Source of the DNA: Acidobacteriota bacterium
Lineage (GTDB): Bacteria; Acidobacteriota; Vicinamibacteria; Vicinamibacterales; 2-12-FULL-66-21
Assembly (NCBI GenBank): GCA_013813355.1
Contig: JACCRT010000054.1
Location: forward strand, 1 to 60,793
Direction: 5' to 3'
DNA: 60,793 bases
Positions within the stretch are counted from its first letter, which is position 1. Each line of letters opens with the position of its first letter. The notes under the pieces are model-generated. The model did not search any database, was not told where the DNA came from, and saw only the letters and a list, made by a program, of their open reading frames with translations. Shown piece after piece: positions 1-60,793 of the stretch. A program made the translations under genes and the position numbers.

Positions 1-88
1 ATGCATCCAAGGTAGGAGCCGTATGCAGCAATCCTGCACGTACGGATCTGTGCGGGGGGCGGCGGGTAACCGTCGTCCCTACCGCGAC
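1..88 (+). mobile_element. 3' end of a group II intron (end of intron-encoded ORF, domain V, domain VI)
   Basis: ATG CAT CCA AGG TAG (1-15) is followed by DV GAGCCGTATGCA-GCAA-TCCTGCACGTACGGATCT, with the AGC triad at 17-19 and an AC bulge. Then come GTGCGGGGGG and DVI GGCGGGTAACCGTCGTCCCTACCGCGAC, ending in the canonical AC at 87-88. The rest of the intron lies outside the window. Confidence 0.93.
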
Positions 89-235
89 GAAAGTCTGGCG
101 TCGCACCGAGACGGGCGAGGCGCCCCGCGGGCAAGGCGCGACGACCGAGAATACTGCGCGTATTTGAGGGAGGAGCAACGCAGCCCGCGGGGATGCATCG
201 CCCGTCGAATGCAGCCAAACTTTCACCACGGGCTG
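89..235. mobile_element. MITE-like palindromic element, copy 1 (first 11 nt of the left TIR displaced by the intron)
   Basis: Begins GAAAGTCTGGC and ends GCCAAACTTTCACCACGGGCTG. Internal nested inverted repeats: ACGGGCGA/TCGCCCGT, CCCCGCGGG/CCCGCGGGG and AATAC/GTATT. 109-235 is the reverse complement of 60667-60793 with 1 mismatch. Confidence 0.85.
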
Positions 236-334
236 TTGAGCTTCCCGGCGGCCTGGCGCACGGAGGCGCCGGCGAGTGACCCGGAATTGCACGCAATTGC
301 GCGGACTCTGCTGTATTGCGCTGTTCTGTTCACC

Positions 335-364
335 TTGACAGGTGCGCGGGCAACTCACTATAGT
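335..364 (+). promoter_or_regulatory. Putative sigma70 promoter
   Basis: TTGACA (335-340), 18-nt spacer, TATAGT (359-364), upstream of the ORF at 454. Confidence 0.65.
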
Positions 365-453
365 CACATCACGTTTCAGCATTTCCAGCTCCCCTCTGAA
401 GCGCCAGGAACGCGCCCGGGCGATAGCTCCTGCCTCGGGCGGCGTAATGTCGC

Positions 454-1266
454 ATGATCAATTACACCGAGCGCATCACGCTGCTGATGCAGGATGTGGT
501 GGCGCGCACGCCCCGCCTGTCCTTCATCGACCTGCGTGAGATTCTGGTTTTCGGCCGTTTCGGCCGTTCGGACGCCGAGGGAGCATTCGCCACCTGCCAC
601 TGTCTGACGCTGCCAGAGAGCGAGCCCGGCTACTTTTTCTGGCGCGATCGTACGACCGGTGAGCTGACGCGTCGTTCGCAGTGGTTCGTCACGAAGTCGC
701 CCGAGGTCCGGATCCTTCAGACGAAGATCAAGTACCTCGTGTCGTTTGCGCTGCCGCGCTTCTGCAACCAGAGCCTCGAGCGGTCACGCAAGGCCGAGCT
801 GTATCCGGAGAGGACCGAGCCGTGGGTCGCCAAGCTCGACACGATCGTGCACGAGCTGTATCACATCGACCCGGATGAGACAGGCCTCCGGCGGGTGACG
901 CGCGCCGATGGATCGCACTCACCACGATCGCACGGACCGCTCTACTATGAGACGGTCGCCGAGATGGTGCAGGCCTACCTCGCGTCGAATCCAGACCCGT
1001 CGCTGCTCGCGTTCCTGCGCGATGACTTCGACACGCTCGGCACGCGGCACCGCGAAATCACCTGCACGACCTTCCGGAACTTTCCGTCCTTCCCGCAGCG
1101 GTACCAGGAAGCGGTCGACATGCCGGCCGATCCGATCGTGAAAATCGAACCACTGAAGGCGCCCACGCAGCCCGTGCTGTATACGGAAGCAGACCTCGTC
1201 GTCCGTCACTTCACCGAGACAGGCGTGCGGCGGCTCCCGGCGCCTGGTCACCACCGGGCGGCCTGA
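454..1266 (+). CDS. Putative zinc metallopeptidase (HExxH) of unknown function
   Basis: 270-aa ORF with typical codon usage. LDTIVHELYHID motif and a downstream SHG third-ligand candidate. Confidence 0.6.
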   Translation: MINYTERITLLMQDVVARTPRLSFIDLREILVFGRFGRSDAEGAFATCHCLTLPESEPGYFFWRDRTTGELTRRSQWFVTKSPEVRILQTKIKYLVSFALPRFCNQSLERSRKAELYPERTEPWVAKLDTIVHELYHIDPDETGLRRVTRADGSHSPRSHGPLYYETVAEMVQAYLASNPDPSLLAFLRDDFDTLGTRHREITCTTFRNFPSFPQRYQEAVDMPADPIVKIEPLKAPTQPVLYTEADLVVRHFTETGVRRLPAPGHHRAA

Positions 1267-1333
1267 CGTCGGACCGAACCCGGGCCCTCCCGGTGTACGG
1301 CCGCGCCGTTCGGGCCGATACTCCTCCTGGGCC

Positions 1334-1843
1334 ATGAACCGTCTCGTCATCCTGCTGATCGCCATCTGTGCGGGGGCGTGTGCGTCCACGGGCGCGACGC
1401 CGCGCCCCTTCCCGGTGCCGGGCTCCGGCTCACCCTCGCGTCCGCCTGGTGCGCCGACGCCGGGCGCTGTCGACGGATACTCGCTGATCGGCACGGCGCT
1501 GGCGCTGCGGGGAGTGCCGTATCGCAACGGCGGTACCGACCCATCGGGCTTCGACTGCAGCGGCTTCGTCTGGTATGTCTTCGCGCAGCATGGTGTGGCC
1601 CTCCCGCGCACCGTGCCGGAACAGTTCCGCGCCGGGCGTGCGCCGCGGGGCCCGCTCACCATCGGGGACCTGGTGTTCTTCAGCACGGTGGCGCCCGGGC
1701 CGTCGCACGTCGGCATCCTGATCGGGGGGGACGACTTCGTGCACGCGCCCAGCTCGACCGGTGTCGTTCGGGTCGAGCGGCTGAGCGCGCCCTACTGGTC
1801 CTCCCGCTTCATCGGTGCCCGCAGACCAGCCTCAATCCCGTAA
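1334..1843 (+). CDS. NlpC/P60 (C40 family) cell-wall peptidase lipoprotein
   Basis: Lipobox-like AGAC, GFDCSG catalytic Cys motif, GDLVFF, HVGI and FVHA motifs. Confidence 0.93.
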   Translation: MNRLVILLIAICAGACASTGATPRPFPVPGSGSPSRPPGAPTPGAVDGYSLIGTALALRGVPYRNGGTDPSGFDCSGFVWYVFAQHGVALPRTVPEQFRAGRAPRGPLTIGDLVFFSTVAPGPSHVGILIGGDDFVHAPSSTGVVRVERLSAPYWSSRFIGARRPASIP

Positions 1844-1879
1844 GCCACTGACGATGCGCCGTTTACAAAGGCCGGAATC

Positions 1880-1908
1880 TTGACACTTTCCTGCCCATCG
1901 GACAAAAT
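1880..1908 (+). promoter_or_regulatory. Putative sigma70 promoter of the HNH gene
   Basis: TTGACA (1880-1885), 17-nt spacer, CAAAAT (1903-1908), with ATG at 1921. Confidence 0.55.
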
Positions 1909-1920
1909 GACCTCAAGTTT

Positions 1921-2454
1921 ATGGAGCAGACGCTCCTCTTGAACGCCACGTACGAGCCCCTCAAGGTCGTCCACTGGCAGAAAGCGATCACGCTTTGGTG
2001 CCAGGGGAAGGTCGAGGTTATCTCTGTGTACGATCGGGAAGTCCGATCGGTGTCGTTCAGCTTCAAGCTTCCCTCGGTCATTCGCCTGCTGCGCTACATC
2101 AAGATCAAGCGGACAATTGACTACGTGCCGTTTTCGCGCGCGAACATCTACGCCCGCGACGATCACTCCTGCCAATACTGCGGCAAGGTGTTCTCCACCC
2201 CCGATCTGACGTTCGATCATGTAGTGCCGGTCGCCCAGGGCGGCCGGAAGGACTGGGAGAACATCGTGACCTGCTGTGTGGCGTGCAACCGCCGGAAGGG
2301 GGGGCGCACGCCTGCCGAGGCTGGCATGCACCTCGTCCGCCTGCCGAAGCGCCCCGAGCGCGCGCCGGCGATCCGCATCACCGTCGGGCGCAAGAATGCG
2401 CCCGACAGCTGGCGGGATTACTTTTACTGGAACATGGAACTCGACGAGACCTAG
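1921..2454 (+). CDS. HNH endonuclease (McrA-like, HNH_5 type)
   Basis: LLLNATYEPL N-terminus, RD..CQYCG, DHVVP...GG...WENIVTCC..CN..KG. Confidence 0.92.
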   Translation: MEQTLLLNATYEPLKVVHWQKAITLWCQGKVEVISVYDREVRSVSFSFKLPSVIRLLRYIKIKRTIDYVPFSRANIYARDDHSCQYCGKVFSTPDLTFDHVVPVAQGGRKDWENIVTCCVACNRRKGGRTPAEAGMHLVRLPKRPERAPAIRITVGRKNAPDSWRDYFYWNMELDET

Positions 2455-2462
2455 GGGACTAG

Positions 2463-2486
2463 CAGCCCGCGTTTCACCACGGGCTG
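2463..2486. repeat. Internally deleted copy (footprint) of the MITE-like element
   Basis: CTAG|CAGCCCG-CG-TTTCACCACGGGCTG. 2472-2486 is identical to 221-235. Confidence 0.75.
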
Positions 2487-2516
2487 CGAGGCCGCCGATT
2501 CACGATCCTCTGGGAT

Positions 2517-2543
2517 CCACGGAGTTCACACGGATTTACACGG
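2517..2543 (+). repeat. Short ~10-nt periodic repeat (ACACGGATT-type), half element
   Basis: CCACGGAGTTCACACGGATTTACACGG. A related reverse-complement copy lies at 21458-21484. Confidence 0.6.
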
Positions 2544-2595
2544 TCTGGCGGGGCACGGCCCCACCTCATCGCGCTCTTGCGTTCTTCTCCCTCCC

Positions 2596-3603
2596 ATGAC
2601 TGTTGCCCCTCCCCGCATCGCCTCTGTTCGTCCGCTCTGGTCGATTGAAGGGGGACGTGTGACGCTCCAGGGGGCGGGCTTTCCGGTGGACCCAGAGTTG
2701 CCACGCGTGTTCATCGGCGGAGTCGAGGCGCGTGTGGCGTCGAGTTCCCCGCGATCGATCACGGCGATCGTGCCCGGCGGCCTGGATGGCGGGCGTGTAC
2801 CCGTACGGATTGAGGCGGCCGCGGGCGAAACTGCGTACCTGGACGTCGGCGCGCCGGTCGCGACCGGGCTGCACCTGGTCGACAGCCCGATCTTCGACGC
2901 CGAGGGCAACCTCTACGTCACGTTCAGCGGTTCACGGGGGCAGGAGTCCCCGGTCTCGATCTTCATTGTGCGCCCGGATGGCTCACGCGAGCCGTTTGTG
3001 ACGGAAGTACCCAACGCGACGTCTCTGGCGCTCGATGACGAGGGGCGGCTGCACGTGTCCAGCCGGTTCGACGGCAGCGTGTACCGGATTGAGCCCGACG
3101 GCAGCGCCGTACAAATCGCCACCGATTTGGGCGTGGCGTGCGGGATCGCATTCGGGCCCGACGGTGCGTTGTACGTCGGCGACCGATCCGGCACCGTGCT
3201 GCGTGTGCTCAACGGGGACGCCGAGCCGTTTGCGCGCCTGCCCGCCAGCGTGGCAGCCTACCACCTGGCGTTCGGGCCGGACGGCTGGCTCTATGTCTCG
3301 GTGCCGACGCTCAACACGCGTGACGCCGTGTTCCGCATCTCGCGCGCCGGCAAGGTCGAGGTCTTCTACGAACGGTTCGGCCGGCCACAAGGGCTCGCGT
3401 TCGACACGCACGGGCACCTGTTCGTCGTCGACGCTCTTGCGGGCGGGGGCGGATTGTATCGGCTGCGCACGACCGGCGATCCGATACCCGAGCAGATCGT
3501 GGACTGCAGCAACCTCATCGGCGTCGCCTTCGATCCGCGCGGCGGCGTCGCGCTCGCGTCGAACGATACGGTCTACAAGCTGAACGTCCGCACCGGGGGG
3601 TAG
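2596..3603 (+). CDS. IPT/TIG domain plus SMP-30/gluconolactonase-like beta-propeller protein
   Basis: N-terminal PRIASVRP...GGRVTLQGAGF IPT signature, then repeated GIAFGPDG.LYV blades. Confidence 0.8.
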   Translation: MTVAPPRIASVRPLWSIEGGRVTLQGAGFPVDPELPRVFIGGVEARVASSSPRSITAIVPGGLDGGRVPVRIEAAAGETAYLDVGAPVATGLHLVDSPIFDAEGNLYVTFSGSRGQESPVSIFIVRPDGSREPFVTEVPNATSLALDDEGRLHVSSRFDGSVYRIEPDGSAVQIATDLGVACGIAFGPDGALYVGDRSGTVLRVLNGDAEPFARLPASVAAYHLAFGPDGWLYVSVPTLNTRDAVFRISRAGKVEVFYERFGRPQGLAFDTHGHLFVVDALAGGGGLYRLRTTGDPIPEQIVDCSNLIGVAFDPRGGVALASNDTVYKLNVRTGG

Positions 3604-3627
3604 CGGGGCAGCGTCGAGCCGCCGAGT

Positions 3628-4323
3628 TCAGTCGAATTCGCCGTCCCCGATACGTGTCACCAGCTCGCCGAGCGATCGGACCCGCGGGCAATCCGCGTCC
3701 TGTCTGAGGTCCGCCTCGTCCACCAGGACGCCTCGCAGCCCGGCGCTGCGCGCGCCGATGACGTCCACGTAGTACAGATCCCCGACATGAATCGTCGTGT
3801 TCCGCCGCGCGCCGCCGCGCGCGAGTGCGATCTCGAAGAACCGCGGGTCCGGCTTCTCGACGCCCTCGTCGGCGGAATCCAGCACGAGATCGAAGCGGTC
3901 GGTGAGCCCCAGGCGATCGCAGTGCGCGCGCAGGGTGCCGTTGGCGTTGGAAACAACGATCAGTTGCAGGCCTCGGGCACGAAGCGCCTCCAGCGCGGGC
4001 ACGACCCCGTCGGGCACGTACTCCCAGAGGTTGCTGGTCGTGTGATACCTGTGCAGCTCGGTGAGCGCCGCCCCCGTCGCCTCAGACCGCGGAGTGCCCG
4101 CGTGGGCAAGGACCAGGTCGAAGAACAGCCATCCACGGCTCGCGTCGGTCGTCGAGCCGATGGTCTGGAGGTCGTCGAGCTCGCGCCTCGCCGGCGGATC
4201 CGCGGCCATCAGCGCCTCGGCCGGTACTGAAACGCCATGGCTTGCCAGGATGTCCGACACGCGCCACCAGTTCGGATGCATGAGCACGCCGCCGGCGTCC
4301 AGGAATACTGTCTCGAGAGGCAT
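3628..4323 (-). CDS. HAD-superfamily hydrolase (subfamily IA)
   Basis: Motifs VFLDAGGVL, VSN, KPDP and HVGD..YVD..GA. Confidence 0.92.
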   Translation of the reverse strand: MPLETVFLDAGGVLMHPNWWRVSDILASHGVSVPAEALMAADPPARRELDDLQTIGSTTDASRGWLFFDLVLAHAGTPRSEATGAALTELHRYHTTSNLWEYVPDGVVPALEALRARGLQLIVVSNANGTLRAHCDRLGLTDRFDLVLDSADEGVEKPDPRFFEIALARGGARRNTTIHVGDLYYVDVIGARSAGLRGVLVDEADLRQDADCPRVRSLGELVTRIGDGEFD

Positions 4324-4438
4324 AGGTGGAGTTTACCGCGATGATGCGTTACCCCGCCGAGCCGGCGAGCACAGCCTTGCGTGATGCCGTCCTCCGATGA
4401 TATGAACTGACTTCTCCTGGCAATTCGGAGGAGGAGGA

Positions 4439-5383
4439 ATGGCCTACTTCACCGCGCCCTGCCGGTGGCGACATGACGCAGGCAGGCCGATCGCCTTCGC
4501 GCTTGCTCTCGTGATGACGATGCCGGTCGCCTGGGCCCAGGAGCGCAAGCTCGGGCCGGACGTCCGGTTGCACGAGATCGCGTCCGAGTTCGTCTCCAGG
4601 CCGCGGCAGGTCATCGTCTGGCTCCCGCCGGGATACGAGTCAGAGCGCGACAGGCGCTATCCCGTTCTGTATATGCATGACGGACAGAATGTGTACGTCG
4701 ACTGGCGCATCGATGAGATTGCGAGGGCTCTTATTGCGTCGAAGGAGATCGAGCCGCTGATCATGGTTCTCGTATCGAACGGCGGGAGAGCCCAGGACCG
4801 GTTCGAGGACTACACATGGACGAAGCCGGCCGAGGCGCCGGCGGGCGGCAAGGCGGAGGTGTATGGCCGCATGCTCGTCGAAGAGTTGAAGCCGTCGATC
4901 GACGAAGCATACCGAACCCTGTCCGGGGCCGCCGATACCGCGGTGGGAGGTGCCTCCCTTGGGGGCATCGTGTCCCTTTATCTAGGGCTGAAGTACCCGA
5001 ACGTCTTCGGCAAGCTGGCCGTCATGTCGCCTGCGGTGTGGTGGGACGACAAGGTGATCGTCCGGGAAGTTGCCCGATTCGAGTCGCGCCCGGCGAGCAG
5101 GATCTGGCTCGATGTCGGATTGGCGGAGCCGAAGTCGATGGTCGCCAACACGAAAGAGCTGCGACAGGCACTCATCCGAAAGGGCTGGACGGTGGGCACT
5201 GACCTGATTTACTTCGAGTTGCCGGGCGGCAGGCATGACGAACCGTCGTTCGCCAGGCGAGCCGGCGACATGCTGAAGTACCTGTTCCCGCCGAAACAGG
5301 CGAGATCAGCCCTACGAGGCGCTTCCCGGGGGACGAGTGCACCGCCGTCGAGATGCGATCAAGCAGTCGCTTGTGGGACTTGA
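4439..5383 (+). CDS. Secreted alpha/beta-hydrolase esterase (IroE/Fes-like); C-terminus reads into an IS630 remnant
   Basis: YPVLYMHDGQN, GASLGG nucleophile elbow, catalytic H in GRHDE. The conserved part ends near YLFP (~5290). Confidence 0.85.
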   Translation: MAYFTAPCRWRHDAGRPIAFALALVMTMPVAWAQERKLGPDVRLHEIASEFVSRPRQVIVWLPPGYESERDRRYPVLYMHDGQNVYVDWRIDEIARALIASKEIEPLIMVLVSNGGRAQDRFEDYTWTKPAEAPAGGKAEVYGRMLVEELKPSIDEAYRTLSGAADTAVGGASLGGIVSLYLGLKYPNVFGKLAVMSPAVWWDDKVIVREVARFESRPASRIWLDVGLAEPKSMVANTKELRQALIRKGWTVGTDLIYFELPGGRHDEPSFARRAGDMLKYLFPPKQARSALRGASRGTSAPPSRCDQAVACGT

Positions 5384-5625
5384 TGATGGCTCGCGCCGGC
5401 TTGGTCCACTCGAACGGCGTGGGGTTCTTGTTCCAGGCCCGGAGGTAGGCCCTGAGATGGTCTTGGAGCGCTCGCTTCGAGTGAAAGTCCGTGACGGAGA
5501 GCGATTGTTTCGCCAGGATGCCGAAGAAGCCTTCGATCTGGTTCAGCCACGAGGCGCTGGTCGGCGTGTAATGAAAGTGCACACGCGGGTGGTCGCGGAG
5601 CCAGGCGCGGATATCCGCCGTGTTA
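5334..5625 (-). pseudogene. IS630-family transposase C-terminal fragment
   Basis: IRAWLRDHPRVHFHYTPTSASWLNQIEGFF...WNKNPTPFEWTK...ISTAVH. The N-terminus and first catalytic Asp residues are missing, and the expected terminal TAG reads TCG. Confidence 0.9.
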
Positions 5626-5734
5626 GGTGGCCTCGGCGTCCTCGTCGGAGGGGGCGCGGGTCTCCGCCCTGGCGCAGGCCGTGGCGTCATGTCACCCGAG
5701 GAATCGCCCCTCCATCACCAGCCTGCGAAAGCGC

Positions 5735-7195
5735 TCAGACCGTCTCGGTTTCCGGCTCGATCTTCTCGATCGTGAACCCCGTGAAGCCGTAGACGGCGTT
5801 GACGAGCGGCACCAGCAGGTTGAAGAACGCGAAGGGCAGGTAGGCGAACGTCGCGACGCCGAGCGTCTGGGCCATGAACGCGCCGCACGTATTCCATGGC
5901 ACGAGCGGCGACGTCACCGTCCCCGACCCCTCGAGTGCCCGCGACAGGTTCTTGGGCGCCAGCCCGCGCCGCTCGTACTCGGCGCGGAACATCCGCCCGG
6001 GCAGCACGATCGCGATGTACTGGTCGGACGCGACGATGTTCATCCCGATGGCGGTCGCCAGGGTGGCCGTGACGAGGCTGCCGGTGCCGCGCACCGCGCT
6101 CAGGATCGACGCGGCGATCCGCTGCAGCATCCCGGTCGTTTCCATCACCGCGCCGAACATCATCGCCGACAGGATCAGCCACACGGTCGAGAGCATCCCC
6201 GCCATCCCGCCGCGCGACAGCAGCTCGTCGAGAGCGGCGTTGCCCGACTCGAGCCTGAAGCCGTCGAACAGCGAGATCCACACGCCCTTGAGCAGCGCGA
6301 CGAGGGTGGGCAGCGCGGGGTCATCCACGTACCCGAGCACGGCCTGCTGCTGGAAGAGCAGCGCGAAGAGGCACCCGGTCAGCGCCCCGATGAGCAGCGC
6401 CGGCAGCGCCGCCATCCGCGCGACGACCAGCCCGAGCACCACCACCATGGGAATCAACAGGTGTGGTCCGACGACGAACGCCCCGGTGATGGCCTGCCGG
6501 ATCCCTTCGACCGTGGCGGTATCGGTGGGCGTCGTGCCGCGCAGCCCGATGATCGCGAACAGGATCAGTGCGATGACCAGGCTCGGCACGGTCGTCCACG
6601 TCATGTGCCGGATGTGCGTGAAGAGGTCGGTGCCGGCCATTGCGGGAGCGAGGTTGGTCGTATCCGACAGCGGCGACATCTTGTCGCCGAAGTAGGCGCC
6701 CGAAATGATGGCGCCGGCCGCCATCCCCAGGTGCAGGTCCTGCGCCGCGGCAATCCCGACCAGCGCCACGCCCACCGTTCCAGCCGTCGTCCACGAACTC
6801 CCCGTCCCGAGCGACACCACGGCGCAGATCAGGCAGGCGGCGGCATAGAAGACGGCCGGCGTCAGCAATCCCAGGCCGTAGTAGATCATCGTCGGCACGA
6901 CGCCAGCCAGGATCCACGAGCCGATGAGCGCCCCCACCATCAGCAGGATCAGGATGGCGCCCATCGCCAGCGAGATGCCTTGGACGATGCCCCGCTCGAG
7001 GGTCTTCCAGTCGTATCCGTTGAAGAGGCCAATGAGGATGCCGACTGCGGCGCTGAGGATGAGGGCAATCTGGTTGGGGCCGCCCGACGAATCGTCGCCG
7101 AACAGGTACACCGAGGCCGCGAGCATCCCGATCAGAAAGAAGACAGGAATAAGGGACTGCAGCAGTGACGGCTGCCGCGGAGTGGGGCTTTCCAT
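5735..7195 (-). CDS. nhaC: Na+/H+ antiporter, NhaC family
   Basis: Multi-pass membrane protein with GSSWTTAGTVG, GAYFGDKMSPLSDTTNLA and TSPLVPWN signatures. Confidence 0.93.
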   Translation of the reverse strand: MESPTPRQPSLLQSLIPVFFLIGMLAASVYLFGDDSSGGPNQIALILSAAVGILIGLFNGYDWKTLERGIVQGISLAMGAILILLMVGALIGSWILAGVVPTMIYYGLGLLTPAVFYAAACLICAVVSLGTGSSWTTAGTVGVALVGIAAAQDLHLGMAAGAIISGAYFGDKMSPLSDTTNLAPAMAGTDLFTHIRHMTWTTVPSLVIALILFAIIGLRGTTPTDTATVEGIRQAITGAFVVGPHLLIPMVVVLGLVVARMAALPALLIGALTGCLFALLFQQQAVLGYVDDPALPTLVALLKGVWISLFDGFRLESGNAALDELLSRGGMAGMLSTVWLILSAMMFGAVMETTGMLQRIAASILSAVRGTGSLVTATLATAIGMNIVASDQYIAIVLPGRMFRAEYERRGLAPKNLSRALEGSGTVTSPLVPWNTCGAFMAQTLGVATFAYLPFAFFNLLVPLVNAVYGFTGFTIEKIEPETETV

Positions 7196-7205
7196 TGTGG
7201 CCGGA

Positions 7206-7263
7206 ATCTTAGCACGCGGAGCTGCTCCAGCTCAGCGGGCTGCTGAATACCGCGTGCTAGAAT
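7206..7263. promoter_or_regulatory. Back-to-back extended -10 promoters for nhaC and uvrA
   Basis: TGcTAGAAT on + (7255-7263) and TGcTAAGAT on - (7206-7214), embedded in a 10-bp inverted repeat TAGCACGCGG/CCGCGTGCTA. Confidence 0.6.
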
Positions 7264-7304
7264 GACCGATTGGTTCCCTCCCACAAACCGGGGCAGTAGA
7301 AGGT

Positions 7305-10190
7305 ATGGCGCACGACTGGATTGCGGTGCGCGGTGCACGCGTCCACAACCTCAGGAACATCGACGTCGACCTCCCGCGCGATCAGCTCATCGTGATCACC
7401 GGGCTGTCGGGCTCCGGCAAATCGTCACTCGCCTTCGACACGATCTACGCCGAGGGGCAGCGCCGCTACGTCGAGTCGCTGTCCTCGTACGCGCGCCAGT
7501 TCCTCGAGCAGATGGAAAAGCCCGACGTGGACCTCATCGAGGGCCTGTCGCCGGCGATCGCCATCGAGCAGAAGACGACGGGGTCCAACCCGCGTTCGAC
7601 CGTCGGGACCGTAACCGAAATCTACGATTACCTCCGGCTGCTCTTCGCCAACATCGGCGTACCGCACTGCCACCTCTGCGGGCGCGAAATCGCCTCCCAG
7701 TCGCTCGAGCGCATCGTCGACATGGTGATGCTGGCGCCGCACGACGAGCGCGTGAACGTGCTGGCCCCGATCGTCCGCGGCCGCAAAGGGGAGTTCAAGA
7801 AGGAACTGGCCGCGCTGCGGGCCCGCGGATTCACCAAGGTGCGCGTCGACGGGGACCTGCGATCTCTCGACGACGACATCAAGCTGGACCGACGGCGCAA
7901 CCACACCATCGAAGTCGTCGTGGACCGGCTGATCATCAAGCCGGGCATCCAACGCCGCCTGGCCGAGTCTGTCGAGATTGCGCTGAACCTGGCCGACGAC
8001 ATTGTCGTGATCAACACCTTCGATAGCGGGGATCGGCTTTTTTCGCGCCGCCTTGCCTGTACCGACTGCGGCGTCAGCATGCCCGAGATGACGCCGCGTG
8101 CCTTCTCGTTCAACTCGCCCCACGGTGCATGCCCCGAGTGCCAGGGGCTGGGCGCGGTCTACGACTTCGACCCCGCACGGCTGGTCCCCGACGAGTCACT
8201 GTCTCTACAGGGAGGGGCGATTGCGCCCTGGGCCAAGGGGGACCGGAAGCTGGTGCGCGAGGCGCTTGGGTCGCTGAGCCGGACGTTCGGGATAGATCTG
8301 GCCGTGCCGTTCCGCCGGCTGCCCAAAAAGATCCGGGACCTGCTGTTCTACGGGGCGGGCGGGACGGCGCGCAAGGTCGAACCGGCCGAGACGGGCAAGC
8401 GTAAAGCGCGCGAGAAGGCCGGGGATCCGTTCGGCGCCGGTTTCGAAGGGCTCATTCCCAATTTTCGCCGCCGCTACGAGGAAGGGTCCTGGCTCGAGCA
8501 GGAGAACCTGGAACCGTACCGCGCGCTGCGGCCGTGCCCGACCTGCGCTGGAGAGCGGCTAAAGGCGCAGAGCCGCTCGGTGCGCGTGAAGGGGCGCACC
8601 ATTTCGGAATTTGTGAACCTGCCGATTTCCGAGGCCGTCCGCCTGTTCGACGAGATTGAGCTCAGCGACCGCGAGGCGCTGATCGCCAGCCGCATCCTGC
8701 GCGAGATCCGTGACCGCCTGCACTTCCTCTACGACGTCGGGGTCGGGTACCTCGCGCTCGGGCGCAGCGCGGCCACCTTGTCAGGTGGCGAAGGGCAGCG
8801 CATCCGCCTCGCGACCCAGATCGGGTCGAACCTTACCGGGGTGCTCTACGTCCTCGATGAACCCTCCATCGGGCTGCACCAGCGTGACAACCGCGCGCTG
8901 CTGACCACCCTTGCGAGGCTGCGGGATCTCGGCAACACGGTGATCGTGGTCGAGCACGACGAGGAAACCATCCGCACGGCCGACTACGTGGTGGACCTGG
9001 GGCTCGGGGCTGGTGAGCACGGCGGCGAGGTCATCTTCCAGGGGACGCCGGCCGACCTGCTGAAGGGCGGCAACGGCTCGCTGACCGGCGCCTACCTGCG
9101 CGGCGAGCGCGCCATCCAGACACCGCGTTCGCGCCGGCCCGCCACACGAGGCCACCTCCTCATCAAGGGCGCGCGTGAGAACAACCTCAAAGACATCAAC
9201 GTCAAGCTCCCGCTCGGGGTGTTGACGACGGTGACGGGCGTAAGCGGATCGGGCAAGTCGACGCTGGTGAACGAGATCCTGTATCGTGCGCTCGCCCGGC
9301 AGCTCTATCGGGCGGCCGACGAGCCGGGGAGCCACTCGTCGATCGAGGGGATCGACCAGCTCGACAAGGTGATCCAGATCGACCAGTCGCCTATCGGGCG
9401 AACCCCGCGGTCAAACCCCGCCACCTACACCGGGCTGTTCACCTTCATCCGCGAACTGTTCGCGATGCTGCCAGACGCCAAGGCGCGCGGGTTCAAACCG
9501 GGGCGGTTCTCCTTCAACGTCAAAGGGGGCCGCTGCGAGGCCTGCCAGGGCGACGGCGTCATCGCGATCGAGATGCACTTCCTGCCGAACGTGTACGTGA
9601 CGTGCGAGCAGTGCAAGGGGCGGCGCTACAACCGTGAAACGCTGGAGATCAGGTATCGCGGCAAGTCGGTCGCGGACGTGCTGGAGCTGACGGTGGACCA
9701 GGCGCAGCCCCTGCTCGAGAACTTTCCGGCGATCGCGAACAAGCTGCGGACACTCCAGGATGTGGGGCTCGGCTATATCGAGCTGGGGCAGTCGGCCACG
9801 ACACTGAGCGGCGGGGAAGCCCAGCGCGTGAAGCTGTCGAAGGAGCTGTCTCGCCGGGGCACGGGCCGGACCCTCTACATCCTCGATGAGCCCACGACGG
9901 GGCTGCATTTCGAAGACACGCACAAACTGCTGGACGTACTCAACAAGCTGACCGACCAGGGCAACACCGTTGTGATCATCGAGCACAACCTCGACGTCAT
10001 CAAATCGGCCGACTACGTCATCGACCTCGGCCCCGAGGGTGGGGCGGGGGGTGGGCGGATCGTGGCGGAGGGGACTCCTGAAGATGTCGCAAGGAGCCGA
10101 GAATCCTTTACAGGGCAGTTTCTCGCCCGCCTGTTCGGCGGGCTGCCCGAACCGCAGCGGCGGCAACGTGAGAGGCGGCAATCGGCATGA
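7305..10190 (+). CDS. uvrA: Excinuclease ABC subunit A
   Basis: [28 protein letters not shown], two ABC cassettes, zinc fingers and [11 protein letters not shown]. Confidence 0.99.
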
Positions 10191-10346
10191 AGGAGGGCGG
10201 GACATGCGCCAATCGCTGAGAATCGCGTCCTGTGGGGCTGTGGTATGATGGCCACACTTCCGTCATTCTTCACTGTGGCTGCGCAGCCACAGGCGCCGTC
10301 CATTCCCGACCCTGCCTCTGTGTACTCCCACGCCAAACGTCAAGCC

Positions 10347-10402
10347 AGTCAACAGTTTACAAGGTGCTTTTCTGGCGATCTACGGCTGGCAGGGGCTTTG
10401 CT
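10347..10402 (+). promoter_or_regulatory. Sigma54 (-24/-12) promoter with an upstream IHF-like site, before lpxC
   Basis: CTGGCAGGGGCTTTGCT (10386-10402) fits GG-N10-GC. AGTCAACAGTTTA (10347-10359) resembles WATCAANNNNTTR. Confidence 0.65.
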
Positions 10403-10441
10403 GAGCTCGATGCGGCTTTCCCAGGCCCCATCAGAGAGGTC

Positions 10442-11359
10442 ATGAGCGCTCAGCGTACCCTTCGTCGCACTGTCTCTTGCAGCGGAATCGGTCTCCATTC
10501 CGGCAGCAAGGTCAATCTCTCACTCAAACCGGCTCCGGCTGATTACGGAATTCGGTTTCAACGTGCGGATTTAGGTGGTCTTGAGATCCCGGCCACCGTC
10601 CGACACCTCGGCGGTATCGACCAGTATCAGACCGGGCTCACCCGGGAAGCGGTATCGGTCGAAACGGTTGAACACCTGCTGGCGGCGTTGACGGCGCTCG
10701 GCATCGACAACCTGATTGTCGAGCTGAACTCGCCGGAGGTGCCGATCATGGACGGCAGCGCGGCGCCGTTCGTCTACCTGATCCTGAACGAGGCTGGCGT
10801 CAAGCGGCTGCAGGCCCCGCGGCGGTACCTGAAGGTTCTGCGCCCGATCTCCCTGACCCAGGGTGACAAGCGCATTGCGCTCTACCCGTCGGACCACTTC
10901 AAGGTCACCTACAGCATCAGCTTCGATCACCCGCTCCTGCGCCACCAGTCGCGCACGATGCGGATTACCGAAGAAAGCTTCGTTGAAGACATCGCGCCGG
11001 CGCGGACCTTCGGCTTCCTGAAGGAAGTCGAGATGCTGCGGCAGCGCGGCCTCGCGCTGGGCGGGTCGCTCGACAATGCCATCGTGCTCGGCGAAACTGG
11101 CGTGCTCAACAGCGCGCTCCGCTTCGAGGACGAATTCGTTCGTCACAAGATCCTGGACGTCATCGGCGATTTGTCGCTCGTCGGCTACCCGGTCGTCGGC
11201 CACCTCGTCGCCCATCGCGGCGGCCACGCGCTGCACACCGCGTTTGCCGCGAAGATTCTCGAAGAGACCGACGCCTGGCAGCTCGTCGAGTCGCCCGACA
11301 TGGGCATGGTCCCTGTCGGTGCCGCCCCGGTCAGAGCAGCCGCGCGCCAGCACGCGTAA
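10442..11359 (+). CDS. lpxC: UDP-3-O-acyl-N-acetylglucosamine deacetylase
   Basis: MSAQRTL...GIGLHSG, TVEHLL, EVPIMDGSA, ARTFGF and RHKILD. Start reassigned to ATG 10442. Confidence 0.97.
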   Translation: MSAQRTLRRTVSCSGIGLHSGSKVNLSLKPAPADYGIRFQRADLGGLEIPATVRHLGGIDQYQTGLTREAVSVETVEHLLAALTALGIDNLIVELNSPEVPIMDGSAAPFVYLILNEAGVKRLQAPRRYLKVLRPISLTQGDKRIALYPSDHFKVTYSISFDHPLLRHQSRTMRITEESFVEDIAPARTFGFLKEVEMLRQRGLALGGSLDNAIVLGETGVLNSALRFEDEFVRHKILDVIGDLSLVGYPVVGHLVAHRGGHALHTAFAAKILEETDAWQLVESPDMGMVPVGAAPVRAAARQHA

Positions 11360-11384
11360 GTACCACCTCTGTCCTCCTCCCTTG

Positions 11385-11416
11385 GGCCCGTCGCCGAAAG
11401 GCGGCGGGCCTTTTTT
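11385..11416 (+). terminator. Rho-independent terminator after lpxC
   Basis: GGCCCGTCGCC-GAAA-GGCGGCGGGCC followed by TTTTTT. Confidence 0.9.
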
Positions 11417-11491
11417 GTCGGGCGATGCCCTCTGTGGTCACACTGCACGCCCCACGGTTTGCGGGAGAAGGGGTTCCGATGTGGACCGGAC

Positions 11492-12856
11492 CTAGATCAC
11501 GATCAGCGTCTTGGTCGTCGTCGGGGACCCGCACGCCTCGAACCAGTCGATTCCCTCGCTGACGAGGTCGAACTTCAAGGCGTAGCGGCCGGGGATAGCG
11601 GGGGCGGTAATAGTGACGGGGACGCTGACGGCCGCGCCTGGCTGCAGGGTGTCGGGCAGCCAGGTGCGCTCGTAGTCGCGGTTGATGACCGTGCCGTCGG
11701 GTCCGCAGAGCTGGGCGCCCAGCCGCACGAGACGGCGGCCGTAGCTGGCCTGCGCCGGGAAAGGGCGTGTGGACGCATTCCTTATGCTCGCCCTGACGGT
11801 GGCCTTGCCTCCGCGCCTGGCGAGCACTGGCAGGCCAGGCAGGGGCCCCTGGACCGCGATCTCGGCCCGCGGCGTGGCTCCCGGGATGGCATTCCCCAGG
11901 TTGTTGGCGTCCCAGACCTGGTGCCGGATCGCCGACAGGGCCTCGGTGCCAGGCAGAAAGCGTCGCGAAAACATGTCCTCGGGGTGGTCGGTCAACTCCC
12001 AGCACAGCCGGTCCACGCCTATCTCGTCGGCCATCGCCTGCGCCAGGCTCATCTCGTCAGGGCTGTCGTTATGCGTGAAGAGGATGTAGCGCCAGTTGAT
12101 GAACGGCACATCCCGGCCCGCGGCTCGCTTCGCAGCGGCGGCAGCCCTGAGGTTTGCGATCGCCTTTCCGAAGTCCCCGCGCTGGCGGTATTTGGCGTAG
12201 GACCCGGGCGTCGCGCCGTCGATGGAAAAGGTGACTTCGTCGATCCCCGAGCAGACCAGGCGCCGCACCTGGTCGTGGTCCTTGAACGCGAGGCCGTTCG
12301 TGCTGGTGTAGAGATAGATGTGCGGGAAGTGCGTCTTGATGTACTCGCACATCTCGATCGCGCGCTTGTGCAGGAACGTCTCGCCGTAGTTGAAGAAGTC
12401 GACCCGCACGAGCGATGGCCCGGCTTCGTCGATGACCCGCCGAAACACCTCGAAGTCGAGCATGCCAGCCTGCCGGGTGCGCGTGATGCCGGTTTCGGGC
12501 GCGCAGCAGGCCTGGGCGCACGAGATGTTGCAGGCCGCCGTGCACTCGATGTAGAGCCGCGACGGAAGCCCTCCGACGTCCAGCCCGCGCTGCGGCGGCG
12601 CGTCCTCCTTTTTCAAGGGGAGCTTCAGCGGGCAGTCACCACAGAATCTGGATCCGCCGCCATTGATATCGCTGCGGAGCGACGATGCGGTGCTGCCGGT
12701 CCAGATGGCGGAGACAGTGTCGATCACGGCGTCGCCGAGCGGCCGCTTGCCGTATGGGTCCGCGCAGCCGCACACCATCCGGCCGTCGCAGAGCATGACC
12801 ATCGTGCTCCACGGCCAGGAACAGGTAAAACGAGTCGCGAGGTAGTTCAGCGACAC
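11492..12856 (-). CDS. Radical SAM protein with N-terminal SPASM/twitch-like domain and C-terminal Ig-like domain
   Basis: N-terminal CSWPW...DGRMVCGC...IWTG...CGDC. Core CTAACNISCAQACC, NYGETFLH, TSTNG and FSIDG. Beta-rich C-terminus (LPDTLQPG...PAIPGRY...DLV.EG..WF). Confidence 0.85.
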   Translation of the reverse strand: MSLNYLATRFTCSWPWSTMVMLCDGRMVCGCADPYGKRPLGDAVIDTVSAIWTGSTASSLRSDINGGGSRFCGDCPLKLPLKKEDAPPQRGLDVGGLPSRLYIECTAACNISCAQACCAPETGITRTRQAGMLDFEVFRRVIDEAGPSLVRVDFFNYGETFLHKRAIEMCEYIKTHFPHIYLYTSTNGLAFKDHDQVRRLVCSGIDEVTFSIDGATPGSYAKYRQRGDFGKAIANLRAAAAAKRAAGRDVPFINWRYILFTHNDSPDEMSLAQAMADEIGVDRLCWELTDHPEDMFSRRFLPGTEALSAIRHQVWDANNLGNAIPGATPRAEIAVQGPLPGLPVLARRGGKATVRASIRNASTRPFPAQASYGRRLVRLGAQLCGPDGTVINRDYERTWLPDTLQPGAAVSVPVTITAPAIPGRYALKFDLVSEGIDWFEACGSPTTTKTLIVI

Positions 12857-12873
12857 AGGTGACGGTGAGCCCG

Positions 12874-13155
12874 TTATCCCTTTTCTGTTTCGGTCTCTGA
12901 GAGCTTCTTCATGTACGCGCCGAGCCGTTCGTTCTCGTACGAGACCATGTTGAGGAACAGGCTTTCGGAGAGGTACTGCCGCCGCTCTTCGTCGCTCATC
13001 TGCTCGATGAGGTGCTGGATTTCGCGGTTCATGTCCTCGAACGTGCGCGCGAGCTCGTGCTTGGCCGTGAGCTCCATGTACAACGTCTCGAGCACTGTCA
13101 GGAGATCGCCGTCGAGCGTCACGCTGGATCCGTTCGTCAGGGTTATCGTGCGCAT
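12874..13155 (-). CDS. Small acidic helical hypothetical protein (93 aa)
   Basis: Its ATG overlaps the STAS stop (TGATG at 13157-13153). MRTITLTNGSSVTLDG...; coding-like composition. Confidence 0.75.
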   Translation of the reverse strand: MRTITLTNGSSVTLDGDLLTVLETLYMELTAKHELARTFEDMNREIQHLIEQMSDEERRQYLSESLFLNMVSYENERLGAYMKKLSETETEKG

Positions 13156-13499
13156 CACGACGCTCCGAAGCTTTTGACGGCGGTGGACTGGTCGGGGTGC
13201 ACTTCGATGAAATTCTGCGCCCCGGTCATGGTGAGCATGGTTTCGACGCGCTTCTGGACCCCGGCCAGCTTGAGCGCGCCGCCGGCGGCGGTCGCCTGCC
13301 GGTAGAGGTCCATCAGGCAGCCGATCGTGGCGCTGTCGACGTAGCCGACCGATGAGAGGTCCACCACGACCCGGCGCTCGCCTGCAGCGAGGAGCTGGGT
13401 CACGGCGGTCGAGAACTCCGACAGCAGCGGGTACATCAGCCGAGACTCGCCGACCCGCACGATGGCGACGCCGTCCGCATGTTCGGTACTGAGATTCAT
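13155..13499 (-). CDS. STAS domain protein (anti-sigma-factor antagonist family)
   Basis: VVVDLSSVGYVDSATIG motif, GGALKLAGV, 114 aa. ATGA overlap with the ECF sigma gene. Confidence 0.92.
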   Translation of the reverse strand: MNLSTEHADGVAIVRVGESRLMYPLLSEFSTAVTQLLAAGERRVVVDLSSVGYVDSATIGCLMDLYRQATAAGGALKLAGVQKRVETMLTMTGAQNFIEVHPDQSTAVKSFGAS

Positions 13500-14149
13500 T
13501 CAGATACTCCGGAACGCCGACCCCGGCGCCCGGCGGGCGCACCGCGCCTGCGGGGGAGGGCCGGTTGTTTGTGCTCCAGCCGCTTGAGCTGTTGCGCCAG
13601 CTCGATGCGGCCGCGGTTGATGCGCGACTTGACCGTCCCCTCCGGGAGGTCGAGGCGCGCGGCGATTTCCTGGTACGAGAGCTCCTGGAGATCGCGCAGG
13701 ATCACGGCCGTTCGCAGCGTGAGCGGCAGCGTCTGCAGCGCCTGGCGCAGCAGCTCGCGCAGGTCCTGGTGCTCCGCGAACGCGTACGGCCCGCGCTCCT
13801 TCGATGCCGGCTGCAGGTTCGACGCGTCGACGTCCCGCGCCATCGTCTGCCGCTCTTTCCGCACGCTCCGGTAGTGATCGATGCAGAGGTTACGGCTGAT
13901 GCTGATGATCCACGTCTGAAAGTTCGCGCGGCGATCGAACGTGTGCAGCGCCTTGAAGATCTTCAGAAAGATGTCCTGCGTCAGGTCTTCGGCTTCCTCG
14001 TGGCGGCCGACGAACTTGTACGCGACGTTGAACACCTTGCGCCAGTGCTGGCGCACGATGGCTTCCCACGCCGCCTGGTCGCCGCTGAGGCATTGGGCGA
14101 TCAGGGCATCTGACGTGACCGGACGGGCAGGGGGTGAATCAACGGACAT
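13496..14149 (-). CDS. ECF RNA polymerase sigma-70 factor
   Basis: Region 2 AEDLTQDIFLK...F.TWI..ISRNLCID, region 4 LSYQEIA..L.LPEGTVKSRINRGR. Confidence 0.95.
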   Translation of the reverse strand: MSVDSPPARPVTSDALIAQCLSGDQAAWEAIVRQHWRKVFNVAYKFVGRHEEAEDLTQDIFLKIFKALHTFDRRANFQTWIISISRNLCIDHYRSVRKERQTMARDVDASNLQPASKERGPYAFAEHQDLRELLRQALQTLPLTLRTAVILRDLQELSYQEIAARLDLPEGTVKSRINRGRIELAQQLKRLEHKQPALPRRRGAPAGRRGRRSGVSE

Positions 14150-14284
14150 GGCTGCAGAGTAACGGTGATGATATCACGTGCCACTTCCCCATGGCCCGGC
14201 CACAAAAGGCCCGGGGGAGGCGGCTGCTGCTCCAACCGGCCGCCGCGTCGAAAGGGCAATGGCGGATGATAGAATTCCTTTCAC

Positions 14285-15526
14285 GTGTCAGGTATCCAGC
14301 GAACCGGCGGCGCGCTCACGTGCGACGGCGTGCCCCTCTCCGACATTGCCGCGCGCGAAGGCACACCGCTCTACGTCTATAGCGCGTCCACCATTATCAG
14401 CCGCTACAGGGCGATTGACGAGGCCTTCGCCTCGCACCCGCACTCGCTGCACTACGCGCTGAAGGCCAACTCCACGCTGGCGGTCGCCAGGCTGCTGCGG
14501 AGCCTCGGCGCCGGCGCCGACGCGAACTCCGGCGGCGAAATCGACGTGGCGCTGCGCGCGGGCTTCATCCCTGACCAGATCGTCTTTACCGGCGTCGGAA
14601 AGACGGCGGGCGAACTGGCGCAGGCGATCGACCTCGGCGTCCGCACGATCAACGCCGAATCGGAAGGGGAACTCGAGCGCATCGATGCGCTGGCCCGGGC
14701 CCGGCAGACCCGTGCGCGCGTAGCCCTCAGGCTGAATCCCGACATCGACGCGAAGAGCCACCCGCACATCTCCACGGGGCTCAAGACGAACAAGTTCGGC
14801 ATCGGCCTCGACCACGTTCGTGGCATCTGTCAGCGGATGGCCGGCCGCGCGGGCCTCGAGATCGTCGGCCTGCACATGCACATCGGCTCGCAGATCACCG
14901 ATCTCGATCCCCTGGCCCGCGCCGCATCCGCCATCGTCCGGCTCGCGCGCGAGCTCGGCGACGACGGGATCGCGATCGATCACGTGGATCTCGGTGGCGG
15001 GCTGGGAATTTCGTACGACGGAAGCCCGGTGCCGAGTGCCGCCGACTACGCGGCCGCGCTCCTGCCCGTCGTCCGGGGCTCCGGCCTGCATCTGGTGCTC
15101 GAACCGGGACGCAACATCGTCGCGCCCGCCGGCGTTCTGCTCTCGCGCGTCGTCGACATCAAGGAACAGCCGGGCGGCAAACTGTTCGTGATCCTCGATG
15201 CCGGAATGACCGAGTTGATCCGGCCGATGCTCTACGGAGCGTTCCACCGGATCGAGCCGGTGGAGGCCGCCTCCGGGCCCGAGACCGTCTGCGATGTCGT
15301 CGGCCCGCTCTGCGAGAGCAGCGATACGCTCGGCAAGGATCGGCCGATGCCGCGCCCGGGGGTCGGCGACCTGATGGCCGTCCTCGACGCAGGCGCCTAC
15401 GGGGCCGTCATGGCCTCGAATTACAACCGCCGCCCGATGCCCGCCGAAGTGCTCGTCCAGGACGGCACGGCGAGGGTCATTCGCCGGCGGCAGACCATCG
15501 ACGATCTGCTCGCATTGGAGGCCTGA
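14285..15526 (+). CDS. lysA: Diaminopimelate decarboxylase
   Basis: GTPLYVYS, YALKAN (PLP Lys), HMHIGSQI, DLGGG, EPGR, GPLCESSD and GAYG..MASNYN. Confidence 0.97.
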   Translation: MSGIQRTGGALTCDGVPLSDIAAREGTPLYVYSASTIISRYRAIDEAFASHPHSLHYALKANSTLAVARLLRSLGAGADANSGGEIDVALRAGFIPDQIVFTGVGKTAGELAQAIDLGVRTINAESEGELERIDALARARQTRARVALRLNPDIDAKSHPHISTGLKTNKFGIGLDHVRGICQRMAGRAGLEIVGLHMHIGSQITDLDPLARAASAIVRLARELGDDGIAIDHVDLGGGLGISYDGSPVPSAADYAAALLPVVRGSGLHLVLEPGRNIVAPAGVLLSRVVDIKEQPGGKLFVILDAGMTELIRPMLYGAFHRIEPVEAASGPETVCDVVGPLCESSDTLGKDRPMPRPGVGDLMAVLDAGAYGAVMASNYNRRPMPAEVLVQDGTARVIRRRQTIDDLLALEA

Positions 15527-15534
15527 CACTGGGG

Positions 15535-15696
15535 TCTTACAGGAGATCAGGAGTTCATGAGATCACAAACATTCTGCTGGTCTTCTACGTAGGACTCAGC
15601 TGGTCCGGACGCCGAGTGCCCGGGTATATCAGAGAATCAAGCGTTCATAAGACAAGAAAAAAAAGAATTCTCTTGATCTCCTGATCTCCTGTAAGA
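15535..15696. repeat. 162-bp element with 28-bp inverted arms made of 8-nt tandem units
   Basis: TCTTACAGGAGATCAGGAGTTCATGAGA (15535-15562) versus TCTCTTGATCTCCTGATCTCCTGTAAGA (15669-15696): 26/28 complementary, with an AT-richer 106-bp interior. Confidence 0.85.
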
Positions 15697-15718
15697 AACA
15701 AGCCAGTGACGTTGAATC

Positions 15719-16312
15719 ATGCACGGACTCCTGATCGCGTTCGAGGGCCTCGACCAGAGCGGCAAGCAGACGCAGGCCGAGGCGCTGCGGGACCACGTGA
15801 CGTCGGCCGGGCGTGAGTGCCGGCTGCTGTCGTTTCCCGATTACGAGACGACCATCGGGGCCGAGATAGGGAAGGCGCTGCACGGCGAGCGCGAGTATGC
15901 GGCCGACGTGATGCAACTGCTCTACGTGGCCAACCGCTACGAGAGGCGGGCGCAGATCGAGCAGTGGCTTGCGAAGGGCGTGGTGATCGTGTGCGACCGC
16001 TACATGGCGTCGAGCATTGCGTACGGCGAGGCCCAGGGGCTCGACGCCGCGTGGCTCGGTGACGTCCAGCGATATCTTCCCCGACCGGCCCTCACGATTC
16101 TGCTGGACATCGCCCCGGACACCGCCGCCGGGCGGAAGTCGGCTGGCCGGGATCGGTACGAGCGGGATCTTGCGCTGCTCTCGCGCGTGCGCGAAAGCTA
16201 CCGGCGGCAAGCGGCCGCGGGCGGATGGCTGCGGCTCGACGGCGAGCGTCCGAAGGACGCGGTGGCGGCCGACGTCATCAGGACCGTCGCGACACGGCTT
16301 TTGCCGCCGTAA
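15719..16312 (+). CDS. tmk: Thymidylate kinase
   Basis: LIAFEGLDQSGKQTQ P-loop, VIVCDRY..SSIAY and P.LTILLD. Confidence 0.95.
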   Translation: MHGLLIAFEGLDQSGKQTQAEALRDHVTSAGRECRLLSFPDYETTIGAEIGKALHGEREYAADVMQLLYVANRYERRAQIEQWLAKGVVIVCDRYMASSIAYGEAQGLDAAWLGDVQRYLPRPALTILLDIAPDTAAGRKSAGRDRYERDLALLSRVRESYRRQAAAGGWLRLDGERPKDAVAADVIRTVATRLLPP

Positions 16313-17015
16313 GGCCGCGAACCTCGGCGGCCCCCGCTTCGAGCAGCGCCTGCGCGCACGCGTCCATCGTCGCACCCGTCGTGCTCACATCGTCGATCAG
16401 CACGACGACGAGCCCCTGCACGGCGACGCGCCGCCGGACGCAAAATGCGCCGCGGACGTTGGCGTGCCGCTGCGCCTCGGGCAGGTCCGCCTGTGCGGAC
16501 GTGCGGCGCACGCGCTTCAGCGCCGGCGCCCTCCGCACGCCGAGATGCCGGGCCAGTTCGTCCGCCTGGTTGAATCCGCGGGAATAGCGTCGCAACGGGT
16601 GGAGGGGCACCGGCACGCAGAGGTCGGCGCCGTCGAGCACCTCCGAGCCATGCCGGCGCATGGCGTCGGCGAGCGCGCGCGCCACCGATCGCCGCCCGTC
16701 GTACTTCAATGCGTGAACGATGGAACGCAGAGAGCCCTCATAGGCGCCGATGGCGCGGGTGCGCACGACATGGCTGGCGCGCCGGCGGCACCGTGCGCAA
16801 CGGGAATGCGCCAGGCTGATGATGCGCCACGACGGCAGCGGATCCCCGCACCTGTCACACATCGGCGGGGTAATGGGCGCCACCGCGGCCCAGCACGCAC
16901 CGCACACGGGACCCGCGGTGGGGTGATCGAGCGCCTGTTTGCACGCCGCGCAGGCGGGGGCGAGAAGGACGGCGAGGGCTCCGTCTGCGATGCGGCGGAA
17001 CCCTTCAGCCTTCAC
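16278..17015 (-). CDS. comF: ComF family protein (double zinc ribbon plus phosphoribosyltransferase domain)
   Basis: CxxC pairs, VPVPLH..R...RGFNQA, N.RGAF and LIDDVSTTGAT. Confidence 0.92.
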   Translation of the reverse strand: MKAEGFRRIADGALAVLLAPACAACKQALDHPTAGPVCGACWAAVAPITPPMCDRCGDPLPSWRIISLAHSRCARCRRRASHVVRTRAIGAYEGSLRSIVHALKYDGRRSVARALADAMRRHGSEVLDGADLCVPVPLHPLRRYSRGFNQADELARHLGVRRAPALKRVRRTSAQADLPEAQRHANVRGAFCVRRRVAVQGLVVVLIDDVSTTGATMDACAQALLEAGAAEVRGLTAAKAVSRRS

Positions 17016-17033
17016 CCTTCGGCCCTGCGCCTT

Positions 17034-17423
17034 TCATGGCTCTGTCATCTCGATGCGCTCGGCATCGCCCCAAAGCCGTTCGAGCGAATAGAACGTGCGC
17101 ATCTGGGGCGTGAAGACGTGCACGATGAACGAGAAGAAGTCCAGCAGCACCCACTCAGCCCGGTCATACCCTTCAACGTGGTTGGGGCGCGCTCCCGCCG
17201 CGCGCAGCGCCTCTTCCACCCCGTCGGCAATCGCCTTGACCTGCCGCTGCGACTGCCCCGAGCACAGGACGAAACAATCGGTAAACGCCGGCGTGTTCCG
17301 CAGGTCGAGCACGACGACGTCGGTGGCCTTCTTGTCGAGGGCCGCCGCAACCGCCTTCGAGACCTCGGTGGGGAGCCGCTTCGATCCGGTTGCCACGCTG
17401 CGTTTTCGTTCAGTCTTAGCCAT
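17034..17423 (-). CDS. rsfS: Ribosome silencing factor
   Basis: ALDKKA.DVVVLDL, FVLCSG...QVKAI, W.LLDF...IVHVF....R..Y.LERLWGDA. Start set at ATG 17423. Confidence 0.95.
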   Translation of the reverse strand: MAKTERKRSVATGSKRLPTEVSKAVAAALDKKATDVVVLDLRNTPAFTDCFVLCSGQSQRQVKAIADGVEEALRAAGARPNHVEGYDRAEWVLLDFFSFIVHVFTPQMRTFYSLERLWGDAERIEMTEP

Positions 17424-18102
17424 GCAAGTGATCTGCCGATGGGATGACGGGTTGTAGGGAATAGAGCCCGTGTCGCAGGATGTGCGATTCCACCGCGGGC
17501 GCAACCAGGTCGGTGAGCGGTTCGCCCGTCGCGATCCGCCTGCGGATCTCCGTGGACGAAATGTCGGGAGTACGCGCGTCCAGAAGGAAAATCGCGGGGT
17601 CGCCAGAGCCTTCGTCGCTCCTGGCCGCCGACACCATCCGCGCGGTCAGCCCGGGCAGCCGTGTCCGCATCTCCGCCGCGGCGACCCCCGGACGCGAAAC
17701 GACGACAAAGTGGGCGAGCGAGAGCACGTGGGGATAGCGGCTCCACGTTTCAATTTCCGCAAACGCGTCGGCCCCCGTGATGAAGAAAATCTGCAACGCG
17801 GACAACCCGGTCCGGTGCAGCCGCTCGAGCGTGTCGGCGGTGTAGGACGGGGCGGAGGCGCACAGTTCGAGATCGCTGGTGACCAGGCCGTCGATCCCGT
17901 TCACCGCCAGCGATGCCATCGCGAACCGATGGTAGCCCGAGGCGTGGGGACGGGTGGAGCGATGGGGCGGCACCCGGGACGGCAGGATCACGACCTGGTC
18001 GAGTGCGAGGGCCGCACGAGCCGCCAGTGCCGCTTCGATGTGGCCCAGGTGAATGGGGTCCAGGGTGCCGCCGAGGATCCCCATCCGTACGGCTCCGCTC
18101 AT
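17416..18102 (-). CDS. nadD: Nicotinate-nucleotide adenylyltransferase
   Basis: GILGGTLDPIHLGH, SYT.DTL, FITGAD and ISSTEIR; synteny obgE-nadD-rsfS. Confidence 0.96.
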   Translation of the reverse strand: MSGAVRMGILGGTLDPIHLGHIEAALAARAALALDQVVILPSRVPPHRSTRPHASGYHRFAMASLAVNGIDGLVTSDLELCASAPSYTADTLERLHRTGLSALQIFFITGADAFAEIETWSRYPHVLSLAHFVVVSRPGVAAAEMRTRLPGLTARMVSAARSDEGSGDPAIFLLDARTPDISSTEIRRRIATGEPLTDLVAPAVESHILRHGLYSLQPVIPSADHLHG

Positions 18103-19169
18103 TCGGCGTGGGCGTCGACGGCCGGCGCGGCGACGGCGCGTGCCCGCGCGTCGGCAACTTCCCGCCAGATCGCTTCCAGCAGGGGACCGATGTCGGTGCC
18201 GGCGGCGGCCGACACAGCGAAGAACGGCAGGTCCAGCGAGCGGACGTGCGCCGCGAGGCGTGCCAGGCGATCCGGGTCGTCCAGCGCATCGATCTTGTTG
18301 GCCGCGACGAGGATCGGCTTGTCGATCAGCCGCTCGCCCGTCGCGTCGCGCCCCGGGAACAGCTCGAGCTCGCGCATGATGACGTCGAAATCCTCGACCG
18401 GGTCCCGCCCGCTGAGCGAGGACACGTCCACGAGGTGGACGAGCACCTTCGTACGCTCGAGATGGCTGAGAAAGCGGTGCCCCAGACCTGTTCCGGCGTG
18501 TGCGCCTTCGATCAAGCCCGGCACGTCGGCGACGACGAACGTACGTTCCCCGGAGAGGCCGACGACGCCCAGGTTCGGGACGAGTGTCGTGAACGGGTAG
18601 TCAGCGATCTTGGGGCGCGCCGCCGAGATCCGCGCAATCATCGTGCTCTTGCCCGCGTTGGGGAAGCCGACCAGGCCGACGTCAGCCAGCAGCTTGAGGT
18701 GAAGACGAAGGTCCTTTTCCTCGCCGGGCAAGCCGGCCTGTGTCTTTCGTGGCGCGCGGTTCGTGGAGGTGGTGTAATACGCGTTGCCGTGCCCGCCGAG
18801 GCCCCCCTTTGCCACCAGCACCCTCTGGCCATCCTCGGTGAGATCGGCCATCTGCACGAGCTCGCTATCTTCCTGCCGCTCGTACACCACGGTGCCGGTG
18901 GGGACCTGTAGCTCGACGTCGGCTCCGTTCTTCCCGGTGCGGGTGGAGCCTTCGCCGTGGCCGCCCCCGCCGGCTTCGAAGATTCTCTGGAACCGGTAGT
19001 TGAGAAGGGTGTTGAGGTTGGCGTTGGCGACGAAGTAGACAGAGCCGCCAGGGCCGCCGTTGCCGCCGTCGGGCCCGCCCCGCGGAACGAACTTCTCGCG
19101 CCTGAAGCTCAGCGCGCCGCGCCCGCCGTGGCCCGCCGTGACGTGGATGTCGACTTCGTCTACGAACAT
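18099..19169 (-). CDS. obgE: GTPase ObgE
   Basis: MFVDEV...FRREKFVPRGGPDGG, LADVGLVGFPNAGKST, DYPFTTL.PNLG and NKID. Confidence 0.98.
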   Translation of the reverse strand: MFVDEVDIHVTAGHGGRGALSFRREKFVPRGGPDGGNGGPGGSVYFVANANLNTLLNYRFQRIFEAGGGGHGEGSTRTGKNGADVELQVPTGTVVYERQEDSELVQMADLTEDGQRVLVAKGGLGGHGNAYYTTSTNRAPRKTQAGLPGEEKDLRLHLKLLADVGLVGFPNAGKSTMIARISAARPKIADYPFTTLVPNLGVVGLSGERTFVVADVPGLIEGAHAGTGLGHRFLSHLERTKVLVHLVDVSSLSGRDPVEDFDVIMRELELFPGRDATGERLIDKPILVAANKIDALDDPDRLARLAAHVRSLDLPFFAVSAAAGTDIGPLLEAIWREVADARARAVAAPAVDAHAE

Positions 19170-19224
19170 GCTTGGCTGATGGCCGCCGGCCGTACCGGCG
19201 CACCGCGCGCTCAGAACTGCGCGC

Positions 19225-19248
19225 GCCCGACCTGACGGTCGGGCCTAC
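19225..19248 (-). repeat. GTAG-type REP hairpin overlapping the rpmA stop codon
   Basis: Minus strand GTAG-GCCCGACC-GTCA-GGTCGGGC, a perfect 8-bp stem. Confidence 0.75.
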
Positions 19249-19505
19249 GATTCCAGGGGCAGGACGCTGATGACCCGGCCCCGCGCACCATGGTCCTCGA
19301 AGCGGACCTTGCCATCAATCTTTGCAAACAGCGTGTCGTCCTTGCCGAGGCCCACGTTGAGGCCCGGCCGGAACTTGCGCCCGCGCTGCCGGATGAGAAT
19401 CGAGCCGCCGGTGACGACGTTGCCGTCGTGGCGCTTGACGCCGAGGCGCTGCGCGTTGCTGTCGCGCCCGTTGCGTGAACTGCCCTGACCTTTTTTGGAT
19501 GCCAT
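19245..19505 (-). CDS. rpmA: 50S ribosomal protein L27
   Basis: [24 protein letters not shown]...GKDDTLFA. Start set at ATG 19505. Confidence 0.98.
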
Positions 19506-19571
19506 TGCTTCTTCTTGCCCTCGGTGGGAACCCTGCAAGGGACGGCCCCGCCAGTCAATCATTTCTCACTA

Positions 19572-19594
19572 CGCGTGGGGCCCACTCCCACGCG
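19572..19594. repeat. Hairpin between rplU and rpmA
   Basis: CGCGTGGG-GCCCACT-CCCACGCG, a perfect 8-bp stem. Confidence 0.55.
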
Positions 19595-19624
19595 CTGCGA
19601 CGCCTCTCAGGCGCTTTTCAGCCT

Positions 19625-19939
19625 TTAGACGACGATATCGGTGATGCGAATACGTGTGTAGGTGCTGCGGTGACCCCTGGTCACCCGGTAACCCTTGCGG
19701 CGCTTCTTCTTGAACACGCGGATCTTCGGCCCGCGCGACTCGCCATCCACCACGCCCATAACCTTGACGTTGGCGACAAACGGCGCACCGGCCATCAACT
19801 CGCCGCCGTCCTTTTCGAGGAACAGGACCTGGTCGATCGTGACTTCCTGGCCCGGCTCGGCGTCGAAGCGGTCGACCGTGACGGTCTCCCCCGGCGTGAC
19901 CTTGACCTGGCGCCCGCCGCTCTGAATGATTGCGAACAC
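19625..19939 (-). CDS. rplU: 50S ribosomal protein L21
   Basis: MFAIIQSGGRQVKV...KIRVFKKKRRKGYR...GHR...T.IRI. Confidence 0.98.
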   Translation of the reverse strand: MFAIIQSGGRQVKVTPGETVTVDRFDAEPGQEVTIDQVLFLEKDGGELMAGAPFVANVKVMGVVDGESRGPKIRVFKKKRRKGYRVTRGHRSTYTRIRITDIVV

Positions 19940-19999
19940 GTTCCACCCTCCGGCCGAGGCCCGTACAGAGGCCTATCTGGCTCTATTACAAAAGCAATA

Positions 20000-20028
20000 A
20001 GCCTACCACGGACCCTCTGGCAAGGCAA
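20000..20028 (-). promoter_or_regulatory. Putative sigma70 promoter of the rplU operon
   Basis: Minus strand TTGCCT, 17-nt spacer ending TGG, then TAGGCT. Confidence 0.6.
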
Positions 20029-20065
20029 AGGGCAGGGCGCCGGCCCGGCACGTCGGACGGCCGTG

Positions 20066-20896
20066 TTACCGCAGCAGGATCCGCGTGCCGCGAATCTTCT
20101 GCATGCTGAGCGTGCCGAGGAAGCTCGGGATGATGCCGTCCATCATCTCGAAGTAGGCCGACAGCGGCGGCGTATTCTGCTGCGTGGGATAGAGACGCTC
20201 GTCCCGCATCGCCTCGGAGTGCAGCACCGTGCCGGTGCGACCGTCGATGAAGACGAACCGTGGCGCCAGGACGAAGCCCTTGCGCTCCATCCACATCCGC
20301 ACCGGGCGGACTTCCCGACGGCCCAGGTTGTCGTAGATTTCCTGGTTGCGGGTGACGAAGCCGGACGTCTGGTGCGGCGTGAAGAGAATCGTGCCGGTGA
20401 CGATGAGCGGGTTCTGATACTCCTCGCCGACGCGCTTCCAGAACTCCACGTCGGCGAAGATCGGGTTGAATCGCTCGAGATCCCGCTCGCTGTAGATCCG
20501 GACGTCCTGGGGCTCCGGCGACTGGGCAGGCGCCTGGACGGGCGGCTGGCTGTCGGTCGCTGACAGCGATCCGGCGGGCATGTCGCCGGCGGGTACGGCC
20601 TGCCCGCGCGCCTGGTCGAGCGCCAGCTCGGCCAGCGGAAGCACTTCCGCCTCGATCACGCGCAGGTTCGACCGCGAGCGCAACTGGCTGCGGAGCAGCC
20701 GCACCGTCTCGAGGTTCGCATCCACGTCGTCGGTCCCGCCGCTGATGAAGCCGGCGATGAGGACGCGCTGGAAGGCGCCCACATCCATCTTCGGCGCGAT
20801 GGGCGTCTCGATGGGCACCTCGAAGAAATTGGTGCAAGCCGCCGCGCCCAGAAGCAGCACGAGGCTAGCGGTCGCTGCGGCGTTTCGTGCGGTCAT
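20066..20896 (-). CDS. Hypothetical lipoprotein
   Basis: Signal peptide with a lipobox-like AAAC. Overlaps the upstream TPR gene. Confidence 0.75.
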   Translation of the reverse strand: MTARNAAATASLVLLLGAAACTNFFEVPIETPIAPKMDVGAFQRVLIAGFISGGTDDVDANLETVRLLRSQLRSRSNLRVIEAEVLPLAELALDQARGQAVPAGDMPAGSLSATDSQPPVQAPAQSPEPQDVRIYSERDLERFNPIFADVEFWKRVGEEYQNPLIVTGTILFTPHQTSGFVTRNQEIYDNLGRREVRPVRMWMERKGFVLAPRFVFIDGRTGTVLHSEAMRDERLYPTQQNTPPLSAYFEMMDGIIPSFLGTLSMQKIRGTRILLR

Positions 20897-21218
20897 TGAT
20901 TTCTTTGAAAAGATCGTAGTTCTGCTGAATCATCTGGTTCTTCGGCTCCAGCTGGATGGCCTTTTCGTACGCCGCTCGCGCATCGTCGAAACGCCCCTCC
21001 TGCTCGTAGCCAATGCCCAGGTTATTCCAGGCCTGCGCGTATTCCGGGTCGATCTGCACCGCACGTTCCCAGCGGTAGATCGCCTCCTTCCACAGGTTGT
21101 TCTGCGCGACCTTGATCCCGAACTCCACGTGGGCCTTCGCGTCGCCGCGCTGCGCCAATGCCGCCGCCGGCGCGGACACGATTACAGCCGCCGCGAGTGC
21201 CAAGGCTTTCAGCATCAT
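20865..21218 (-). CDS. Secreted tetratricopeptide-repeat protein
   Basis: Signal peptide (MMLKALALAAAV..ALA), TPR motifs AWNNLGIGYEQEG..A..AYEKAIQLEP. Start reassigned to 21218. Confidence 0.88.
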   Translation of the reverse strand: MMLKALALAAAVIVSAPAAALAQRGDAKAHVEFGIKVAQNNLWKEAIYRWERAVQIDPEYAQAWNNLGIGYEQEGRFDDARAAYEKAIQLEPKNQMIQQNYDLFKEINDRTKRRSDR

Positions 21219-21457
21219 CGGTGATTCGCCCACTATAGCCACCTGCCCGGGAGGCCGCAAGCAGTTTCCCACGGATACTGCCAACGGTCGGGGACACCGG
21301 AACCTACGGACACCGGCCCAGCCCGGTGACCCAACCGGGAGCAATGGGCATACCAAATGGACGCGCACTCCGGGATTTCGGATCCCAGGCCCAAAACCCT
21401 GGATTCAGGAGGTTAAGTGGCAGCCGGCTGAAGGTTATCGGGATGCAACCTTGTAGC

Positions 21458-21484
21458 ATCGGTGTGAATCCGTGTGATCCGTGG
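21458..21484 (-). repeat. Short periodic repeat (ACACGGATT-type), half element
   Basis: Reverse complement CCACGGATCACACGGATTCACACCGAT, similar to 2517-2543. Confidence 0.6.
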
Positions 21485-21502
21485 CTATAATTAAGGACAC
21501 TG

Positions 21503-21547
21503 AGGTCGGGCCGCGTTGCTGAGTGCAGCCGCGGCGCCGGCCTTTTT
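21503..21547 (+). terminator. Terminator-like hairpin with T-tract in the dprA leader
   Basis: AGGTCGG-GCCGCG-TTGC...GCAG-C-CGCGGC-G-CCGGCCT followed by TTTT, just downstream of TATAAT at 21486-21491. Confidence 0.55.
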
Positions 21548-21588
21548 GCGTCTGGCGTCGGGGCGGGTGTGCACAAGGAGCCGCCCCG

Positions 21589-22662
21589 ATGGATTTACAG
21601 GTCGCCGTTGCCGTTTCGATGCTACCCGCCTCTCGGTCTCGCGCGGCGGCTGTGTTCAAGACCCTCCGACAGCAGCTGTCAGGCCTCGGCCCTGCTGATG
21701 TGCTTGACGCTCTTGGCACGGTGGGGGTACATGGCCACGAGGCCGCTGCCGAGGCGCTGCGGTCGGCCGACGTCGCTTTGAAGGCAGGCTCCCGCGCCGG
21801 TATCGTGCCCGTGCCGTGGTTCGACGCCTGTTATCCCGCGCTGCTCAATTTCATTGCTGATCCGCCGCCGGTGCTCTGGATCAAGGGGAGCACCGACGTG
21901 CTGGCGCGCCGCGCCATTGCCGTCGTGGGCTCCCGTGCGGCGACCCGCTACGCCCTCGATGTCGGTTTTCGGCTGGGTTCGGAGCTGGCCGAACGTGGTG
22001 CGGTTGTCGTGAGCGGTCTGGCTCGCGGGGTGGATTCAGCAGCTCACCGGGGTTGCCTGGATGCGGGCGGCTCAACCGTGGCCGTCCTGGGGTCCGGGCT
22101 CGATAGGATCTATCCCGCTGAGCATGGCGCTCTCGCCGCAACTATCGAGAAAGACGGGGCGTTGATCAGCGAGCTGGCCCCAGGCGCCGCTCCATTGCCG
22201 GAGCATTTTCCGCTCAGAAACCGCATCATCAGCGGGATCTCGCTGGCCGTGGTGGTCGTCGAAGCCAGCGAGAACAGCGGGTCGCTTATCACTGGCCGCT
22301 ACGCAATGGAGCAGGGGCGGGACGTCATGGCCGTGCCGGGCAGCGTGCTGTCTGGGCGCAACCGCGGATCGCACGCGCTCCTGAAGGATGGAGCCAAGGT
22401 CGTCGAGACGGCGGAGGATGTCCTGGAGGATCTCGGCACATGGTCCACGGCTGTCCCGAAGAGTCTCGAAGGTAAGTCGTTGCCAGTAGATCCCTTGCTG
22501 GCCCATATGGACCCCGGCGAACCCTACCCGCTCGACCGGCTCGTGGAGCTGACCGGAATGGCCCCCTCGCGCCTGCTGATGCGGCTCACCGAGTTCGAGC
22601 TGCGGGGGCAGGTCGCCCGCTCCGGCGACGGCCGGTTTACCCGGGTGTTGGCCAGACGGTGA
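21589..22662 (+). CDS. dprA: DNA-processing protein DprA
   Basis: YPALL..IADPPPVL, AVVGSR, VSGLARGVD..AH, FP.RNRIISG and EA...SGSLIT. SD AAGGAG before ATG 21589. Confidence 0.96.
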   Translation: MDLQVAVAVSMLPASRSRAAAVFKTLRQQLSGLGPADVLDALGTVGVHGHEAAAEALRSADVALKAGSRAGIVPVPWFDACYPALLNFIADPPPVLWIKGSTDVLARRAIAVVGSRAATRYALDVGFRLGSELAERGAVVVSGLARGVDSAAHRGCLDAGGSTVAVLGSGLDRIYPAEHGALAATIEKDGALISELAPGAAPLPEHFPLRNRIISGISLAVVVVEASENSGSLITGRYAMEQGRDVMAVPGSVLSGRNRGSHALLKDGAKVVETAEDVLEDLGTWSTAVPKSLEGKSLPVDPLLAHMDPGEPYPLDRLVELTGMAPSRLLMRLTEFELRGQVARSGDGRFTRVLARR

Positions 22663-22671
22663 TAACGTCAG

Positions 22672-22944
22672 GTGTACGTCACACAGAAATCCACCGGGCT
22701 CGTCTGCCCCAAGGACGCCGGCGACGTCGTCGAACGCAAGTCGCGCCGGGGCACGGCATTCTACGGTTGCGCGAACTACCCCGATTGCGACTTCGTGCTG
22801 TGGAACAAACCGGTGCTGGAGCCGTGCCCGCAGTGCCAGTCGACGTTCCTGGTCGAGAAGGTGACGAAGCGCCACGGGCGGCAGCTACTGTGTAACACGG
22901 AGGGCTGCGACGACGTGCGGACGGAAGAGCTGACGACCGCGTAA
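22672..22944 (+). pseudogene. topA: DNA topoisomerase I C-terminal zinc-ribbon remnant (catalytic core absent)
   Basis: CPK..G.VVERKSRRG..FYGCANYP.CDF..WNKP..EPCP.C resembles TopA C4 zinc ribbons and lies in the topA slot of dprA-topA-trmFO-xerC. Only 90 codons. Confidence 0.85.
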
Positions 22945-22990
22945 CCGGGACGTGCCACGTGCTACGTGGCTGCAACGTCGCATACTTCAG

Positions 22991-24415
22991 ATGCCTATTC
23001 ACATAATCGGCGGCGGACTTGCCGGGTCCGAGGCGGCCTGGCAGGCGGCCGCGCTCGGCGTTCCGGTCGTTCTCCACGAGATGCGACCGGTGCGGGCGAC
23101 GGCCGTGCACAAGACCGACGGCCTGGCCGAGCTGGTGTGCAGCAACTCGTTCCGCGGCGACAAGCTCGACAACGCGGTCGGGTTGCTCAAGGAGGAGATG
23201 CGGCGGCTCGGGTCCGTCATCATGCGCGCGGCCGATCTTGCGCGCGTGCCCGCCGGCGCCGCCCTCGCCGTCGATCGGGAGCGCTTTTCCGGCGAGGTCA
23301 CGCGACTGGTCGGATCGCATCCGCTCGTCACCCTCGTGCGAGAGGAAGTGCCGCGCATGCCCTCCGACCTCGACGGCCCCCTCATCATCGCCACCGGGCC
23401 CCTCACGTCCGATTCCCTCTCCGCTGACATCGCCGCCATGGTCGGCAGGGACCACCTGTACTTTTACGACGCGATCAGCCCCATCGTCTCTGCGGACACC
23501 ATCGACATGTCAAAGGTGTTCCGCGCCTCTCGCTGGGGACGCCACTTACGGGGCGATGGCGACGCGGCAGGGGCCGTTCGCGAAGCGCCCCTGCACGTGT
23601 CTGGCCCCGCGTGCGGGATCGACGATGGGGAAGGTGACTACCTGAACTGTCCCTTCACGGCGGCGGAGTACGCGACGTTTTACGAGGCGCTCATGGCGGC
23701 CGAGAAGGCGCCGCTGCGCGAACTGGACGACCCGCGATTCTTCGAGGGGTGCCTGCCAATCGAGGTCATGGCCTCCCGTGGGGTGGATACGCTGCGGTTC
23801 GGGCCGATGAAGCCGGTCGGCTTGACGAATCCCTTGACCGGGCGGGAGGCATACGCCGTCGTCCAGCTCCGGCAGGACAATCTGGCCGGCGACCACTTCA
23901 GCCTTGTCGGCTTCCAGACGCAGATGAAGTGGGGGGAGCAGGCGCGCGTGCTCCGGCTCATTCCGGGGCTCGAGAACGCCGAGTTCGTCCGCTACGGCAT
24001 GATCCACCGCAACACCTACATCAACGGGCCGACCGTGCTGCGCGACACGTGGCAGGTGCGCGGACGCGATGACCTGTTCTTCGCGGGGCAGATTTCCGGC
24101 GTGGAAGGGTATGTCGAGTCGGCGGCGTCTGGCTTGATCGCGGGGCGCAACGCCGCGGCGCTCGTGCTCGGCCAGGTGCCGCGCGTGCCACCGCGGACGA
24201 CCGCGATCGGGGCGCTGGCCTATTACGTGTCGCACGCCGAGCCGAAACACTATCAGCCGACGAATATCACGTTCGGCATCATGCCGCCGCTGGTCCCTGA
24301 GGGCGGCAGGCGTGTGCCACGGAAGAAGGCGGATCGGAAGGCCGCGCACTCCGCGCGCGCGCTGGCGCACCTCGAGGCCTGGATGGCCGTGCCACATGAA
24401 ACAGCTCCTCGGTGA
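22991..24415 (+). CDS. trmFO: tRNA (uracil-54-C5)-methyltransferase TrmFO
   Basis: [39 protein letters not shown] and [15 protein letters not shown]. Start ATG 22991. Confidence 0.97.
23567..23594. repeat. REP-like palindrome inside trmFO (in frame)
   Basis: GCAGGGGC-CG-TTCGCGAA-GC-GCCCCTGC, translated as AGAVREAPL within an insertion in TrmFO. Confidence 0.65.
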
Positions 24416-25361
24416 CTTCCTCGAGCACCTGCGGTTGAACGAGAACGCTTCGTTGCACACCGTCCGGGCCTACGAGAGCGACTTGTCGCAGTTGCTGGCG
24501 TTCCTGGCCGCCGCGGGCGGCCGGCGGCGCGTGGACGTCGCGGTGGAAGCGATCGATCGGCTGACCATCCGGGCGTTCCTCGGCGACCTGCATGCGCGGG
24601 GAAACTCGCGCGCATCGGCCGCGCGCAAGCTGGCGGCCATCCGGACGTTCGCGAGGTACCTGCGTCGCGAAGGGGTGATCGACGGGGATCCGGCGGCCAT
24701 GGTGGGAACGCCCAAGCGCGAGCAGCGGCTGCCGGCGCACCTCGGGGAGGCCGAGATGGCGCGGCTGCTGGAGGTGCCGGACGGCACCACGCCGCTCGGA
24801 CGCCGCGATCGGGCGATCCTCGAGCTGTTCTACGCGTCGGGGCTCCGCCTGAGCGAACTCGTGGGCCTCGGCATCGAAGACGTAAACCTGAGCACGCGGG
24901 TCGTGCGTGTGCTCGGCAAGGGCAACAAGCAGCGTCTCGTGCCGTTCAACCGGAAGACGGAAGAGGCTCTTCGGGCCTGGATGAAAGACTGGTATCCCGT
25001 GCGCGCGGAAGCAGTTGCGTCCGCCGCGCAGGCGGGCAGGGCATCGGCGAAGTCAAAGCCGGTCCGGCGGCGGCCGCCGCAGCGGGATCCCTTGTTCCTG
25101 AACTATCAGGGAGGGCGGCTCTCGACGCGCAGCGTCGATCGGCTCGTCCGGAAGTACGTGGCGGCCTGCAGCACTCGCTTCGGGATCAGCCCGCATGCGC
25201 TACGGCATTCGTTTGCCACCCACCTGCTCGAGCGAGGCGCGGACCTCCGCGCGATCCAGGAGCTGCTCGGCCACACGCGCCTGAGCACGACGCAGCGCTA
25301 TACGCACGTCAACAGCGCACAGATCCTCGAGGCATATCGGAAGGCGCACCCGAAGGCCTGA
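24396..25361 (+). CDS. xerC: Tyrosine recombinase XerC
   Basis: [40 protein letters not shown] and [14 protein letters not shown]; synteny with trmFO. Start ATG 24396. Confidence 0.93.
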
Positions 25362-25397
25362 CAGGGCAGGGTCAAGGGACAAAGGAAGGGGCACCAC

Positions 25398-26675
25398 GTG
25401 TTGCGACAGAGTCTCCACCTGATGCTGTGTCTCGCGCTGGGCGCGGCCGCGCCGGCCGCACAGGCGCCCGACATGGGCGTGCCACGGATCATCACCAGCA
25501 CGCAGTTCAAGCAGGCGACCGCGTTCATCCGCAGCGACTACGACCGGTTCGTGCGGGAGCTGATCACGCTCACCGAGATTCCGGCGCCGCCGTTCAAAGA
25601 GGAGCGCCGCGCGACGGCGTATCTCGAGATGCTGCGCCAGCACCGGCTGTCGGACGTCGAGATGGACGCGGAAGGGAACGTGATGGGGATTCGCCGCGGC
25701 ACGGGGGCCCCCGGTGGCCCGCTCGTGGCGGTCGTCGCGCATCTCGACACGGTGTTTCCCGAAGGCACCGACGTCACGGTGAGGCGCGAGGGGACGCGGC
25801 TGATGGCCCCCGGCATCGGCGACGATACGCGAGGCCTCGCCCTCATTCTCGCGATCATTCGCGCGATGGACGCCGCGACGTTCCAGACCGAACTGGACGT
25901 CCTGTATGTCGGCAGCGTCGGCGAGGAAGGTGAGGGGGACCTCCGAGGTGTGAAGTTCCTGTTCCAGAAAGGCACGTACAAGGATCGGATCCGGCAGTTC
26001 ATCGCCGTGGACGGCGGCGCGCAAGGCAGCATCACCACCGGTGGCGTCGGAAGCAAGCGGTACCGCGCAGTGTTCAAGGGCCCGGGCGGCCACAGCTACG
26101 GCGCGTTCGGCCTCGTGAACCCCGTGTTCGCGCTGGCGTCTGCTGCGGCCGAGTTCTCGAAGCTCCAGGTGCCGTCAAACCCGAAGACGACTTTTGGCAT
26201 CGGCGTCCTGAGGGGCGGCACCTCGGTCAACTCCATCCCGGCGGACGTCAGCATGGACGTGGACATGCGCTCGGAATCCTGCGACGAGCTCGGCAAGGTC
26301 GACAAGGCCTTCCACTCCATCGTCCGGAGCGCCGTCGAGGCCGAGAACAAGGTGCGCTCGACACGCGAGGGGCCGATCGTCGTGGATCCGCAACTGATTG
26401 GGGATCGACCCTGCGGCGAAACACCGCGGAATGCGCCGCTCGTGCAGACCGTGACGGCGGTGGTGACGGCCTTCGGGTTGAAACCGTCTTACGGGATCAG
26501 CAGCACCGACTCGAACGTGCCAATGAGCCTCGGAATCCCGGCCGTGACCATCGGCCGCGGCCCCGGCGGCCGGGCACACGCACCGGATGAGTGGACAGAC
26601 GTGGAGATCGAATCGGCCGTGCAGGCGGTGCAGGTGGCGATGACGATCGTCCTTGCGGCCGCCGGCGTGCAGTGA
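25398..26675 (+). CDS. Secreted M20/M25/M40 family metallopeptidase
   Basis: Signal peptide, AHLDTVF, GIGDD, VGEEG.G, GPGGHS, STDSN and AH..DEW. Confidence 0.9.
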   Translation: MLRQSLHLMLCLALGAAAPAAQAPDMGVPRIITSTQFKQATAFIRSDYDRFVRELITLTEIPAPPFKEERRATAYLEMLRQHRLSDVEMDAEGNVMGIRRGTGAPGGPLVAVVAHLDTVFPEGTDVTVRREGTRLMAPGIGDDTRGLALILAIIRAMDAATFQTELDVLYVGSVGEEGEGDLRGVKFLFQKGTYKDRIRQFIAVDGGAQGSITTGGVGSKRYRAVFKGPGGHSYGAFGLVNPVFALASAAAEFSKLQVPSNPKTTFGIGVLRGGTSVNSIPADVSMDVDMRSESCDELGKVDKAFHSIVRSAVEAENKVRSTREGPIVVDPQLIGDRPCGETPRNAPLVQTVTAVVTAFGLKPSYGISSTDSNVPMSLGIPAVTIGRGPGGRAHAPDEWTDVEIESAVQAVQVAMTIVLAAAGVQ

Positions 26676-26707
26676 CCGCAGTCTCTCGCGGCGCTTGCAG
26701 GAAATTG

Positions 26708-26836
26708 GTCCATCTGCACAACCTCGTCACGGTGGACAAGTCACGCGTAGACCGGCGCGTGGCGGCGCTGACGGAGGACAGGATGGGCGCGGTTTGCGGA
26801 GCGCTGGGTTTTGCTCTGGGCTGTGGCGGGGCGTAG
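26708..26836 (+). pseudogene. C-terminal fragment of a PemK/MazF family toxin
   Basis: VHLHNLVTVDKSRVDRRVAALTEDRMGAVCGALGFALGC resembles the MazF C-terminus (..l.tvdk.rl.rr.g.L....m..v..AL..alg). No start codon or antitoxin. Confidence 0.65.
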
Positions 26837-26872
26837 GGCCCCGCCCTGCGGAGGGCCTGGTTCCCGCCCTAC
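26833..26872. repeat. 40-bp element bounded by inverted GTAGGGC / GCCCTAC
   Basis: Each GTAG contains the TAG stop of one of the two convergent flanking reading frames. Confidence 0.6.
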
Positions 26873-28269
26873 CCGACCATCTCCATCACGCGGCGGCCGC
26901 CGCGCGCGTAGTCGATGCCGAGCGTCTTGATCTTGTAGTTCATCACGCGCGGGCTGATCGACAGCAGTTCGGCGGCGTCCTTCTGCACCCAGTTCGACAT
27001 CTTGAGCGCCTCGATGATCGCCTGGCGCTCGATCTCCTCGAGCGCGATGCCGGTGGGCGGGATCTTGACGACCGTGGTCAGCTCTCCAGACGGCTGAGTG
27101 GTCGTCAGCTCGCCGAGGCTCATGTCCTGGCTCGAGAGCTGCGGTCCCTCGGTCAGCAGCACCGCACGCTCGATCGCGTTTTCGAGCTCCCGGATGTTGC
27201 CGGGCCAGTTGTAGCGCATCAGCAGCTTCTGCGCATCGGGTGAAATCCCGTCCACGCGCTTCTTGAGTTCCCCGGCGAAGCGGCGCAGGAAGAAGGAGGC
27301 CAGCTGCCCGATGTCGTCCTTCCGCTCGCGCAGCGGCGGCATCTCGACCGACACGACGTTGAGGCGGTAGTAGAGGTCTTCGCGGAAGAGCCCGTTGGCA
27401 ACCATCTGCTGCAGGTTGCGGTTCGTTGCCGTGATGAGCCGGACGTCGACGCGCAGGGTTCGCGTCCCGCCGAGCCGCTCGAATTCGTTCTCCTGCAGGA
27501 CGCGCAGGATCCTGGCCTGCGTATTCTGGCTCATGTCCCCGATCTCGTCGAGGAAGAGCGTGCCGCCGTCGGCCTGCTCGAAGCGGCCCACGCGCTGCTT
27601 GTCGGCGCCCGTGAACGCCCCTTTCTCGTGGCCGAACAGCTCGGACTCGAGCAGATTTTCCTGCAGCGCGGCGCAGTTGACCTTCACGAAGTTTCGCCCG
27701 GCGCGCAGGGAGTTGTGATGGATGGCGCCGGCGATGAGCTCTTTGCCGGTCCCCGTCTCACCCCGGATGAGGCAGGTCGTGTTGCTCTTGGCGACCTTCT
27801 TGACAATGGTCAGGACCGACTGGAGCGCGCCGCTGGCGCCCACGATCCGGTCGAAGTCATAGATGTCTCCCTGCGTGTGGCGGAGGTACTCGATCTCGTG
27901 CTTGAGGCGCCTGTGCTCGATGGCCTTCGCGATCTTGAGCTCCATCTCCTCGATTTCGAACGGCTTCTGCACGTAGTCGAACGCGCCGATCTTCATCGCC
28001 TCGACGGCGGTGTGGATCGACCCGAACGCCGTCATGAGGATGACGGCGGTATTCGGGTGGAGCGACTTGGCCGTGCGCAGCACGTCCATGCCGTCGCTGC
28101 CCCCCATCTTCAAATCGCTGAGCACGACGTCATACTGGCCCTCGTGGAGCCTCTCTATGGCCACGTTGCCGTTGGGCGCCTCATCGACGTCGTGCTGCGC
28201 ATCTGACAGCGCGCGCACGATGCCGCGGCGGAGTGAATCGTGGTCGTCTGCTACGAGAATCCGGCCCAT
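26869..28269 (-). CDS. Sigma54-dependent response regulator (NtrC/PilR family)
   Basis: REC domain (ILVADD, SDLKM, KP), AAA+ GETGTGKE, GAFTGA and LFLDEIG, C-terminal HTH. Confidence 0.96.
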   Translation of the reverse strand: MGRILVADDHDSLRRGIVRALSDAQHDVDEAPNGNVAIERLHEGQYDVVLSDLKMGGSDGMDVLRTAKSLHPNTAVILMTAFGSIHTAVEAMKIGAFDYVQKPFEIEEMELKIAKAIEHRRLKHEIEYLRHTQGDIYDFDRIVGASGALQSVLTIVKKVAKSNTTCLIRGETGTGKELIAGAIHHNSLRAGRNFVKVNCAALQENLLESELFGHEKGAFTGADKQRVGRFEQADGGTLFLDEIGDMSQNTQARILRVLQENEFERLGGTRTLRVDVRLITATNRNLQQMVANGLFREDLYYRLNVVSVEMPPLRERKDDIGQLASFFLRRFAGELKKRVDGISPDAQKLLMRYNWPGNIRELENAIERAVLLTEGPQLSSQDMSLGELTTTQPSGELTTVVKIPPTGIALEEIERQAIIEALKMSNWVQKDAAELLSISPRVMNYKIKTLGIDYARGGRRVMEMVG

Positions 28270-28304
28270 TGACTGCCTCTCTGAACTGCCGCTGCGGCAG
28301 GAAC

Positions 28305-29516
28305 CTATCGGAACAACTCGTGGCTGCCGCTAATCGGCAGCGTTACCCGGAACCGCGTGCCCCCGGTGGTGGGCTCCGCACTGACATCGATACGGCCGTC
28401 GTGCGCGTCGACAATCTTGCGAACGATCGCCAGGCCCAGCCCCGAGCCCTTCGGTTTGGTCGTGAAGAACGGGCTGAAAGCGCGCTCCATGACCTCAGCC
28501 GGCATGCCGGGTCCGTTGTCGTTCACTTCGACCAGGATCATCGGGGCCGCGTGCGGTTCGACGCCCGCGGTGGTCTCGTCCTCGGCCGGCAGCAGGCTGG
28601 CCGTCAGGGCGACCGTGCCGCCGCCGCCAAGCGCCTCGAACGCGTTCGTCAGCAGGTTGGTGAACAATTGCCGGAGCTGGTGCGGATCTCCCTGGATGGG
28701 GGAGAGCTCCTCGGGGAGCGCCACCGACACCTGAACGTCGCCGCGTCGCACGTGGCTCTCCGCCATCGTGATGGCATCTCGGAAGACATCGGCCAGCGCC
28801 ACGCGCTCGACCTGCAGCCGGATGGGCCGCACGAAGTCGAGCACCTCGAGGACGATGGCGTTGGCCATCTTGGCTTCCTTGATGATGTCCCGGAGGATGC
28901 TCTGTGCGTCCGGCGAGTCGGTCAGCTGCCGCCTGAGTACGCCGGCCATCACCTCGATCCCGGCCAGCGGGTTCTTGACCTCGTGCGCGATCGCCGCCGC
29001 CATTTCGCCGAGCGCCGCGAGGCGGTCCCGCAGCCGCTCCCGTTCCTCGAGCTGCTCGACCCGGGTGAGGTCCTTGAAGAACAGCGTCGCGCCCGTGACG
29101 CCGCCCTCGTCGTCGCGGACCTGCGACAGGGTGTAGCCGATCACCTTACCGGTGCTCTTGAGCCGCAGCTCCGCCCGGTTCGGGAGGTGCGAGAGCTCAA
29201 AGGCGCCAGAAAAAATGCGAGCGACGTCGGGTCGATCCTTGAGCACCTCGACCAGCGGCAGGCCGATGTCGGTCGTCCGCGGCTTGAGACCCAGGATGCG
29301 GTAGGCCACCTCGTTCATCACCGCAATCCGCGCGTCGCGCGTGACCGCCAGGACGCCGTTTCGCAGGTTCCAGACCAGGTCCCGGTAGAAAGTCTCGCTG
29401 GCAACCGAGAAGGCGGAGTCGGACGCCGTCTGCCGAACGGAGTCGTGTGAGGCGGTCTTCCGGGGCCTGCCCGGCGAGGTGCGGGCACCGGCAGCCCGCG
29501 GTTTTCGGACAGGCAT
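28305..29516 (-). CDS. Soluble PAS-domain sensor histidine kinase
   Basis: PAS-like region, H-box AHEVKNPL, NLLTNA, DNGPG, PFFTTK.KGSGLGL. No TM helix. Start uncertain (ATG 29516 chosen). Confidence 0.92.
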   Translation of the reverse strand: MPVRKPRAAGARTSPGRPRKTASHDSVRQTASDSAFSVASETFYRDLVWNLRNGVLAVTRDARIAVMNEVAYRILGLKPRTTDIGLPLVEVLKDRPDVARIFSGAFELSHLPNRAELRLKSTGKVIGYTLSQVRDDEGGVTGATLFFKDLTRVEQLEERERLRDRLAALGEMAAAIAHEVKNPLAGIEVMAGVLRRQLTDSPDAQSILRDIIKEAKMANAIVLEVLDFVRPIRLQVERVALADVFRDAITMAESHVRRGDVQVSVALPEELSPIQGDPHQLRQLFTNLLTNAFEALGGGGTVALTASLLPAEDETTAGVEPHAAPMILVEVNDNGPGMPAEVMERAFSPFFTTKPKGSGLGLAIVRKIVDAHDGRIDVSAEPTTGGTRFRVTLPISGSHELFR

Positions 29517-29670
29517 GGCGGAGTGGTCCCCAGGACCCGCCGGGGTCTCGGGCGTCCGTATTGTAATGGACCGGTTGTCGTCCGCCAAACGCTTTTCCAT
29601 CTGTAAGTTACGAGTGCAATCTGAGACATGCCGGCTGCAGGAGCGCGGGGCACGGCCAGAGTTCGCAGGC

Positions 29671-29685
29671 GCAAAGCGTGTACCC
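29671..29685 (-). promoter_or_regulatory. Possible sigma54 promoter for the kinase-regulator operon
   Basis: Minus strand GGGTACACGCTTTGC fits GG-N10-GC with TTGC. Confidence 0.4.
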
Positions 29686-29776
29686 GGCAAGGGCGCACAT
29701 ACCGTGGAAATTCCCTAGGATTTTAGCGCACATGCGCCGCAGGAAAGGCTGAGCTAATGACGGTTCTGGTAAAAAA

Positions 29777-31786
<2,010 letters not shown>

Positions 31787-32012
31787 GGGTCGAAAGGGCG
31801 AGGAGCGTGCGGTTCGGGCCCGCTAAAACGTGTCATTTTAGCACAGCCGCACTCGGCACCGGCCCTCCCGACGCGTGTCCACAAGCACGGCCTGCGTCAG
31901 CTAAAGCTCCCAGACATGCCACTTAGTCGCAAAGAGTTCCTCCGATGCGTGTCGGTCGAAGCCTTGTGGCCGCCGTGGCGGAAAGGTGTGAAGGACCGTG
32001 CAGCGCGGAAGG

Positions 32013-32600
32013 CTATTCGCCGAGCGCCTTGGCGGCCGCCGCGAGCACACGGGGCACGCGGAAGGGCTTGGTGAGGTACCCGGCGACGCCCAGGTTTACC
32101 GCTTCGATGGCGCTGGCCTCGGTCGAGAAGCCGGTGACGATGATCACGGGGATGTCGGGCTTCATGCGGCGCGCCTCGCGGATCACCGCCAGGCCGTCAA
32201 CGCCCGGCATCTTCAGGTCGGTAATCAGCAGGTCGTAGGGCACCATGCGCAGCCGCTCGAGCGCCGTCCGGCCGTCCGGCGCCAGGTCCACGTCGTACTC
32301 GGCCAAGGCGAGTGTCTTCGACAGCAGATCCCGGATGTTCGCCTCGTCGTCCACCACAAGAATCCGCGGTCGTCCGGCTGGGAGGAGAGGGGTCCGGGAG
32401 GTGATTGCAGCCGCCGAGCGCGCGGCACGCGGGCGCTGGCTTTCGAGCCACGCGTCGATGTCCCTCTTTCTGAACCGCCACTGGCGCCCGACCCGCACCG
32501 CGGGAATTTTTCGCGCCTTGATGAGGCGATACACCGTACGGAGATTCACCTGGAGGTACTCGAGGACCTCCTCGGTCGTCAGAAAGCCTTCATCAACCAC
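32013..32600 (-). CDS. Response regulator with N-terminal excisionase-like HTH and C-terminal receiver domain
   Basis: FLTTEEVLEYLQVNLRTVYRLI...IPAVRVGRQWRF...ID.WL, then ILVVDDE, TDLKMP and KPF. Confidence 0.92.
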   Translation of the reverse strand: MVDEGFLTTEEVLEYLQVNLRTVYRLIKARKIPAVRVGRQWRFRKRDIDAWLESQRPRAARSAAAITSRTPLLPAGRPRILVVDDEANIRDLLSKTLALAEYDVDLAPDGRTALERLRMVPYDLLITDLKMPGVDGLAVIREARRMKPDIPVIIVTGFSTEASAIEAVNLGVAGYLTKPFRVPRVLAAAAKALGE

Positions 32601-32675
32601 GATGAACGTACTCTACCAGACTCCAGCGACGAACGGCCCGATGTGCTCAGGGTCGGACGCGCGCCATACTGCGTG

Positions 32676-34691
32676 TTACGTGCGGGCCTGCCGGGCCGAC
32701 GCGCCGCCAGGCGCAAAGGCCGGGAGGTCGATGGTTAAAATCGCGCCGCCCTCCGGCGCGTTGGCCGCCAGGATGCTGCCGCCGTGTTCCTGGATGATCC
32801 CGTAGGTAATCGCCAGGCCGAGGCCGGTGCCCGCTCCGACGTCCTTGGTGGTGAAGAACGGGTCGAAAATCCTGGGGAGGAGATCGCCGGGGATCCCCGG
32901 GCCCGTGTCACGGATGGCAGTGCGCACTGCGCCGGTGTCGGTCCTCGAGACGGTGATCTCGATCCGGCCAGGGGCGGCGCCTTCCCCCGCGCGTGGGGTG
33001 AGGACGGCGTGCTCGGCATTGATCAGAATGTTCAGAAAGGCCTGCTGGAGGAGCGACGGATCGCCGCTGATGGCGGGAATCTCCTCCGGCACGCGGCGCA
33101 CGACGGTGATGTGCGCCCTGCGCAGCGCGGCCGCCCGACTGGCGACGGCGCGCGCCAGGACGCGTTCGATCCTGACACGACGCCGGGCCATTCTGCGCGA
33201 CCCGGCGAACACCAGCAGGTTCCGGACGATCTTCGCCGCGCGGTCCCCTTCCTGGTAGATGCGTTTCAGAGTGGGGCGGAGGGGCCGCGCCACCTCGGAG
33301 GTGGTCATCAGCAGTTCGAGATGCCCCAGCACGCCCTGGAGCGGGTTGTTCATTTCGTGCGCGATGCCCGCCACGAATTGCCCCAGGGATGCCAGCTTCT
33401 CACTCTGTGCGAGTCGCGCGCGCAAGGCGGCCTGCTCGCGCTCGAGAAGCGTTTGTGCCGTGATGTCCCTCATCACCACGACTTGGCCCATCGACTGACC
33501 GTGCTGGTTGAGGAGCGGCGTGACCGTGGCGGCGAAGACACCGTCGAGTTGCTCGCTGGTGAACTGGCGGGTCCGCACAGCCGCCGGGCCTTCGCCCGGT
33601 TCGGCGCGTGACACCCAGGACGCCAAGTCCTCGCCAACGAGCGCGTCGAAAGGCTCCCTGAGCAGTCCGGTGCGCGGCGCCTCTACCCTCGCGGCGAACG
33701 CCTCGTTGGTCTGCACGACCCGTTGCTGCGTGTCCACGACCACGACAAGATCGGCGAGCGAATTGAACGTATCCTCCAGCAGGCGGTGGTGCTGCAGGAG
33801 CTGACCCACCAGCTGTACGTTCTCGATGGCACTCGACAGCTGGCGCGCCAGTTCATGGGCGATGTCGAGGTACTCTCCATCGTCGAGATCCCCGGGTGCC
33901 CCTTCGATCACCACCGTGCCGAGTGCGCGGCGCCACCCCCGCAGCGGCGCCAGCAACTCGACCGTCCCGGCGGCGGGGTCCAGTCGCGGGCGCTCCAGTC
34001 GAAGTCCACGCGCGGGCGGGTCCGCGGCGTGGGCCGCCACCGGTGGGCTGATCCACGCGGCGTCCGAGCAGCCCGCCAGCGACAGCGTGCGCTCGCCGCG
34101 ATCGTGCAGCCAGATCGCTACCTGGCGCGTGCCGAAGAGCGCGTTGGTGTCGAGTGCCAGCGCGTCGAGCGAAGTGCGGAGGCTGCGCGTGGCGGTGACG
34201 CCGCGCGTGAAGACCCGGAAAATGCCCTGCAGCTCGAGGAAGAGCGTCTGCCGCTTGGTGAGGCGTGTCACGCGGAGCGCCAGGCTGAACTCGGTTCGCG
34301 CTCGCGCGGCGGCGGTCACGGCGGAGGCGCTGAACCCGACCCCCGTCACCAGCAGGAAGGCGGTGCCGCCGTCTTCGACGAGGGGCACGATCAGGACCTC
34401 GTGACCCTCGAGGCGATCGGCCAGGCCCGGCAGTGCGGCCAGGGGGCGGACAGTCGGGCCCTCGAGCGCCGCTGCCGCGAAGTCGGCGGAAAACTCCGCG
34501 CCGACCCACGCACCCTCCAGCGTGCTGAACCCACGTCCCGACGACGCACGGTAGCCCCCCGATCGGACGTCCCGTTGCAGCAGGACCGAGGCCAGGCCAC
34601 CGGTGGCGGCCAGGACCTGTCGATGCAATTCCGGCAGCAGGTCCGCCGTCGGCGTACCGTGCAGGGTGGGTGGCTGCGAGGAAGAGTTCAT
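32676..34691 (-). CDS. Soluble GAF/PAS sensor histidine kinase
   Basis: GAF-like N-terminal regions, [33 protein letters not shown] and PFFTTK..G.GTGLGL. Confidence 0.92.
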
Positions 34692-34799
34692 GCGGGGAGT
34701 CGCGGCTCATTCTAATCCCGGAACGCACCGGCGAGGAGGGGCTCGCTCGTAAAGCGTTGACTCGAAAAGGTAACATGGCGACCGACTGCTGCGCGCCCG

Positions 34800-35495
34800 G
34801 TGGCGTCTAAAGCATCGGACGGCGGGCGAACGGCAAAAACGCCAGGATCCTCGGATTTGACGACAACCGACGAAGAGCTGGTCGCCCGCTCGAAAGGGGG
34901 CGATCTCGACAGCTTCAACCAGCTCGTCTTGCGCTGGGAACGGCCGATTTATGCCTTGGCGTACCGGGTCATCGGGCGCGAGGAAGACGCTCGCGACGTC
35001 GCGCAGGAAACATTCCTGCGGGCGTTCCGGGCGCTCAGCGGCTTCAAGGGGCAGGCGAAGTTTTCGTCCTGGCTCTACCGGATCACCCTCAATCTCTGCC
35101 GCGACTGGATGCGGCGGCAGCGCCGTGCCCCGGTGTCGCAGGCGCCGGAGGGTATCGATATCATCGAGCTGGCAGGCGAGGGGGAACCCTCCGAGTCGGT
35201 CGAGGATCTCATCGCCCGGCGACAGCTGGGCCGGGCAGTTGGGAAGGCAATGTCCCTGCTCCCCGAGGAGCAGCGCACGGCGATCATCCTGAAGGAGTAT
35301 CACGGCCTCACCTTTCAGGAGATTGCCGAGATGCAGGATTGCCCCTTGAGCACGGTCAAAACACGGTTGTACCAAGGGCTGACGGTGCTGCGGCGGCAAC
35401 TGCAGGATGCCGGGGTCGAGACCATCTTCGGGGGCACGCGAGGGCCGGCGCACATTGTGAGCGTGGCATCAAGGAAACTGGAAGGCAGGCGGTGA
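34800..35495 (+). CDS. ECF RNA polymerase sigma-70 factor
   Basis: DEELV....GD..SF, DARDVAQETFLRA, FSSWLYRI..N and LTFQEIA....PLSTVKTRLY. The true start may be TTG 34857. Confidence 0.95.
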   Translation: MASKASDGGRTAKTPGSSDLTTTDEELVARSKGGDLDSFNQLVLRWERPIYALAYRVIGREEDARDVAQETFLRAFRALSGFKGQAKFSSWLYRITLNLCRDWMRRQRRAPVSQAPEGIDIIELAGEGEPSESVEDLIARRQLGRAVGKAMSLLPEEQRTAIILKEYHGLTFQEIAEMQDCPLSTVKTRLYQGLTVLRRQLQDAGVETIFGGTRGPAHIVSVASRKLEGRR

Positions 35496-35503
35496 GAACC
35501 GGA

Positions 35504-36295
35504 ATGTGCGATAACGCCGAACGAAACCAGCAGCTCGTTGGCTACGTGTACGACGAGCTCGACGTGGAAGAGCGGAAAGCCTTCGAGGCGCACCTCGCCA
35601 ATTGCGGGGCATGCCGCGTGGAAGTCGCGGGTCTGGGGACGACCCGCGAGCGGATGGCCGCCTGGGGGCCGCCCGACGCTGACGTCGCCGGGACGGGGCT
35701 GCGACTGGTGCGCGCGGCCGAGGCGCCCGCCGCACCGGTCCAGGCCCGATTGCGGCTTCCGGCCTGGGGGCTGGCCGCCGCCGCGGCGCTCGTGCTCGCC
35801 GCCTCGGCCGCCCTTGCCAATCTCGAGGTGCGGGTCGGTTCCGATGGTCTCGTCGTCCGCACCGGCTGGGCGCAGGCGGCGGCTCCCAGCGAAACGGCCC
35901 CTCAGGTGGCGACCGTCGCATCGACCGAGGACGCCGAGTCCTGGAACGCGATCGTGGCACAGCTGCAAGCCCGGCTCGACGAACTCGAAGGAGAGCTGGC
36001 CGCCCGCGGAATGGAACCGGGCATCCGGGCCGCGGCGACCCCCGGCGGGCCCTCGGACGCCGACGTGTGGCGACGGGTCCGCGAGATCGTCGCGCAAAGC
36101 GAGCGACGACAGCAGGGAGAAGTCAGGGCGCTGATGTCTCAGATGGTGCGCGAGCTCGAAGGGCAGCGGCGCAGCGACATCGCCCTCATCCAGCAGGGGA
36201 TGGGGCAATATCACGGCCTCACGAATGCCGAAATCGCGCAGCAGCGTGACGTGATTAACCAGCTCGTCCGCGTAGCCTCGCGGCAGGAGAGGTAA
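35504..36295 (+). CDS. Zinc-finger (zf-HC2) transmembrane anti-sigma factor
   Basis: FEAHLANCGAC (Hx3Cx2C), one TM helix, directly downstream of the ECF gene. Start ATG 35504. Confidence 0.88.
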   Translation: MCDNAERNQQLVGYVYDELDVEERKAFEAHLANCGACRVEVAGLGTTRERMAAWGPPDADVAGTGLRLVRAAEAPAAPVQARLRLPAWGLAAAAALVLAASAALANLEVRVGSDGLVVRTGWAQAAAPSETAPQVATVASTEDAESWNAIVAQLQARLDELEGELAARGMEPGIRAAATPGGPSDADVWRRVREIVAQSERRQQGEVRALMSQMVRELEGQRRSDIALIQQGMGQYHGLTNAEIAQQRDVINQLVRVASRQER

Positions 36296-37056
36296 TGCAG
36301 CAGAAATTCATCGGGGCGCACGTGTATTTTCTTGTCCTGGCCGGGGCTCTCACGGCGGGCGCCCTGCCAGCGGGGGCCCAGGAGCCGCCCCTTCCGCCGA
36401 CCGGGCCGCCGCCGGTTCAGGTCTTCCCGCCGGCCGCGCAGGATCCGGTCGGCGAACCTGAGCTGGTGATGAAGCCTGAGCAGGCGCCCCGCGCCATCGA
36501 CCCCCTGCGTCGCCGCGAACAGATCGTGGCGATGGAGGGGCTGCTGACGTCGGCGGTCAAGAGCGGCGCGACCGCCGCAGCGCGCCAGATGCAGGCGCTC
36601 GAGCCGGGCCTCCAGTTATTCACGGGCGTGGCCCGTGCCAAGGGCTTCTACCTGGATGACTACGGGGTTTTCTTTCACGTCGAGATTCCGGGCGTATCGC
36701 CCAGCGTGAGCTGGCTGCTGAACATGGCGCGCGAGCCGAGCGCGTTTGAGGGTGAACGGGCCCAGCCCACGCGCGCCTCGGAGCGCGCGACAATGGGCTT
36801 CGATCCCGACGCGGCCTACGTGCTGGCCGTGCAGCAGAAACTGATCGACGCCATGCTCGACTACCGGATCGACCTGCAGTCGGCCGAGTGGCTTACGGTA
36901 GCGGCACGCGACGGCGAGGGGCCTATGAATCCCGGCCAGATCGTCGAGAGCGCCATGATGATCCTGCGGGTGCGAGCTTCCGACCTCGCCGACTACTATG
37001 CCAGCCGCATCACCCGGGAGGAGATTCGCCGGAAGGTCGAGGTCAGGGAGTTCTGA
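36295..37056 (+). CDS. Secreted hypothetical protein
   Basis: TAATG coupling with the anti-sigma gene, signal peptide, Pro-rich linker, ARAKGFYLDDYGVFF. Confidence 0.75.
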   Translation: MQQKFIGAHVYFLVLAGALTAGALPAGAQEPPLPPTGPPPVQVFPPAAQDPVGEPELVMKPEQAPRAIDPLRRREQIVAMEGLLTSAVKSGATAAARQMQALEPGLQLFTGVARAKGFYLDDYGVFFHVEIPGVSPSVSWLLNMAREPSAFEGERAQPTRASERATMGFDPDAAYVLAVQQKLIDAMLDYRIDLQSAEWLTVAARDGEGPMNPGQIVESAMMILRVRASDLADYYASRITREEIRRKVEVREF

Positions 37057-37070
37057 TCTACAATCCGCTG

Positions 37071-37568
37071 ATGCACGGCCGCTGGCTGCGGGCGCTATCG
37101 GTCGCCCTTCCGCTTCTTGCCTGGACTGCCTCGACAGGCTGCGGGCCCACCCTCGTTGACCTCGATGCCACGCTCGAACTGGTCGACGTCGGCTCCGGCT
37201 GGAGCCAGGAAGCCAAGGGTGGCCAAACGCGGATTGTGCCCACTGTCTCGTTCCGGCTGGCGAAGCGCGCGCCCGATACCCCGCTTGACCGCGTGTCGCT
37301 GAACATCACGTTCCGCCGACAGCCGGGCGACGAGCAGTTCGACGACATCTACCTGCAGCGCGTGGCGATTGGCCCTGAGGGCTCCGAGCCGTTGACCGTC
37401 CGTGCCGACACCGGCTACACGGGCGAGGCGCCCCAGACGGGCGCCGACATGCTGCTGCACGCCGATTTCCGTGACTTGAGTGTGCGCATCCTGGCGCGGC
37501 AGTCGTCCGGACGCTGGACCGAGCTGTACACGGGCCCCATCGAGCGTCGCCTGCTTCTCGCCCGCTAG
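37071..37568 (+). CDS. Hypothetical lipoprotein
   Basis: MHGRWLRALSVALPLLAWTASTGC lipobox-like. TACAAT lies 6 nt upstream of the ATG. Confidence 0.7.
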   Translation: MHGRWLRALSVALPLLAWTASTGCGPTLVDLDATLELVDVGSGWSQEAKGGQTRIVPTVSFRLAKRAPDTPLDRVSLNITFRRQPGDEQFDDIYLQRVAIGPEGSEPLTVRADTGYTGEAPQTGADMLLHADFRDLSVRILARQSSGRWTELYTGPIERRLLLAR

Positions 37569-37843
37569 TCCCTGGAAGCGTGATGCGTCACATACGTCCC
37601 GGGCGGGGCATGGGTGCCGGTGAGGTTCCGCGAGGAGTACGAGCGCGGGTCCCAGGCGGCCGGACGCCGCGGCCAGGAACACGAACGGATCCACTGCGAG
37701 GCGGTGGAGTGACCTACCCTGTCACAGGGGCAGCGGACAATGGCTTCGCCGAGATCGCATGGGGGTGGCCAACTGGTCCCGGGGAGAGTTGAGGACCGGG
37801 ACTCAGATTCGCAGAGGCGATGACATCCCAAGGCATCCCGGCG

Positions 37844-37873
37844 CTCCACGACCCTCGGGGAAGGGTCGTGGAG
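37844..37873. terminator. 12-bp perfect hairpin between convergent genes
   Basis: CTCCACGACCCT-CGGGGA-AGGGTCGTGGAG. No U-tract. Confidence 0.55.
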
Positions 37874-37899
37874 GTGGAGGGGTGGTGGTCGTGCAGGCT

Positions 37900-38793
37900 T
37901 TACCGAATCAGCGGCTTCATCTCGCCGCGATAGGTAATCGTCTCGCCTGGGGTCACGAAGACCTCGAACTCGACCGTCTCGTATCCTTCCGCACGCAGCT
38001 CGATGCGGTGCGGACCCGAATCGATGTTGAGTCGCTGGAAGACGCCGTTGAACTCGTTCACGGTGCCCACGTAGTAGCCGTCCACGTATACCTGGGCTTC
38101 CGACGGCTGCACGCGCAGGCGCAGGTTCCCGGTGCCCCCGCTCTGCCGGGTCGAGTAGCCGCCAGCCGAATAGCTCGGCGCGCCGTAGTAGCCCGGGCCG
38201 AACAGGAACGGGTCGTAGCCGAAGTGGCCGTATCCAAATCCGTAGCCCAGCCCGTATCCAAGCCCGTATCCGAAGCGCGAGCCGTAGCGCCAGTCGTAGT
38301 ACGTGTAGGGATTGTACGGATAGTAGATGATGCTCGTGCCAGGCGACGGCGGCGCATCGCGGCGGTCGATCGCACTCGCGAGCGGGGTACGCCCGTCACG
38401 CGGGCGGCTGTAGGTCGGCACCGCGTGGGACCCGGCATCCGACGGGCTCATGCGGGTACCCGCAGGCCGGGATTCGGAGCTGCCGCCGGCCGACGATGCG
38501 CTTCGCGGCACGGCGACGGGCCGCTGCGGCGCACGTTCGCGTGGGGCAGCCGAGCCGGTTCCAGCACCACCGGACCGCGACGGTGTGGCGGACCCTGACG
38601 AGGAACCCGCCGACGAGGCGGTTCCTGCCGATGAACTGCCCGAGCTCGAACCGCCCTCGCCACCGCGCGGTGAGGCGCTGCCCGTGGATGAGCCGGTCGT
38701 ATTCGGCCGTGAACCCGCCTGGCCAAATGCAGGGGCCTGGCTCAGAACGAAAACGGCGATCACGGCGCCGATGATGGACGAGTGACGGGTCAT
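37900..38793 (-). CDS. Secreted PEGA-domain protein with Gly/Ser- and Gly/Tyr-rich low-complexity regions
   Basis: Signal peptide, GYGLGYGLGYGFGYG repeats, C-terminal G.LRL.V.P.EAQVYVDG.YVG...G.HRIE...GY. Confidence 0.88.
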   Translation of the reverse strand: MTRHSSIIGAVIAVFVLSQAPAFGQAGSRPNTTGSSTGSASPRGGEGGSSSGSSSAGTASSAGSSSGSATPSRSGGAGTGSAAPRERAPQRPVAVPRSASSAGGSSESRPAGTRMSPSDAGSHAVPTYSRPRDGRTPLASAIDRRDAPPSPGTSIIYYPYNPYTYYDWRYGSRFGYGLGYGLGYGFGYGHFGYDPFLFGPGYYGAPSYSAGGYSTRQSGGTGNLRLRVQPSEAQVYVDGYYVGTVNEFNGVFQRLNIDSGPHRIELRAEGYETVEFEVFVTPGETITYRGEMKPLIR

Positions 38794-38858
38794 GGAATCT
38801 CCTCAGTTCAGGCTGTCGGCGGGCCAGCCCCGCCAGGCATCTTGACGCCATAGTGTCA

Positions 38859-38875
38859 AGCAACGGGCCTGCCAG
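38859..38875 (-). promoter_or_regulatory. Sigma54 (-24/-12) promoter of the PEGA gene
   Basis: Minus strand CTGGCAGGCCCGTTGCT (GG-N10-GC), about 65 nt upstream of the start codon. Confidence 0.65.
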
Positions 38876-39040
38876 CACGGCTGCTCGCAATTACCTAGCC
38901 GTACCGCATTCTACGCCCATCCCCAGCTGTTGTCTGTCACCTTTCGAGTGCAGGCCGTCCTATTCAGGGTGACGCGGATTCAGGGTGCGGCACGGTGCCG
39001 CCGCCGCCCCTTTGATAGACTCCATCAAGGTCCCACGACA

Positions 39041-39568
39041 ATGATTCACGCGACGACAGTGCTGGCGGTGCGCCACCGTGACCAGGCCGTGATGGCCAGC
39101 GACGGGCAGGTGACGTTCGGGAACACGATCATCAAGCAGTCGGCCCGCAAGATCCGGCGCCTCTACAACGAGCGCATCCTGGCAGGGTTCGCGGGTTCGG
39201 CTGCCGACTCCTTCGCGTTGTTCTCGCGATTCGAGGCGAAGCTCGAACAGTATCGGGGTAACCTCGAGCGCTCCGCGGTGGAACTCGCCAAGGACTGGCG
39301 GACTGATCGCATGCTCCGCAGGCTCGAGGCCATGCTCATCGTCATGGACGCCCGCGCGACGTACCTGTTGTCGGGTAACGGCGACCTGATTGAGCCCGAC
39401 GACGGGATTGTGGCGATTGGGTCCGGGGGCTCGTTCGCCATGGCGGCTGCCAAGGCGCTGGCGCGCAACACGGAACTCGACGCCCGGACGATCGCCGGTG
39501 AATCGATGGGCATTGCCGCCGACATCTGCATCTACACGAACAGCACGATTACCCTCGAAACGCTGTAA
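39041..39568 (+). CDS. hslV: ATP-dependent protease subunit HslV
   Basis: HATTVLAV (catalytic Thr), DGQVT.G, GFAGS.AD, WRTDR.LRRLEA and AIGSGG. Start ATG 39041. Confidence 0.97.
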
Positions 39569-39577
39569 GCGACAGGC

Positions 39578-40960
39578 ATGCCGATCTATCTGCCCGAAAC
39601 AACCGTCTCCACCACTGAAGCGCTGACGCCTCGTCAGATCGTCTCGGAACTCGACAAGCACGTCGTCGGGCAGGCGGCGGCGAAGCGCGCCGTGGCGATC
39701 GCGCTGCGCAACCGGACGCGGCGCCAGCGGCTTCCGGCCGACATTGCCGAGGAGATTGCGCCGAAGAACATCCTGATGATCGGGCCGACCGGCGTGGGCA
39801 AGACCGAGATCGCGCGTCGGCTCGCGCGGCTGGCCCATTCGCCGTTCATCAAGGTGGAAGCCTCCAAGTTCACCGAGGTGGGCTACGTCGGGCGCGACGT
39901 GGAGTCGATGGTGCGGGACCTGGTGGAGCTGGCCGTCGACATGGTCAAAGAGGAGCGGCTCGCGGAGGTGCGGGAGAAGGCGCGCCAGGCCGCCGAGGAG
40001 CGCGTGCTCGACCTGCTGTTGCCGCCGCTGCCACCGGCAGCGGACTACGACGAGCAGGCGGCGGGGATTCGCGAGCAGGCTCAGCGGACGCGCGAAAAAC
40101 TGCGCGAGCAGCTCCGCGACGGACGCCTCGACCACAAGCAGGTCGAGATCGAAGTCCGCGAGAAGAGCTTCCCGTCCTTTGAGATCATCGCCGGCTCTTC
40201 GGTGGAAGAGGTCGACATCAACATCAAGGACATGCTGCCCGGCATGTTCCAGGGACGGACGAAGAAGCGCCGCCTGCGGGTGCCGGAGGCCCTCGACGCC
40301 CTCGCGCAGGAAGAAGAACAGAAGCTCATCGACATGGAAACCATCGCCCGCGCGGCGGTGGACCGCGTCCAGCAGGCCGGCATCATTTTCGTCGACGAAA
40401 TCGACAAGGTGGCAGGGCGGGAGGGCGGCCAGGGCCCCGACGTCAGCCGCGAGGGCGTGCAGCGAGACATCCTCCCCATCGTCGAGGGCACGACCGTCAA
40501 CACGAAGTACGGGATGGTGAAGACCGACCACATCCTGTTCATTGCGGCAGGCGCCTTCCACGTCGCGAAGCCGTCGGACCTCATCCCCGAGCTGCAGGGA
40601 CGCTTTCCGATCCGGGTGGAACTCGAGGCGCTCGGCCGGGACGACTTCGTGCGGATCCTTACCGAGCCCAAGAGCGCGCTGATCAAGCAGTACACCGCGC
40701 TGCTCTCGACCGAAGGGGTGGCGCTCCGCTTCACAGATGAAGCGATTGCCCGGATCGCGGACTTCGCCGCGCTGGTCAATGAGCGGACCGAGAATATCGG
40801 CGCGCGCCGGCTGCATACCGTCATGGAGAAGCTGCTCGACCACGTGTCGTTCGAGGCGCCGGACATGCCGGAGAAAGACGTTCTCGTGGACGAGGACTAC
40901 GTCAACCGGATGCTCGCCGACATCGTGGCCAACGAAGATCTTTCGCGTTACGTCCTGTGA
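39578..40960 (+). CDS. hslU: ATP-dependent protease ATPase subunit HslU
   Basis: [41 protein letters not shown] and DLSRYVL. Confidence 0.98.
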
Positions 40961-42144
40961 GCCAACGCGTTCTTGCATCGCTCCTGGTGGCTGCCGCGCT
41001 GACAGGCGCCATCGCCTGCGGGAAGAAGGGGCCCCCGCTGGCGCCGCTGCGACCGGTGCCTGACGTGCCGACCACGGTGACGGCCTCGCGTTTCGGGCCG
41101 GACGTGCACCTGCGCTTCGTCGTGCCCGCGCAGAACGTCGGCGTGGCCGGTCAGGTTGAGATCGATCGTGTCGAAATCTACGCGGCCAGCGTTGCGGCCG
41201 GGGCTCCCGCGCCTCCCAACCGCGAGTTCCTGACCCCGAAGTTCCTGGTGGGCACGGTTGACGTGCGTCCGCCTGATGCTCCCGGCAAACCATTGGTCGA
41301 TCCGGCGGTCGAAACCAGGCCCGCGCCCGGGGAGCCGGCGACGTTCGTCGAGCCGCTGACCACCGAGATGCTGAATCCACCCGTCGCTCCCCCGCCGGCA
41401 GGTGCGCCGATCGTGCCCGGCGCCGCGCCGGCACTGCCGCCAGCCGCCGCCACGCCGCCGGCCGCGTACGCCACGCGCATTTACTCCGTCCGCGGGGTGA
41501 CAAGCCGGGGCCGTCCGGGCAACCCGTCGCCGCGCATCACCGTGCCGCTGGTGGATCCGCCCCCTCCGCCGGCCGCGGTGACGGTTGATTTCACGGCGTC
41601 TGATTTCGTCGTGTCATGGATCCCGCCCGTCGCGGAGATGGACGGGGCCGCGCTGTTATTCAACCTGTACCGCGCCGAGGCGCCGAGCACGGCGCTGACG
41701 CCGGCACCGGTGGCGACCCCGACCGCCGACGTGCCGGGCGTGGAGTTCGGCACGGAACGCTGCTTTGCGGTGCGGTCGGTGCTGCGAGTCGCGGCGATTG
41801 CCGTCGAGAGCGAGGCATCCGCCCCGGTCTGCGTCACGCCCCGCGACGTGTTCCCGCCGGCCGCACCGACCGGCTTGACAGGGGTAGCGAGCCCGGGGGG
41901 CATTGCCATCATCTGGGATCCGAATGCGGAGGCGGACCTGGCCGGCTACCTGGTCTTGCGCGGCGAGGCGGCGGGTGACACACTGCAACTGCTCACGCCG
42001 GAGCCGATCCTCGAGACCTCGTATCGCGATACCACGGTCACCCCCGGCGTACGCTACGTTTACGTCGTCGTCGCGGTGGACCGCGCGACGCCGCCCAACA
42101 GGAGCGCGCACTCAACGCGCGTCGAGGTGACTGCGGCACAATGA
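40957..42144 (+). CDS. Lipoprotein with fibronectin type III-like domains
   Basis: [13 protein letters not shown] lipobox, [21 protein letters not shown] and Y.YVV.AVD. Confidence 0.8.
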
Positions 42145-42956
42145 AGCGCTATTACCGCATCGAGCACGACGGAGAACCACGGCACGTCCTCGAGCAGGAC
42201 GGCGTGTGGCGCCTCCTGGAGGGTGAGATCTTCGGCGCGCACCGAGCCGGCGAGACCATTGCGGCGGACGGCCACCGCGTGCTGCCGCCCGTGCTGCCCT
42301 CGAAGATCGTAGCGGTCGGCCTCAACTACAAGGATCACGCCGCGGAGCAGAACAAGCCGCTGCCGGCCGAGCCGATGATCTTCATCAAGCCATCCACGGC
42401 GGTCATCGGGCCGGGCGCGCCCATCGTGTTGCCCGGGCAGGCAGGTCGCGTGGACCACGAGGCCGAGGCCGGCGTGGTGATCGGCGTGCGCGCACGGCAC
42501 GTCAGCGAGTCCGAGGCGCACAAGTATATTTTCGGCGTCACCTGCGTGAACGACGTCACGGCGCGCGAACTGCAGGCAAGAGACATTCAGTACACCCGGG
42601 CAAAGGGCTTCGATAGCTTCGCGCCGATAGGTCCTTGCATCGCCAGCGGTTTGGACTACACGCGGGCCGAGGGGTTGGGTGTGGAAGGCTGGGTGAACGG
42701 CCAGCGCCGCCAGGCCTCCTCCACCCGTGAACTCATTTTTTCGATACACAGGCTGGTCGCGTTCATTTCGTCGGTGATGACCTTGCTGCCCGGTGACATC
42801 ATCTCCACGGGAACGCCGGCCGGCATCGGTCCGCTCGCCGCCGGCGACACGGTAACCATCAAGGTCGAGGGGGTCGGCGAGTTGACCAACACGGTGCAGG
42901 AACCCGAGACCACCTTCGCGCAGGCCTTCAGGCCTGCCATCCACGGGAGCCCATAG
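42141..42956 (+). CDS. Fumarylacetoacetate hydrolase family protein
   Basis: KIVAVGLNY.DH, DHEAE, NDVTAR, KGFDSFAPIGP and TL.PGDII.TGTP.G. Confidence 0.94.
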   Translation: MKRYYRIEHDGEPRHVLEQDGVWRLLEGEIFGAHRAGETIAADGHRVLPPVLPSKIVAVGLNYKDHAAEQNKPLPAEPMIFIKPSTAVIGPGAPIVLPGQAGRVDHEAEAGVVIGVRARHVSESEAHKYIFGVTCVNDVTARELQARDIQYTRAKGFDSFAPIGPCIASGLDYTRAEGLGVEGWVNGQRRQASSTRELIFSIHRLVAFISSVMTLLPGDIISTGTPAGIGPLAAGDTVTIKVEGVGELTNTVQEPETTFAQAFRPAIHGSP

Positions 42957-42958
42957 TA

Positions 42959-43606
42959 ATGAAGCTGTTCATCGATTCCGGAAACCTGAAAGAGATCGAG
43001 GCGCTGGTGCCGCTCGGTATCATCGACGGCATCACGACCAACCCGTCGCTGCTGGCGAAGGAGGGCGGCGACTACCGGGGCCTGCTCAAGCGCATCTGCC
43101 AGATCGTCAAGGGGCCGACCAGCGCCGAGGTGGTGGCGACCGACGCGGACGGCATGGTTCGCGAAGGCCGCGAGCTCGCCGCGATCGACGAGCACATCGT
43201 GGTCAAGGTGCCGTTCACGAAGGCCGGCGTGATCGCCTGCAAGACACTGGCGGAAGAAGGGAACAAGGTGAACGTCACATTGATCTTCTCGCCCACGCAG
43301 GCGTTAATCGCGGCAAAGGTCGGCGCGACGTACGTGAGCCCGTTTGTCGGCCGGCTCGACGACATCGCGACGTCGGGCATGAACCTCATTGCCGAGATCG
43401 TCGAGATTTTCGGCAATTACGAGTTCACGACCGAGGTGCTCGTGGCCTCCGTCCGCCACTCCATCCACATCGTCGAGGCCGCGCGGATGGGGGCGGACAT
43501 CTGTACCTGTCCGGCCGCGGTGATCGAGGGCATGTTCAAGCACCCGCTGACGGATATCGGGCTCGAGCGATTCCTGAAGGACTGGGAAAAGGCGGGCCTG
43601 CGATAA
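42959..43606 (+). CDS. tal: Small-type transaldolase (TalC/FSA family)
   Basis: G.TTNPSL and VVKVP Schiff-base Lys. SAEV and SPFVGR carry Glu/Phe as in transaldolases, not the Gln/Tyr of FSA. Confidence 0.9.
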
Positions 43607-43682
43607 TCGAGCCGGCCCGTGCCGCCACCCCTCCTCGGATCGCCGGGGTTCGTGGCGTCGGCCGACCACTCTGCACACCGCA

Positions 43683-45224
43683 ATGGACAAGCTCACGTAT
43701 CTCGAAGAACTCGAACGGCGGGCCGCGCTCGGCGGCGGGGAGGATCGCCTCAGGCGGCAGCACGAGGCGGGGAAGCTCACCGCGCGCGAGCGCATCGATT
43801 TGCTGTTCGACCCGGCCACCTTCCAGGAAGCGGACAAGCTCGTCACCCACCGCTGCCGTGACTTCGGGATGGAACAGCACGTCATCCCCGGCGACGGCGT
43901 CATTGCCGGGCATGGCCTGGTCGATGGCCGCCCCGTCTATGCGTTCGCGCAGGATTTCACCGTGTTCGGCGGCTCGCTCTCGGAAACCAACGCGGCGAAG
44001 ATCGTGAAAGTCATGGACCTCGCGATGAAGATGGGCGCGCCGGTCGTCGGACTGAACGACTCGGGAGGGGCGCGGATCCAGGAAGGTGTGCTCTCGCTCG
44101 GCGGCTACGCCGACATTTTTCTCCGGAACACGCTGGCGAGCGGTGTGATCCCGCAGATTTCGGCGATCATGGGACCTTGCGCCGGCGGCGCGGTGTACTC
44201 ACCGGCCATCACCGACTTCAACATCATGGTGGAGGGCACGAGCTACATGTTCGTGACCGGCCCGGACGTGATCAGGACCGTGACGCATGAAGAGGTGACA
44301 AAGGAGGAACTCGGCGGCGCCATGACGCACAACGCTACGAGCGGCGTCGCGCACTTCGCCGTCCCGGACGACCGCGAGTGCCTGCGGCTGATTCGTGACC
44401 TGCTGGGATATCTCCCCAGCAACAACGTGGACGACCCGCCGCGCCGCGAGACGGCCGATCCCATCGACCGGGAAGATGACGCTCTCGATCGCCTGGTGCC
44501 GGAATCCCCGAACCAGCCCTACGACATGCTGGACCTCGTCCACGCGGTGGCCGACGACGGCGTGTTTCTCGAGGTGCATCGCCATTACGCGCGCAACATC
44601 CTCGTCGGGTTCGCACGCCTCGGCAGCCGCCCGGTGGGCATCGTGGCGAACCAGCCCGCGCACCTGGCCGGGACGCTCGACATCGACGCCTCCGTGAAAG
44701 CGGCCCGGTTCGTGCGGTTCTGCGATGCGTTCAACATCCCGCTGGTCACATTCGAGGACGTTCCGGGGTTCCTCCCGGGGACACGTCAGGAGTACGGCGG
44801 CATCATCAGGCACGGGGCCAAGCTGCTGTTCGCCTTTGCGGAAGCCACCGTCCCGAAGCTGACCGTGATCACGCGCAAGGCGTACGGTGGGGCCTACTGC
44901 GTCATGTCGAGCAAGCACATTCGAACGGACGTCAACCTCGCGTGGCCGGCGGCCGAGATCGCGGTCATGGGGCCGGAAGGGGCGGTGAACATCCTTTACA
45001 AGCGGGAGATCGACGCCGCCGCCGACAAGGAAGCCGCCCGAGCGACGCGCGTGGCCGAGTTCAAGGAGAAGTTTGCGAACCCATACGTCGCGGCCTCACG
45101 TGGCTTTATCGATGAGGTGATCCGCCCCCGGCAGACTCGCGCAAAGCTCATTGCGGCGCTCGCAGGTCTGGAAACCAAGCGGGACAAGAATCCCCCGAAG
45201 AAGCACGGCAATATTCCCCTGTAG
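43683..45224 (+). CDS. pccB: Acyl-CoA (propionyl/methylmalonyl-CoA) carboxylase carboxyltransferase subunit
   Basis: [39 protein letters not shown] and KKHGNIPL. Confidence 0.93.
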
Positions 45225-45344
45225 AGGCCGGGGCACCAGGGCGGCTGCCAGGGCCGCCACCGCCGCCCCTGCGAAGGGGCGCGAGTCGAGCCCTGGCGCT
45301 GGTACGGAACCTGCTGCGCCGTGCCATAATTTACGGAAATCGCT

Positions 45345-46862
45345 GTGAAAATTCTAGTTGCCAATCGCGGCGAGATCGCCGTCCGCGTAATCCGTGCGTG
45401 CCGCGAGATGGGCATTCCGACCGTCGCCGTGTATTCCGAGTGCGACCGGCAGGCCCGCCACGTGCGCGAGGCCGATCAGGCGTTTGCCATCGGCCCTGGC
45501 GAGGCGGCGAAGAGCTACCTGCGTATCGACGCCATCGTCGAGGTCGCCCGCCGGTCTGGCGCGACCGCCGTGCATCCTGGCTACGGATTTCTCGCCGAGA
45601 ACGCCCGCTTCGCTGCCGCGTGTCGTGACGCAGGCCTGACCTTCATCGGCCCTTCACCCGAGGCGATTTCCGCGATGGGCAGCAAGACGGCCGCGCGAAA
45701 AATCGCCCTTGAGGCCGGCGTGCCCGTCGTCCCCGGCACCGAGACGCCATTCGACGCGGAGGCGTCTGATGAAGAGATGCGCGCCGCCGCCGACCGCGTC
45801 GGCTATCCCCTCGTGGTCAAGGCCGTCGCCGGTGGCGGCGGCAAGGGCATGCGCGTCGTGGACGCGCCGGCGGCGTTGATCCCGGCCATCCACACCGCGC
45901 GGTCGGAGGCCGGATCGGCCTTCGGCGATAGCGCGGTGTACCTCGAGCGGCAGATCGTCAAGCCGCGCCACATCGAAATTCAGTTGCTGGGGGATGCCCA
46001 CGGCACCGTCATCCCCTTTGTCGAGCGCGAGTGCTCCATCCAGCGCCGGCATCAGAAGGTGGTCGAGGAGTCGCCCTCGCTGGCCGTAACGCCCGACCTG
46101 CGGCGCCGGATGGCGGCCTCCGCCGCGGCGGTCGCGCGCGCTGTCGGCTACACGAACGCCGGCACCATCGAGTTTCTGCTGGACGACGACGGGTCGTTTT
46201 ACTTCCTGGAGATGAACACCCGGCTGCAGGTCGAGCACCCCGTGACCGAGATGGTCACCAGCATCGACCTCGTGCACTGGCAGATCCGCATTGCGCGCGG
46301 CGAGCCGCTCGACATCGATCCCGAGCGCGCGCTGACACCGCACGGTCACGCAATCGAATGCCGCATCTATGCCGAGGATCCGGATCTCGGCTTCATGCCG
46401 TCGCCCGGGCTCATTCGCGGCATCCGGCCGGCCGCCGGGCCCGGCGTGCGTGACGACGGCGGAGTGAGCGAGGGGTATACGGTCCCGGTGTTCTACGATT
46501 CGATGATCGCGAAGCTCGTCGCGCGGGCGGCCGATCGTCCGGAGGCCATTGCCCGGATGGCGCGCGCGCTGGCGGAATACGAGGTGCTTGGCATCCGCAC
46601 GACGATCCCGTTCTTTCTGTGGCTGATGCGCCAGCCGGATTACATCGAAGGGCGTTACGACACGACGTACCTGGATCGCCTGCTGGCCAGCCGGGCGGGC
46701 GAGAGCTTCAACGAGCTGACGGAGGCCGACGAGGAACTGGCGGCCATGGCGACCGGCCTCGATGCATTCATGCGCGCACGCGCGGTCGCGGGAGGGGACG
46801 GTCCCGTTCGGCTCCAGGGCATGTGGAAACACGCGGCACGACGCGAGGCACTCAGCCCGTGA
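45345..46862 (+). CDS. Biotin carboxylase subunit
   Basis: KILVANRGEIAVR, HPGYGFLAEN, GGGGKGMR and EMNTRLQVEHPVTE. Confidence 0.95.
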   Translation: MKILVANRGEIAVRVIRACREMGIPTVAVYSECDRQARHVREADQAFAIGPGEAAKSYLRIDAIVEVARRSGATAVHPGYGFLAENARFAAACRDAGLTFIGPSPEAISAMGSKTAARKIALEAGVPVVPGTETPFDAEASDEEMRAAADRVGYPLVVKAVAGGGGKGMRVVDAPAALIPAIHTARSEAGSAFGDSAVYLERQIVKPRHIEIQLLGDAHGTVIPFVERECSIQRRHQKVVEESPSLAVTPDLRRRMAASAAAVARAVGYTNAGTIEFLLDDDGSFYFLEMNTRLQVEHPVTEMVTSIDLVHWQIRIARGEPLDIDPERALTPHGHAIECRIYAEDPDLGFMPSPGLIRGIRPAAGPGVRDDGGVSEGYTVPVFYDSMIAKLVARAADRPEAIARMARALAEYEVLGIRTTIPFFLWLMRQPDYIEGRYDTTYLDRLLASRAGESFNELTEADEELAAMATGLDAFMRARAVAGGDGPVRLQGMWKHAARREALSP

Positions 46863-47371
46863 CGTTCGAGATCGACGTCAACGGGCGCACGCGCACGGTC
46901 GCGGTCGAGCGGACAGCCGGCGGTCGCTACCGCGTTGTCGTGGACGGCCGGGCCCACGAGGTAGACGCCGAGCGCGTCGGGCTCTACGGCCTGTCGCTGC
47001 TCGTCGATGGCGCGAGCGGCGTGAGCCGGCACGTGTCGGTGGCGCCCGGCGGGGCGCCCGGCGAGGTGCTCGTTGGTCTCGAAGGGCGGACTGTCGCGGC
47101 GATGGTCAACGGGCGCCGGAGGGGTCGGGTGTCGGCCGACGCCATCGGGGCGCATGGCGAGGTGACGATCCCGGCGCCGATGCCCGGGCGGGTTCTGCGG
47201 GTCCTGGTCGCGCCCGGCGATGACGTCGCTGCACGTCAGGCGCTGCTGGTGGTCGAAGCGATGAAGATGGAGAACGAGATCCGGTCGCCCAAGGCGGGTC
47301 GCGTCAAGGACGTCAGCGTCACCCCAGGCATGTCCGTCGAGGCCGGCCGGGCGCTGGTCGTGATCGAGTAA
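46859..47371 (+). CDS. Biotin carboxyl carrier protein
   Basis: APMPG and VEAMKMENE biotinylation motif. GTG start overlaps the upstream TGA. Confidence 0.93.
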   Translation: MTFEIDVNGRTRTVAVERTAGGRYRVVVDGRAHEVDAERVGLYGLSLLVDGASGVSRHVSVAPGGAPGEVLVGLEGRTVAAMVNGRRRGRVSADAIGAHGEVTIPAPMPGRVLRVLVAPGDDVAARQALLVVEAMKMENEIRSPKAGRVKDVSVTPGMSVEAGRALVVIE

Positions 47372-47373
47372 TC

Positions 47374-47536
47374 GGGGTGCGGCAGGGTGCGACAGGGTGC
47401 GGCGGGACGTGGCAAGGCGCAGGGTGCGGCGCAGTGCACGGTGCTGAAAAGTGCCACAGACGCAATCGGGCGTACCCAGCCGCACCCTCTACCAGGCCGC
47501 ACGCAGTTCGCACCCAGCCGCACCCTCTCGCACCCT
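47374..47536. repeat. 163-bp element with inverted arms of 10-nt tandem units (AGGGTGCGRC / complement)
   Basis: Left arm GGGGTGCGGC AGGGTGCGAC AGGGTGCGGC...; right arm ...GCCGCACCCT CTCGCACCCT. Confidence 0.85.
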
Positions 47537-47541
47537 GAGTT

Positions 47542-50500
47542 ATGGAAGAAGAACACCAGACCCCGGAGCCGGTGCCAACGCCCGCGCCGCGTCAGCGACG
47601 CCGGTGGCGGCGCGTGGGGCTGCGCGTGCTCGCGGTGCTCGTCGCGATCGTCGCGGGGCTGCTGGTCACGTTCTTCACGTACGATGTCGGCCCCGAGCTG
47701 CGCGAGCACGCCGAGCGCGCCGGTTCGAACTACCTGGACCGCCGGCTGCATATCGGCCGTCTCTCAGCGACGCTGATTCCCGGGGTCTTCGTCGTGGAGG
47801 ACGTGGTCATCGAGGGCCTGGAGCCCGATCACCGTCCGTTCCTCACCGCCAGGACGATCACCCTGGAGTTTCCGTGGTGGAGTGTCTTCAGGCGCACCGC
47901 GGACGCGCGGCGCGATCTCACCATCCGATCGGTTGAAATGACCGACTGGAACGTCGTCATCGAGACGTGGCCCTCGACACCCGAGTACCCGAACGGCCGG
48001 CACAACCTCCCTCGCTTCAGGCCCGAGCCACGGCCGCGGACTGAGCCGGGGCGCTTCCGGCAGTGGTTCGGTGACGTGACTACCACCCTTCGCTCGGTGG
48101 TGGCGTCGCGCGGGCACCTGGTCTACGAGGACCACGGGACCCCGTGGAGCATTACGACGCCCGACCTGCGCGTCACGTTGAGCCGGGCGTTCAACGATTA
48201 CCGTGGAACCGTGTCGTTTGTCGACGCCACGATCGAGATCCAGGCGTACGAGCCGTTCAGCGCCGGCATGCAGGGGCGCTTCACGCTCGACGGATCAGAC
48301 ATTCACTTCGATCGCATCGACCTGGTGTCGGACGGCGCACGGTCGGTGATCGACGGCGACCTCGACATGGCCAACTGGCCGGAGCAGATCTATCGGATTC
48401 GGTCAAAGGTCGACATTCCCACGCAGAAGGAGATCTTCTTTCACGGCCAGGACTTCATGGCCAGCGGCGACGCGGACTTCGAGGGCACATTCCACCTGTT
48501 CAAGGGCGGCCGCGAGCTGAAGGGGACGTTCAGCAGCCCGATGGTGGGGGTGAACGACTGGCGATTCCCCGACTTGCGCGGTGAGGTGTTGTGGGTGCCC
48601 GAGAAGATGCACGTCACCAACGCGCGAAGCGGGCTCTACGGCGGCACGGCACGCTTCGACTACCTGCTGGCTCCGTTGAACCAGCCCGGCGTCACGACGC
48701 GGGCCGTCTGGGACGTCGAGTACGAACAGGTCGACCTCGCGCGGCTGACCGACTTTCTCGAAACCGAGGGGCTTCGCCTGAGCGGGCGCGCGTCGGGTCG
48801 CAATCGCCTCGAGTGGCCGCTCGGCGGCTGGGCCGAGCGACGCGGCGAGGGCGTCGCGACGGCGCGGGCGCCCGACGGCATCACACCGATGACCCGCGAA
48901 CTGGATCCGGAGGTGGTCGCCCTGCGCGCGTCGCTTCCGCCAGAGGCCGGGCCATTCAACCCGAACCTGCCGCTGGGGTACGTGCCCGTCGCGGGCCGAG
49001 TCGAGTACCGGCTGGACCCCGCGTGGATTACCCTTGCGCCCGGCTGGGCCGCCACGGAGAAGACCTACGTCGCGTTCGAAGGGCGAACGGCTTACGGCGA
49101 GCGTTCGCACATTCCGTTCCACGTGACGAGCCTCGACTGGCAGGAGAGCGACCGCGTGCTGGCCGGCATCATGACCGCCTTCGGAGCGCCGACCGGCGCC
49201 GTGCCGATCGGCGGTTTCGGGGAGTTCGACGGTGTGATGCTCGAGGCCTTCGGCGCGCCGCGCATCGAGGGGCGGTTCAGCGGCGAACGCATGCGCGCGT
49301 TCGACGTCGTCTGGGGCCGCGGCGCCGCCGACATCATCGTCGAGGACGGCTACGTGCTCGTCGAGAGCAGCTCGGTGACCGAGGGAGATTCGGAGATCAC
49401 CGCCACCGGGCGCTTCTCGCTCGGCTATCCCCGGCGTGACGGGGGCCAGGAGATCGACGCCGCGGTGACCCTCAACCGCCGGCCGCTTGCAGGCCTGCGC
49501 CGCGCCTTTGCGCTCGACGACTACCCGGTGGATGGTTTCGTATCCGGCGAATATCTGATTTCCGGGTTCTACGAGACCCCTGTCGGCACCGGGCGCCTCG
49601 TAGTCGAGGATGGTGTCGCCTACGGCGAGACATTCGACCGGGCCACGTCACCGCTGCAGTTCGAAGGCAACGGGGTGCGGCTCGAGGCGCTGGAGATCGG
49701 CAAGAGTACCGGCACCGTGACCGGCGCCGCGTGGGTGGCCTGGGAGGGCAGCTACTCGTTCAACGTGGACGGGCGCCGCATCCCGGTGGAATCGCTGCGG
49801 ACGCTGGAGTTTCCGACCGCCCCGCTGTCGGGACTCCTGCAGTTCAATGCCACCGGCGCCGGGACCTTCGAGGTGCCGAGATACGACGTCCGCCTGCGGC
49901 TCGACGACCTGTTCGCCGGCGACGAGGGCATCGGGCAGGTAACGGGCCGGCTCGGGCTGCGCGGGGAGCTGCTGACGGCGGAATTTGACGCGATCTCCCC
50001 GCGTCTCCAGGTCTCCGGCTCGGGCCGGATCGCGCTCACGCCCGAGATGGACGCCGAGATGACGTTCCGCTTCACCGAGACGTCGCTCGATCCTTACGTC
50101 CGCTTCTTCGAGCCGCGGCTCTCGCCGTTCACGACGGCCATCGCCGGCGGCAGCCTCCGCGTCGTCGGCGAGCTGACCAATATCGCGCATCTCATTGTGG
50201 ACGCGCGCGTGGACCAGCTCGACATGAAGCTGTTCGACTACCCGCTCAGCAACCGCGACCCGGCGACCGGCGCCTACCGCCCGCTGGAGTTCGCGATGCA
50301 GCAGCACGAGCTCGACATCCTCCAGTTCCGGCTGTTCGGCGAGGGCACGCAGCTCGAGGTCGGGGGCGCCGTGAACCTGTTCGATTCGACGCTGGCGGTC
50401 ACGGCGTCGGGCGATACGAACCTGGGGATCCTCCAGGGATTCTTCCGCGACATCCGCAGCTCGGGCAGCGCGCGGCTGCAGGCGGAAGTCGAGGGCAGCC

Positions 50501-51729
50501 TCGACGAGCCGATCTTCGAGGGGAGTGCGGAGATTCTCAACGGCCGGATCCGGCACTTCGCCCTCCCGCACTCGCTCGAGGTCATCAACGGCACCGCGCG
50601 GTTCGACGCGACGGGCCTGCGGATCGACGGGATCACGGCGAAGCTCGCCGAGGGAGACGTGGTTTTCGCCGGCCGTATCGGCCTCACCGGATTCTATCCA
50701 GGCGAGATCAACGTCTCGGCGATCGCCCAGGACATCCGGCTGCGATATCCCGATGGATTCCGCTCCCGCATTGATGCGGACCTCCAGCTGATTGGCGACC
50801 TGACATCGCTCGAGCTGAGCGGCGACGTCACGGTGCTCGACGCCACCTATACGCGTCGCTTCGAATTGAATCCGGATCTCTTCGGCCGCGGCACGCCTGC
50901 CGCCGTCGGCGGGCCCGCTGCCGCCGCTGCCGGTCCGCCGGTTCGCTACGACGTGCGCATCGTGGCGCCGCAGGGCAGCCTGCGCGTGGAGAACAACATC
51001 GCGCGCCTGGTTTCGAGCGCCGAGCTCCAGCTTCAGGGCACCTACGACCGCCCGGTGCTCTTCGGGCAGGCTGACATCGAGCGCGGCGACCTGCTCTTCG
51101 AGGGCAACCGCTACGTGGTCAACCGCGGCACGATCAGCTTTTCGAATCCGCAGAGGATCGAGCCGTACTTCGACTTCGAGGCGGAAACCCGGGTGCGCTT
51201 CCCGGGCCAAACCTATGTCGTCACAGTCGCGGTCAACGGTGCGATGGGGGCGGCGGCGATGCCTGTCGTCACCTTCAGCTCGGATCCTCCGCTTTCGACC
51301 GTCGATATTTTCTCGCTGCTGCTCGGCGAGACCGACGCGTTCGCCAGCGGCACCGCCGAACTGCGCAGCCTGAGCGCCGCCCGTTCGGAGGAAGAGCTGC
51401 TCAGGGCAGCTGGCGCGCGGCTGCTGGGCGGCGCCATCTCGGCACCCGTGGGCCGCGTCGTCGAGCAGACGCTGGGCCTCGACACCGTGCAGATCACCCC
51501 GACGTTCGGCGGAGCCGAAAGCGATCCCTTGTCACCGTCGGCGCGGCTCATCATCGGAAAACGCCTGTCGAACCGCGCGTATGTGACATTCGCGCGCGCG
51601 CTCGGCAATGTCGTCCGCGACCAGAGTATCGTGCTCGAATACGATCAGAGCGAGCGGCTCGGCTGGGTGCTGACGCAAACAGGCGACCACACGTTCGCGG
51701 TCGACTTCAGGGTGCGCCGAAGTTTCTAG
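47542..51729 (+). CDS. tamB: Translocation/assembly module TamB-like protein
   Basis: N-terminal membrane anchor, long beta-taco-like body, C-terminal DUF490-like region (L.L.GT..RP.L.G, FSSDPPL); adjacent to an Omp85 gene. Confidence 0.85.
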   Translation: MEEEHQTPEPVPTPAPRQRRRWRRVGLRVLAVLVAIVAGLLVTFFTYDVGPELREHAERAGSNYLDRRLHIGRLSATLIPGVFVVEDVVIEGLEPDHRPFLTARTITLEFPWWSVFRRTADARRDLTIRSVEMTDWNVVIETWPSTPEYPNGRHNLPRFRPEPRPRTEPGRFRQWFGDVTTTLRSVVASRGHLVYEDHGTPWSITTPDLRVTLSRAFNDYRGTVSFVDATIEIQAYEPFSAGMQGRFTLDGSDIHFDRIDLVSDGARSVIDGDLDMANWPEQIYRIRSKVDIPTQKEIFFHGQDFMASGDADFEGTFHLFKGGRELKGTFSSPMVGVNDWRFPDLRGEVLWVPEKMHVTNARSGLYGGTARFDYLLAPLNQPGVTTRAVWDVEYEQVDLARLTDFLETEGLRLSGRASGRNRLEWPLGGWAERRGEGVATARAPDGITPMTRELDPEVVALRASLPPEAGPFNPNLPLGYVPVAGRVEYRLDPAWITLAPGWAATEKTYVAFEGRTAYGERSHIPFHVTSLDWQESDRVLAGIMTAFGAPTGAVPIGGFGEFDGVMLEAFGAPRIEGRFSGERMRAFDVVWGRGAADIIVEDGYVLVESSSVTEGDSEITATGRFSLGYPRRDGGQEIDAAVTLNRRPLAGLRRAFALDDYPVDGFVSGEYLISGFYETPVGTGRLVVEDGVAYGETFDRATSPLQFEGNGVRLEALEIGKSTGTVTGAAWVAWEGSYSFNVDGRRIPVESLRTLEFPTAPLSGLLQFNATGAGTFEVPRYDVRLRLDDLFAGDEGIGQVTGRLGLRGELLTAEFDAISPRLQVSGSGRIALTPEMDAEMTFRFTETSLDPYVRFFEPRLSPFTTAIAGGSLRVVGELTNIAHLIVDARVDQLDMKLFDYPLSNRDPATGAYRPLEFAMQQHELDILQFRLFGEGTQLEVGGAVNLFDSTLAVTASGDTNLGILQGFFRDIRSSGSARLQAEVEGSLDEPIFEGSAEILNGRIRHFALPHSLEVINGTARFDATGLRIDGITAKLAEGDVVFAGRIGLTGFYPGEINVSAIAQDIRLRYPDGFRSRIDADLQLIGDLTSLELSGDVTVLDATYTRRFELNPDLFGRGTPAAVGGPAAAAAGPPVRYDVRIVAPQGSLRVENNIARLVSSAELQLQGTYDRPVLFGQADIERGDLLFEGNRYVVNRGTISFSNPQRIEPYFDFEAETRVRFPGQTYVVTVAVNGAMGAAAMPVVTFSSDPPLSTVDIFSLLLGETDAFASGTAELRSLSAARSEEELLRAAGARLLGGAISAPVGRVVEQTLGLDTVQITPTFGGAESDPLSPSARLIIGKRLSNRAYVTFARALGNVVRDQSIVLEYDQSERLGWVLTQTGDHTFAVDFRVRRSF

Positions 51730-51738
51730 GGCTGCGGA

Positions 51739-54732
51739 GTGACACGATTGACCAGCGCACTGGATGCTGTTCTTTTGAGAGCCGGAAATCTGGCGCTGAA
51801 AGCTGACGGGCGTGCCCTGCTGCTCGGCGTCATCCTCCTTGTCGCGCCGGGTGTCCCGGCCTCGGCCCAGGTCGCCGAGCCGGCGCAACAGCCCGCGTCG
51901 TCCGCCTATATCGGCCGGACGATTGCTGCCGTGCGCCTGGTGATCGAAGAGCGTCTGACCGACGATCCTGTGCTGCGCGATCTCGTGCAGACCCGGGTGG
52001 GGCAGCCGCTTTCGATGGTGAACGTCCGCCAGTCGATAGCCCATCTGTTCAGCCTGCGCCGGTTCCAGGACGTGCAGGTCGAGGCTCGACATGCCGAAGG
52101 CGGCGTGGAACTGGTCTACAACCTGGTGCCGCTGCGGACGGTGTCGCGCGTCGCGTTCCGAGGCGACCTCGGGCTGTCGGAGGGCCTGGTGCGCCGAACG
52201 GTGACCGGTCGGTTCGGGACCTCCCCCCCGCTCGGCCGCGCGACCGAAATCGCGCGGATTCTCGAAGAACAGCTGTACCCGGATCACGGGTATCTGCGCG
52301 CCAGCGTTGAAGCGGTCCCGGTCGAAGACCGTGAGCCGGACCGCATGGTGCTGGTCTTCGAGATCCAGGCGGGGCCGCGGGCGTTGATCGGCGATGTTTT
52401 CCTCAGCGGCCAGCTGACCGATGCCCCGGCATTTCTGCGGAAGGTGGGCGCCGTCAGCGGCGCGCCCTACCAGCCGCTGAGGCTCAGCGACGGGATGAAC
52501 CAGTACGTCGACAGCCTCAGGCGTGCCGGCCGCTACGAGGCGAGTGCGTCGTACCGCCCGATCATCTCTGAAGACCGGACGGTCGTCGGCTTGAACGTCG
52601 ATGTCGAGCAGGGACCGATCGTCACGGTCCGCTTGGAAGGTGATCCGCTGCCGTCCGATCGGCTCGAGGAGCTCGTGCCGGTCAGGCGGGAAGCCTCGGC
52701 CCACGAGGATCTGCTCGAGGATTCCGAGCAGCGCATCAGGAATTACCTCGCGCAGCAGGGCTACTGGCGGGCGTCAGTCAGCCACCGGGCGGAGGAGGAA
52801 GGCGACGACCGCCGCACGGTGGTCTTCACCATCAACCGCGGGCTCCAATACCGCGTCGCGGACCACGTCGAGATCACGGGCAACCAATCCATCCCGTTCG
52901 AAGAGCTGCGACCGATGCTGGCGCGTCTGCAGGCGGGCGACCTCTTTGTCTCGAACCATCTCGACGCCGCGGTTGCCGCTATCGAGAACCTGTATCTCGG
53001 CCGGGGGTTCGCGCAGGTGTCGGTCGATGCCGGCGCCAACGAAACGAATCCCACCCCGGCGGGCGTCGGGCAGGTCAGGCCAGTAATCTCGATCGCCGAA
53101 GGCCCGCGGACCATCGTGGGCGAGGTGACGTTCCTGGGCAACGAGCACGTCACTGCCTCGAGGTTGCAGTCGCTCGTGACCCTCGGCCCGGGAAGTCCGT
53201 ATTTCGTGCCGCGGCTGGCCGATGATCGCGAGCGCGTCTTCCTGGAGTACCTGAACGAAGGCTTCGCGTCGGTGGACGTCCAGGTGGCGCCGGTGCTCTC
53301 CGACGACGGGACCAGCGCCAGCCTCGTTTACCGTATCGTCGAGGGGCCCCAGACCATCGTCGACCACATCCTCATCATCGGGAACACCCGTACGAATCCC
53401 GACATCATCCGACGCGAGCTGATGTTCCGTGCCGGCGAGCCGCTCGGCCTGGCGGACCTTGTGGAAAGCCGGCGCCGCCTCTCGGCGCTCGGCCTCTTCC
53501 GGCGCGTGCAGATCACGGAGATCTCGCATGGCGGGACCAACGAGCACGACGTGCTGGTCACCGTCGAGGAGGCGCCCTCGACGACCCTCAGCTACGGCGG
53601 TGGCCTGGAAGCGAGCCTCCGGCTGCGCCGTGGTGCCACGGGCGAAGCCGAGGAGCGCCTGGAGTTTGCCCCGCGCGGCTTCTTCGACGTGGGCCGCCGC
53701 AACGTCGGGGGCAAGAACCGCTCGATCAATCTCTACACGCGGGTGAGCCTTCGACCCGATGATGCAGCCGATGAAACCGATGGCAGCCGCTTCGGGTTCA
53801 GTGACTACCGCGTCGTCACGACCTACAGGGAGCCGCGGCCCTACGGTATCAACGGTGACCTGACGATGACCGGAGCCGTCGAGCAGGGGGTTCGAAGCTC
53901 GTTCAACTTCATCCGGAAGGGGGTGACGGCCGAACTGCACCGGCGGATGTCCCCGCGGGTGCGGACGAGCGCGCGCTACACCTTCGCGACCACCCGCATT
54001 CTCGATGCCCGGCTCGGCGACGAGGAACAGGCGCTCATCGACCGGATTTTTCCACAGGTGCGGCTCTCGACGGTCGCCGCCGCGATCTCGAGGGACACGC
54101 GCGACGATGTGCTGGAGCCCACCCGCGGGACGTTCCTCAGCTTCGACGGGAGCCTGGCGGCGCGGGCGCTGGGGGGCCAGGTGGGGTTCCTCAAGGGCTA
54201 TGGCCAGGCGCTGTGGTTCACGCGCCTGCCGGGCCGGCGGAACGTCGTCTTCGCCAGCCGCCTGGCCGTCGGTCTTGCGGACGGCTTCGAGCGGACGGTC
54301 TTGCAGCCGAACGAGGAAGGGCAACTGGTCGAGACATCCATCGAGGAGATCCCGGCGAGCGAGCGCTTCTTCGCCGGCGGCGACACCACGATCCGCGGTT
54401 TCGCGCTCGACCGGGTCGGCACGGGCAACACGATCAGTTCACAGGGCTTTCCCCTCGGCGGTAACGCGGTGCTGATCATGAACGGCGAGTTGCGCGTGCC
54501 GGTGACCACCAACCTCGGGACCGCGTTTTTCCTGGACGGGGGCCAGGTCTTCGAGCGTGTGACCAATTTCGGCCTGGCCGACCTGCGCGGAAGCGCCGGA
54601 TTCGGGGTGCGCTATCGATCACCACTCGGCCCTATCCGACTCGACCTCGGGTTCAAACTGGATCGGCGGGAGGTCGCCGGCCGCCTCGAACGGGCCAGGG
54701 GTTTCCATTTCAGCTTCGGACAGGCGTTCTGA
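51739..54732 (+). CDS. Omp85 family (TamA/BamA-like) outer-membrane protein with multiple POTRA domains
   Basis: POTRA repeats (I.GN.RT...IRREL), ERFFAGGDTTIRGF, G.GVRY.SPLGPIRLD and terminal FSFGQAF. Confidence 0.92.
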   Translation: MTRLTSALDAVLLRAGNLALKADGRALLLGVILLVAPGVPASAQVAEPAQQPASSAYIGRTIAAVRLVIEERLTDDPVLRDLVQTRVGQPLSMVNVRQSIAHLFSLRRFQDVQVEARHAEGGVELVYNLVPLRTVSRVAFRGDLGLSEGLVRRTVTGRFGTSPPLGRATEIARILEEQLYPDHGYLRASVEAVPVEDREPDRMVLVFEIQAGPRALIGDVFLSGQLTDAPAFLRKVGAVSGAPYQPLRLSDGMNQYVDSLRRAGRYEASASYRPIISEDRTVVGLNVDVEQGPIVTVRLEGDPLPSDRLEELVPVRREASAHEDLLEDSEQRIRNYLAQQGYWRASVSHRAEEEGDDRRTVVFTINRGLQYRVADHVEITGNQSIPFEELRPMLARLQAGDLFVSNHLDAAVAAIENLYLGRGFAQVSVDAGANETNPTPAGVGQVRPVISIAEGPRTIVGEVTFLGNEHVTASRLQSLVTLGPGSPYFVPRLADDRERVFLEYLNEGFASVDVQVAPVLSDDGTSASLVYRIVEGPQTIVDHILIIGNTRTNPDIIRRELMFRAGEPLGLADLVESRRRLSALGLFRRVQITEISHGGTNEHDVLVTVEEAPSTTLSYGGGLEASLRLRRGATGEAEERLEFAPRGFFDVGRRNVGGKNRSINLYTRVSLRPDDAADETDGSRFGFSDYRVVTTYREPRPYGINGDLTMTGAVEQGVRSSFNFIRKGVTAELHRRMSPRVRTSARYTFATTRILDARLGDEEQALIDRIFPQVRLSTVAAAISRDTRDDVLEPTRGTFLSFDGSLAARALGGQVGFLKGYGQALWFTRLPGRRNVVFASRLAVGLADGFERTVLQPNEEGQLVETSIEEIPASERFFAGGDTTIRGFALDRVGTGNTISSQGFPLGGNAVLIMNGELRVPVTTNLGTAFFLDGGQVFERVTNFGLADLRGSAGFGVRYRSPLGPIRLDLGFKLDRREVAGRLERARGFHFSFGQAF

Positions 54733-54739
54733 GCCAGGG

Positions 54740-55486
54740 ATGGCACGGTTCACACGAAGATGTCACATGATTGAGCGCCTCTCGTCCCGTCTCACCGGCG
54801 TGGGAGCGTCCGCGTTGAGCCGGAAGGTGCTCCCCTGCCGGCGCCGCGTCAGTCGGATGTCTGTCGCCGTGCTGACCGCGGCGGTCTCGCTGGGTGGAGT
54901 CGCACACGGCCAGATCATCGACCGGGTCATGGCAGTCGTCAACGGCGCGGTGATCACGCAATCGGACGTCGAGGCGGTGGTGCGCTTCGGGCTGACGTCG
55001 CGACCTGCGGCCGGAACACCGGACCTCGTCGAACGGCTCATCGACCGTCGCTTGACGATGGTGGAGGTGAACCGGTACTCGCCGCCGGAGCCGGCAGCGG
55101 CGCTGGTGGAGTCGCGGCTCTCGGACGTGCGGCTCCGATTCGAGTCCCGGCAGGCGTTCGAGCGAGCCTTGGAGGAGGTCGGTATAAGCGAGGAGCAACT
55201 CCGCGGCTATCTGCGCGATGACCTGCGGATGCAGGTCTACCTGCGTCAGCGCTTCGGCGCCGCCTACCAGCCGGCCGAATCCGACATTCTGCAGTACTAT
55301 CGGACGCACCCGAGCGAGTTCACCCGCAACGGCGTTCTTCTCAACTACGGCGAGGCGTATGACGACGCGCGGGCGGCCCTGATCGTGGCGCGCCGCGAGC
55401 AGCAGGTCCAGGACTGGCTGTCGGGTCTGCGCCGACGCGCCGACATCATCGTCCCCGCGGGCGCACGGGCGGGAGGGGGACTCTAA
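54740..55486 (+). CDS. SurA N-terminal-domain chaperone-like protein
   Basis: IIDRVMAVVNGAVIT.SDV, LIDRRL and W...LRRRADI. Start uncertain (54767 or 54857 also possible). Confidence 0.8.
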   Translation: MARFTRRCHMIERLSSRLTGVGASALSRKVLPCRRRVSRMSVAVLTAAVSLGGVAHGQIIDRVMAVVNGAVITQSDVEAVVRFGLTSRPAAGTPDLVERLIDRRLTMVEVNRYSPPEPAAALVESRLSDVRLRFESRQAFERALEEVGISEEQLRGYLRDDLRMQVYLRQRFGAAYQPAESDILQYYRTHPSEFTRNGVLLNYGEAYDDARAALIVARREQQVQDWLSGLRRRADIIVPAGARAGGGL

Positions 55487-55493
55487 CGGCTCG

Positions 55494-55880
55494 ATGCCGT
55501 CCTTTCGGGATCACGGCGTGGGGTTCAGTGCCTGGAATCCCTTCGCAGGTCCCCGGCTGCTGCTGCGCTACCGCCTGATGCGCCCGCTGATGCTGTGGCG
55601 GCGGCCTTGGGAGCTCGTCGAAGACCTCGATGCTGGCGGCAGCACGCGCCTGTTGCGGATGCGCCCGGTGGGCCACGCCGGGTTTGCCTTCGAGCCAGGC
55701 CAGTTCTCATGGCTCATGACGGGGTCCAATCCGCTCTGGTCCGCACAGCACCCCCTCTCGAGGGCCTCGAGCGCAGAGCGGCCCGCCGACCGGACCATAG
55801 AATTCGGCATCAAGGCGCTGGGCGACTGGTCGGGGACGGTGGTGCCTGCGCTCCATCCTCCTGACCCTGCGCGACCGTGA
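55494..55880 (+). pseudogene. Fragment of a ferric-reductase-like oxidoreductase (FAD-binding domain only)
   Basis: RRPW.LVE, F.FEPGQF.WL, HPLS..SS and F.IKALGDW. TM and NAD-binding domains are absent. Confidence 0.7.
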
Positions 55881-56037
55881 GGACGCCCGTCCCGTAGTCC
55901 TGTTCTACGCGCGAGTTCCTCGTGGATCACGACGGTCCGTCGCCGGATGGTATCGCGCTCATCGTGAGCGCCGTGATGGAGTTGGACGCGCGGTCATCGC
56001 GCTGACCCAGTTGATTGAAGGCTGCTCTGGAGCGGCC

Positions 56038-58119
56038 CTACCTCTTGACGACGCGCACGTAATCGACCGCCGCGGCGAGCTCGCGCGGGTCACCGCCGAG
56101 CCCGACGTCAGCCGGACGCGCCGACCAGGTGAAGTCGAAACGCAGGCGGTTGACACCGGCCCGCCAGATGCCGGCGTCTGTGTCGATCTGGACGACTTCC
56201 CACCCGGGGCCCACCGGGAGAGGCGCGAGCTGGTGCCCGTTCACGAGCACGGTGAGCGCCTGCGGGGTGGCGCCCGGGAAGCCAAAGGCGTGGAGCCGGA
56301 TCTGCAGCGTCGTTGGCGCGGCATGGTCGAGCGGAAGCAGGAGCGTGGCGCCCTGCGCGACCCAGCGGAACGTCGTGCCGTCGCCGCCGCGCTCCGCGGC
56401 ATGCCAGCCAGTGCCGAGGACCCACTGGTCACCCGCACCGATGTCGATCCGCCCGTAGGGCTGGAGCGGATCCCCGTAGATCCGGTTGACCCCGAGCAGG
56501 TCGTACTGCGACGGCCCGACACGATTGCGCATGGCAAATCCGAGGCTGACCGGATACGTGAACGGATTGCCGAACCACCCGTGCAGTTCCCGCGCCTGCG
56601 CCGCGGACGTGTCGCCGAACGACACGGATTCCCCAATACGGACGATACCCTGGTGCGCGACGCTCATGAGCGCCAGATTCCACGCGGCGAGGAGCGCGCC
56701 GACTGCCGCCATAACCCGTCCGGGGTGCCGCCGAGCGGCCTCCACAGCCCACGCGCCGAAGGCCGCGACGCCAACGATGAACATGGGGATGGTCCCGTCG
56801 AACCGCCGCCCGCCGAAGCCCGCGCTGCCCCACCAGTCCTGCACGCTGGCGTTGAAGTAGGTCATCAGCGCGACGCTTGCGATCATCGGAAGGCCCAGCG
56901 CCGGCCGGCCGGCGGTGAATATCACCATGCCGATCGCCCCGAAGTAGAGCACCGGCGACCAGCTGAAGAGGCCGTTGCGCGACGAGAAGAGGATGTCGAT
57001 GAGGTGCGGATCCCACCAGCGGATCTGCGGCCCCACGGGCGAGACCGCCAGCCAGCTCCCGTAAATCGAGTTCCACGCGATCATCTGCGGCAGGAAGCCG
57101 ATGACCGCGCATACCGTGAACAGCGCACCCACGAGCAGCGTGCGCTTGACCCGCGCCATGTGGCCGGCGCGCCACGCGACGACCAGCATCACCAGCCCAT
57201 CGGCGGCCGGCAGGATCGCGAACAGCGCATTCTGCCACCGGATCGTCGTCATGAATCCGGCCAGCAGCCCGAGCCACGCCCATTGCCGTGTCGTCCGCGC
57301 CCACCCTCCGTCCGCGTCAGTGCGCGTGGAGAGCCAGCCGAGCATGAAGGCCGACACGGCGGCCATCGACGGCGCATGCGTCATGCTGGGTTCCTTGACG
57401 ATGTACCAGATCATGAAGGAGCCGAGAATCGTGATAGCGGTCGCCGTGGCGGCGAGCCGATCCGTATAGAAGCGCGCCGCGATGCGGTAGCAGAACCAGC
57501 AGCCGAGGAGGGCGTAGAACAGGCCCGCGACACAGACAGCCTGTCGGTACGGAAACGAGATGCCGTTGGTGCTGACGTCAGGATTCGTCCGGTTCAACCG
57601 GATCGCCACTGCGTGGCCCGCCGCGAAGAACGGCGACCAGACGATAGCCGGGCCAATCGTCCAGGCTGACTGGGCGTAGCCGGTGGGGGTCGGTTCAAAG
57701 AGGTGCGGCTTGTCGCCAAGGCCGAGCAGCTTGTAGTCGTTCGAGAACTCGACGTCCCCGTCGAACGTGATGGACCGCAGGTAGGCGAAGTAGTAGAAGC
57801 CGTCGCTTTGCAGGCGGGCTCCGAAGTGGAGCTGCGCGGCCAGCCCGGCGGCAAAGAGGAGGAGGAAGAGACGAACGACGTTGGTATGGGGCCCGGCCCC
57901 GCCGTAGGTTCGACCTGGCTTCGAGGGCGGTGCAGGAGGGGCCACCGTGGCGACGGCAGCGATCGCCGCGAGGGCGACGAGCAGCCACGGCTCAGGCGCG
58001 GCGCCCGCCAGGTTCAGCAGCGCGGAGTTGCGCGCGACGAGCCGCCCGGCAAGTTCGACGATGCAGCCGGCGAGCGCGAACCAGCCCGCGAACCGTACGA
58101 TTGGTCCAATCAGCCTCAA
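56038..58119 (-). CDS. Multi-pass membrane protein, GT-C (ArnT/PMT-like) glycosyltransferase
   Basis: SDGFYYFAYLRS..FDGD, many TM helices, L.SSRNGLF.WSP, W.G..FG.RRF, and a C-terminal periplasmic beta domain. Start uncertain. Confidence 0.7.
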   Translation of the reverse strand: MRLIGPIVRFAGWFALAGCIVELAGRLVARNSALLNLAGAAPEPWLLVALAAIAAVATVAPPAPPSKPGRTYGGAGPHTNVVRLFLLLFAAGLAAQLHFGARLQSDGFYYFAYLRSITFDGDVEFSNDYKLLGLGDKPHLFEPTPTGYAQSAWTIGPAIVWSPFFAAGHAVAIRLNRTNPDVSTNGISFPYRQAVCVAGLFYALLGCWFCYRIAARFYTDRLAATATAITILGSFMIWYIVKEPSMTHAPSMAAVSAFMLGWLSTRTDADGGWARTTRQWAWLGLLAGFMTTIRWQNALFAILPAADGLVMLVVAWRAGHMARVKRTLLVGALFTVCAVIGFLPQMIAWNSIYGSWLAVSPVGPQIRWWDPHLIDILFSSRNGLFSWSPVLYFGAIGMVIFTAGRPALGLPMIASVALMTYFNASVQDWWGSAGFGGRRFDGTIPMFIVGVAAFGAWAVEAARRHPGRVMAAVGALLAAWNLALMSVAHQGIVRIGESVSFGDTSAAQARELHGWFGNPFTYPVSLGFAMRNRVGPSQYDLLGVNRIYGDPLQPYGRIDIGAGDQWVLGTGWHAAERGGDGTTFRWVAQGATLLLPLDHAAPTTLQIRLHAFGFPGATPQALTVLVNGHQLAPLPVGPGWEVVQIDTDAGIWRAGVNRLRFDFTWSARPADVGLGGDPRELAAAVDYVRVVKR

Positions 58120-58170
58120 GTAATCCCTCTGCCCTTGCCGCTCCCGCCCCGGTGAGATCTGCCGGGCCGC

Positions 58171-59712
58171 CTACGGCTTACTGCTTCGTACCCGGAATAC
58201 CCTCAGCTCGGGCCCGGGGTGTTCGGCGGTGGGTGTGAAGCGCACAAGCTCCCGGCTCTGTTCGAAGATACGCATGTACTCCGCGTACTCCGCCACATGA
58301 TTCTGCGGATTGGTGAAGTAGGGGCCGTAGCACTGTGAGGAGGCGACGAGATAATCCACGTCAGTATCGACATAATACGCGTAGTCCCGCTCTCGGAGCT
58401 GGCGGACGGTGGCGATCCGGTAGCGATCGGACGGCAGGTCGAACCTCTTGCACTCCATCGTCACGGAGGCTCCCTGCGGCACGTGCTCCGTGATCCAGCG
58501 GTATGCCAGATCGACCGTACCGGTGCGGCTGATCATCCGGTTCCATTTGACGGACTCGATGGCGGGCGGGAGCAGCGTCAGCACGGTAAGCGCCGTGATG
58601 AGCAGCGTTCGCGGCCGGCGCGGAATCTCGTACCGCCGCAGCAGGCTGACCCCGGAGACGACCGCCGCCCCCGCCAGGACGCAAACGAACGGCAGGAGCG
58701 GCAGCAGGTAGCGGCCGAAGATCAGTGCCTGTCGGGACACGAACCAGAAGTAAAGGACGGGAAAGACCACCGCGATGGTCCAGCGCACGCGGCCGGGACC
58801 CCGGATCGCGCGGACGATCCCGAACACAAGACCGCTGAGCACCGCGATCGTGGCCGGCCACTTCAGGCTGTTCTGGAGATGCTTGAACGAGATCGGCCAG
58901 CCGGGCTCTGGAGACCCGCCGGCGTAGCTGCCCGCGAGTTTCGCATAGCCATTGAGGAAGGCCGGCAGATCCAGCACCGTGTAAGGTGCGGCCAGGAGGT
59001 AGCCGGCGAGGCAGCCGCCGAGCACGCCCAGCGCGGCGGACAGCCGCGACGGCTTGGTTCCCGGTGACATCCACGCGGCAAGCAGCGGCAGCACGAGGAC
59101 GATCCCGCCAGTATATTTCGTCGCGGCGGCGAGCCCGGCCGCCGCACCCGCCCAGGCGAAAGACATGGCCCGCTGGTGCTCGCTCGCCCTGAGCGTGAGC
59201 ACGAACGCCAGCGCCACGAAGAAGGTCACGGGCACGTCGGTCAGCACGTAGTGCGACTCGCGCACGTGCAGCGGTATCACGGCCATCAGGGTGGCAGCAA
59301 ACAGCGCATGTCGCGTACCCCAGCGCATGCCGGCGACATAGACGAGCAGGACGGTCAGCACGCCGAGCGTGGCCGTCACGGCGCGCCCCCACAGGTAAAA
59401 ATCGACGGGTCCCACGTCCGCGAGCGAGCGCCAGGTGCCGGCCGTGGCGCCAAGGAGGAACTGGACGGTCGAGACGATGAGCTGGACGTAGATGTAGAGG
59501 GTGGGGTAGTCGAAGAAGTGCGGGTGGAAGTCGCCGCTCTTCATCATTCCCACGGCGCGGTTCATGATCTCCGGTTCATCGATACCCGGGGCGTGCGGGA
59601 GCCCCGCGCCCAGCCCCCAGAAGCGCAGCACGGCGGCGACGGCCAGAATGGCGACGAGCGTCAGGGTGGACTGGCGCATGTCGCTGGCTTCGCGCCATTC
59701 ACGTTCGGCCAA
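58171..59712 (-). CDS. ArnT/PMT family (GT-C) glycosyltransferase
   Basis: A.LRFWGL..G.P....DE, P.FFDYP.LY, SHY..TD, GLA.ATKY and RY.LP..P. The start may be ATG 59679. Confidence 0.85.
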   Translation of the reverse strand: MAEREWREASDMRQSTLTLVAILAVAAVLRFWGLGAGLPHAPGIDEPEIMNRAVGMMKSGDFHPHFFDYPTLYIYVQLIVSTVQFLLGATAGTWRSLADVGPVDFYLWGRAVTATLGVLTVLLVYVAGMRWGTRHALFAATLMAVIPLHVRESHYVLTDVPVTFFVALAFVLTLRASEHQRAMSFAWAGAAAGLAAATKYTGGIVLVLPLLAAWMSPGTKPSRLSAALGVLGGCLAGYLLAAPYTVLDLPAFLNGYAKLAGSYAGGSPEPGWPISFKHLQNSLKWPATIAVLSGLVFGIVRAIRGPGRVRWTIAVVFPVLYFWFVSRQALIFGRYLLPLLPFVCVLAGAAVVSGVSLLRRYEIPRRPRTLLITALTVLTLLPPAIESVKWNRMISRTGTVDLAYRWITEHVPQGASVTMECKRFDLPSDRYRIATVRQLRERDYAYYVDTDVDYLVASSQCYGPYFTNPQNHVAEYAEYMRIFEQSRELVRFTPTAEHPGPELRVFRVRSSKP

Positions 59713-59853
59713 GGAGACTCCTCAAGGTATAGAATCTTCCGGAGCAGAGCGCGCGTCGCGGCCTGCCGCGGGAGCGGCGTGGTATCTGCGTTGGTGTTCG
59801 TAGCCTAAGGCAATCTCGCGCTATTCCGCAACCGGAGAACACGACCCGTTCGC

Positions 59854-60612
59854 ATGGATCTTCTTCTCGAAGCCACCCGCCGCGCCGAACAGCGCCATTT
59901 CTGGTTCAAGGGTTTTCGCAGCTTCGTGCGGCCGCTGGTCGCCGAGGCGCTCGTCGGCCGGGCTGCGCCCGAAATCCTGGACTGCGGCTGCGGCACCGGG
60001 GCGAACCTGAAGATGCTCGGCGAGTTCGGGCGGGCTTCCGGCTTCGATCTGTCGTGGCACGGGCTCGAGTTCGCCCGCGACTACGGCCAGCGCCGAGTGG
60101 CTCATGCGTCCATTACCGACATCCCGTTTGCCAGCGCCCGCTTTGACCTCGCGACGGCCTTCGACGTCCTCTACAGCCTTCCGGGCGAGGCCGAGGGAGC
60201 GGCGATACGCGAACTCCATCGCGTCCTGCGTCCGGGCGGGCACCTCATCGTCAACGTGGCGGCCCTCGACATTCTGCGCGGCAATCATTCGGTGTTCGGT
60301 GGGGAAGTGCGCCGTTCGTCGCGGCGACGGCTGCGGCGGGTGCTGTCGGAAGGCGGTTTCGAGATTCTTCGCCTCACCTACACGAACTTCACGCTCTTCC
60401 CCCTGATGCTCGTCGTCCGTACGGGGCAACGCCTCATCGGCCTGGCGTCGCCGGAAGAGGCCGGGACCGACATCGCGGTGCCGCCGCAACCCGTGAACGC
60501 GGTCCTGACGGGCCTCCTGCAGCTCGAGGCAGCGGCACTCCGCAAGTTCGACATGCCGGTCGGCAGTTCATTGCTGTGCCTGGCGCGCAAGCCGGTTTCG
60601 ACCGGGAGGTGA
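59854..60612 (+). CDS. Class I SAM-dependent methyltransferase
   Basis: E.RHFWF, ILDCGCGTG, IPF...FD....DVL and RVLRPGG. Confidence 0.9.
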   Translation: MDLLLEATRRAEQRHFWFKGFRSFVRPLVAEALVGRAAPEILDCGCGTGANLKMLGEFGRASGFDLSWHGLEFARDYGQRRVAHASITDIPFASARFDLATAFDVLYSLPGEAEGAAIRELHRVLRPGGHLIVNVAALDILRGNHSVFGGEVRRSSRRRLRRVLSEGGFEILRLTYTNFTLFPLMLVVRTGQRLIGLASPEEAGTDIAVPPQPVNAVLTGLLQLEAAALRKFDMPVGSSLLCLARKPVSTGR

Positions 60613-60666
60613 GGGCCGCCCCGACGATAACCCGGCGGGGGCACGCCCCGCCCCGGCGAGCCCTAT

Positions 60667-60793
60667 CAGCCCGTGGTGAAAGTCTGGCTGCATTCGACGG
60701 GCGATGCATCCCCGCGGGCTGCGTTGCTCCTCCCTCAAATACGCGCAGTATTCTCGGTCGTCGCGCCTTGCCCGCGGGGCGCCTCGCCCGTCT
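60667..60793. mobile_element. MITE-like palindromic element, copy 3 (cut by the window end)
   Basis: Starts CTAT|CAGCCCGTGGTGAAAGTCTGGC. 126/127 identical to the reverse complement of 109-235. Confidence 0.88.

Follow-up and report, generated by a model that had tools for sequence, protein, structure and literature searches.

The closest described system is RmInt2 of Sinorhizobium meliloti GR4, a class D group II intron whose seven copies all lie in the inverted repeats of ISRm17 and whose homing into these repeats has been shown experimentally (PMC4615759; PMC5894124). Its authors argue that such repeats double the number of targets and place one of them on the lagging strand (PMC4615759; PMC5894124). 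The strategy of homing into terminal inverted repeats (TIRs), including the argument of two targets per element, is thus already known from RmInt2 in the ISRm17 repeats (PMC4615759). RmInt1 in ISRm2011-2 and introns described as "hiding" in mobile elements likewise take another mobile element as their target; the RmInt1 target lies inside an IS630-family element and is not placed in a terminal repeat in the sections of PMC5894124 and PMC7306698 that deal with it, and the term "inverted repeat" is absent from the main text of PMC7306698 and PMC8919778. Full-text searches, which covered few subscription papers, returned no report of class E introns with such targets, or of MITE or IS5/IS1182 ends serving as such targets.

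The DNA analyzed here, a window of 60,793 nucleotides, is the entire contig C7 of an Acidobacteriota assembly (G000; 1.2 Mb, 57% complete). A class E-like group II intron ends within it: positions 1-88 (+ strand) are its 3' end and run directly into the TIR of a short repeat. The intron lies between TIR nucleotides 11 and 12 and probably arrived by site-specific retrohoming, with the repeat as its natural target, a reading to which we assign a probability of roughly 0.88. As judged from its sequence context, the intron appears to behave like RmInt2: it occupies a fixed base inside the inverted repeat of an insertion sequence, is guided by EBS1 and EBS3, and can use both repeats. Both systems lack an endonuclease, use inverted repeats as homing sites, find two targets per element on opposite strands and occur in several copies per genome (PMC4615759). 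RmInt2, in contrast, belongs to class D (32.5% RT identity to L040, the complete relative introduced below), has a defined EBS2 and was described from one strain (PMC4615759), whereas the window intron is class E-like, targets a MITE, pairs through no visible EBS2 and belongs to a lineage that keeps one register throughout; RmInt2 homing was demonstrated experimentally, whereas that of the window intron is predicted from sequence. What is new is class E, MITE ends and a fixed, lineage-wide register.

The intron end carries the hallmarks of group II introns, namely domains V and VI, the AGC triad, a branch A and an AY 3' end, and window 14-88 matches RF00029 (domains V/VI) with 40.5 bits against a gathering score of 40 (E 1.6e-4). 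Specifically, on the + strand, domain V spans 16-48 with the AGC triad at 17-19 (Rfam alignment and sequence), and domain VI spans approximately 52-88, where the bulged branch A is predicted to be position 81 and the last two bases, 87-88, are AC. The reading frame of the intron-encoded RT/maturase closes at positions 1-15 with MHPR and a stop, a C-terminus shared with the RT/maturases of relatives. The intron 3' terminus, ...CCCTACCGCGAC, ends at 88 and is directly adjoined by GAAAGTCTGGC (89-99, +), the inner half (nt 12-22) of the interrupted TIR, which is identical to 60678-60688 in the intact TIR at 60667-60688; G89 is IBS3, whose EBS3 partner was located by covariation. The initial annotation had read this junction, an intron end abutting TIR nucleotides 12-22, in the same way, and both the Rfam match and the identity to 60678-60688 bear it out. 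The remainder of the intron, about 1910 nt in full length, lies beyond the contig start. Rfam, Pfam and protein searches of G000, an assembly that is 57% complete, recovered neither this part nor the RT, and the intron body and RT are known from run contigs and relatives only.

The 3' exon at window 89-235 (+) corresponds to nt 12-158 of a non-coding repeat of 158 nt with 22-nt TIRs, is 97-98% identical to the three best intact copies and folds into a long hairpin (z -5.7 as RNA). Its second, uninterrupted TIR lies at 214-235 on the - strand, with an empty homing site between 225 and 224; this far TIR had been called intact, which holds except for one substitution at position 218. A probable 4-bp target duplication, TTGA, follows at 236-239 (+), assigned by analogy to the duplications at other copies in G000, with its partner outside the window. 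A second MITE copy (60667-60793, +) is cut by the contig end, and its TIR at 60667-60688 (+) offers an empty homing site between 60677 and 60678. In total, G000 holds 13 full or partial (contig-end) copies with 21 TIR instances. Where both flanks are available, four of six copies show an exact 4-bp duplication (TTAA, CTAT or TCAG), one shows a single mismatch and one does not match. One copy, on contig C9, splits the frame of an IS1182-like transposase and is flanked on either side by TTAA, which shows that the MITE transposes; some copies lie inside other mobile elements. Similar repeats occur in 29 of the 41 genomes searched, G000 included, although a few of the matches are to the intron part, and three viral contigs carry the TIR. 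The family affiliation comes from genome G039, in which elements of about 1.5 kb (L202, L204, L206) combine the same TIR with a 461-aa transposase related to IS1182 and IS5 and below both family cut-offs; the repeat is thus best described as an IS5/IS1182-type MITE. It shares with that family and its MITEs short TIRs starting with CAG, a YTAR-like 4-bp duplication and full-length kin that carry the same TIR and a related transposase. It departs from the family in that the G039 transposase scores below both cut-offs and in that no autonomous partner with the MITE's TIR was found in the 57%-complete G000; an IS1182 element on contig C5 was considered as this partner and rejected, as its ends differ.

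Several further observations concern the surroundings of the repeat. The MITE also inserts into a second repeat family of about 150 nt with ends CTAG-TCCCCTGG (G000 C30:32300-32559, C8:1-140 and C13:1-245), whose core is about 77% like the MITE's own, resulting in a nesting order of intron, MITE, and second repeat or IS1182 remnant. A collapsed mini-copy consisting of TIR tips only, 30 nt long with a TCAG duplication, lies at C42:7655-7684, and a shorter TIR-tip remnant is found at window ~2463-2486, beside an end of the second repeat. Just downstream of the interrupted MITE, window 454-1266 (+) holds a 270-aa ORF that matches nothing in Pfam or NCBIfam and has an HELYH motif resembling a zinc-metallopeptidase motif.

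The missing 5' side of the junction is supplied by sequencing runs. Four public runs (X1-X4) contain DNA of the window, of which X1 is the likely source run and so not independent. In X1, a contig of 1951 nt matches window 1-118 with zero differences and consists of 11 nt of exon, 1910 nt of intron and 30 nt of exon. Aligned to the complete relative L040, it starts at L040:123, the first TIR base, 11 nt before the intron, whereby the identity of each of the 11 exon bases is inferred from the alignment start. The X3 contig also begins to match at L040:123, and the X2 contig runs through that point. The 3' junction is spanned without differences to window 118 in X1 and X3 and to window 99 in X2 and X4. 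The depth of the intron contig exceeds that of unique DNA in every run, at 72.9 versus 27.6 in X1 (~2.6x single-copy), 48 versus ~19 in X2, 10.4 versus 3-4.5 in X3 and 34.8 versus ~12 in X4, with contig depth not to be equated with true copy number. Assembly-graph behavior points the same way: a contig that starts exactly at the TIR tip suggests different outer flanks and hence several occupied MITE copies. The X1 and X3 intron contigs run into one MITE end, those of X2 and X4 into the other TIR, in line with the earlier proposal that each repeat copy offers two targets, and all contigs of this intron in the four runs continue into the TIR. In X2, the DNA upstream of the TIR tip equals that beside the C9 MITE, a copy that carries no intron in G000. 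A locus empty in G000 and filled in X2 points to homing into resident copies; given a one-base difference between the X2 3' exon and the C9 copy, this contig may join two copies on its 3' side.

Independent cases were obtained from a metagenome scan that used the 3' junction alone as query. It returned nine distinct loci. In four of them (L040, L042, L046 and L047, the last with no more than the final 11 nt of intron), an intron-type end meets the MITE at the same base; the other five are unrelated chance matches. Only L040 among these loci reaches the intron 5' end. Its 5' exon reads TTAA-CAGCCCGTGGT, its MITE is complete, and its intron, which lies in the other MITE end, starts with GTGCG and encodes a 526-aa RT. 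A third, decayed intron in genome G032 sits in the same TIR at the same base, with the 11-mer seen directly. Its RT is interrupted by stops and its ends are damaged, and a partner end of the MITE was not found there. The L040 and G032 RTs are 81% identical to each other, and the X1 contig aligns to L040 domain I. The prediction that the 5' exon would be the TIR tip is thereby upheld by the contig starts in X1 and X3 and by the 11-mers of L040 and G032. A search of 201 genomes with the 16-nt 5' junction, one mismatch allowed, gave matches at the level of the reversed control. There were two exact 5'-junction matches, L190 and one in G411, of which L190 proved on inspection not to be an intron, and two long-flank matches (G039, G036) showed no intron end under the pattern used.

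A phylogeny of the RT had been proposed to assign the class. The L040 RT is 57.5% identical to the disrupted RT of pRmeGR4b, an element of class E (PMC5894124), and 31-33% identical to class D and C references. It groups with the pRmeGR4b RT at 99 SH-aLRT in a quick tree, a class E call that has this one anchor in a tree from which classes F and g1-g6 are absent. Class D membership, as for RmInt2, was rejected at 32.5% RT identity, as was the hairpin-targeting class IIC, given 31% identity to the reference taken as class C and an EBS1 of 6 bp instead of 3-4 nt. Above cut-off, the L040 protein contains only the Pfam domain RVT_1 and no HNH/endonuclease domain, and its ORF ends at domain V; one relative passes TIGR04416. 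The resemblance to class E (IIE) introns therefore comprises the 57.5% identity to the pRmeGR4b element (disrupted S.me.I4), the lack of an endonuclease domain, a 6-bp EBS1 and an IIB-type EBS3 (PMC3753933). Characterized IIE introns, in contrast, keep an apparent EBS2-IBS2 duplex (PMC3753933), a trait that the TIR-type introns do not display. In the class E intron Cl.be.I2, EBS2 is dispensable for self-splicing in vitro, and a role in mobility is expected (PMC3753933).

Covariation analysis offers a molecular framework for target recognition. A set of 59 introns, made non-redundant at 95% identity, left 40. In these, the strongest covariation of every exon position from -1 to -6 is with intron nt 184-189, EBS1, in antiparallel orientation (mutual information 0.89-1.64; 85-100% paired), and exon +1 covaries with intron nt 250, EBS3 (mutual information 1.38; 97% paired). 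The analysis excluded L055, L072, L107 and loci whose 5' ends are broken or atypical, and one row, L132, derives from an unpublished genome (G236), with no claim resting on it alone. In a consensus fold of 16 introns, in which 38 of 87 domain I pairs covary, EBS1 occupies the loop of a domain I hairpin and EBS3 an internal loop. For the window's intron, both guides follow from differences to L040 (321 T>C, 383 C>T) that all four runs share. Its EBS1, GCCACG, pairs 6/6 with CGTGGT through five Watson-Crick pairs and one G·T, and its EBS3 is a U facing G89 in a U·G wobble; the L040 EBS3 is C, and the G032 EBS1, ACCACG, matches the same TIR perfectly. No EBS2 pairing is seen in TIR-type introns, whose best duplex scores 2.5 versus 3.0 for shuffled exons; other relatives score 3.9 versus 3.6, with a few clear duplexes of 5-8 bp by eye. 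Of the pairings anticipated by the initial annotation, that of EBS1 thus stands in full and that of EBS3 to G89 as a wobble, whereas EBS2 complementarity fails. Its central proposal, that the TIR serves as the homing site, finds support in the junctions, the EBS1 pairing and the occupation of both TIRs. The motif CGTGGYR, which combines the EBS1 and EBS3 matches, occurs at 1550 sites in G000, 21 of them in TIRs; with CAG (-11 to -9) and AA (+2/+3) added, CAGnnCGTGGYRAA occurs at 22 sites, again 21 in TIRs. The flank motif is itself taken from the TIRs, and the counts thus demonstrate its sufficiency and not its use.

The register extends well beyond these introns. Among the best 80 of 478 RT loci, which were those examined, 21 have a clean junction of YTAR plus 11 nt and intron; adding L040 and G032 gives 23 sites, from 18 sources, that have an intron at 11|12 of an IS5/IS1182-like end. 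A partner repeat or IS5-like transposase follows downstream in 14 of the 21 sites checked, some partner repeats carrying 3-4 mismatches, and neither was found at the other seven, four of which are on short contigs. Host elements range from 120-206 nt (MITE-like) to 1.3-1.9 kb. The target is not peculiar to the MITE of the window: the lineage takes IS5/IS1182-like TIRs generally, full elements included. EBS1 tracks each TIR variant, as in the EBS1/TIR pairs TCAGCA/TGCTGA, TCCGCA/TGCGGA, TCATCA/TGATGA, TCAACA/TGTTGA and GACACG/TGTGTC, with one mismatch in three of the 23 sites (L049, L075, L077). TIR sites were labeled by a TA...G pattern, and conservation at -14, -13 and -9 is therefore partly circular. 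In a quick tree of 52 RTs (80 rows less 28 near-identical ones, with the L090 row, a wrong RT, ignored and six loci yielding no RT under the pattern used), the 18 TIR-type rows all fall in one clade of 33 rows (support 99), which also holds 11 introns with other targets; the tree requires 2-3 changes of target type. The named hosts are mostly Acidobacteriota, plus Binatota, Thermodesulfobacteriota and a proteobacterium, and the 11|12 register is kept across the lineage in at least four phyla.

A large number of close relatives have different targets, including other introns and IS110 ends. Sister introns in the same clade lie 63-90 nt downstream of the stop codons of IS110-family transposases (intron starts at L085:2221, L087:2233 and L065-L069:2233, as well as in L052, L058 and L092), with NF033542 above cut-off in L085, L065 and L066 and below it in L087. 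Their insertions fall at two fixed positions, some 21 nt from each other, within the conserved non-coding 3' end of IS110, which is probably the bridge/seek RNA; a literature search returned no paper on this combination. Twintrons are formed by L057, L076, L078, L082 and L090, each of which interrupts domain V of another group II intron, always at the same base; their EBS1 is CCACCG, accompanied by an apparent long EBS2 duplex. L104 carries one intron in two head-to-tail copies, as described for RmInt2, and L100 and L102-L104 represent five copies in one Bryobacterales genome at a short tandem repeat (..ACGCCGA|T..) near gene ends. Additionally, a subgroup (L109, L112, L113, L115-L117, L119 and L122, with L097, L099, L107, L108, L118 and L120) has an apparent GAAAGCG start instead of GUGYG, judged from the EBS1 pairing position, and one of its genomes contains many copies after GGGGAC(A/G)GT(C/T)C repeats.

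How the intron finds the TIR could also be explained by structure. In that case, specificity would come from a single-stranded MITE hairpin in which TIR pairs with TIR, as for class IIC introns at terminators and attC sites, and not from a protein that reads bases; the missing EBS2 pairing would fit, and in a DNA fold of the intact MITE (-55 to -57 kcal/mol) the two TIRs do share a single stem of 22 bp or more. This explanation is nonetheless unlikely, since the 11|12 register is equally kept in elements of 1.27-1.5 kb with distant TIRs (L049, L051, L060, L070, L086), the RT is class E-like and not class C, and IBS1 would be buried in the stem. Alternatively, a single intron might have entered one MITE, after which the composite spread by DNA transposition. 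In favor of such spread, several intron copies have the 11-nt tip in common and diverge immediately beyond it, but both TIR ends are occupied in different runs, the C9 MITE is without an intron in G000 and with one in X2, and relatives sit at the same register in different elements, which renders a single entry improbable.

Site-specific retrohoming has further to be weighed against a one-off ectopic insertion into an abundant repeat by an intron with its natural target elsewhere. The imperfect U·G at EBS3 and G·T at the EBS1 end would suit such an event, as would the TGA|A ends targeted by the nearest relatives. Yet EBS1 departs from the relatives' TCAGCA in the very way needed for CGTGGT, L040 and G032 with the same EBS1 type lie in the same TIR at the same base, and every contig of the window's intron in the four runs enters the TIR, making an accident of this kind highly improbable. 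The chance that the assembly simply joined two repeats at a contig end is negligible: the junction does lie 88 nt from the start of a contig in an incomplete assembly, but contigs cross it without differences as far as window 118 in X1 and X3 and window 99 in X2 and X4, and L040 is an independent complete case.

In the retrohoming model favored here, the intron would splice and then reverse splice into the TIR on single-stranded DNA at forks, where nascent strands may serve as primers, as for RmInt1 and RmInt2 (PMC4615759). Inverted repeats would offer one target per strand. Seven RNA-paired bases cannot alone give the specificity, and the protein thus likely reads the conserved CAG (-11 to -9) and the run of A from +2 to +4, as it does distal exon positions in the RmInt system (PMC4615759). 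The inner part of TIRs of this kind binds transposase. A split TIR end would probably no longer be used by the transposase. A broader and decidedly more tentative reading, to which we give rather less than even odds, is that the class E branch is a generic hunter of IS5/IS1182 ends, in which the protein reads a CAG...AAA frame that fixes the 11|12 register, the 7-base guide without EBS2 is retuned to each end, and a sister branch has been retargeted to the IS110 3' end with its probable bridge RNA.

These findings carry TIR homing beyond a single class D intron of one rhizobial strain, to non-autonomous MITEs and to an independent lineage of class E-like introns found in Acidobacteriota and further phyla. 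Its naturally occurring EBS1/TIR pairs keep a fixed register in the absence of EBS2 and so provide a ready test of the respective shares of RNA and protein in target choice. The TIR-homing lineage also makes it possible to test whether introns restrain the spread of IS and MITE families. Should the branch indeed be a generic hunter of such ends, it would constitute a natural, family-wide brake on one transposon family as well as a minimal-guide targeting system.
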